Shown here: in pieces, positions 1 through 5,653 of the stretch | Layout: the number at the start of each line of letters is the position of its first letter | Position numbering within the stretch: position 1 is the first letter of the stretch | Virus record (IMG/VR): IMGVR_UViG_3300023290_000168 | Reading direction: 5' to 3' (one strand) | DNA length: 5,653 bases | Origin: a virus | Taxonomy: Duplodnaviria > Heunggongvirae > Uroviricota > Caudoviricetes | Program-made: the position numbers and the translations under genes | The notes under the pieces: generated by a model | Database searches by the model: none | What the model saw: the letters and a program-made list of their open reading frames with translations, nothing else | Told to the model about the DNA's origin: nothing

Positions 1-712
1 CATCAATAAAGAAACAGTTCGGGTCAGACTGCGCTGCTTTACGTCCTTCCTCGACAGCAACACCATAATCTTGCTCGTATTCCACGACAGTAACGCCATG
101 ACTGCGCAGTTTCGCTTTTTTCCAGGCGCGGGCATCAGCAGACATATGCACCGTTACTTTAAAGCCGATGCGGGCGCTCATAATACCAATTGATAACCCC
201 AGATTTCCGGTTGATCCCACAGCAATACTGTATTGGCTAAAGAACTGTTTAAACTCCGGGGAAAGCAGTTTGCTGTAATCATCCTCAAGTGTCAGCAAAC
301 CCGCTTCCAGAGCCAGTTTTTCAGCATGGGCCAGGACTTCATAAATCCCGCCACGTGCTTTTATGGAGCCGGAAATCGGCAAATGGCTGTCTTTTTTTAG
401 TAGCAATTGCCCGGCGATCGGCTGGTGATATTCCTTTTCCAGCCGTTTTTGCATAGCAGGAATAGCAACCAGTTCTGATTCAATAATCCCCCCCGCGGCA
501 GCCGTTTCAGGAAATGCTTTTGCCAGATACGGCGCAAAACGAGACAGGCGCGCATGGGCGTCCTGAACATCCTGTTCGGTCAGGCCAACATAAGGTAAAC
601 CTTCAGCCAATGAGGTCGTGCCAGGATTAAACCAGGTGGTTTCTTTAAGAGCAACCAGATCCTCTACCAACGGATACTGGGCGATGAGCGAATTCATTTT
701 AGCGTTTTCCAT
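1..712 (-). CDS. dsdA: D-serine dehydratase (PLP-dependent), N-terminal ~237 codons; C-terminal part lies beyond the left edge of the window
   Basis: Not in the ORF track because it is edge-truncated. Reverse-complement translation from ATG at 712-710 reads [33 protein letters not shown]... and stays open to position 1. It includes the [13 protein letters not shown] stretch (around 360-400), which I take to be the PLP-lysine region. Its start lies 17 bp downstream of the dsdX stop, consistent with a dsdXA operon. Identity rests on my recollection of E. coli DsdA. Confidence 0.9.
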
Positions 713-729
713 AGTACGTCTCTTTGCGC

Positions 730-2067
730 TTAGATGATAAATGACAGCAGGAATGTGCCCGCCAGAGCGACGACTGAAGCGATAAATGTCGCTGTCGTAT
801 AGTATTTAAATGTTTCATTGAGCGTAGCACCGCAATATTGCTTCACCAGCCAGAAAAGCGAGTCCGTAACGATCGTGCAGCCAATCGCACCTGAACCGAT
901 GGCAATTGCAATAATTTCCGGGCTGATGTCGGGATACAGCGGCAGCATGGGTGCAACAATTGCCGTTGCCCCCATCATTGCCACCGTAGCGGAGCCCACT
1001 GCAGCATGCAGAATAAGTGCCACCAACCAGGCCAGAAGAATCGGGTGCATATGCATATTGGAGAGAATAACTGCCAGCGTATCAGCGAGACTGCTGCTTT
1101 TTAAAATGGCGTTGAATGCGCCTCCGGCCCCGATAATCAGCAAAATATTAGCAATAGAACCGAAACCATTTTCCGTATGTGTGAGCATCGTCCCCATGCT
1201 CATATGCTGACGTATACCCAACACATAATAGGCGACAAATACGGCGATAAACATGGCAGTGATAGGGTTGCCAATAAACTCAAGCAAGGTATACAAACCA
1301 CTCTCACGCGCCATATTCAATTCGGCAATCGTTTTAACCAACATCAGCGCAATGGGTAGCAGTATGGTGAATAACGTTGCGCCTAATGACGGTAGTGTTT
1401 TTTCATCGCGAACTTTGAGATCGGCAAACTCTGTGGGTACAGGTTTAAAGGGCAGTCGTTGCCCCAGAAATTTAAGGAAAAGTGGGCCACCGATCAGTGA
1501 TGCCATCAGCCCAACCAGCAAACCGTAGACGATCACCGAACCGATATCTGCGCCCAGCTTATTGGCAACATATAAAGCAGCCGGATGTGGGGGAACCACG
1601 CAGTGCACTGCCATCAATGCGGTACACAGCGGAATGGCCAGCTTTAACAATGAGGTATTGGTTTTTTTGGCAATTGAAAAAGCCAGAGGAATCAATAGCA
1701 CGACGCCCACTTCAACAAACAGCGTGATGCCGCAAATCAGGCCAACCAGCACCATAATGACATCAGCTGAAAGCCACCGGCAGCGTTGAAGTGTCAGACC
1801 AATTCTTTCTGCGGCCCCGGATACTTCCATCATTTTTCCCAGTATCGTGCCAAGGCCGATAACCGCAGCGAGGAACCCCAGCGTTCCGCCAATTCCACTT
1901 TCAATAGCATTTACCATATCCAGTGGCCCCATGCCCATCATCGTTCCCACGAAGAAGCTGGCCAGCAACAGCGCCAGAAACGGGTGGAATTTGAACTTCA
2001 CGATGGTCAGTACAATTAACACGATGCTGATAAGCAGCGTGCTCACAACCCAGATTTGAGAGTGCAT
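730..2067 (-). CDS. dsdX: D-serine transporter, GntP-family permease (445 aa)
   Basis: Track ORF of 445 aa, very hydrophobic multi-pass membrane protein ([35 protein letters not shown]...). ATG at 2067-2065 is preceded by a GAAGGTGAGAT purine-rich RBS; stop TAA at 732-730. The sequence matches E. coli DsdX as I recall it, and the position between dsdC and dsdA is the canonical arrangement. Confidence 0.92.
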
Positions 2068-2284
2068 ATCTCACCTTCCCCTGTGATTAACCTGATGATA
2101 TTGGACAAAAAAACAACGCAGGCTGACAAACGATAAAATTTGCCTTTCACGTGAGCTAAATTGCATCAATGGAGTGATTTACATCTAAAAATGAAGGTGA
2201 ATTGAGATATGGTTCACTTTAGCTCACCTAGAAGCTGAAATTTTGCCGCTATTTTTTTACACTTAAGAGAAAAATGAGGTGATT
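2068..2284. promoter_or_regulatory. Divergent dsdX / dsdC control region (promoters and presumed DsdC binding sites)
   Basis: A 217-bp AT-rich spacer between divergently oriented start codons (dsdX ATG at 2067 on minus, dsdC ATG at 2285 on plus). It contains a perfect 10-bp inverted repeat, GTGAGCTAAA at 2151-2160 and TTTAGCTCAC at 2218-2227. LysR-type regulators typically bind dyad sites in such divergent regions. Exact -35/-10 elements are not confidently assignable by eye. Confidence 0.5.
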
Positions 2285-3220
2285 ATGGAACCCCTTCGTG
2301 AAATAAGAAATCGACTGCTTAACGGCTGGCAACTATCAAAACTGCATACTTTTGAAGTGGCTGCCAGGCATCAGTCCTTCGCCCTTGCGGCAGAGGAATT
2401 GTCGCTGAGCCCCAGTGCGGTAAGTCACCGTATCAATCAGCTGGAAGAAGAATTAGGTATTCAGTTGTTTGTTCGTTCCCATCGCAAAGTGGAATTAACG
2501 CACGAGGGGAAACGTGTTTATTGGGCGCTAAAATCGTCGCTGGATACCCTGAATCAGGAAATTCTGGATATCAAAAATCAGGAGTTATCGGGAACGTTAA
2601 CGTTGTATTCCCGGCCCTCTATCGCCCAATGCTGGTTGGTGCCCGCATTAGGTGACTTTACACGCCGATATCCGTCTATTTCGCTCACCGTGCTCACTGG
2701 TAATGACAATGTCAATTTGCAACGTGCCGGAATCGATTTGGCGATCTACTTTGATGATGCGCCGTCAGCGCAATTGGCTCATCACTTTCTGATGGATGAA
2801 GAAATCCTGCCAGTTTGCAGCCCGGAGTACGCTCATAGACATGATTTAACCAACACGGTAATTAACCTGCGTCACTGTACGTTGCTCCATGACAGACAGG
2901 CATGGAGCAACGACTCCGGTACGGATGAATGGCATAGTTGGGCGCAACATTATGCGGTTAATTTGCCGACATCTTCTGGAATTGGCTTTGATCGCTCTGA
3001 TTTAGCCGTTATCGCCGCGATGAATCATATTGGGGTGGCGATGGGAAGGAAACGTCTGGTACAAAAAAGGCTTGCCAGTGGTGAGCTCGTCGCGCCGTTT
3101 GGCGATATGACGGTGAAATGCCATCAGCATTATTACATCACTACATTACCGGGCAGGCAGTGGCCAAAAATTGAGGCATTTATTACTTGGTTAAGAGAAC
3201 AGGTAAAAACCACTTCATAA
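2285..3220 (+). CDS. dsdC: LysR-type transcriptional activator of D-serine utilisation genes (311 aa)
   Basis: Track ORF 2279..3220 begins at a GTG (MIMEPL...). I prefer the ATG at 2285 (MEPLREIRNRLLNGWQL...), which has AGGTG about 5 nt upstream and gives 311 aa. N-terminal LysR-family HTH (TFEVAARHQSFALAAEELSLSPSAVSHRINQLEEELG) followed by a co-inducer-binding domain. Divergent from dsdXA, as expected for DsdC. Confidence 0.9.
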   Translation: MEPLREIRNRLLNGWQLSKLHTFEVAARHQSFALAAEELSLSPSAVSHRINQLEEELGIQLFVRSHRKVELTHEGKRVYWALKSSLDTLNQEILDIKNQELSGTLTLYSRPSIAQCWLVPALGDFTRRYPSISLTVLTGNDNVNLQRAGIDLAIYFDDAPSAQLAHHFLMDEEILPVCSPEYAHRHDLTNTVINLRHCTLLHDRQAWSNDSGTDEWHSWAQHYAVNLPTSSGIGFDRSDLAVIAAMNHIGVAMGRKRLVQKRLASGELVAPFGDMTVKCHQHYYITTLPGRQWPKIEAFITWLREQVKTTS

Positions 3221-3319
3221 TGAATAAGACCACGAGTTCCTGGTGTGCCTTATTCGGCATTGCTAGTGCGAATTTAATAATTTACGGTTTTTACGTGGTT
3301 TTAGGGATAAACACAAGAA

Positions 3320-3334
3320 TGGTGTCCCCTGCAG
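3320..3334 (-). mobile_element. Prophage attR core: displaced 3'-terminal fragment of tRNA-Arg (argW), bacterial/prophage junction
   Basis: Minus strand of 3320-3334 reads CTGCAGGGGACACCA, which matches the acceptor 3' strand plus discriminator and CCA of E. coli argW as I recall it (...GGTTCGATTCCTGCAGGGGACACCA). Similarity stops at 3335. An excisionase gene lies immediately on the prophage side and dsdC on the chromosomal side, the known context of the KplE1/CPS-53 attR. No complete tRNA is present. Confidence 0.6.
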
Positions 3335-3407
3335 ACATCTACTTGAGGCGGCAGGGGATTGATTGGAATGGTGTTTTTTAGATGTGAGAAATATTTTACC
3401 CGCTATT

Positions 3408-3608
3408 TTACCCATTGGCGCGGCTTAAGAGCTTATTTTTGAATTCACAATGGTCACGATATAACCATCTTGCTCGCCCGTGGATAACTTTGGCTTTTGG
3501 CAGGTCGCCGGACTTAATCCGGTCATAGATGAAGGTTTTACCGAAGCCAGTATCGGCCATGATGAATTTCAAATCAACCAGTGAATCAGGTTGTAGTTCG
3601 TGTTGCAT
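3408..3608 (-). CDS. torI: Prophage excisionase / recombination directionality factor (winged-helix Xis family), also known as Tor response-regulator inhibitor (66 aa)
   Basis: Track ORF of 66 aa, MQHELQPDSLVDLKFIMADTGFGKTFIYDRIKSGDLPKAKVIHGRARWLYRDHCEFKNKLLSRANG, which I recognise as TorI of KplE1. Its size and its position as the first gene inside attR fit an Xis. ATG at 3608-3606, stop TAA at 3410-3408. Confidence 0.85.
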   Translation of the reverse strand: MQHELQPDSLVDLKFIMADTGFGKTFIYDRIKSGDLPKAKVIHGRARWLYRDHCEFKNKLLSRANG

Positions 3609-3627
3609 GAGTGCTATCTCCGAATAG

Positions 3628-3643
3628 GGAATCGAACCTGCAA
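3628..3643 (-). other. tRNA-Arg T-arm-like fragment (16 nt) within the prophage arm, upstream of torI
   Basis: Minus strand of 3628-3643 reads TTGCAGGTTCGATTCC, identical to the variable-loop/T-arm segment of argW as I recall it. The flanking bases do not complete a T-stem, so this is a fragment and not a tRNA gene. Confidence 0.4.
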
Positions 3644-3650
3644 ATCAGGC

Positions 3651-3673
3651 AATAAAAAACCGCCATCAGGCGG
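3651..3673 (-). terminator. Rho-independent terminator (minus strand) after the 55-codon ORF and upstream of torI
   Basis: Minus strand reads GCCGCC-tgat-GGCGGt followed by TTTTTTATT (stem 3660-3673 region, U-tract from 3651-3659). The TGA stop of the 55-codon ORF sits in the loop. Confidence 0.6.
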
Positions 3674-3833
3674 CTTGGTGTTCTTTCAGTTCTTCAATTC
3701 GAATATTAGTTACGTCTGCATGTGCTATCTGCGCCCACAGCATCCAGTGGTCATAGCAGTCGTTGATGTTCTCTGCTTCGATAACTCTGTTGAATGGCTC
3801 TCCATTCCATTCACCTGTGACTCGGAAGTGCAT
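3666..3833 (-). CDS. Hypothetical small protein (55 aa), prophage-encoded
   Basis: Not in the track (below its size cutoff). My own translation from ATG 3833-3831 gives MHFRVTGEWNGEPFNRVIEAENINDCYDHWMLWAQIAHADVTNIRIEELKEHQAA, ending at TGA 3668-3666. GGAG lies 7 nt upstream of the ATG (plus-strand CTCC at 3841-3844) and an intrinsic terminator follows directly. Caveat: two terminator-like hairpins sit immediately upstream and there is no obvious dedicated promoter. Confidence 0.4.
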   Translation of the reverse strand: MHFRVTGEWNGEPFNRVIEAENINDCYDHWMLWAQIAHADVTNIRIEELKEHQAA

Positions 3834-3841
3834 TTATCATC

Positions 3842-3868
3842 TCCATAAAACAAAACCCGCCGTAGCGA
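3842..3868 (-). terminator. Terminator-like hairpin 2 (minus strand): CTCGC-tacg-GCGGG followed by TTTTGTTTTAT
   Basis: Minus-strand stem at 3855-3868 (5 bp, one G-U pair, 4-nt loop) followed by a U-rich tract at 3842-3854, immediately upstream of the RBS of the 55-codon ORF. Confidence 0.45.
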
Positions 3869-3872
3869 GTTC

Positions 3873-3901
3873 AGATAAAAGAAATCCCCGCGAGTGCGAG
3901 G
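3873..3901 (-). terminator. Rho-independent terminator 1 (minus strand) ending the coupled cassette: CCTCGC-actc-GCGGGG followed by ATTTCTTTTATCT
   Basis: Minus-strand stem at 3886-3901 (6 bp, GC-rich, one G-U pair, 4-nt loop), beginning 4 nt after the stop of the ASCH-fold gene, then a U-rich tract at 3873-3885. Confidence 0.5.
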
Positions 3902-3905
3902 ATTA

Positions 3906-4190
3906 TCATTCATTGTCGATATTCACCTTTATAGCGAACACCTTTACCGGTTTATCGCCGAAGTGCGGATGTGTGATTGTCTTGATTTCATATCCGTCAT
4001 ACGGGACGTCAATTCTGCGGCTGGAATCGTCGCGCTTCGGATATCCCTTTGTGATAATCAGGCGGTCATACTCGCGGAACATAATTCGCTTATTCCAGTA
4101 GTCATTACACAGGCGATACTCTTCCGTTTTCTCTCCGCGAATCATGGCATCGAAGTATTCACCTTTAACGGCAAGTTGCAGGTTAGCCAC
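3906..4190 (-). CDS. ASCH-domain (PUA-like fold) protein, 94 aa, prophage-encoded
   Basis: Track ORF of 94 aa, MANLQLAVKGEYFDAMIRGEKTEEYRL..., with a G19-x-K21-x-x-E24-x-R26 match to the ASCH signature GxKxxExR. GTG start at 4190-4188 preceded by AAGGAGG with a 6-nt spacer; stop TGA at 3908-3906. The start overlaps the end of the upstream gene by 8 nt. Confidence 0.75.
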   Translation of the reverse strand: MANLQLAVKGEYFDAMIRGEKTEEYRLCNDYWNKRIMFREYDRLIITKGYPKRDDSSRRIDVPYDGYEIKTITHPHFGDKPVKVFAIKVNIDNE

Positions 4191-4467
4191 GACCTTCCTC
4201 CTTTGGCTTGTGAATTTGTATCGTCATGCCGCTTTGAGTGGTGACTACAACGACAGAACCAGGCTGAAGACTGTTAAGATTGAATGCTTCGTAAAACGAA
4301 GCCAAGGCCAGCGCTTTTTTATTCTTTCGGTTCCACCAACGCCATCCATTGCTACAGGCTACACTGACAATCCACTGTCCACTCCTGTAAGCCATATAAA
4401 ACCAGATGAGCAAAACCTGAATGAATGCTATCCAGTCAATAATCGTATATTTCGCGAAGGAGACCAT
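4183..4467 (-). CDS. Small single-pass membrane protein (94 aa), hypothetical, prophage-encoded
   Basis: Track ORF 4183..4470 begins at a TTG. I prefer the ATG at 4467-4465 (MVSFAKYTIIDWIAFIQVLLIWFYMAYRSGQW...), which has AGGAGG 7 nt upstream. One N-terminal hydrophobic helix (about residues 8-27) followed by a basic stretch (WRWWNRKNKK). The ATG overlaps the TGA of the upstream gene (TGATG). Confidence 0.6.
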   Translation of the reverse strand: MVSFAKYTIIDWIAFIQVLLIWFYMAYRSGQWIVSVACSNGWRWWNRKNKKALALASFYEAFNLNSLQPGSVVVVTTQSGMTIQIHKPKEEGRG

Positions 4468-5132
4468 CAATTAACCTCCTGCGGCGGTTCCGGTAGAGGC
4501 ATCCAGTACAAGGCGTTCCCTAACCACGATAAAGTGCCGTCGCTCAACTCCACGTATTCCCCTTGTACCTGTCCTGCCATATACTCGCCGTGCTTTGAAT
4601 AAATTAAAATCCAATCATCTTGAGCGGGCATTCGCTCACTACAGCTTATCCAACCATCCGGAGTTACCGGATAGTTGCCAGCCTCATACGCGACCCTTAT
4701 CCAGTGCATAAACATTTCAGTACTTACACATCCACAATCAACATCAATTTTGTCATGCTGCTGTTCCAGCCATTGCTCAAAAGTTAACTTGTAAGTTTGG
4801 CTTACAGGTTCGGCTTCCAGTTCTGCAATGCGCTTCTCTGCAGCTTCCAGCTCAACGCGCAGCTTCCCTACCGTTAGCGCAATTTCCTCGTTCTCCTGGT
4901 CGCGGCGTTTGATGTATTGCTGGTTTCTTTCCCGTTCATCCAGCAGCGCCAGCACGGTTTCTGGTCCGGTCAGAAATTTGAAGGCGTTGAGCGCATCAAT
5001 ATCCACACCGTAATCCTTAAGTTCCTGTTCACTTAACAAATCATCATCAACTGGCAACATTAACAGGCGTTCCATTGCCGGAATTGCACGTTCTGCCGCC
5101 TCACGCAGTGCCTGATAGTTAATTTTGGTCAT
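4467..5132 (-). CDS. Phage protein with N-terminal coiled-coil region and C-terminal DUF551-like domain (Ea22-like family), 221 aa
   Basis: Track ORF of 221 aa. N-terminus MTKINYQALREAAERA... and the coiled-coil-like VGKLRVELEAAEKRIAELEAE resemble Ea22-like prophage proteins. C-terminus WISCSERMPAQDDWILIY...LYWMPLPEPP matches the DUF551 pattern as I remember it. ATG at 5132-5130 with GGGGGA RBS; only 1 nt separates it from the stop of the upstream gene. Confidence 0.8.
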   Translation of the reverse strand: MTKINYQALREAAERAIPAMERLLMLPVDDDLLSEQELKDYGVDIDALNAFKFLTGPETVLALLDERERNQQYIKRRDQENEEIALTVGKLRVELEAAEKRIAELEAEPVSQTYKLTFEQWLEQQHDKIDVDCGCVSTEMFMHWIRVAYEAGNYPVTPDGWISCSERMPAQDDWILIYSKHGEYMAGQVQGEYVELSDGTLSWLGNALYWMPLPEPPQEVN

Positions 5133-5133
5133 A

Positions 5134-5433
5134 TCACATCCCCCTGAAGCCGTTGCATTTACGTAAAAAATCGCAGATATAGCCCTTCATTTTTTCGTGC
5201 CAATCTCGATCATTCCCATTGCACCAACCATCAGGTGGAGTCCAGTTTTCTATCAGAGCAGCCATTTTCTTTGCTTTCGCCGGAGTAGCTGTTGCGGTAT
5301 CGCAGTAATGACGAGTGTCAACCAACGTATCCATACCATCGATATCAAGTACGCAAAACCATGTGTGATTCGGCATTTCAACAGATGGTATTTGTTGCCC
5401 ACGTCGACGTTTATCAATAAGACATACAGTCAC
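5134..5433 (-). CDS. Hypothetical phage protein (99 aa), Cys-rich
   Basis: Track ORF of 99 aa, MTVCLIDKRRRGQQIPSVEMPNHTWFCVLDIDG... GTG start at 5433-5431 preceded by AAGGAGG with a 6-nt spacer. The start overlaps the stop of the upstream partial ORF (GTGA). Six cysteines. I recognise no domain. Confidence 0.65.
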   Translation of the reverse strand: MTVCLIDKRRRGQQIPSVEMPNHTWFCVLDIDGMDTLVDTRHYCDTATATPAKAKKMAALIENWTPPDGWCNGNDRDWHEKMKGYICDFLRKCNGFRGM

Positions 5434-5653
5434 TGGTTGCCTCCTTTGCGAAGCTGGGCAGCAAAGTCAACTAACCACTCAGTCATTTCAACCTTCCCTA
5501 CCAGGTCTGAACCAGGGTGCATACAGCAATCACTCTGCGCCGCTTTGAAATCCTTATACTCATATTCTTGGGCCACCAGATTTTTTGCAGCTTCTATAGC
5601 TGAACCGCCCCGGGAATCCTGGAGACTAAACTTCCTGAGAAAGAGGTAAACAG
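5430..5653 (-). CDS. Hypothetical phage protein, C-terminal 74 codons (5' end beyond right edge)
   Basis: Not in the track because it is edge-truncated. The minus-strand frame is open from the window edge to TGA at 5432-5430. My translation reads ...VYLFLRKFSLQDSRGGSAIEAAKNLVAQEYEYKDFKAAQSDCCMHPGSDLVGKVEMTEWLVDFAAQLRKGGNQ. Its stop overlaps the next gene's GTG, as in the rest of the cassette. Confidence 0.5.
   Translation of the reverse strand, partial: VYLFLRKFSLQDSRGGSAIEAAKNLVAQEYEYKDFKAAQSDCCMHPGSDLVGKVEMTEWLVDFAAQLRKGGNQ

What the first reader, a model, noticed from the sequence alone, without database searches (positions are those of the whole stretch)
3320..3643. The tRNA-Arg 3' half appears split into two fragments flanking torI
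On the minus strand, 3628-3643 reads TTGCAGGTTCGATTCC (the T-arm segment of argW as I recall it) and 3320-3334 reads CTGCAGGGGACACCA (acceptor 3' end plus CCA). Together these would reconstitute the contiguous 3' ~31 nt of argW, but they are separated by about 290 bp containing torI. The distal piece is the expected attR core. The proximal piece lies inside the phage arm, between a terminator and the torI start. It may be a relic of a longer tRNA-derived attP segment, a secondary or ancestral attachment site, or a sign that the xis gene was inserted into a tRNA-derived sequence.
Basis: partly seen in the sequence, partly recalled or inferred. Interest (0 to 1): 0.5.

Follow-up and report, generated by a model that had tools for sequence, protein, structure and literature searches.

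The report
Conserved tRNA T-loop box before torI
Both tRNA-like strings are real: one is the known attachment-site core of an HK620/KplE1-type prophage at argW, and the other is an extra copy of the argW T-arm kept just upstream of the excisionase gene torI in most relatives, so torI did not split a tRNA half.

Summary
Window 3643..3628 (minus strand) is TTGCAGGTTCGATTCC and 3334..3320 is CTGCAGGGGACACCA. In the real argW gene they abut with a 1-nt overlap.

The distal piece is the published 16-nt KplE1/HK620/Sf6 core (CTGCAGGGGACACCAT) at attR.

The proximal piece is not chance, and it is not simply the other half of a split tRNA:
- It is present in HK620, Sf6 and Kapi1. In the CUS-3 GenBank record it was used, apparently wrongly, as the "att core".
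- It overlaps the putative cII/pI promoter annotated in HK620 and Sf6.
- Across 69 distinct TorI-family excisionases, 51 have GTTCGATTCC 4-7 nt (once 13) before the xis ribosome-binding site. Four have tandem copies and 18 have none.
- The box is at least 90% conserved while its flanks drift.
- In several relatives the P arm next to the core keeps its own in-register T-loop remnant (TTCGAT-GTA|TGCAGG). The upstream piece is therefore an additional copy.
- No E. coli genome shows recombination between the 16-mers.
- A published 135-bp attR without the piece supports excision in vitro.

Best reading: a tRNA/attB-derived cis-element kept by selection in the torI leader, probably regulatory. It contains the TorI-site pentamer GTTCG and equals the attB half-site. 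Its function is inferred, not shown.

The parts
3628..3643 (-). 16-mer TTGCAGGTTCGATTCC, identical to the argW T-arm (end of the variable loop, 5' T-stem, T-loop, first 2 nt of the 3' T-stem). This is the proximal piece of the finding.
   Evidence: Same 16-mer in HK620 and in 22+ IMG/VR contexts. It is annotated as attL/attR 'core' in the CUS-3 record.
3627..3637 (-). Family-wide conserved box GTTCGATTCC(C). It contains the pentamer GTTCG and equals the 10 bp of argW/attB that abut TGCAGGG.
   Evidence: found in 51 of 69 distinct Xis lineages, with box columns at least 90% identical. The TorI-site pentamers GTTCG/GATCG/GTCCG are given in PMC2951348.
3618..3621 (-). GGAG ribosome-binding site of torI, 6 nt downstream of the 16-mer.
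   Evidence: Sequence. The spacing is conserved at 4-7 nt in relatives, 13 nt in Serratia.
3408..3608 (-). torI (66 aa excisionase/RDF).
   Evidence: ORF. RefSeq annotates it as TorI WP_001163428.1 in the identical genome.
3393..3413 (-). Two GGGTAAAAT repeats overlapping the end of torI. Probable IntS arm-type sites of the P arm.
   Evidence: Sequence. IntS arm sites share a TAAA motif according to PMC2951348. Assigning these two repeats to IntS is my inference.
3351..3357 (-). CCCCTGC, an inverted repeat of GCAGGGG in the core.
   Evidence: present 24 nt before the core in 53 of 65 distinct contexts, with matching changes in Rouxiella (CCCCTAC/GTAGGGG) and Edwardsiella-type loci (TCCCTGC/GCAGGGA).
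3335..3341 (-). TAGATGT, the P-arm segment abutting the core. It is a degenerate in-register counterpart of the argW T-loop (TTCGATGTA in relatives) and a probable core-type half-site.
3319..3334 (-). attR core CTGCAGGGGACACCAT. This is the distal piece of the finding plus one T.
   Evidence: Published core in PMC2951348. The Kapi1 att site is in PMC8787464. Annotated as attP core in HK620 and Sf6.
3653..3676 (-). Intrinsic terminator (stem 3676..3657 plus T-run) ending the upstream early-left gene. The mosaic joint with lambda-type xis-int modules lies just after it.
   Evidence: Lambda-type prophages share the sequence up to window 3640 and then diverge.
3640..3652 (-). TTGC-CTGAT-TTGC. The homologous stretch is annotated in HK620 as a cII-binding site of a putative 'phage integration' promoter. 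Its second TTGC is the first 4 nt of the 16-mer.
   Evidence: searches (HK620 features; Sf6 'pI' feature), mapped onto the window by the 99% alignment.
3666..3833 (-). 55-aa ORF, homologous to the small ORF that precedes xis in lambda-type prophages.
   Evidence: No Pfam family.

Best explanation
The window holds the right end (attR) of a ~43-kb HK620/CUS-3-like P22-type prophage integrated in argW.

The distal string is the 16-nt crossover core. The proximal string is an extra copy of the argW T-arm. More precisely, it copies the roughly 10 bp of attB that lie immediately 5' of the crossover segment TGCAGGG, plus the 5' T-stem. This copy belongs to the leader of the excisionase gene and is inherited with the xis-attP-int recombination module throughout the IntS/TorI family.

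It most likely originated from tRNA/attB sequence. This is inferred from three things: it matches argW at 15-16 of 16 positions, it has the same orientation as the core, and it ends where the crossover segment begins.

It has been kept by selection as a cis-element, not as debris. The most likely role is control of torI expression by the recombination proteins themselves. The box carries the TorI-site pentamer GTTCG, equals the attB 'B' half-site that IntS would contact, and sits 6 nt from the torI ribosome-binding site and inside the putative pI-type promoter. Bound protein would therefore block torI transcription or translation.

Shown here: identity, position, conservation, dispensability, and absence of recombination at the 16-mer. 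Inferred: tRNA origin, selection, and above all which protein binds and what the regulatory outcome is.
For: Genomic setting:
- The window is 100% identical to E. coli ATCC 11775. argW-intS lies 43 kb away, and torI-core-dsdC forms attR.
- The core is as published.

The 16-mer is part of the module:
- It is in virion-derived genomes HK620 and Sf6, contiguous with torI, the attP core and int.

Conservation:
- 211 loci gave 69 distinct Xis proteins. Of these, 51 have GTTCGATTCC (up to 2 mismatches) within 90 nt upstream, always on the sense strand and 4-7 nt (once 13) before GGAG.
- Box columns are at least 90% identical, against 30-80% for the 18 nt upstream.
- The box persists in Serratia, where the rest of the leader is different.
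- Tandem copies occur in Erwinia-type phages.
- Among 80 contigs with identical TorI, the 16-mer shows only 5 minor-allele occurrences (highest 2 of 80). The 15-nt 5' flank shows 29 (highest 19 of 80) and the 19-nt 3' flank shows 14.

tRNA likeness:
- The subfamily consensus TTNCAGGTTCGATTCC equals argW at every defined position.

Extra copy, not missing half:
- TTCGAT-GT(A/C)|TGCAGG lies in register next to the core in Erwinia, Serratia, Citrobacter, Pantoea, Rouxiella and others.

Candidate ligands:
- TorI sites are defined by GTTCG/GATCG/GTCCG, and TorI already represses the intS promoter through such sites (PMC2951348).
- The authors argue that control of excision must act on the RDF gene.
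Against: - No experiment shows any protein binding here.
- The box differs from mapped TorI sites. The 2 nt before GTTCG vary, the base after it is always A rather than C/T, and the conserved part extends 3' (ATTCC), which TorI sites lack.
- As an IntS half-site it matches the palindromic consensus around the core (GGTGTC/GACACC) at only 3 of 6 positions (my reading).
- The element is dispensable. 18 of 69 lineages lack it, some by clean deletion. A 135-bp attR that starts at the end of torI supports excision in vitro (PMC3509656).
- The copies in tandem arrays are 13-16 nt apart, which fits no known site phasing.
- The conservation counts come from related sequences and are not independent events.
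- All relatives target the same tRNA, so co-variation of the box with the target tRNA could not be tested.
Confidence: 0.5

Rival explanations
1. Neutral relic. An ancestral attP carried the contiguous ~31-nt 3' part of argW, and a cassette made of xis plus the P arm was inserted into it, possibly with a short target duplication of the T-loop. The upstream T-arm is stranded debris.
For: The two pieces abut in argW. T-loop sequence flanks the xis-P-arm segment on both sides in relatives: GGTTCGATTCC on the left and TTCGATGTA on the right. This looks like a duplication around an insert.
Against: Debris should decay. Instead the box is at least 90% conserved across genera while adjacent leader positions drift, and it is nearly monomorphic within the E. 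coli type. The two copies overlap in tRNA coordinates rather than partition them. Tandem upstream copies exist. No contiguous, xis-less form was found in E. coli genomes.
Confidence: 0.15
2. Promoter element. The 16-mer is simply the -35/spacer part of a cII-activated pI-like promoter, as annotated in HK620 and Sf6. That promoter would make an int transcript starting after the torI ribosome-binding site. The likeness to argW would be coincidental or incidental.
For: HK620 and Sf6 records annotate a cII site (TTGC-N5-TTGC) and an integration promoter over window 3653..3615. The stretch up to the second TTGC is homologous to the cII-site region of lambda-type xis-int modules. The prophage encodes a lambda CII-family protein.
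Against: The tetrad spacing is N5, not the N6 of cII sites (established knowledge of lambda pRE/pI/paQ). The first tetrad is TTAC in 19 of 80 E. coli-type loci. In most other lineages the second tetrad is TCCA, TACA or absent, while GTTCGATTCC stays. What is conserved is therefore not the cII site. No sigma-70 promoter is detected. A 15-16 nt identity to the target tRNA, ending at the crossover boundary, is not expected from a promoter.
Confidence: 0.12
3. Alternative or secondary attachment site. The 16-mer repeat (argW T-arm at attL, copy upstream of torI) is a second crossover site, as implied by the CUS-3 record that names it attL/attR core.
For: It is a perfect 16-bp direct repeat at the two ends of the prophage body. 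It is annotated as the att core in CP000711.
Against: In K1 strains whose prophage is 100% identical to the CUS-3 right end, torI and the true core follow 20 nt and about 290 nt later. The CUS-3 int lies 15 nt further from the annotated 'core' than in HK620, as expected if the true core is the adjacent CTGCAGGGGACACCAT. 0 of 5426 E. coli genomes contain the argW-5'/torI joint, and no one-piece contiguous joint was seen among the listed matches. Virion genomes HK620 and Sf6 contain torI. Deleting the 17-bp true attB was reported for Kapi1 in PMC8787464.
Confidence: 0.03
4. RNA-level element. The box acts in the torI mRNA leader, as an anti-Shine-Dalgarno segment (UUCC pairing with GGAG) or as a T-arm mimic recognised by an RNA-binding factor.
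For: The box has a fixed strand and a fixed 4-7 nt distance to GGAG. RNAalifold's only consensus pairing is UUCC with GGAG, kept in at least 14 of 16 sequences at each of the 4 pairs.
Against: The helix is 4 bp with a consensus energy of -1.15 kcal/mol and no compensatory changes. The 3' half of a T-stem is not conserved, so no T-arm hairpin forms in most lineages. The single-sequence fold is not unusual (z = -1.9, dominated by the terminator). There is no Rfam match.
Confidence: 0.08

Closest known systems
KplE1 (CPS-53)/HK620/Sf6 recombination module (Panis, Mejean and Ansaldi 2007; PMC2951348; PMC3509656)
   Same: Same 16-nt core, same TorI protein, xis and int on opposite sides of attP, integration in argW next to dsdC, GGGTAAAA repeats and GTTCG-type TorI sites.
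   Different: In the papers I could read, the published description of attR starts at the end of torI (135-bp substrate). The T-arm box upstream of torI is not part of the described att sites, and no role is assigned to it.
CUS-3 prophage 'attL/attR core' annotation (GenBank CP000711)
   Same: It is exactly this 16-mer, recognised as a direct repeat at both ends of an argW prophage.
   Different: It was interpreted there as the crossover core. The data here indicate that the true core is the adjacent or distal CTGCAGGGGACACCAT, and that the record omits torI and about 290 bp of the prophage.
Lambda pI, the cII-activated integrase promoter that overlaps the xis start
   Same: Same position (just before xis, after the same small ORF and terminator) and partial sequence homology up to the second TTGC. 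HK620 and Sf6 annotate it as such.
   Different: The spacing is N5 instead of N6, the tetrads are not conserved in relatives, and the conserved part is the T-loop box, which lambda lacks.
tRNA 3'-fragment direct repeats at the ends of tRNA-integrated prophages and islands (Reiter 1989; Williams 2002, from knowledge)
   Same: A tRNA-derived direct repeat in the same orientation as the tRNA gene, associated with an integrase module.
   Different: Ordinary repeats contain the crossover segment and the tRNA 3' end and sit at the junction. This one lacks both, lies about 290 bp inside the element, and is conserved in free phage genomes.
RDFs that double as transcriptional regulators (P2 Cox, 186 Apl, P4 Vis, from knowledge; TorI repression of PintS, PMC2951348)
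   Same: An RDF-site pentamer in a promoter or leader region of a recombination gene, which would give feedback control.
   Different: The box is not a consensus TorI site, and no binding or autoregulation of torI has been shown.

Membership tests
KplE1/HK620/Sf6-type recombination module (attR side) | 16-nt core CTGCAGGGGACACCAT shared with the 3' end of argW | tested here: met
   Window 3334..3319; argW sequence; published core.
KplE1/HK620/Sf6-type recombination module (attR side) | TorI RDF gene immediately phage-side of the core, with intS at the other prophage end next to argW | tested here: met
   torI 3608..3408. intS and tRNA-Arg lie 43 kb away in the same genome. The HK620 Int has arm-binding, central and catalytic domains.
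KplE1/HK620/Sf6-type recombination module (attR side) | Functional excision with IntS, TorI and IHF | not testable with these tools
   Only the literature is available.
tRNA gene or pseudo-tRNA | Cloverleaf detectable by a tRNA finder or covariance model | tested here: not met
   ARAGORN finds 0 genes. There is no tRNA hit in Rfam at E up to 10. Only 16 + 15 nt match argW.
Attachment-site core (crossover site) | Recombinant joints exist: an empty site or excised circle joined at the repeat | tested here: not met
   For the 16-mer: 0 of 5426 genomes carry the argW-5'/torI joint, and the listed reciprocal-joint matches are all two-piece hits across torI. For the distal 16-nt core: met (empty sites).
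cII-activated promoter (lambda pI/pRE type) | TTGC-N6-TTGC straddling the -35 region | tested here: not met
   The window has TTGC-N5-TTGC. The first tetrad is polymorphic, TTAC in 19 of 80. The second tetrad is absent in most relatives.
cII-activated promoter (lambda pI/pRE type) | cII-dependent transcript start | not testable with these tools
   There are only feature annotations in HK620 and Sf6.
TorI (RDF) binding site | 8-bp site with core GTTCG/GATCG/GTCCG, typically (C/T)(A/G)GTTCG(C/T), in arrays | tested here: inconclusive
   The pentamer GTTCG is present (3637..3633). The flanking positions deviate (AGGTTCGA). The site is single in the window. The consensus is read from attL sequences and PMC2951348.
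IntS core-type half-site (B-type) | Sequence identical to the attB segment abutting the overlap region | tested here: met
   GTTCGATTCC equals the argW positions directly 5' of TGCAGGG. Binding itself was not tested. The position of the overlap region is my inference from the inverted repeat GGTGTC-TGCAGGG-GACACC.

The most novel reading that the evidence does not exclude
The box is a decoy attB half-site built into the leader of the excisionase gene. Integrase kept at a low constitutive level in the lysogen, and/or TorI itself, binds this tRNA-mimicking operator and gates RDF expression. The prophage would then use a copy of its own chromosomal target as the sensor that sets the int/xis balance. 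This would be a new regulatory layer for the 'uncoupled' xis-attP-int modules.
Probability: 0.2. Interest if true: 0.6.

Novelty: new variant of a known kind. Interest (0 to 1): 0.35.

Why it matters
The recombination module itself is textbook-level known, so most of the finding is ordinary. Three points have some value.

1. A widely used phage record (CUS-3) seems to be delimited at the wrong repeat. It therefore lacks its excisionase gene and its true attR.
2. The Ansaldi laboratory argued that excision of this phage family is controlled at the RDF gene. A strongly conserved, tRNA-derived box 6 nt from the torI ribosome-binding site is a concrete candidate for that control and is easy to test.
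3. The double representation of the T-loop, upstream of xis and next to the core, gives a handle on how the unusual xis-attP-int gene order arose.

Tried and rejected
- Chance match: rejected. The match is 16/16, in the same orientation as the core, and conserved in relatives.
- Real or degraded tRNA gene: rejected.
- Tandem-accretion model, with torI as the remnant of an older element and the P22-like prophage ending at the 16-mer: rejected, because virion genomes HK620 and Sf6 carry torI between the 16-mer and the attP core.
- tRNA 3'-end fragment downstream of int, as predicted if the module had entered through a site between int and xis: none found. Only chance-level 9-10-mers turned up.
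- RNA hairpin or T-arm mimic: no conserved 3' stem and no covariation.
- Sigma-70 promoter: none by scan.
- Generality in more distant IntS-like modules (Pseudomonas VW-6S, Stenotrophomonas S1, Acinetobacter Acba_3; 35-39% Int identity): no sense-strand box upstream of int. The element is specific to the argW-targeting clade.
- Test of co-variation with other target tRNAs: impossible. Every relative recovered has a TGCAGGG(G/A)... tRNA-Arg-type core.
- Papers that might describe the torI upstream region or the CUS-3 att sites were not held (King 2007; Menouni 2013). Panis 2007 (JBC) and Panis 2010 (Virology) were not looked up, so I cannot exclude that the box is mentioned in any of these four.

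Full report
**Where the window comes from.** The region around the finding is 100% identical to E. coli ATCC 11775. In that genome the order is dsdX, dsdC, then torI and phage early-left genes. tRNA-Arg (argW) and intS lie 43 kb further on. The window therefore spans attR of a P22-like (HK620/CUS-3-like) prophage integrated in argW. In the window, dsdX is 730-2067 (-), dsdC is 2279-3220 (+), torI is 3608..3408 (-), and a 55-aa ORF is 3833..3666 (-).

**Check of the observation.**
- Both strings are present once each at the stated minus-strand coordinates, even when 2 mismatches are allowed.
- The real argW gene, read from a strain with an unoccupied site, ends GGGCTAATTGCAGGTTCGATTCCTGCAGGGGACACCA, followed by TTCTTGTG.
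The 16-mer and the 15-mer abut in argW with a one-base overlap and together cover 30 nt.
- Similarity of the window to empty sites begins exactly at 3334.
- No tRNA is detectable by ARAGORN or Rfam.

**The distal piece.** CTGCAGGGGACACCAT (3334..3319) is the published 16-nt core that borders KplE1 (PMC2951348). Kapi1, Sf6 and HK620 use the same site (PMC8787464; feature tables). This part is already known.

**The proximal piece is part of the module and has been seen before.**
- The stretch from the upstream terminator through torI to the core is 98-99% identical in HK620, HK633, Sf6, Kapi1, N7 and others. In HK620 and Sf6 it is contiguous with the attP core and int. torI and the 16-mer are therefore phage DNA, not the remnant of an older element.
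- The GenBank record of CUS-3 begins and ends with exactly this 16-mer, labelled attL core and attR core.
- That labelling appears to be wrong. The CUS-3 int starts 176 nt after the labelled core, against 161 nt after the true core in HK620. That is the 15-nt offset between the two strings in argW.
- In K1 strains whose prophage is 100% identical to the last 1573 nt of the CUS-3 record, torI follows 20 nt later, and then the true core and dsdC.
- HK620 and Sf6 annotate a putative cII site (window 3652..3640, TTGC-CTGAT-TTGC) and a 'phage integration'/pI promoter (window 3653..3615) over the same stretch.

**Mosaic context.** Lambda-type prophages at the attλ site, next to ybhC, have the same 55-aa ORF and terminator. 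They stay similar up to the TTGC at window 3640 and then continue into lambda-type xis-int. Other E. coli-type contexts have a different upstream gene but the same sequence from the terminator T-run onward. The recombination module thus starts at about 3658, just before the 16-mer.

**Wide comparison.** I collected 211 loci that encode TorI-family excisionases, from species-representative genomes, IMG/VR and phage records. They give 69 distinct Xis proteins, down to about 48% identity with TorI.
- 51 of the 69 carry GTTCGATTCC (up to 2 mismatches) within 90 nt upstream of xis. It is always on the sense strand and 4-7 nt (13 in Serratia) before GGAG.
- 4 of the 69 have two tandem copies, 13-16 nt apart.
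- 18 have none.
- Anchored on the box, the columns GTTCGATT are at least 90% identical. The 18 nt upstream are 30-80% identical and the 6-nt spacer 40-70%.
- The 5' T-stem part drifts: CAGG, CAAG, CCTG, TCAG. A large subfamily reads TTNCAGGTTCGATTCC, which equals argW at all defined positions. The E. coli type has N = G, giving 16/16.
- In Serratia the box is retained (TTCCAGGTTCGATTCCTG, 17 of 18 identical to argW) although the rest of the leader differs.
- Box-less leaders include clean deletions such as TTGCCTGGAGATA and cases where xis overlaps the preceding gene.
- Among 80 contigs with identical TorI, the 16-mer shows 5 minor-allele occurrences (never more than 2 of 80 at a site). The 15-nt 5' flank shows 29 (up to 19 of 80) and the 19-nt 3' flank shows 14.
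- These counts are not phylogenetically independent, but they point the same way: the box is constrained.

**Why it is not 'the other half' of a split tRNA.**
- Aligning the P arm next to the core shows that many relatives read TTCGAT-GT(A/C)|TGCAGGGGACACCA. This is in register with argW TTCGAT-TCC|TGCAGGGGACACCA. Examples are Erwinia phage, Serratia, Citrobacter, Pantoea, Rouxiella and several IMG/VR lineages. The window has the degenerate TAGATGTC.
- The tRNA-like part of attP therefore once ran contiguously through the T-loop. The T-loop is present twice, once next to the core and once upstream of xis.
- In g341c-type phages the same position reads GGTGTC. That is the exact inverted repeat of GACACC across the 7-bp TGCAGGG. 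This suggests that TGCAGGG is the overlap region and that these hexamers are the core-type integrase sites (inference).
- On that reading, the upstream box equals the 'B' half-site of attB.

**Tests of a recombination role.**
- No E. coli complete genome (0 of 5426) contains the joint argW-5'-T-arm|torI leader that recombination between the two 16-mers would leave.
- The 81 genomes that cover the reciprocal contiguous joint at 80% or more appear to do so as two pieces about 380 bp apart, which is the normal split arrangement. All 12 listed rows are of this kind.
- Published in vitro excision uses an attR of 135 bp that starts at the end of torI, so the box is not needed for excision (PMC3509656).

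**What it might do.**
- PMC2951348 defines TorI sites by the pentamers GTTCG, GATCG and GTCCG. It shows that TorI represses the intS promoter through sites I4 and I5, and argues that the main control of excision must act on the RDF gene.
- The box contains GTTCG, sits 6 nt from the torI ribosome-binding site, and lies inside the annotated promoter. An operator for TorI and/or IntS is therefore the most economical functional guess.
- Against this: its flanks differ from mapped TorI sites, it matches the palindromic core-type consensus poorly, it is dispensable, and nothing has been measured.
- The cII/pI reading is weak. The spacing is N5, the first tetrad is TTAC in 19 of 80 E. coli-type loci, and the tetrads are not conserved in relatives that keep the box. 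No sigma-70 promoter is found by scan.
- An RNA role is unsupported. The only consensus pairing is a 4-bp UUCC/GGAG helix at -1.15 kcal/mol without covariation. The T-stem 3' half is not conserved. The single-sequence fold is dominated by the terminator.

**Generic motif caveat.** The T-arm motif itself is generic. The 14-mer CCAGGTTCGATTCC lies inside called tRNA genes in 45 of 80 IMG/VR stretches examined, mostly tRNA-Arg. Many of the rest look like tRNA fragments, and one is a xis leader. The core of the 16-mer is a common T-arm motif. Its exact argW identity, orientation, position and family-wide conservation next to xis are not generic.

**Limits.**
- All relatives target tRNA-Arg(CCU)-type cores, so co-variation of the box with the target tRNA could not be tested.
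- More distant IntS-like modules (35-39% identity) show no such box.
- Two key papers were not available, so prior description of the box cannot be excluded.

**Verdict.** The distal piece is the known attR core. The proximal piece is a conserved, probably attB/tRNA-derived box in the torI leader. It is an extra T-arm copy, not the stranded half of a tRNA split by torI, and not a second crossover site. Its function is unproven, and a regulatory operator is my best guess. Interest is modest.

Noticed in passing
window 3351-3357 and 3326-3332 (minus strand); L021, L022, L320, L325: CCCCTGC lies 24 nt before the overlap segment and is the inverted repeat of GCAGGGG in the core. It is present in 53 of 65 distinct contexts. 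It changes in step with the core in Rouxiella (CCCCTAC/GTAGGGG) and in Edwardsiella-type loci (TCCCTGC/GCAGGGA). It may be an extra integrase site or a hairpin. I saw no description of it in the papers read.
   Followed up: partly
GenBank CP000711 (L005, L006); L347 (E. coli IHE3034): The CUS-3 phage record is delimited by the T-arm 16-mer as 'att core'. It therefore lacks torI, the P arm and the true attR core. In genomes with an identical prophage end these follow immediately.
   Followed up: yes
L347 (IHE3034), attR core: The attR core reads TGCAGGGACACCA, with three G instead of four. This is either a homopolymer sequencing error or a core mutation that would hamper excision.
   Followed up: no
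window 3640-3660; L001 3230-3275: Mosaic joint. Lambda-type xis-int prophages next to ybhC share the 55-aa ORF, its terminator and TTTTTT(A/C)TTGC..TTGC with this prophage, then diverge. This is consistent with the 'boundary sequence' annotated in Sf6 (bsq2).
   Followed up: partly
window 3263-3415 (minus strand): A 50-aa ORF (homologue of HK620 hkaB / Sf6 gene 17) starts inside the end of torI and runs across the att core. In the prophage its 3' part is host DNA, so the product differs between the integrated and excised states.
   Followed up: no
L348 5597-7899 (ATCC 11775 prophage, outside the window): An IS21-family element (ISEc12) is inserted between the ant gene and the tailspike gene of this prophage. 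The prophage may therefore be defective.
   Followed up: no
L015 and L032: Contigs assigned to an 'Actinomycetes' MAG and a 'Parachlamydiaceae' MAG carry enterobacterial-type torI modules, 85-92% identical in protein. This is probably mis-binning or contamination.
   Followed up: no
L307, L312, L314 (IMG/VR) and L018 (Dryocola): Box-less leaders read terminator-TTATTGCCTGGAG... They look like precise deletions of the box between short GG/CTGG repeats. This shows that the element can be lost without loss of the module.
   Followed up: partly
window 3364-3372 (minus strand); L007 1827: ACACCATTC in the P arm equals the last 6 nt of argW plus 3 nt downstream. It is a 9-mer at chance level (about 10 such matches in 40 kb) and is not conserved in Erwinia or Klebsiella relatives.
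   Followed up: yes

What the first reader, a model, noticed from the sequence alone, without database searches (positions are those of the whole stretch)
3651..3905. A 55-codon ORF insulated by intrinsic terminators on both sides
Two consecutive terminator-like hairpins with U-tracts (3873-3901 and 3842-3868, sharing the CTCGC...GCGGG motif) end the coupled cassette. They are followed immediately by an ORF with a GGAG RBS at 7-nt spacing and 55 sense codons, whose TGA stop lies in the loop of a third terminator (3651-3673) just upstream of torI. Either the ORF is a real small protein expressed by read-through or antitermination, or the hairpins act as an attenuator or other structured RNA element controlling transcription into xis. 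Unscheduled xis expression would be costly for a lysogen, so multi-layer termination here is biologically plausible.
Basis: partly seen in the sequence, partly recalled or inferred. Interest (0 to 1): 0.45.

Follow-up and report, generated by a model that had tools for sequence, protein, structure and literature searches.

The report
Lambda orf55 cassette bracketed by terminators

Summary
On the minus strand there are two tandem hairpin/U-tract elements (stems 3904-3883 and 3872-3853). They are followed by GGAG (3844-3841), a 7-nt spacer, ATG at 3833 and 55 sense codons. The TGA stop (3668-3666) lies in the loop of a third hairpin/U-tract (stem 3676-3657), 38 nt before torI.

The ORF is the homolog of phage lambda orf55 (lambdap35, 98% amino-acid identity; PHROG 676, function unknown). 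It is under strong purifying selection: 92 distinct DNA variants encode 41 proteins, and dN/dS is about 0.1. It was intact in 167 of 168 loci examined.

The three hairpins are lambda's predicted terminators t3, t4 and t5 (Bloch et al. 2014, in silico). The hairpins plus ORF form a mosaic cassette. Homology to other phages breaks at the stop codon of whatever gene lies upstream and in the U-tract after t5. The cassette occurs in about 40% of complete E. coli genomes.

The most likely mechanism is ordinary intrinsic termination inside an N-antiterminated early-left operon, which would make orf55 and torI/xis depend on antitermination. No alternative (attenuator) fold, promoter or Rfam family was found. 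The terminators have not been shown to work experimentally. Nothing new in kind; low interest.

The parts
3883..3904 (-). Hairpin H1 (= lambda predicted terminator t3), 9 bp with one G-U. The U-rich tail UCUUUUAUCU runs on to 3873. It starts 2 nt after the stop codon of the upstream ASCH gene.
   Evidence: The sequence is nearly identical to lambda t3 in Table 4 of PMC4195576 (one base differs in the U-tract). In other loci it is replaced by unrelated hairpins that share the same U-rich tail. It is weak by a d'Aubenton-Carafa-type score.
3853..3872 (-). Hairpin H2 (= lambda predicted terminator t4), 8 bp, tail UGUUUUAUGG running to 3843. It resembles H1 and is probably a tandem duplicate.
   Evidence: The commonest variant changes the U-G pair to U-A (GCGGG to GCGAG), which keeps the stem.
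3841..3844 (-). Shine-Dalgarno GGAG, 7 nt before the ATG.
   Evidence: Direct reading. It is invariant in lambda and HK140.
3666..3833 (-). orf55 homolog: 55 codons plus TGA. RefSeq WP_000545737.1 'hypothetical protein'; PHROG 676; predicted beta-beta-alpha-beta fold.
   Evidence: 98% identical to lambda lambdap35. dN/dS about 0.1 and 3rd>1st>2nd codon-position variability. phrog_676 E=3.7e-40. AlphaFold2 pLDDT 89.6.
3657..3676 (-). Hairpin T3 (= lambda predicted terminator t5), 8 bp, with the loop UGAU containing the stop codon. The tail UUUAUUGCCU runs to 3647. It is the strongest of the three.
   Evidence: It is annotated as a rho-independent terminator in phage HK140. A compensatory G-C to U-A change is seen in L125. 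The stop codon lies in the loop or 3' arm of a hairpin in 10 of 12 lineages examined, followed by five or more U in nine of them.
3906..4190 (-). Upstream ASCH-domain gene. It is the last gene of the overlapping (coupled) block, and its stop codon marks the left junction of the cassette.
3408..3608 (-). torI (excisionase / recombination directionality factor), the gene downstream of the cassette.
   Evidence: Homology with K-12 KplE1 starts in the U-tract of T3.

Best explanation
The region is a copy of the phage-lambda orf55 cassette in a CUS-3/P22-like prophage (or prophage remnant) integrated at argW. It contains one genuine small protein gene of unknown function, preceded by two tandem intrinsic terminators and followed by a stronger one whose loop holds the stop codon.

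**Shown**
- The gene is real and conserved.
- The hairpin/U-tract elements are conserved or replaced by functional equivalents.
- The block behaves as a mosaic module. Its left junction is the stop codon of whatever gene lies upstream, and its right junction is the U-tract of T3.

**Inferred**
- The hairpins act as ordinary Rho-independent terminators inside the early-left (PL) operon.
- RNA polymerase modified by the phage N-like antiterminator reads through them. orf55 and torI/xis would therefore be delayed-early, antitermination-dependent genes.
- Unmodified polymerase (leaky, internal or IS-derived transcription in a lysogen or remnant) would be stopped before torI.

**Further inference**
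- H1 begins 2 nt after the upstream stop codon, and T3 contains the orf55 stop codon. A ribosome finishing translation should occlude both, following the distance effect measured for tR2 in PMC4824070.
- H2 would then be the effective backstop after the upstream gene.
- T3 would act mainly on untranslated or uncoupled transcripts.
- Transcripts that end at T3 still carry a complete orf55 with a 3' hairpin.
For: - **Identity.** tblastn finds the protein in 87 phage records, including lambda at 29121-29285 (98%), between ea8.5 and xis. The DNA from H1 through the T3 U-tract is nearly identical in lambda and HK140, while the flanks are unrelated.
- **Coding.** 92 distinct nucleotide variants encode 41 proteins. 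Variable sites by codon position are 15/6/24, or 22/10/44 including the Klebsiella types. Against Klebsiella homologs pS is 0.69-0.84 and pN 0.165, giving dN/dS about 0.1. The ORF is intact in 167 of 168 loci, whereas the two overlapping alternative ORFs are broken in about 77% of contexts.
- **Terminators.** See the scan and fold statistics. ARNold (Erpin plus RNAmotif) predicted these three elements (the lambda copies) as t3, t4 and t5 (PMC4195576 Table 4). HK140 annotates T3 as a terminator. T3 scores like the trp attenuator and lambda tR2.
- **Selection for the layout.** H1 is replaced by at least three unrelated hairpins that keep the U-tail. The MKFKV variant (Stx2-86 type) has an unrelated terminator, AAAGGAGCUUCGGCUCCUUUUUUU, before a different ribosome-binding site. 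L095 and L175 also have unrelated upstream terminators. The stop codon sits in the loop or 3' arm of a hairpin in 10 of 12 lineages, down to about 45-50% protein identity, and five or more U follow it in nine of them.
- **Module junctions.** Upstream homology ends 64-70 nt before the ATG in 42 loci and 39-49 nt before it in 9. Downstream homology ends 6-12 nt after the stop in 50 loci. There are 28 upstream and 8 downstream flank clusters in 50 combinations.
- **Antitermination context.** The intact sister prophage in ATCC 11775 has a PL-like promoter, a boxA-like GCUCUUUAACA, an N-like gene (phrog_271, E=2.9e-36) and further tandem terminators in the same operon.
- **No alternative signal.** No promoter-like site lies on the minus strand between the upstream genes and torI.
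Against: - No transcript 3'-end, read-through or translation data were available for this locus. The lambda ribosome-profiling paper (Liu et al. 2013) and the KplE1/Rho paper (Menouni et al. 2013) are not in the held library, so termination and its suppression are predictions only.
- H1 has an interrupted U-tract and scores as weak.
- In the window itself the operon is cut at 5600/5601 by an IS3-family element. In the closest genome PL and N are deleted, so antitermination may no longer operate here.
- Two distant homologs (L178, Morganella L089) have no terminators and overlap their neighbours, so the layout is not obligatory for the protein family.
- The 168 loci include some contigs fetched twice by two scans, so the locus counts are not independent.
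Confidence: 0.72

Rival explanations
1. The hairpins form an attenuator or other regulatory RNA switch, with mutually exclusive terminator and antiterminator folds or a ligand- or protein-responsive element, that decides whether transcription proceeds into torI/xis.
For: The tandem hairpins share a motif (CTCGC...GCGGG) and sit just upstream of an excisionase gene. The stop codon in the T3 loop could couple termination to translation (PMC4824070).
Against: All three hairpins have pairing probabilities of 0.7-1.0 in a 321-nt context. None of the 12 suboptimal structures listed, all about 3-4 kcal/mol above the minimum, disrupts H1 or H2. There is no leader peptide or alternative arm. Rfam gave only a sub-threshold RsmY hit driven by the terminator stem (19.7 bits against a 57-bit cut-off). 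In other phages H1 is exchanged for unrelated hairpins, which fits a generic terminator rather than a specific switch.
Confidence: 0.05
2. The cassette is a classical phage 'moron': an autonomously transcribed gene with its own promoter, expressed from the repressed prophage. The upstream hairpins would only insulate it from the operon.
For: It is a discrete mosaic insert with a terminator at its 3' end and many different neighbours. Bloch et al. report that the neighbouring lambda gene ea8.5 is expressed in uninduced lysogens (PMC4195576 discussion).
Against: No sigma-70-like promoter was found on the minus strand anywhere in 3200-4300 or in the corresponding region of L001. Only 9 nt separate the H2 tail from the SD, so there is no room for a promoter downstream of the terminators. 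The other upstream contexts also place a terminator 12-35 nt before the ATG.
Confidence: 0.08
3. The hairpins have little terminator activity. On this view they are relics or facilitators of recombination at module junctions ('boundary sequences' of lambdoid mosaics) or mRNA-stabilising 3' hairpins left after processing.
For: Homology breakpoints fall exactly in the U-tracts and at stop codons. H1 scores as weak and H2 as marginal. H1 and T3 are so close to stop codons that ribosomes should suppress them (PMC4824070).
Against: T3 has a canonical 8-bp GC-rich stem plus U6 and scores like lambda tR2 and the trp attenuator. Unrelated hairpins at the same position always keep a U-tract, and a U-tract is what termination needs, not stability or recombination. 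Compensatory changes keep the stems.
Confidence: 0.13
4. The region encodes a small RNA, for example a 3'-UTR-derived, Hfq-binding sRNA ending at H1/H2 or T3, and the ORF is incidental.
For: Tandem terminator hairpins with U-tails resemble sRNA 3' ends. There is a weak RsmY-like Rfam hit at 3882-4013.
Against: The hit is far below the gathering score. The ORF shows clear coding selection. No promoter was found.
Confidence: 0.02

Closest known systems
Phage lambda orf55 (lambdap35, NP_597778) with predicted terminators t3, t4 and t5 in the exo-xis region (Bloch et al. 2014, PMC4195576; Donaldson 2021, PMC8614690)
   Same: The protein is 98% identical. The RBS and the three hairpins are nearly identical, with base changes only in unpaired positions, and the element has the same position immediately upstream of the excisionase gene.
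   Different: The upstream neighbour is an ASCH-domain gene instead of ea8.5. The downstream gene is torI (KplE1/HK620-type RDF) instead of lambda xis. The host element is a P22-like CUS-3-type prophage at argW, here truncated by an IS3-family element.
Intrinsic terminators of the lambda PL operon (tL1, tL2 cluster, tL3) overridden by N antitermination (textbook; own knowledge)
   Same: Hairpin/U-tract elements lie within a long early-left operon that also carries an N-like gene and a nut-like boxA in the intact sister prophage. The logic is the same: distal genes need antitermination.
   Different: The tL terminators were mapped experimentally, whereas these are predictions only. These lie at the far end of the operon, bracket a single small gene, and move with it as a module.
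Phage 'morons' (Hendrix/Juhala 2000; own knowledge)
   Same: A single accessory gene inserted between unrelated neighbours, with its own terminator, sharp mosaic junctions and many combinations.
   Different: No promoter of its own was detectable, and a terminator lies upstream instead. It is therefore expected to be silent in the lysogen rather than expressed from the prophage.
Rho-dependent silencing of torI in K-12 KplE1 (Menouni et al. 2013 PNAS; cited in PMC12360218; content from own knowledge)
   Same: The same downstream gene (torI) and the same biological issue: transcription reaching the RDF triggers excision, so termination upstream keeps the prophage in place.
   Different: K-12 KplE1 lacks the orf55 cassette and its intrinsic terminators, and the mechanism there is Rho-dependent.
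T7 Gp2 RNA-polymerase inhibitor (structural analogy proposed for Orf55 by Donaldson 2021)

Membership tests
Lambda Orf55 family (PHROG 676) | Full-length sequence homology to lambda lambdap35 | tested here: met
   tblastn gives 98.2% identity over 55 of 55 residues to NC_001416 29121-29285. phrog_676 E=3.7e-40 over 1-55 of 55.
Lambda Orf55 family (PHROG 676) | Protein-coding constraint on the frame | tested here: met
   dN/dS about 0.1. Codon-position variability is 15/6/24. The ORF is intact in 167 of 168 loci.
Lambda Orf55 family (PHROG 676) | Position at the distal end of the early-left (exo-xis) region, just before the excisionase | tested here: met
   In the window it lies 57 nt upstream of torI. 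The position is the same in lambda, HK140 and the Klebsiella prophage L084. This does not hold for all relatives (L175, Stx2-86).
Rho-independent (intrinsic) terminator | GC-rich hairpin immediately followed by a U-tract on the transcribed strand | tested here: met
   Three sites were found on the minus strand. The lambda copies of all three were predicted by Erpin and RNAmotif. The T3 score is comparable with known terminators, H2 is marginal and H1 is weak.
Rho-independent (intrinsic) terminator | Transcript 3' ends in the U-tract / reduced downstream transcription | not testable with these tools
   No Term-seq or RNA-seq data are accessible. The relevant lambda papers are not held.
N-antiterminated lambdoid early-left operon | PL promoter, nut site (boxA/boxB) and an N-like gene upstream in cis | tested here: inconclusive
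   These are present in the intact sister prophage of ATCC 11775: PL-like TTGACC-17-TAAATT, GCTCTTTAACA, and phrog_271 N-like. The window itself is cut by an IS3-family end at 5601, and the closest genome lacks PL and N.
Phage moron | Own promoter upstream of the gene | tested here: not met
   No promoter-like site was found on the minus strand in 3200-4300 or in the homologous part of L001. A terminator abuts the RBS.
Phage moron | Own terminator downstream, and insertion between otherwise unrelated or adjacent genes | tested here: met
   T3 travels with the gene. There are 28 upstream and 8 downstream flank clusters.
Transcription attenuator / riboswitch | Mutually exclusive terminator and antiterminator structures, or a known aptamer | tested here: not met
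   No competing fold appears among the 12 listed suboptimal structures (about 3-4 kcal/mol above the minimum), and hairpin probabilities are about 1. There is no Rfam hit above threshold.
T7 Gp2-like RNAP inhibitor | Specific structural similarity to Gp2 | tested here: inconclusive
T7 Gp2-like RNAP inhibitor | Binding to the RNAP beta' jaw / inhibition of sigma-70 transcription | not testable with these tools
   Only a speculative docking model exists (PMC8614690).

The most novel reading that the evidence does not exclude
The orf55 cassette may be a portable 'double-lock' checkpoint rather than a passive gene with terminators. Transcription would reach the genes behind it (usually xis/torI) only when the polymerase is N-modified, or when a ribosome translating orf55 sits on the stop codon inside the T3 loop and melts that terminator.

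On this reading the recurrent replacement of the upstream terminator by unrelated ones, and the conserved stop codon in a terminator loop down to about 45% protein identity, reflect selection for the gating. Orf55 itself, part of lambda's 'bin' region, would be harmful to the host unless it is confined to the lytic programme.
Probability: 0.15. Interest if true: 0.5.

Novelty: already known. Interest (0 to 1): 0.17.

Why it matters
The result matters mainly as a clean-up. An apparently odd 'insulated' mini-ORF next to torI is the well-conserved lambda orf55 gene with its published, though only predicted, terminators t3-t5, carried by about 40% of complete E. coli genomes.

Two modest additions come from this work.
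- The terminator-ORF-terminator layout is kept even where the terminators are non-homologous, and its junctions lie exactly at stop codons and U-tracts. This is a neat example of how lambdoid mosaics are assembled.
- The geometry suggests a simple test of ribosome-dependent terminator suppression in a natural phage operon. One terminator starts 2 nt after a stop codon, one lies 34 nt after it, and one encloses a stop codon.

If the terminators work as inferred, they also help explain how IS-truncated prophage remnants that have lost PL and N keep their excisionase silent.

Tried and rejected
- **Pfam.** No family for the ORF.
- **Rfam, permissive thresholds.** Only chance-level hits.
- **tRNA scan.** No tRNA found, so only the 15-nt argW fragment remains at attR.
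- **IMG/VR search with the Flyfo-phage homolog.** Nothing found.
- **RNAalifold on T3 from nine lineages.** MAFFT misaligned the 3' arms because loop lengths differ, so no consensus structure was returned. I folded each sequence separately instead.
- **First home-made terminator detector.** It missed sites where A-U pairs swallow the U-tract. These were corrected by eye and with RNAfold.
- **d'Aubenton-Carafa score.** It is used only as a rough ranking.
- **Papers not held.** Liu et al. 2013 (lambda ribosome profiling) and Menouni et al. 2013 (Rho and torI) could not be read.
- **K-12 ypdJ as a truncated orf55.** Considered and rejected by alignment.
- **Gp2-like function.** Considered and judged unsupported because the fold match is generic.
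- **RNase III / sib-like retroregulation.** Considered, but the extended H1 helix is only about 16 bp with bulges.

Full report
**Where the window comes from.** The window is E. coli chromosome from a B2/ST95-type strain. It is identical over 3200-4300 to ATCC 11775, APEC O1, S88 and others. It contains, in order:
- dsdA, dsdX and dsdC;
- the attR core of the argW integration site, TGGTGTCCCCTGCAG at 3320-3334;
- on the minus strand, the distal end of the early-left operon of a P22-like (CUS-3-type) prophage: torI (3408-3608), the 55-codon ORF (3666-3833), an ASCH-domain gene (3906-4190), DUF4752, an Ead/Ea22-DUF551 gene and DUF7739.

The last 53 bases (5601-5653) are the end of an IS3-family element.

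**Check of the observation.**
- **H1** has its stem at 3904-3883 and its U-rich tail to 3873. It begins 2 nt after the ASCH stop codon.
- **H2** has its stem at 3872-3853 and its tail to 3843.
- **GGAG** at 3844-3841 lies 7 nt before the ATG at 3833.
- **The ORF** has 55 sense codons, and its TGA (3668-3666) occupies three of the four loop bases of T3 (stem 3676-3657, tail to 3647).

The consensus scan finds 5 terminator-like sites in 3200-4300, against 1.0 +/- 1.2 in shuffles. The three hairpins fold at -14.4, -11.0 and -13.0 kcal/mol, with z-scores of -4.9, -3.4 and -3.0. They keep pairing probabilities near 1 in a 321-nt context.

**What the ORF is.** tblastn against phage genomes finds it in 87 records. 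It is 100% identical in CUS-3, Kapi1 and phiv205-1, and 98% identical in phage lambda at 29121-29285. That lambda ORF is lambdap35 (orf55), which lies between ea8.5 and xis. RefSeq annotates the window's ORF as hypothetical protein WP_000545737.1. It has no Pfam family and belongs to PHROG 676, of unknown function.

It is clearly coding.
- Among the loci fetched, 92 distinct nucleotide versions encode only 41 proteins.
- Variable sites by codon position are 15/6/24, or 22/10/44 when the Klebsiella types are included.
- Against Klebsiella homologs, synonymous sites are near saturation (pS 0.69-0.84) while pN is 0.165, giving dN/dS of about 0.1.
- The frame is intact in 167 of 168 loci. The exception is HK022, with a 1-nt deletion.
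- The two overlapping alternative ORFs are broken in most contexts.

The family is small and essentially enterobacterial: 54 cluster representatives among 1.84 billion proteins, many of them fragments.

**What the hairpins are.** The DNA from H1 through the T3 U-tract is almost identical in the window, lambda and HK140, while the flanks are unrelated. Bloch et al. 2014 already listed these three elements, in their lambda versions, as predicted terminators t3, t4 and t5, found by both Erpin and RNAmotif (PMC4195576 Table 4). The HK140 record annotates T3 as a rho-independent terminator. None has been mapped experimentally as far as I could find.

It ranks H2 as marginal and H1 as weak, because H1's U-tract is interrupted.

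**Comparative anatomy.** Across 168 loci (some contigs were fetched twice, so counts are not independent):
- Homology to the window ends 64-70 nt upstream of the ATG (the 5' edge of H1, just after the neighbour's stop codon) in 42 loci.
- It ends between H1 and H2 in 9 loci.
- It ends 6-12 nt after the stop codon (the end of the T3 U-tract) in 50 loci.
- The flanks fall into 28 upstream and 8 downstream clusters, in 50 combinations.

The 260-bp block occurs at 80% coverage or more in 2,180 of 5,426 complete E. coli genomes, with up to 8 copies per genome. K-12's KplE1, which carries the same torI, lacks it. There the shared sequence starts inside the U-tract.

The stems are maintained.
- The commonest H2 variant turns a U-G pair into U-A.
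- T3 shows one G-C to U-A double change (L125), and one uncompensated intermediate.
- H1 has a variant with a re-paired 3' arm.

H1 is also replaced in some loci by at least three unrelated hairpins that keep the same AUUUCUUUUAUC tail. The MKFKV-type gene of Stx2-phage 86 has an unrelated terminator (AAAGGAGC-UUCG-GCUCCUUU-UUUU) in front of a different ribosome-binding site. L095 and the distant L175 homolog (about 45% identity, located next to the repressor gene and not near xis) have their own upstream terminators as well.

The stop codon lies in the loop or 3' arm of a hairpin in 10 of 12 lineages examined, and five or more U follow it in nine of them; L086 has only a degenerate stem. These include the Flyfo and '15b' phages, whose arms have different sequences. 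Two distant homologs (L178, Morganella) have no terminators and overlap their neighbours. One E. coli context has no upstream terminator at all. The layout is therefore favoured but not obligatory.

**Mechanism.** No sigma-70-like promoter lies on the minus strand between the coupled upstream genes and torI, and only 9 nt separate the H2 tail from the SD. orf55 can therefore be transcribed only by polymerase that has passed H1 and H2.

In the intact sister prophage (ATCC 11775) the operon starts at a PL-like promoter. It is followed by a boxA-like GCUCUUUAACA and an N-like gene (phrog_271), and it contains another tandem terminator pair further up. This is the standard lambdoid design, in which N-modified polymerase ignores intrinsic terminators (established knowledge).

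My best explanation, at about 0.7 confidence, is that H1/H2 and T3 are ordinary intrinsic terminators. They would make orf55 and torI/xis dependent on antitermination and stop unmodified polymerase before the excisionase gene.

A further inference concerns ribosomes. Li et al. showed that tR2 is almost fully repressed when placed a few bases after a translated gene, and regains activity with distance (PMC4824070). By that logic:
- H1, 2 nt after a stop codon, should be largely masked by the terminating ribosome.
- H2, 34 nt after the stop codon, would be the working backstop.
- T3, with the stop codon in its loop, should act mainly on untranslated or uncoupled transcripts.
- T3 still yields a complete orf55 message when it does terminate.

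This step is inference only.

**Rivals.**
- **Attenuator or riboswitch.** There is no alternative fold and no Rfam family, and unrelated terminators can substitute for H1.
- **Classical promoter-bearing moron.** No promoter was found.
- **Hairpins as recombination junctions or stabilisers only.** This cannot be excluded without transcript mapping, but it does not explain why a U-tract is always kept.
- **Small RNA.** The coding signal excludes it.

**Local context.** In this particular genome the operon is interrupted at 5600/5601 by an IS3-family element. In the closest complete genome (MS20673) the IS is followed by an injection-protein fragment, so PL, N and the immunity region are gone. 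If the source strain is similar, the cassette's terminators are no longer overridden by anything. They would simply help keep torI silent in a remnant.

**Verdict.** The element is already known as lambda orf55 with predicted terminators t3-t5. The additions here are the evidence for coding selection, the exact mosaic junctions, and the recurrence of the terminator-ORF-terminator layout with non-homologous terminators. Interest is low.

Noticed in passing
window 5601-5653: The window ends in the terminal sequence of an IS3-family insertion element (TGAACCGCCCCGGGAATCC...). It is identical to the DNA just upstream of an IS3-family transposase gene in strain MS20673, which has two copies. The IS cuts the prophage's early-left operon. 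In MS20673 the immunity, replication and head regions beyond it are deleted.
   Followed up: partly
window 3320-3334: The attR core, a 15-nt fragment of the argW tRNA 3' end (annotated pawZ in K-12), marks the prophage/chromosome junction between torI and dsdC. ARAGORN finds no complete tRNA in the window.
   Followed up: yes
L090 (phage HK022) 1494-1661: The HK022 copy of orf55 carries a 1-nt deletion in codon 2 (ATGC-CTTCC) and is not annotated. This is either a genuine pseudogene or an error in the old sequence. It was the only broken copy among 168 loci.
   Followed up: partly
L093 (E. coli K-12 MG1655) 2595-2830: K-12's KplE1 prophage carries the same torI but has no orf55 cassette. Its small gene ypdJ is unrelated. 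Homology with the window begins inside the U-tract just before torI, so a U-tract serves as the mosaic joint.
   Followed up: yes
L175 1100-1420 (metagenome contig, homolog P0112): A homolog about 45% identical sits near the LexA-like repressor gene, not near xis. It still has a strong unrelated terminator about 35 nt upstream and its TAA stop in the loop of another terminator. Homologs in L178 and in Morganella phage IME1369_01 have neither.
   Followed up: partly
window 3842-3906: H1 and H2 resemble each other (CTCGC...GCGGG followed by a TTTTAT tail), which suggests a tandem duplication of one terminator.
   Followed up: partly
window 4183-4470 vs L001 6984-7269: The DUF4752 gene is intact in the window but annotated as frameshifted in ATCC 11775. 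The Ead/Ea22-DUF551 gene (4467-5132) is intact in the window but split or partial in ATCC 11775 and MS20673. The sister prophages are therefore decaying independently.
   Followed up: no
proteins P0080, P0066, P0075, P0090-P0096: Many database 'proteins' are chimeras in which a foreign or out-of-frame N-terminus is joined to the C-terminal half of Orf55. They probably come from frameshifts, recombination inside the gene, or miscalled starts. P0080 is the window's spurious 62-codon overlapping frame fused to the Orf55 C-terminus.
   Followed up: no
L001 10520-10577 and 11963-11983: The intact sister prophage has another tandem pair of terminator-like hairpins between the gene after N and the cIII-like gene. 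It also has a strong terminator directly after the repressor gene, just upstream of the PL-like promoter. Tandem terminators seem to be a recurring feature of this operon.
   Followed up: no

What the first reader, a model, noticed from the sequence alone, without database searches (positions are those of the whole stretch)
3906..5653. Tightly coupled minus-strand cassette in the xis-proximal accessory region of the prophage: candidate uncharacterised module
From the right edge down to 3906 the minus strand carries five ORFs joined by start/stop overlaps or a 1-nt gap: GTGA at 5430-5433, TGAtATG at 5130-5136, TGATG at 4465-4469, and an 8-nt overlap at 4183-4190. Each start has a strong Shine-Dalgarno embedded in the preceding gene (AAGGAGG before 5433 and before 4190, AGGAGG before 4467). 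The products are a partial hypothetical, a 99-aa Cys-rich protein, a 221-aa coiled-coil plus DUF551-like protein, a 94-aa single-pass membrane protein and a 94-aa ASCH-fold protein, and the unit ends in tandem intrinsic terminators. The location between the phage early genes and xis corresponds to the lambda b2/ea-type non-essential region, where phages carry host-interaction cargo. I cannot assign a function to this combination. A role in defence, anti-defence or superinfection exclusion is speculation, not something the sequence shows.
Basis: partly seen in the sequence, partly recalled or inferred. Interest (0 to 1): 0.6.

Follow-up and report, generated by a model that had tools for sequence, protein, structure and literature searches.

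The report
Ordinary mosaic early genes of CUS-3-like prophage
The five tightly packed genes are the well-known, freely shuffled "ea / exo-xis" accessory genes at the far end of the early-left operon of a CUS-3-like (P22-like) E. coli prophage, not a dedicated new multi-gene system.

Summary

The "module" reading does not hold. The stretch is 99.9% identical to the published phages CUS-3 and phiv205-1. It is the xis-proximal end of their early-left operon, the counterpart of lambda's exo-xis region and P22's ea region.

The genes belong to catalogued phage families:
- an hkaH-like remnant
- DUF7739
- Ead/Ea22 + DUF551
- DUF4752
- a small ASCH-fold protein

They assort independently. Among 76 close ASCH loci only 12 carry the full set. 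In 50,697 phage records ASCH occurs in 332, DUF4752 in 70, DUF7739 in 20, and the whole cassette in 2. Diverged DUF7739 and DUF4752 homologues have other neighbours.

The 8-nt overlap before ASCH is the same behind about ten unrelated upstream genes, so it is a mosaic joint carrying the downstream gene's ribosome-binding site. PADLOC finds no defence system.

- The last 53 bases of the window are an IS3-family end that truncates the first gene.
- A lambda-type orf55 follows the hairpins.
- The 221-aa protein carries a swapped-in 35-aa segment.

Individual functions remain unknown. Interest is low.

The parts
5601..5653 (+). Left terminal sequence of an IS3-family insertion element (TGAACCGCCCCGGG...GGTAAACAG). 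It interrupts the hkaH-like gene and separates the cassette from the rest of the early-left operon.
   Evidence: Identical to the sequence directly before the IS3-family transposase start in NZ_CP082067. CUS-3 continues with unrelated phage sequence at this point.
5430..5600 (-). C-terminal remnant (57 codons) of an hkaH-like early gene, truncated by the IS.
   Evidence: Identical to the 3' end of CUS-3 hkaH. Matches the C-terminus of phrog_368, E 5.6e-16. No Pfam family, also for full-length CUS-3 HkaH.
5134..5433 (-). 99-aa DUF7739 protein (homologue of Sf6 gene 22). Small alpha/beta protein, function unknown.
4467..5132 (-). 221-aa Ea22-family protein. Residues 1-116 are the Ead/Ea22 N-terminal and coiled-coil part, 117-151 are a swapped-in 35-aa segment, and 152-221 are DUF551.
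   Evidence: PF13935 E 4e-29 and PF04448 E 7e-11. Identical to the 190-aa CUS-3 protein except that 35 aa replace 'NELS'. The 35-aa segment is 100% identical at DNA level to DUF551 genes on E. coli plasmids and also occurs in other proteins.
4183..4467 (-). 94-aa DUF4752 protein (ST104 ORF7 type). N-terminal hydrophobic anchor, a conserved GWRWWNRK motif and a small C-terminal domain.
   Evidence: PF15944 E 3e-34 and phrog_667. Kyte-Doolittle peak 1.66 at residues 7-25 and pI 9.8. 43 clusters, many truncated.
3906..4190 (-). 94-aa ASCH / PUA-like-fold protein (ST104 ORF6 type).
3853..3904 (-). Two consecutive terminator-like hairpins with U-rich tails after ASCH.
   Evidence: -13.7 and -11.0 kcal/mol.
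3666..3833 (-). 55-aa gene, homologue of lambda's xis-adjacent orf55. It continues the gene array and was not in the finding.
   Evidence: phrog_676 E 4e-40. 98% identical to the lambda protein, present in 86 phage records.
3657..3676 (-). Intrinsic terminator-like hairpin after orf55.
   Evidence: -13.0 kcal/mol.
3408..3608 (-). Excisionase / TorI (recombination directionality factor of KplE1/Sf6/HK620-type prophages).
   Evidence: 100% identical to RefSeq 'response regulator inhibitor TorI'. phrog_66 excisionase.
3319..3334 (-). attR core CTGCAGGGGACACCAT, the prophage/chromosome boundary next to dsdC.
   Evidence: Identical to the annotated Sf6 attP core, the phiv205-1 attR and the 3' end of argW.

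Best explanation
The stretch is the promoter-distal, xis-proximal end of the early-left (PL) operon of a CUS-3-like P22-like (Lederbergvirus) prophage. The prophage is integrated at argW next to dsdC. This is the same region as lambda's exo-xis region and P22's 'ea' region.

The ORFs are genuine small accessory genes from catalogued phage families: hkaH-like, DUF7739, Ead/Ea22+DUF551, DUF4752, ASCH, then orf55 and xis.

In an intact phage they would be transcribed as part of the long N-antiterminated PL transcript, early after infection or induction. This is inferred from gene order in CUS-3 and from lambda biology. Each gene is translated from its own Shine-Dalgarno site, which sits inside the end of the preceding gene.

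The start/stop overlaps are the conserved joints at which lambdoid phages swap gene modules. Each downstream module brings its own ribosome-binding site and start, and the upstream reading frame runs into them. The overlaps do not mark a multi-protein machine.

The genes therefore most likely act one by one as dispensable modulators of the host or of the lysis-lysogeny decision:
- The Ea22-type protein is a coiled-coil oligomer that favours lysogeny, as published for lambda and Stx-phage Ea22.
- The ASCH protein is a PUA-like binder or processor of RNA or modified nucleotides.
- DUF7739 is a small protein-binding factor.
- DUF4752 is a membrane-anchored factor.
The last three roles are inferences from fold or sequence only.

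In this particular genome an IS3-family element has cut the first gene and separated the array from its upstream promoter.
For: Identity of the region:
- 99.9% identity over the region to phages CUS-3 and phiv205-1, whose records place it downstream of N-ral-cIII-kil-erf-abc2(hkaJ)-hkaH on the same strand.
- dsdX/dsdC flank, torI/xis and the argW-type attR core are present.
- Ea22 Pfam hit and a 98%-identical lambda orf55.

Independent assortment:
- Only 2 of 561 matching phage records and 113 of 4,603 matching E. coli genomes carry at least 80% of the stretch.
- Phage-record counts are ASCH 332, DUF4752 70 and DUF7739 20.
- Of 76 close ASCH loci, 25 have DUF4752, 20 have DUF7739 and 12 have the full set.
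- Diverged DUF4752 (58% identical) sits in a nin region without ASCH. Diverged DUF7739 (52-61%) sits in other early-left operons without any of the partners.

Joints:
- ASCH is preceded by about ten unrelated genes (DUF4752, Lar-like, TraR-like, DUF551 proteins and others).
- All use the same 8-nt or 1-nt overlap. They share only about 15 nt, (C)AGGAGGnnnnnCGTGGCTAA, which gives common ...QEVNRG / ...EEGRG C-termini.
- The Sf6 record annotates the gene 22/21 joint as a 'boundary sequence'.
- A module swap lies inside the 221-aa gene itself.

Other:
- No sigma-70-like promoter on the minus strand of 3200-5653.
- No PADLOC system.
- Literature: Ea22 is pro-lysogenic, with a mosaic C-terminal domain that is DUF551 in variant V2 (PMC10834534, PMC7093339). 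Early operons of P22-like phages are highly mosaic (PMC2629481). Single exo-xis-region genes act alone on the host, for example Orf73/TraR (PMC9239242).
Against: - Functions of DUF7739, DUF4752 and the small ASCH protein are untested, and the roles given are inferences.
- DUF4752 is followed by ASCH in 34 of 38 close DUF4752 loci, so a two-gene link cannot be fully excluded.
- All four junctions in the cassette are tight, against 5 of the other 13 junctions in CUS-3's operon.
- Transcription from PL was not measured. The promoter scan is a crude consensus scan.
- The co-occurrence samples are the 80 closest relatives per anchor and are not phylogenetically corrected.
Confidence: 0.85

Rival explanations
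1. The four or five genes form one co-functional cassette (defence, anti-defence or superinfection exclusion). Their translational coupling would set the stoichiometry of a complex.
For: - Four consecutive overlapping or 1-nt junctions with strong SDs, and terminator-like hairpins at the end.
- The full set recurs at about 99.9% identity in 113 E. coli genomes and 2 phages.
- The location is a region where phages keep host-interaction cargo.
Against: - The recurring copies are one recent lineage (CUS-3-like).
- Outside it the genes assort freely, and diverged homologues have other neighbours.
- The junctions are shared with unrelated partners.
- There are no PADLOC hits and no internal promoter.
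- The array continues with orf55 and xis rather than ending as a unit.
Confidence: 0.04
2. Only DUF4752 and ASCH form a functional pair: a membrane anchor plus a PUA-like reader. The other genes are unrelated.
For: - 34 of 38 close DUF4752 loci have ASCH directly downstream with the 8-nt overlap.
- The pair is also adjacent in ST104 (ORF7/ORF6).
Against: - Only 25 of 76 ASCH loci have DUF4752, and ASCH occurs in 332 phage records against 70 for DUF4752.
- DUF4752 homologues at 58% and 45% identity have no ASCH nearby; one lies in a nin region.
- The close DUF4752 genes are at least 91% identical, so the adjacency can be plain recent linkage.
Confidence: 0.08
3. In this genome the array is a silent relic. 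The IS3-family insertion has cut it off from PL, and the prophage may be degraded, so the genes do nothing here.
For: - An IS end lies at 5601-5653, inside the hkaH-like gene.
- In the closest complete genome with an IS in this gene (inserted at another site), the IS is followed by a truncated injection-protein gene, meaning most of the prophage is deleted.
- No promoter-like site was found on the coding strand.
Against: - All four full-length ORFs are intact and 98-100% identical to those of the functional phage CUS-3.
- What lies beyond the IS in this genome is unknown.
- Read-through across the IS, or weak promoters missed by the scan, remain possible.
- This rival concerns activity here, not what the genes are.
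Confidence: 0.3

Closest known systems
Early-left operon end of phage CUS-3 (CP000711, ECRS218_0057-0063) and phiv205-1 (MN340231)
   Same: 99.9% nucleotide identity. Same genes in the same order, with the same overlaps, terminators, orf55 and xis side.
   Different: The window's Ea22-type gene carries a 35-aa replacement (221 aa against 190 aa). An IS3-family element truncates hkaH. The CUS-3 record ends at a 16-mer before xis, whereas the argW-type attR core lies beyond xis.
Lambda / Stx-phage exo-xis region (xis-orf55-ea8.5-ea22-orf61-orf63-orf60a-exo)
   Same: Same position between the recombination genes and xis on the PL transcript. It has an Ea22-family protein with the Ead_Ea22 N-terminus and, as in Stx 'Ea22 V2', a DUF551 C-terminus. 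It has a 98%-identical orf55. The region is non-essential and mosaic (PMC10834534, PMC7093339, PMC3824215).
   Different: There are no ea8.5, orf61, orf63 or orf60a homologues. DUF7739, DUF4752 and ASCH take their place. The pro-lysogenic effect is shown only for lambda/Stx Ea22, not for this protein.
P22-like 'ea' region as in Sf6 genes 18-22, HK620 hka genes and ST104 ORF6-8
   Same: Sf6 gene 22 is DUF7739 (92% identical) and gene 21 is Ea22-like. ST104 ORF6/7/8 are ASCH/DUF4752/Ea22-like at about 96% DNA identity. Annotated boundary sequences lie at the same joints.
   Different: Each phage holds a different subset and order-preserving mix. For example, Sf6 has a Lar-like gene and gene 19 instead of DUF4752 and ASCH.
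yfdQ-yfdR-yfdS-yfdT cluster of cryptic prophage CPS-53/KplE1 (E. coli K-12)
   Same: Same chromosomal site (argW...torI-dsdC) and same position next to torI. YfdS is a DUF551 protein (PMC4776307).
   Different: Different genes otherwise. YfdR is an HD-domain DnaA binder and YfdQ is DUF2302. There is no evidence that the window's genes affect replication initiation.
ASCH / PUA-like small proteins (E. faecalis 3IUW, P. horikoshii PH0355, E. coli YqfB ac4C amidohydrolase)
   Different: Sequence similarity is below Pfam's threshold. Catalytic residues were not examined, and no activity is known.

Membership tests
CUS-3-like Lederbergvirus prophage at argW, early-left operon | Near-identical DNA to the reference phage over the region | tested here: met
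   99.9% identity over 83-93% of 2,254 nt to CUS-3 and phiv205-1.
CUS-3-like Lederbergvirus prophage at argW, early-left operon | Integration at argW next to dsdC, with the 16-nt core and xis/torI at the attR end | tested here: met
   dsdX and dsdC at 730-3220. Core CTGCAGGGGACACCAT at 3319-3334, equal to the Sf6 attP core and the argW 3' end. TorI is 100% identical.
CUS-3-like Lederbergvirus prophage at argW, early-left operon | Continuity with upstream early genes (abc2, erf, kil, cIII, N, PL) | tested here: not met
   The window runs into an IS3-family end at 5601, inside hkaH. What lies beyond is not in the window.
Lambda-type exo-xis / ea accessory region | Ea22-family gene and orf55 next to xis, on the same strand as xis | tested here: met
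   PF13935 E 4e-29. orf55 is 98% identical to lambda's. Gene order.
Lambda-type exo-xis / ea accessory region | Early PL transcription; influence on the lysis-lysogeny decision | not testable with these tools
   Known only from the literature for lambda and Phi24B (PMC4195576, PMC7093339).
Ead/Ea22 family (PF13935) with DUF551 (PF04448) | Scores above Pfam gathering thresholds | tested here: met
   102.3 bits against a cut-off of 27, and 43.2 bits against 22.
ASCH domain (PF04266) | Sequence score above the Pfam gathering threshold | tested here: not met
   14.3 bits against 21.2, E 0.068, N-terminal 23 residues only. Only 3 of 55 family members reach E<=0.01. The profile against PDB finds 3iuw only at E 0.84.
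ASCH domain (PF04266) | ASCH / PUA-like beta-barrel fold | tested here: met
Known anti-phage defence systems (PADLOC-DB 2.0) | Any cassette protein matching a defence-system model | tested here: not met
   No hit better than E 0.004, and that one is a coiled-coil match to PbeC. Only xis matches mad1.
Conserved multi-gene module (operon inherited as a unit) | Members co-occur across divergent genomes | tested here: not met
   The full set is confined to the CUS-3-like lineage.
DNA-mimic proteins (DMP12-like) | Strongly acidic surface / low pI | tested here: not met
Cys-cluster metal-binding proteins (for the 99-aa protein) | Conserved Cys ligands | tested here: not met
   Only C93 is invariant. 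C27, C44, C71 and C87 are replaced by K, N, V/I/Y and V/I in homologues.

The most novel reading that the evidence does not exclude
One or more of the individually mobile genes may be an unrecognised host- or defence-directed inhibitor. The best candidate is DUF7739. Its confident model most resembles small protein-binding inhibitors: the CdiI immunity protein and the DMP12 HU-binding mimic. Alternatively, the DUF4752-ASCH pair may act together as a membrane-tethered nucleic-acid reader, for example in exclusion of other phages.
Probability: 0.1. Interest if true: 0.45.

Novelty: already known. Interest (0 to 1): 0.12.

Why it matters
It matters little as a discovery. The region, its genes and its mosaic behaviour are already in published phage genomes and in Pfam/PHROGs.

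The result has three uses:
- It removes a false lead. Tight start/stop overlap in lambdoid early operons marks recombination joints, not functional complexes.
- It records that four very widespread enterobacterial prophage gene families still have no known function.
- It gives confident models for two of them. The small ASCH protein is confirmed as PUA-like, and DUF7739 has an immunity-protein-like fold. These could guide single-gene experiments.

Tried and rejected
- Sequence searches of all four proteins against PDB: nothing significant.
- A 55-sequence ASCH profile against PDB: only 3iuw at E 0.84.
- NCBIfam: no hits.
- PADLOC: no system.
- Rfam at E<=1 and a tRNA scan of the window: nothing credible.
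- Foldseek of the DUF7739 model against viral structures: only a 40-aa fragment of itself.
- The AFDB library was unavailable.
- DNA-mimic reading of DUF7739: rejected on charge.
- Zn-binding reading of its cysteines: rejected on conservation.
- An obligate DUF4752-ASCH link was considered and judged unlikely, but not excluded, because diverged DUF4752 genes lack ASCH.
- Long antisense ORFs on the plus strand (3894-4244, 4144-4602, 5197-5649): no Pfam hits. The one PHROG hit (phrog_20945) corresponds to a CUS-3 annotation opposite the ASCH gene and is taken as an annotation artefact.
Full report
**What is in the window.**
- The left half holds the E. coli chromosomal genes dsdX (730-2067, minus) and dsdC (2279-3220, plus).
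- From 3319 rightwards the sequence is prophage.
- The 16-mer CTGCAGGGGACACCAT at 3319-3334 is identical to the annotated attP core of Sf6, to the attR of phiv205-1 and to the 3' end of argW.
- Next comes the excisionase TorI (3408-3608), 100% identical to the RefSeq protein of that name.
- Then, all on the minus strand: a 55-aa gene (3666-3833), a 94-aa gene (3906-4190), a 94-aa gene (4183-4467), a 221-aa gene (4467-5132), a 99-aa gene (5134-5433) and a partial ORF running to the edge.

**Checking the observation.**
- Every coordinate in the finding is correct: GTGA at 5430-5433, TGAtATG at 5130-5136, TGATG at 4465-4469 and the 8-nt overlap at 4183-4190.
- AAGGAGG precedes the starts at 5433 and 4190, and AGGAGG precedes 4467.
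- Two terminator-like hairpins follow the ASCH gene, at 3904-3883 and 3872-3853. They fold at -13.7 and -11.0 kcal/mol, far better than shuffles.
  - First, the array does not stop at the hairpins. The second hairpin's U-tract runs into the SD of the 55-aa gene, which is followed by a third terminator (3676-3657) and then xis.
  - Second, the last 53 bases (5601-5653) are the end of an IS3-family element. They are identical to the sequence in front of the IS3 transposase in strain MS20673, whereas CUS-3 continues with phage sequence there. Only the last 57 codons of the 'partial hypothetical' are therefore phage sequence.
  - Third, the six cysteines of the 99-aa protein are not conserved. Only C93 is invariant in 22 homologues.

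**Identity of the region.**
- The stretch 3400-5653 is 99.9% identical to phage CUS-3 (E. coli RS218) and phage phiv205-1. Both are Lederbergvirus (P22-like).
- In their records these genes lie downstream of N, ral, cIII, kil, erf, abc2/hkaJ and hkaH on one strand. This makes them the far end of the early-left operon.
- The 221-aa protein has the Ead/Ea22 family N-terminus (PF13935, E 4e-29) and a DUF551 C-terminus (PF04448, E 7e-11). Goddard et al. describe the same architecture for Stx-phage 'Ea22 V2' (PMC10834534).
- The 55-aa gene is 98% identical to lambda's own xis-adjacent ORF.
- The region is thus the homologue of lambda's exo-xis region and P22's ea region. It is not the homologue of b2, which from textbook knowledge lies on the other side of att.
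- The other genes are DUF7739 (PF24881, Sf6 gene 22), DUF4752 (PF15944, ST104 ORF7) and the protein RefSeq calls 'ASCH domain-containing' (ST104 ORF6).

**Is it a unit?** No.
- Of 561 phage records that match some part, 2 carry at least 80% of it. Of 4,603 matching complete E. coli genomes, 113 do.
- By tblastn over 50,697 phage records, the ASCH protein occurs in 332 records, including Salmonella, Klebsiella and Ralstonia phages. DUF4752 occurs in 70 and DUF7739 in 20.
- I fetched the 80 closest IMG/VR loci for each of three anchors and mapped all segments.
  - Of 76 assessable ASCH loci (all at least 96% identical to the query), 25 have DUF4752, 20 have DUF7739, 51 have an Ead N-terminus and 12 have the full set.
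  - Of 38 DUF4752 loci, 3 have DUF7739.
- More diverged homologues settle the point.
  - A 58%-identical DUF4752 lies in a nin region between replication genes and ninB.
  - A 45%-identical DUF4752 has no ASCH nearby.
  - DUF7739 homologues at 52-61% identity sit in early-left operons of other prophages with none of the partners.
- Even the 221-aa gene is a recombinant. Residues 117-151 replace four residues of the CUS-3 protein.
- That segment is 100% identical at DNA level to part of DUF551 genes on about 19 E. coli plasmids. It also occurs in otherwise different proteins.
- No complete E. coli genome has this exact combination.

**What the overlaps are.**
- In the ASCH loci the gene immediately upstream belongs to about ten unrelated kinds. 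They include DUF4752, a Lar-like zinc ribbon, a TraR/DksA-type protein, an 86-aa protein and various DUF551 proteins.
- The junction is nevertheless always the same 8-nt (or 1-nt) overlap.
- Nucleotide similarity between these loci stops about 15-20 nt upstream of the GTG. The shared part is (C)AGGAGGnnnnnCGTGGCTAA, which is ASCH's own ribosome-binding site and start.
- Unrelated upstream proteins therefore end in ...QEVNRG or ...EEGRG. The DUF551 gene of the window ends with the same CAGGAGGTTAA.
- The Sf6 record annotates the gene 22/gene 21 joint as a 'boundary sequence'. Published comparisons describe the early operons of P22-like phages as highly mosaic (PMC2629481).
- Tight packing is also ordinary here. 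Nine of 17 junctions in CUS-3's early-left operon are overlaps or 1-nt gaps (coordinates). A plasmid array of Ea22-like, zinc-finger and DUF551 genes shows six tight junctions in a row.

**The proteins individually.**
- *ASCH protein.*
  - Sequence evidence is sub-threshold: Pfam E 0.068, and a profile against PDB reaches only E 0.84.
The family is large, with 737 representatives.
- *DUF7739.*
  - This is a narrow enterobacterial family of 46 clusters.
  - Its model is confident (pLDDT 86.8, pTM 0.80).
  - Its pI of 7.6 rules out a DNA mimic.
  - A role as a small protein-binding factor is a weak inference.
- *DUF4752.*
  - It has a hydrophobic N-terminus (Kyte-Doolittle 1.66), an invariant GWRWWNR motif and a basic C-terminal half.
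  - Many database copies are truncated.
- *Searches that gave nothing.*
  - None of the proteins matches a PADLOC model or NCBIfam.
  - No promoter-like site lies on the coding strand.
  - No Rfam family is present.

**Most likely mechanism.**
- *Shown:* gene identities, synteny with a known phage, independent assortment, and the shared-joint structure.
- *Inferred:* in an intact phage these genes are read from PL under N antitermination, early after infection or induction. Each is translated from its own SD, and each acts alone as a dispensable modulator. Published examples from the same region fit this, namely Ea22 (pro-lysogenic) and Orf73/TraR (binds RNA polymerase) (PMC7093339, PMC9239242).
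- In this genome the IS insertion probably uncouples the array from PL. In the nearest complete genome with an IS in this gene (at a different site), most of the prophage beyond it is deleted.

**Verdict.**
- The feature is already known as the mosaic ea/exo-xis tail of the early-left operon of CUS-3-like prophages.
- What remains open is the function of each gene family, not the existence of a new system.

Noticed in passing
window 5601-5653: The end of an IS3-family insertion sequence (TGAACCGCCCCGGGAATCC...GGTAAACAG) is inserted in the hkaH-like gene. This exact junction is not present as one piece in any of 5,426 complete E. coli genomes. Three genomes have an IS of this type about 200 nt further into the same gene.
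   Followed up: yes
window 3628-3643 and 3319-3334: Two 16-mers that are contiguous in tRNA gene argW flank xis/torI, 294 nt apart. TTGCAGGTTCGATTCC is the T-arm and CTGCAGGGGACACCAT is the acceptor end. The CUS-3 record labels the first as 'attR core', while Sf6 and phiv205-1 label the second. Why the phage carries the T-arm piece upstream of xis is unexplained.
   Followed up: partly
window 4680-4784 (residues 117-151 of the 221-aa protein): A 35-aa segment is absent from CUS-3. It is 100% identical in DNA to DUF551 genes carried mostly on E. coli plasmids of 27-110 kb. There a similar tightly overlapping array of Ea22-like, zinc-finger and DUF551 genes occurs.
   Followed up: partly
window 3408-3608: The excisionase/TorI matches the PADLOC model mad1 of the MADS defence system at E 7.6e-14. 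This is presumably shared AlpA/Xis-type HTH ancestry, not a defence gene.
   Followed up: no
window 3894-4244 (+ strand): A 116-aa ORF antisense to the ASCH gene matches phrog_20945 (E 4e-65) and is annotated as a CDS in CUS-3 (ECRS218_0062). It has no Pfam hit and is probably a propagated annotation artefact.
   Followed up: partly
window 3666-3833: A 55-aa gene between the tandem hairpins and a strong terminator is 98% identical to lambda's xis-adjacent ORF and is present in 86 phage records. Its function is unknown.
   Followed up: partly
IMG/VR loci L020 and others; proteins P0182-P0187: Many DUF4752 copies are truncated or frameshifted to a 51-56-aa C-terminal form (phrog_16281). This suggests frequent decay, or a shorter alternative product.
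   Followed up: no

What the first reader, a model, noticed from the sequence alone, without database searches (positions are those of the whole stretch)
3906..4190. Phage-borne ASCH-fold protein with intact GxKxxExR signature at the end of the cassette
The 94-aa protein carries GEKTEEYR (G19/K21/E24/R26), matching the ASCH-domain signature. The ASCH/PUA-like fold is associated with RNA or modified-nucleoside binding (E. coli YqfB is an ASCH-type N4-acetylcytidine amidohydrolase). A minimal ASCH protein translationally coupled to a small membrane protein in a prophage accessory region has no function known to me. It could read or modify nucleic acid during infection or lysogeny.
Basis: partly seen in the sequence, partly recalled or inferred. 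Interest (0 to 1): 0.45.

Follow-up and report, generated by a model that had tools for sequence, protein, structure and literature searches.

The report
Small phage ASCH-fold protein, function unknown
The 94-residue gene is real and does encode a minimal ASCH (PUA-like) domain with a conserved Lys-Glu-Arg pocket, but public databases already label it that way, it sits in about a quarter of complete E. coli genomes, and its function is still untested.

Summary
Window 3906-4190 (- strand) is a 94-codon gene with a GTG start and a strong Shine-Dalgarno site. GEKTEEYR lies at residues 19-26. Variation falls mainly on third codon positions. K21, E24 and R26 are conserved in 96-100% of a diverse set of relatives, from a family of 753 clusters at 50% identity.

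The K21/E24/R26 triad matches human EOLA1, an N4-acetylcytidine deacetylase. It does not match the YqfB type, which has Thr24.

The gene sits in the early-left (exo-xis, 'ea') accessory arm of a CUS-3-like P22-type prophage next to dsdC. The 8-nt overlap with the DUF4752 membrane-protein gene is real, but the partner is not conserved.

RefSeq already names this protein 'ASCH domain-containing protein', and about 27% of complete E. coli genomes carry it. The best guess is a nucleobase-pocket binder or hydrolase made early in infection. This is a correct but ordinary finding.

The parts
3906..4190 (-). Coding sequence of the 94-aa minimal ASCH-fold protein (GTG start, TGA stop); identical in length and position to RefSeq WP_000002106.1 'ASCH domain-containing protein'; PHROG family phrog_625
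4113..4136 (-). Codons 19-26, GEKTEEYR: the GxKxxExR motif at the end of helix 1 and in strand 2 of the model; K21, E24 and R26 are 96-100% conserved in the family
4196..4203 (-). Shine-Dalgarno sequence AAGGAGGA, 5 nt upstream of the GTG start; it lies inside the last codons of the upstream gene
   Evidence: read directly from the sequence
4183..4470 (-). Upstream DUF4752 gene (95 aa, one N-terminal hydrophobic helix); its stop overlaps the ASCH start by 8 nt (4183-4190). The neighbour is not conserved in other phages
3853..3904 (-). Two tandem terminator-like hairpins (3904-3883 and 3872-3853) directly after the ASCH stop codon and before the next small ORF
3666..3833 (-). 55-aa ORF (phrog_676, unknown function), the last prophage gene before the att core
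3628..3646 (-). Contains the 16-bp prophage attR core annotated in the CUS-3 record (searched as the 19-nt string GATTTGCAGGTTCGATTCC, single copy in the window); it marks the end of the prophage arm that carries the ASCH gene

Best explanation
Shown: 3906-4190(-) is a genuine, selected gene for a stand-alone 94-residue domain of the ASCH/PUA-like superfamily. It is a trimmed beta-barrel with the order strand1-helix1-strand2-helix2-four strands. The GxKxxExR motif sits at the helix1/strand2 junction. The gene lies in the non-essential early-left (exo-xis, 'ea') arm of a CUS-3-like P22-type prophage inserted next to dsdC. It behaves as an independent mosaic module found in lambdoid, Stx, P22-like and some virulent phages.

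Inferred: it is transcribed with the early-left operon at induction or infection, because no promoter-like site lies on its strand. The invariant polar and aromatic residues (K21, E24, R26, W32, R35, Y50, D55, H74) probably line the base-binding pocket typical of this fold. A free or flipped-out nucleobase, probably a modified one, would be held there.

The K21/E24/R26 triad is the one used by human EOLA1 to deacetylate N4-acetylcytidine. The most likely activity is therefore binding, and possibly hydrolysis, of an N-modified base in nucleotides or single-stranded nucleic acid early in infection. The purpose would be nucleotide salvage or removing or masking a base modification.

My estimates: fold membership about 0.9; a nucleobase-pocket function about 0.5; hydrolase rather than reader about 0.25.
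For: Gene reality: third-position variation of 19/18/51 and a strong RBS. The protein matches phrog_625 at E 1e-51. The family has 753 clusters at 50% identity with E<=1e-3 and occurs in 332 phage records, including 933W, VT2-Sakai, phage 21 and CUS-3.

Motif and pocket conservation: K21 100%, E24 99%, W32 99%, Y50 98%, R26 96%, R35 91%, H74 89%. hhalign places the motif in register with YqfB and EOLA1, G19/K21/x24/R26 onto the same numbers.

Mechanistic precedent: the EOLA1 K21/E24/R26 pocket deacetylates ac4C. YqfB uses K21/T24/R26/E74. PUA-like domains flip bases into a pocket.

Context: the gene lies between erf/abc-type recombination genes and the att site. An integrase lies 2-4 genes downstream in 17 of 77 diverse prophage loci. 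In virulent phage C1 the gene sits between helicase and primase. No sigma-70-like promoter is on the - strand in 3200-5653. Exo-xis genes are transcribed early from pL (PMC8614690).
Against: No sequence method reaches significance for ASCH. Pfam gives E 0.068. A scan of the 82 diverse relatives one by one against Pfam gives at best E 0.003, and only over the N-terminal ~25 residues. The family profile against PDB sequences gives 3iuw at E 0.17. hhalign gives E 0.14-0.18.

The domain lacks the C-terminal helical part that carries Glu74 in YqfB and Ser128 in ZmASCH.

The Ser/Thr at position 7 said to be universal in the EOLA1/TRIP4 clade is Ala/Pro/Asn here.

The protein is nearly neutral (pI 7.8), which does not point to strong nucleic-acid binding.

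No conserved neighbour or domain fusion gives a functional clue. I could not inspect model coordinates, so the claim that the conserved residues line one pocket is inference. No experiment exists for this family.
Confidence: 0.6

Rival explanations
1. A non-catalytic reader of methylated or otherwise modified DNA, for example N6-methyladenine. It would bind modified sites early in infection, for instance to mask them from modification-dependent restriction or to tune methylation-sensitive processes.
For: ASCH domains have been predicted to read m6A in DNA and are repeatedly linked to N6-adenine methyltransferases (PMC4738411; PMC11037411). Relatives lie next to or near DNA methyltransferases in Helicobacter prophages, an Erwinia phage and a Polaromonas prophage. 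Lar-type restriction-alleviation genes occur nearby. A viral structural match is annotated as a 'Restriction alleviation protein' (E 7e-6). W32, Y50 and F77 are invariant aromatics that could form a cage.
Against: Only about 4 of 73 immediate neighbours are methyltransferases, and none recurs. Methyltransferases are common in phage early regions anyway. The invariant Lys-Glu-Arg triad looks more like a catalytic set than a cage. The m6A-reader role of ASCH has never been shown experimentally. The protein is near-neutral.
Confidence: 0.2
2. A small single-strand-specific ribonuclease like the Zymomonas ASCH protein, degrading host or phage RNA early in infection.
Against: The ZmASCH residues shown to matter are Tyr47, Lys53 and Ser128. 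Ser128 lies on the alpha4-alpha5 loop, a C-terminal helical region with no counterpart in this 94-residue protein. ZmASCH is 143 aa and only 13-18% identical. YqfB-type ASCH proteins show no RNA binding or RNase activity.
Confidence: 0.1
3. The ASCH protein and the DUF4752 membrane protein form a translationally coupled functional pair.
For: The 8-nt overlap and the RBS inside the upstream gene are real. The pair is annotated together in several E. coli genomes, including REL606.
Against: In 80 loci whose ASCH copy is 95-99% identical, the gene overlapping the start belongs to at least five unrelated families: an EaA/DUF551-like protein, a TraR-like zinc finger, a Lar-like protein and others. 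In 77 diverse prophage loci no neighbour family other than integrase recurs in more than 4 loci. No Pfam family recurs more than twice among the immediate neighbours. In APEC O1 the DUF4752 gene is frameshifted while the ASCH gene is intact.
Confidence: 0.05
4. The motif match is coincidental and the protein is not related to ASCH domains at all, or the ORF is not a gene.
For: All sequence-profile matches to ASCH or DUF3850 are below curated cut-offs and confined to about 25 residues.
Confidence: 0.03

Closest known systems
Human EOLA1 (CXorf40A) and the TRIP4-like clade of ASCH domains: N4-acetylcytidine deacetylase
   Different: 94 versus 158 residues, so the C-terminal helical half is missing. 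Ser/Thr7, reported as universal in that clade, is Ala here and Ala/Pro/Asn across the family. The sequence similarity is not statistically significant (E 0.14). No activity has been tested.
E. coli YqfB (PDB 1TE7, 9KYF-H): N4-acetylcytidine amidohydrolase
   Different: The catalytic Thr24 is Glu here. YqfB Glu74 sits in a helical insert that this protein lacks. Only 12-13% identity.
Enterococcus faecalis protein 3IUW ('activating signal cointegrator', about 80 aa) and the Pfam DUF3850 minimal ASCH-like domains
   Different: Function also unknown. 16-20% identity. The window protein itself gives no DUF3850 hit. That 3IUW belongs to DUF3850 is my recollection and was not tested here.
Zymomonas mobilis ASCH (PDB 5GUQ/5GUS): Mg-dependent single-stranded RNA ribonuclease
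   Same: PUA-like barrel with the conserved GxKxxxxR motif and a surface pocket.
   Different: 143 aa with extra helices carrying functional residues. Tyr47, Lys53 and Ser128 have no demonstrated counterparts here.
EVE and YTH modified-base reader domains (PH1033, VcaM4I, YTHDC2)
   Different: 6-10% identity.

Membership tests
ASCH/PUA-like superfamily (fold level) | [quoted passage not shown] | tested here: met
ASCH/PUA-like superfamily (fold level) | GxKxxExR (or GxKxxxxR) motif at the helix1/strand2 junction | tested here: met
   GEKTEEYR occupies residues 19-26. In 82 diverse relatives G19 is 94%, K21 100%, E24 99% and R26 96% conserved. The motif is described in PMC5615036.
Pfam ASCH domain PF04266 | Score at or above the curated gathering cut-off (21.2 bits) | tested here: not met
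   14.3 bits, E 0.068, residues 6-28 only. Of 82 relatives, 6 hit at E <= 0.01 (best 0.003), still consistent with sub-threshold scores.
Pfam DUF3850 PF12961 (minimal ASCH-like) | Score at or above the gathering cut-off (22.9 bits) | tested here: not met
   The window protein gives no hit. The best among relatives is E 0.0017-0.0018 (18.8 bits), N-terminal part only.
NCBIfam curated families | Any curated model hit | tested here: not met
   No family at E <= 1. RefSeq nevertheless names the protein 'ASCH domain-containing protein', presumably from another resource I could not query.
TRIP4/EOLA1-like ASCH clade | Lys21-Glu24-Arg26 pocket triad with Glu absolutely conserved | tested here: met
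   K21/E24/R26 are present and 96-100% conserved. The clade definition comes from 10.64898/2026.08.01.741249.
TRIP4/EOLA1-like ASCH clade | Ser/Thr at position 7 facing the pocket | tested here: not met
   Position 7 is Ala here and Ala/Pro/Asn across the family. This rests on the ungapped register seen.
TRIP4/EOLA1-like ASCH clade | Deacetylation of free N4-acetylcytidine | not testable with these tools
   Needs an enzyme assay.
YqfB-type amidohydrolases | Thr/Ser nucleophile at position 24 and the acid Glu74 | tested here: not met
   Position 24 is Glu in 99% of the family. The helical insert that carries Glu74 in YqfB is absent from the model.
ZmASCH-type ribonuclease | Tyr47, Lys53 and Ser128 lining a basic cleft; Mg-dependent ssRNA cleavage | not tested
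   No residue-level structural alignment or coordinates were available. The protein is 49 residues shorter.
Known anti-phage defence system components (PADLOC) | Hit to a defence-system protein model | tested here: not met
   No hit at E <= 0.1.

The most novel reading that the evidence does not exclude
The phage protein is a new, trimmed class of ASCH enzyme or reader acting on a modified base. One possibility is a deacylase or dealkylase for N-modified cytosine or adenine in nucleotides or single-stranded nucleic acid. Another is a protein that masks methylated phage DNA from modification-dependent host nucleases. Temperate and virulent proteobacterial phages would deploy it early in infection as a counter-defence or salvage function. 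That would be the first function assigned to a viral ASCH domain.
Probability: 0.15. Interest if true: 0.6.

Novelty: new member of a known kind. Interest (0 to 1): 0.25.

Why it matters
The gene is very common. It occurs in 1467-1589 of 5426 complete E. coli genomes, including Shiga-toxin phages 933W and Sakai and the laboratory strain REL606, and in prophages across Proteobacteria. No function is known for it.

ASCH domains have only recently acquired biochemical roles: ac4C deacetylation by YqfB and EOLA1, and deglucosylation of modified phage DNA by BapA, a protein whose AlphaFold 3 model has an ASCH-like barrel. A phage-encoded minimal version with the same Lys-Glu-Arg triad is therefore a cheap and reasonable target for enzymology and for phage-defence tests.

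As a sequence finding it adds little. The ASCH label is already in the public annotation, and nothing in the context points to a specific new mechanism.

Tried and rejected
1. Sequence profiles. Pfam, NCBIfam and PADLOC gave nothing significant for the ASCH protein. PHROGs gave only an unknown-function family.
2. PDB by sequence. The single protein gave nothing. The family profile gave 3iuw at E 0.17 over the motif only.
3. hhalign of the family against YqfB and EOLA1. The alignments are in register but not significant, E 0.18 and 0.14.
4. The AlphaFold database fold search (afdb50) was not available.
5. Domain fusions. Twenty longer relatives carry no informative Pfam domain, only Cys-rich extensions without a family. 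Several are probably gene-calling artefacts.
6. Conserved-partner search. I looked at 80 near-identical loci, 77 diverse loci and a Pfam census of 73 immediate neighbours. No partner emerged. A methyltransferase association is too weak to claim.
7. Exo-xis literature. The well-studied phage Phi24B lacks the gene, and the 933W homologue L0064 is not discussed.
8. Literature searches for phage ASCH functions or anti-defence roles found only annotation mentions.
9. Rfam on the region gave only sub-threshold chance hits.
10. The first related-loci run with the most diverse alignment failed for lack of conserved stretches.

Full report
**What is in the window.** The window carries dsdX (730-2067, -) and dsdC (2279-3220, +). 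Next comes a TorI-type excisionase gene (3408-3608, -). From about 3628 onward lies the left, non-essential arm of a P22-like prophage.

The prophage arm is 99-100% identical to phage CUS-3 and to prophages at the same site in APEC O1, ATCC 11775 and many ExPEC strains. On the - strand the gene order is:
- DUF7739 gene (5134-5433)
- Ead/Ea22-DUF551 gene (4467-5132)
- DUF4752 gene (4183-4470)
- the target ORF (3906-4190)
- a 55-aa ORF (3666-3833)
- the att core annotated in CUS-3, at 3628-3646

In complete prophages, erf and an anti-RecBCD gene lie further upstream, then the immunity region. The target therefore sits in the early-left 'ea' or exo-xis accessory region.

**The observation.** The ORF has 94 codons. 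It starts with GTG at 4188-4190, 5 nt after AAGGAGGA, and ends with TGA at 3906-3908. GEKTEEYR is encoded at 4113-4136, which gives G19, K21, E24 and R26 exactly as reported. The start overlaps the stop of the DUF4752 gene by 8 nt. The DUF4752 protein has one N-terminal hydrophobic helix.

The frame is under selection. Among 61 distinct variants of the gene, 19, 18 and 51 sites vary at codon positions 1, 2 and 3. The long antisense ORF (3894-4244, annotated as a hypothetical protein in the CUS-3 record) is broken by stop codons in 7 of the 61 variants.

A G.K..E.R match would occur by chance about once in 1,100 proteins of this size. More important, the motif is conserved across the family. 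The only correction is that the gene is the penultimate one of the arm, not the last.

**The family.**
- The protein matches PHROG family phrog_625 (unknown function) at E 1e-51.
- An exhaustive HMMER search finds 753 clusters at 50% identity with E <= 1e-3.
- Homologues occur in 332 phage records. These include Stx phages 933W and VT2-Sakai, phage 21, CUS-3, Salmonella siphoviruses, and Ralstonia, Pantoea and Erwinia phages.
- Relatives lie in prophages of alpha-, beta- and gamma-proteobacteria and a few other phyla.
- The gene is in 1467-1589 of 5426 complete E. coli genomes, including REL606.

In 82 diverse relatives the most conserved residues are K21 (100%), E24 (99%), W32 (99%), Y50 (98%), R26 (96%), G19 (94%) and R35 (91%). 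H74 is 89% conserved, and D55 77% with a further 13% Glu. That many invariant polar and aromatic residues in a 94-residue protein points to a specific binding or catalytic site rather than to fold maintenance alone.

**Is it an ASCH domain?** Sequence methods alone do not establish it.
- Pfam ASCH scores 14.3 bits (E 0.068) against a cut-off of 21.2, and covers only residues 6-28.
- NCBIfam has no hit.
- Among 82 relatives, 6 touch ASCH and 2 touch DUF3850, at E 0.002-0.01.
- A family profile against PDB sequences finds 3iuw at E 0.17.
- hhalign against YqfB and EOLA1 is in register but not significant.

The structural test is positive, though with moderate scores. An AlphaFold2 model built on 126 sequences has pLDDT 86.3 and pTM 0.71. 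It shows strand-helix-strand-helix followed by four strands.

Together with the conserved motif at the expected structural position, I take fold-level membership as established with about 0.9 confidence. The family is a trimmed version that lacks the C-terminal helices of YqfB, ZmASCH and EOLA1. It is not covered by the Pfam ASCH model.

**Which ASCH type?** YqfB uses Lys21, Thr24, Arg26 and Glu74 (PMC9599836). Here position 24 is Glu, so the YqfB-type definition is not met.

A 2026 preprint shows that human EOLA1 deacetylates free N4-acetylcytidine. EOLA1 is a stand-alone ASCH protein of the TRIP4-like clade. It uses a pocket of K21, E24 and R26, and Glu24 is absolutely conserved in that clade. 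The phage protein has this triad at the same residue numbers.

It lacks the Ser/Thr7 that the authors describe as universal in the clade, having Ala here and Ala/Pro/Asn across the family. So it resembles this clade in its triad, but full membership is not shown.

**Context and expression.** No sigma-70-like promoter is found on the - strand between 3200 and 5653. [quoted passage not shown] In virulent phage C1 the homologue lies between a helicase and a primase gene. These points favour a role during infection or induction over a role in the lysogen.

The neighbour is not conserved.
- In 80 loci with 95-99% identical copies, the gene overlapping the start belongs to at least five unrelated families.
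- In 77 diverse prophage loci the only recurrent neighbour is an integrase 2-4 genes downstream, seen in 17 loci. Four-nucleotide overlaps with flanking genes are common.
- A Pfam census of 73 immediate neighbours finds no family more than twice.
- DNA methyltransferases, Lar, NUDIX and MazG-like (PRA-PH family) genes turn up nearby now and then. This is not often enough to argue for a link.
- No defence-system model matches.

**Most likely mechanism.** PUA-like domains hold a free or flipped-out base in a pocket. The two best-characterised stand-alone ASCH proteins with this pocket are hydrolases of an N4-acyl group on cytosine. BapA, a protein with an ASCH-like barrel, removes glucose from modified phage DNA. 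Another ASCH protein, ZmASCH, is an ssRNA nuclease.

The best-supported reading is that the phage protein binds a nucleobase in a pocket built around K21/E24/R26, probably a modified one, and may hydrolyse a substituent on it. It would act early in infection.

The alternatives I cannot exclude are a pure reader of methylated DNA and a ribonuclease. A functional pairing with the DUF4752 membrane protein is unlikely. A coincidental motif is effectively excluded.

**Novelty and verdict.** RefSeq already calls this exact protein 'ASCH domain-containing protein'. JGI calls relatives 'ASC-1-like (ASCH) protein', and some records say 'RNA-binding protein'. I found no experimental work on the family. 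The well-studied exo-xis model phage Phi24B lacks the gene.

The finding is a further, uncharacterised member of a known superfamily, not a new kind of system. Interest is low to moderate. The most useful new point is that the triad matches the EOLA1 type rather than the YqfB type, which suggests concrete substrates to test.

Noticed in passing
window 3853-3904 (- strand) and 3657-3676: Two tandem terminator-like hairpins (3904-3883 and 3872-3853) lie directly after the ASCH stop codon, and a third follows the 55-aa ORF. Five such sites occur in 3200-5653, against 2.2 expected from shuffles. In an N-antiterminated early-left operon they would be read through. Whether they delimit expression is unknown.
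   Followed up: partly
window 3408-3646: The attR core annotated in the CUS-3 record lies at 3628-3646 (found with the 19-nt string GATTTGCAGGTTCGATTCC, a single copy). The torI (excisionase/Tor inhibitor) gene at 3408-3608 lies outside it, between the core and dsdC. The excisionase gene therefore appears to belong to the chromosomal side, or to an older KplE1-like remnant, rather than to the CUS-3-type prophage body.
   Followed up: partly
window 4183-4203; loci L023, L039, L057: Unrelated upstream genes in different phages end with the same short tail overlapping the ASCH start by 8 nt (...QEVNRG* in other phages, ...KEEGRG* here). The module boundary thus lies inside the last codons of the preceding gene and carries the ASCH ribosome-binding site with it. 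This is a typical mosaic junction.
   Followed up: partly
window 3894-4244 (+ strand): A 116-aa antisense ORF covering the whole ASCH gene is annotated as a hypothetical protein in the CUS-3 GenBank record (ECRS218_0062). It has stop codons in 7 of 61 variants, and its first codon position coincides with the ASCH wobble position. It is very likely spurious.
   Followed up: yes
proteins P0147, P0169, P0179, P0199, P0142; BFVD A0A8S5UN54: Several relatives carry Cys-rich, zinc-ribbon-like N- or C-terminal extensions with no Pfam match. One viral structural match (168 aa, E 7e-6) is named 'Restriction alleviation protein'. These could be true fusions or gene-calling artefacts.
   Followed up: partly
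loci L002, L003, L008/L097, L009, L010: Distant homologues in Helicobacter prophages sit between N6/N4 and Dam-type DNA methyltransferase genes. A Polaromonas prophage homologue overlaps a C5-methyltransferase-like gene. An Erwinia phage has a methyltransferase three genes away. The association did not hold up in the wider census.
   Followed up: yes
window 3408-3608 (- strand): The TorI protein matches the PADLOC model 'mad1' (mads_1) at E 7.6e-14. This probably reflects a shared excisionase/AlpA-type helix-turn-helix fold rather than a defence role.
   Followed up: no
locus L001 (APEC O1) 6884-7684: In APEC O1 the DUF4752 gene next to the ASCH gene is frameshifted and the ead/Ea22 gene is truncated, while the ASCH gene is intact.
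   Followed up: no
window 3882-4013 (- strand): A sub-threshold Rfam match to RsmY (19.7 bits against a cut-off of 57, E 0.058) overlaps the 3' end of the ASCH gene and the first hairpin. It is almost certainly a chance match driven by the hairpin.
   Followed up: no
window 4467-5132 (- strand): The gene two upstream of the ASCH gene combines an Ead/Ea22-like N-terminal part (E 4e-29) with a C-terminal DUF551 domain (E 7e-11). In some database entries (P0126, P0127, P0138) Ea22-like sequence is fused in frame to the ASCH domain, probably through deletions or frameshifts at the mosaic junction.
   Followed up: no

What the first reader, a model, noticed from the sequence alone, without database searches (positions are those of the whole stretch)
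4183..4467. Small single-pass membrane protein translationally coupled between the DUF551-like and ASCH genes
The protein has one N-terminal hydrophobic helix (YTIIDWIAFIQVLLIWFYMAY), then a Trp/Arg/Lys-rich juxtamembrane segment and a short soluble tail. Its ATG overlaps the upstream stop and its last codons contain the RBS of the ASCH gene. Small membrane proteins in prophage early regions are often exclusion or host-takeover factors, but that is inference only.
Basis: inference. Interest (0 to 1): 0.4.

Follow-up and report, generated by a model that had tools for sequence, protein, structure and literature searches.

The report
Known phage DUF4752 small membrane protein
This is a real 94-residue gene of the E. 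coli prophage CUS-3 that very probably makes a small membrane-anchored protein, but it belongs to an already catalogued family of unknown function (DUF4752) found in about a tenth of E. coli genomes, so it is an ordinary uncharacterised phage accessory gene.

Summary
The ATG shares one base with the upstream stop (TGATG). An AGGAGG Shine-Dalgarno lies 7 nt upstream. The last codons carry the GGAGG and GTG start of the downstream ASCH gene (8-nt overlap).

The window is the dsdX-dsdC-torI edge of P22-like prophage CUS-3. The protein is identical to CUS-3 ECRS218_0060 and RefSeq WP_000253289.1, "DUF4752 family protein" (Pfam PF15944, E 3e-34; phrog_667). It occurs in 546 of 5,426 complete E. coli genomes.

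The frame is under purifying selection (pN/pS 0.22), whereas the antisense shadow ORF evolves neutrally (0.98).

The hydrophobic segment scores like the transmembrane helices of DsdX in the same window and unlike any soluble neighbour. Across the family the segment stays uncharged, with flank charges of about -0.6 (N) and +5.2 (C). This predicts an N-out/C-in single-pass anchor. AlphaFold2 gives one long helix plus a C-terminal beta-hairpin.

No homologue, fold match or paper gives a function. The gene sits in the repressed early-left operon with no promoter of its own. That favours a role in lytic growth over exclusion by the lysogen. About 1 in 8 sampled genomes carry frameshifted copies, mostly at an A6 run.

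Verdict: already known family, low interest.

The parts
4183..4467 (-). DUF4752 family gene (94 aa + stop); identical to CUS-3 ECRS218_0060 / WP_000253289.1
   Evidence: ORF and translation. Pfam PF15944 E 3e-34, 117 bits against a cut-off of 27, covering profile positions 2-84 of 84. phrog_667 E 2.6e-38. 100% identity in CUS-3 and UTI89. pN/pS 0.22.
4387..4446 (-). Codons 8-27: predicted transmembrane helix (TIIDWIAFIQVLLIWFYMAY)
   Evidence: KD19 1.82, Hessa +2.7, WW-octanol -13.1, calibrated on DsdX against soluble neighbours. Family alignment columns 12-27 are uncharged in >= 96% of members. AF2 helix 4-47 with pLDDT 88-89 over residues 11-30.
4315..4386 (-). Codons 28-51: juxtamembrane segment. 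It contains K/R at residue 28, the near-invariant W32, a short hydrophobic patch at 32-38, and the basic Trp-rich cluster GWRWWNRKNKK
   Evidence: Family column statistics: K/R 72% at position 28, W 96% at position 32, K/R-rich at 43-51. Net charge of the 25 residues after the helix is +6 here and averages +5.2 in the family.
4315..4320 (-). A6 homopolymer (AAT AAA AAA GCG) that is a recurrent frameshift site
   Evidence: A7 in APEC O1 and AF6, and A7 on a different allele background in UCPROB-002. A one-base deletion at the run in S163-2. Database proteins P0020 (+1 type) and P0022/P0025 (-1 type).
4186..4314 (-). Codons 52-94: predicted cytoplasmic tail, an amphipathic helix (about 50-61) followed by a beta-hairpin (72-76 / 82-86)
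   Evidence: AF2 of the target (pLDDT about 56-60 in this part). AF2 of the distant member P0060 (mean pLDDT 87, hairpin 67-71 / 77-81). Alternating hydrophobic columns at 73, 75, 81, 83, 85 and helix positions 54, 55, 58, 61, 62, 64, 67.
4465..4480 (-). Start junction: SD AGGAGG (4480-4475), 7-nt spacer, and the ATG overlapping the upstream TGA (TGATG)
   Evidence: Sequence. T(G/A)ATG with a 1-nt overlap in 78 of 79 related loci. The upstream proteins differ in body but end in PEPPQEV[K/N].
4183..4201 (-). End junction: GGAGG (4201-4197) and the GTG start (4190-4188) of the ASCH gene lie inside the target's last codons; the stop TAA is at 4185-4183
   Evidence: Sequence. The same junction is in 66 of 80 related loci. 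Synonymous diversity drops to 0.0085 in codons 87-94, against 0.05-0.09 elsewhere.
4467..5132 (-). Upstream gene: Ead/Ea22-like + DUF551 protein (221 aa)
   Evidence: Pfam PF13935 E 4.2e-29 and PF04448 E 7.2e-11.
3906..4190 (-). Downstream gene: 94-aa protein with a GTG start. RefSeq calls it 'ASCH domain-containing protein' (WP_000002106.1); it matches phrog_625
   Evidence: The Pfam ASCH hit is only E 0.068, below threshold.

Best explanation
The ORF is a genuine accessory gene of the P22-like temperate phage CUS-3 and a member of family DUF4752. It is transcribed as part of the long early-left (PL) operon that runs from the repressor region towards torI and attR. It is translated by coupling to its neighbours: its own strong Shine-Dalgarno sits in the conserved tail of the upstream DUF551-type gene, and its last codons carry the ribosome-binding site and start of the downstream ASCH gene.

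The product is most likely a bitopic inner-membrane protein. A short, neutral or acidic N-tail faces the periplasm. One transmembrane helix spans about residues 8-27. That helix continues into a basic, Trp-rich juxtamembrane helix lying at the cytoplasmic face. A small cytoplasmic helix-plus-beta-hairpin module of about 40 residues follows and would be the part that contacts a partner.

The operon is repressed in the lysogen, so the protein would act during lytic growth or after induction. It would be a dispensable, membrane-located modulator of some host or competitor function, and it would not act as a standing exclusion device of the lysogen.

Shown: the gene is real, its family membership, selection on the frame, the coupling geometry, the conserved hydrophobic and charge pattern, and the predicted architecture.
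Inferred: membrane insertion, topology, timing of expression, and any function.
For: Identity and family: Pfam DUF4752 at 117 bits, full length. phrog_667. RefSeq name, and 100% identity to CUS-3 and UTI89 proteins.

Real coding frame: 44 DNA alleles give pN/pS 0.22 in this frame, against 0.83-2.65 in four other frames, 0.46 in the fifth (which has stop codons in all 44 alleles), and 0.98 in the antisense long-ORF frame. Homologues down to about 20% identity keep the same layout.

Coupling: the T(G/A)ATG overlap is in 78 of 79 loci despite mosaic upstream genes. The ASCH start lies 8 nt inside the gene in 66 of 80 loci. Synonymous variation is suppressed in the last 8 codons.

Membrane anchor: three hydropathy scales place residues 8-26 within the range of DsdX transmembrane helices and far from the soluble neighbours. 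18 of 29 family members reach KD >= 1.6. Alignment columns 12-27 are uncharged in >= 96% of members. The mean flank charge is -0.6 on the N side and +5.2 on the C side.

Operon context: all genes from the repressor region to torI lie on the same strand. No sigma-70-like promoter was found on that strand in 3200-5653. Terminator-like hairpins appear only after the ASCH gene.
Against: - No dedicated topology predictor (DeepTMHMM, TMHMM, Phobius) could be run.
- On the Hessa biological scale the segment is marginal (+2.7 kcal/mol).
- In the E. coli clade the segment carries invariant polar residues D11 and Q17.
- The strictly uncharged core is only 16 residues long.
- 11 of 29 family members fall below the classical KD 1.6 threshold, and one (P0057) has no hydrophobic N-terminus at all.
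- The AF2 confidence for the target's own C-terminal half is low (pLDDT 56-60).
- The promoter scan is a simple consensus search and cannot exclude weak or non-sigma-70 promoters.
- No expression, localisation or phenotype data exist.
Confidence: 0.65

Rival explanations
1. The protein is a prophage-expressed superinfection-exclusion or defence protein. It would sit in the inner membrane of the lysogen and block DNA entry or abort infection by other phages.
For: It is a small, probably membrane-anchored protein with a cytoplasmic tail. It is an accessory gene that moves between different phage backbones and positions. Known exclusion proteins of P22-like phages, such as SieA, are inner-membrane proteins (PMC10883804).
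Against: - It lies deep in the repressed PL operon and is coupled to its neighbours, with no promoter-like site of its own. P22 sieA, sieB and gtrABC are expressed from the prophage.
- There is no significant PADLOC hit (best: KwaA, E 0.055) and no SieA/SieB-type Pfam or PHROG hit.
- About 5 of 40 sampled genomes carry frameshifted copies. That fits poorly with a function selected in the lysogen.
Confidence: 0.12
2. The protein is a membrane-active toxic or lysis-modulating protein (holin-like, antiholin-like or Kil-like). Leaky expression would harm the host, which would explain the recurrent inactivation in prophages.
For: The layout is a small single transmembrane helix plus a highly basic C-proximal region. 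There are independent frameshifts at homopolymers on at least three allele backgrounds and truncated database entries. One distant member (P0067) lies directly after a holin / 132-aa / DUF2570 lysis cluster.
Against: - All other sampled members sit in early or replication-proximal accessory regions, not in lysis cassettes.
- There is no hit to any holin, spanin or Kil family.
- Frameshifts at an A6 run are also what neutral decay of a silent prophage gene would produce.
- The frameshift alleles keep the transmembrane helix and basic region. A membrane toxin would then probably still be active.
Confidence: 0.13
3. The protein is soluble, and its hydrophobic N-terminal helix is buried in a homo-oligomeric coiled coil or helical bundle. 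Under this reading it would not span the membrane.
Against: - The hydrophobic stretch is conserved in character but not in sequence. It has no heptad-like polar periodicity (hydrophobic moment 0.14-0.22 over residues 1-26).
- There is a strong, conserved charge asymmetry across it.
- Its scores equal those of genuine DsdX helices on all three scales.
Confidence: 0.1

Closest known systems
Pfam DUF4752 (PF15944) / PHROG phrog_667; RefSeq WP_000253289.1 'DUF4752 family protein'; CUS-3 ECRS218_0060
   Same: The sequence is identical to the RefSeq and CUS-3 entries. It matches the Pfam model over its full length at 117 bits, with the same length and layout as the other members.
   Different: Nothing differs; this is that protein. 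The family has no assigned function, no solved structure and no literature. It is small: 44 clusters at 50% identity among 1.84 billion representatives.
P22 SieA and similar phage inner-membrane superinfection-exclusion proteins
   Same: Both are phage-encoded, non-essential, small inner-membrane proteins of P22-like or lambdoid temperate phages (PMC10883804).
   Different: SieA has three predicted transmembrane segments, is 162-164 aa long and is expressed from the prophage. The target has one predicted transmembrane helix, is 94 aa long, sits in the repressed PL operon, and shares no detectable sequence or family relationship with SieA.
Bitopic 'transmembrane helix continuing into a long helix' proteins such as FtsL and ATP synthase subunit b
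K-12 KplE1/CPS-53 genes yfdS-yfdT at the same chromosomal locus
   Same: The integration site (argW/dsdC), the torI end and the DUF551 gene are the same. YfdT ends with the same QQEVK junction tail. The yfdQRST cluster has reported phenotypes on replication initiation when overexpressed (PMC4776307).
   Different: K-12 has no DUF4752 gene and no ASCH gene. YfdT is unrelated in sequence. None of the K-12 data transfer to this protein.

Membership tests
Pfam DUF4752 (PF15944) | Score above the curated gathering threshold of the family HMM | tested here: met
   117.4 bits against a cut-off of 27, E 3e-34.
Pfam DUF4752 (PF15944) | Full-length coverage of the domain model | tested here: met
   Residues 8-91 match profile positions 2-84 of 84. 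A profile search recovers only DUF4752-type proteins, plus one spurious repeat protein.
PHROG phrog_667 | Significant full-length HMM match | tested here: met
   E 2.6e-38, residues 1-93 on profile positions 1-92 of 94.
Single-pass (bitopic) inner-membrane proteins | One hydrophobic helix long and hydrophobic enough to span the bilayer | tested here: met
   KD19 1.82, WW-octanol -13.1 and Hessa +2.7, all within the DsdX transmembrane range. Marginal on the Hessa scale. No dedicated predictor was available.
Single-pass (bitopic) inner-membrane proteins | Experimental membrane localisation and topology | not testable with these tools
   This needs fractionation and reporter fusions. Only the positive-inside pattern (N flank -0.6, C flank +5.2) is available.
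Prophage superinfection-exclusion proteins (SieA/SieB type) | Expression from the prophage in the lysogen (own promoter, outside repressed operons) | tested here: not met
   The gene is inside the PL operon and overlaps both neighbours. No promoter-like site was found on its strand in 3200-5653. The consensus scan is crude, so this result is weak.
Prophage superinfection-exclusion proteins (SieA/SieB type) | Sequence relationship to a known exclusion or defence family | tested here: not met
   Pfam, PHROGs, NCBIfam and PADLOC give no such hit. The best PADLOC hit is KwaA at E 0.055.
Prophage superinfection-exclusion proteins (SieA/SieB type) | Exclusion phenotype against superinfecting phages | not testable with these tools
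   This requires plating assays.
Holins / lysis-cassette membrane proteins | Location in the lysis cassette and a match to a holin family | tested here: not met
   The gene lies in the early-left region next to attR. There is no holin hit. Only one distant member lies beside lysis genes.
Lipoproteins / secreted proteins | A cleavable signal peptide or a lipobox | tested here: not met
   By inspection of the sequence there is no [LVI][ASTVI][GAS]C lipobox; residues 35-38 are S-V-A-C. C38 is not conserved. There is no basic n-region, and a strongly basic segment follows the hydrophobic helix.

The most novel reading that the evidence does not exclude
DUF4752 proteins could be a so far unrecognised class of membrane-tethered phage early effectors. 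The cytoplasmic helix-hairpin module, held at the inner leaflet by the anchor and the WRWW/basic collar, would bind and neutralise or hijack a host membrane-associated machine. Candidates include a membrane-bound defence system, a transporter used by competing phages, or the divisome. The recurrent homopolymer frameshifts in prophages would then reflect selection against a costly protein. Nothing found here excludes this reading, and nothing specifically supports it.
Probability: 0.2. Interest if true: 0.45.

Novelty: already known. Interest (0 to 1): 0.18.

Why it matters
The practical value is small. The gene can be labelled with confidence as a DUF4752 family protein, a predicted N-out/C-in bitopic inner-membrane protein of the CUS-3 early-left operon.

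The family is narrow. It is found in temperate phages of Enterobacterales: 44 clusters at 50% identity, and about 10% of complete E. coli genomes. It is wholly uncharacterised. A simple expression and phage-plating experiment could give it a function and add one more entry to the list of small phage membrane effectors.

It does not bear on any long-standing open question. A phage specialist would not be surprised by a small hydrophobic accessory ORF in the ea region.

Tried and rejected
1. Function by homology. Pfam, PHROGs, NCBIfam and PADLOC gave only DUF4752 / phrog_667 and sub-threshold noise (KwaA E 0.055; acylphosphatase E 0.082).

2. Solved structures by sequence profile gave nothing below E = 1.

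4. Literature. There were no papers for DUF4752, PF15944, phrog_667, WP_000253289 or ECRS218_0060. The K-12 yfdQRST paper turned out not to concern this gene, because K-12 lacks it.

5. A fixed partner gene. DUF551 is adjacent or nearby in several contexts, but the neighbours vary: NinB, Lar, DnaB, Mu-like genes and lysis genes. No conserved pair was found.

6. The antisense 152-aa ORF (4144-4602, + strand) as the real gene was rejected. Its pN/pS is 0.98 and it has stops in 2 of 44 alleles.

7. The TTG at 4470 as the start was rejected. That position varies among loci (GTG, TTG, GTA, ATG before the ATG), the spacing to the SD would be only 4 nt, and all homologues start at the ATG.

8. Lipoprotein or signal-peptide readings were rejected by inspection of the sequence.

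9. Phase variation at the A6 run was considered. A 6-nt run is short for a contingency locus and one frameshift lies elsewhere (a T4 run), so I treat these as ordinary decay.

10. A search of related loci with the diverse alignment failed for lack of a conserved peptide stretch. The species-level genome scan found only Kosakonia oryziphila and a probably mis-binned MAG contig.

Full report
**What is there**

The window is E. coli chromosome carrying dsdX (730-2067, minus) and dsdC (2279-3220, plus). These are followed by the right-hand end of a P22-like prophage. All prophage genes lie on the minus strand:
- torI (3408-3608)
- a 55-aa phrog_676 gene (3666-3833)
- a 94-aa gene that RefSeq calls ASCH (3906-4190)
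- the target (4183-4467)
- an Ead/Ea22 + DUF551 gene (4467-5132)
- a DUF7739 gene (5134-5433)

The region is 99.9-100% identical to the argW/dsdC prophage of B2-type strains such as UTI89 and APEC O1, and to phage CUS-3 (CP000711). In CUS-3 the target is ECRS218_0060. The finding's coordinates are correct, but the gene is on the minus strand.

**Checking the observation**

The ORF encodes 94 residues.

- Start. The ATG (4467-4465) shares its A with the TGA of the upstream gene (TGATG). It is preceded by AGGAGG (4480-4475) at a 7-nt spacing.
- End. The stop TAA is at 4185-4183. The downstream gene starts at GTG 4190-4188, with GGAGG at 4201-4197 inside the target's codons. The two genes overlap by 8 nt.
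- Conservation. In 80 related viral loci the upstream 1-nt stop/start overlap is present in 78 of 79 scorable cases. The ASCH start inside the gene is present in 66 of 80.
- Dual use. Synonymous diversity falls to 0.0085 in the last eight codons, against 0.05-0.09 elsewhere. This fits double use of that DNA.

**Is it a real gene?**

Yes.

- Among 44 distinct DNA alleles the pooled pN/pS is 0.22 in this frame, and the median pairwise dN/dS is 0.16.
- Four of the other five frames give 0.83-2.65. The fifth gives 0.46 but has stop codons in all 44 alleles.
- A 152-aa ORF on the plus strand (4144-4602) overlaps the gene codon for codon. It evolves neutrally (0.98) and is interrupted in 2 of 44 alleles, so it is a shadow ORF.
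- Homologues down to about 20% identity keep the same length and layout.

**What it is**

The protein is a full-length member of Pfam DUF4752 (PF15944; 117 bits against a cut-off of 27) and of phrog_667. RefSeq names the identical sequence WP_000253289.1 "DUF4752 family protein". That exact sequence is recorded on at least 1,000 contigs.

The gene is present in 546 of 5,426 complete E. coli genomes. It is also found in 70 deposited phage genomes: lambdoid, P22-like, Stx-converting, Klebsiella, Salmonella epsilon15-like and Hafnia phages.

The family is narrow.
- An exhaustive profile search of 1.84 billion representative proteins found 44 clusters.
- A scan of one genome per species found only Kosakonia oryziphila and a probably mis-binned contig.

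No paper in the library mentions the family or any of its identifiers.

**Membrane anchor**

No dedicated predictor was available. I used three hydropathy scales with internal controls from the same window.

| Measure (best 19-residue window) | Target, residues 8-26 | DsdX hydrophobic peaks (12) | Soluble neighbours (ASCH, DUF551, DUF7739, TorI, DsdC, 55-aa) |
|---|---|---|---|
| Kyte-Doolittle mean | 1.82 | 1.65 to 2.88 | <= 0.90 |
| Hessa-2005 sum (kcal/mol) | +2.7 | -3.7 to +4.7 | >= 9.3 |
| Wimley-White octanol sum | -13.1 | +2.8 to -13.6 | >= -4.1 |

Family-level evidence:
- 18 of 29 members reach KD >= 1.6.
- Alignment columns 12-27 carry no charge in at least 96% of members, although their sequence varies.
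- Position 28 is K/R in 72% of members, and W32 is nearly invariant.
- A basic cluster follows.
- The net flank charge averages -0.6 on the N side and +5.2 on the C side.

By the positive-inside rule (established knowledge) this predicts an N-out/C-in signal-anchor.

Caveats:
- The Hessa value is marginal.
- D11 and Q17 are invariant in the E. coli clade.
- The strictly uncharged core is only 16 residues long.
- One family member has no hydrophobic N-terminus.

**Predicted structure**

- AlphaFold2 on the target with a 29-sequence alignment gives one unbroken helix at 4-47 (pLDDT 88-89 over residues 11-30), a second helix at 50-61, and a beta-hairpin at 72-76 / 82-86. Confidence in the C-terminal half is low.
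- A 23%-identical member (P0060) gives the same architecture with confidence. Mean pLDDT is 87, with a helix at 2-57 and a hairpin at 67-71 / 77-81.

**Context and likely role**

In CUS-3, APEC O1 and UTI89 the gene lies at the far end of the leftward early operon. The order is repressor region, then kil and cIII, erf, anti-RecBCD, DUF7739, Ead/DUF551, DUF4752, ASCH, the 55-aa gene, and torI. A consensus scan finds no promoter-like site on that strand between 3200 and 5653. Terminator-like hairpins appear only after the ASCH gene and after the 55-aa gene.

Expression is therefore expected only when PL is derepressed. This is an inference from lambdoid and P22 biology. Known P22 exclusion functions, by contrast, are expressed from the prophage (PMC10883804).

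Distant family members sit in other accessory slots:
- between DUF551 and NinB
- next to Lar and NinB
- after DnaB
- in a Mu-like early region
- once directly after a holin / DUF2570 lysis cluster

No partner gene is fixed. The protein thus behaves as a free-standing, mobile accessory module.

**Decay in prophages**

Of 40 E. coli hits sampled evenly down the ranking, 5 have length-changing alleles, and RefSeq marks them as frameshifted. I sequenced-checked four of these plus APEC O1, which is also marked frameshifted. Among these five alleles, four changes are at the A6 run (window 4315-4320):
- A7 in APEC O1 and AF6
- A7 on a different allele background in UCPROB-002
- a one-base deletion in S163-2

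The fifth is in a T4 run. Truncated database proteins of 64 and 73 aa correspond to these +1 and -1 events. This looks like ordinary decay of a gene that is silent in the lysogen. Counter-selection of a costly protein cannot be excluded.

**Comparison with the known, and novelty**

This is that family, identical to annotated entries, so the finding is already known as an object. What is not known is its function.

The K-12 prophage at the same site (KplE1/CPS-53) lacks the gene. YfdS (DUF551) is followed by YfdT, which is unrelated, although it ends in the same QQEVK junction tail. The published yfdQRST phenotypes therefore do not apply.

**Verdict**

- The membrane-protein reading is well supported but not proven.
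- The exclusion or host-takeover idea is unsupported. Its lysogen-expressed form is disfavoured by the gene's context.
- Interest is low.

Noticed in passing
window 4467-4490 (minus strand); loci L005-L084; L097:3374-3679: The genes upstream of DUF4752 are highly mosaic (58-341 aa, different bodies). Nearly all end in the same tail ...WMPLPEPPQEV[K/N] followed by T(G/A)ATG. K-12 YfdT, an unrelated protein at the same prophage position, also ends in QQEVK. The conserved tail encodes the target's Shine-Dalgarno. It looks like a module boundary at which lambdoid early genes are shuffled.
   Followed up: partly
window 4315-4320 (minus strand A6 run): This is a recurrent frameshift hotspot in the DUF4752 gene. 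A7 or a one-base deletion occurs on at least three allele backgrounds, giving 64-aa or 73-aa products that keep the hydrophobic helix and basic collar. About 5 of 40 sampled E. coli genomes carry a frameshifted copy.
   Followed up: partly
window 3319-3334 and 3628-3643 (both minus strand), flanking torI 3408-3608: Two short sequences flank torI, and by my recollection of the argW tRNA sequence both resemble its 3' end. TTGCAGGTTCGATTCC lies just upstream of torI and is the 'attR core' at which GenBank CP000711 ends CUS-3, so that record excludes the excisionase gene torI. CTGCAGGGGACACCAT lies downstream of torI, at the position of K-12 pawZ, where RefSeq ends CPS-53 with torI included. The two annotations disagree on whether torI belongs to the prophage.
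   Followed up: partly
window 4144-4602 (+) and 3894-4244 (+): These are long antisense ORFs of 152 aa and 116 aa, lying opposite the DUF4752 / DUF551 genes and the ASCH gene. The first evolves neutrally (pN/pS 0.98, stops in 2 of 44 alleles). The second is annotated as a CDS (ECRS218_0062) in the CUS-3 GenBank record and is probably a spurious call.
   Followed up: partly
L091:1274-2767: In one distant phage the DUF4752 member (P0067) lies directly after a holin (Phage_holin_3_1), a 132-aa gene and a DUF2570 gene, that is, at the end of a lysis cassette. All other sampled members lie in early operons.
   Followed up: no
window 3906-4190 (minus): The 'ASCH' gene starts with GTG. Its Pfam ASCH match is below threshold (E 0.068, only residues 6-28). 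The label rests on RefSeq naming and phrog_625, which has no function assigned.
   Followed up: no
window 4467-5132 (minus): In this window the Ead/Ea22 + DUF551 gene is one intact 221-aa ORF. In UTI89 and APEC O1 the same region is annotated as a truncated Ead/Ea22 pseudogene plus a 54-aa ORF. The best genome matches to 3300-5653 align in two or three pieces, so this part of the prophage is rearranged between otherwise near-identical strains.
   Followed up: no
window 3883-3904, 3853-3872, 3657-3676 (minus strand): There are three terminator-like hairpins with T-runs. Two lie in tandem just after the ASCH gene. One lies after the 55-aa gene, immediately before the att-like sequence and torI. 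The scan found 5 such sites against 2.2 expected.
   Followed up: no
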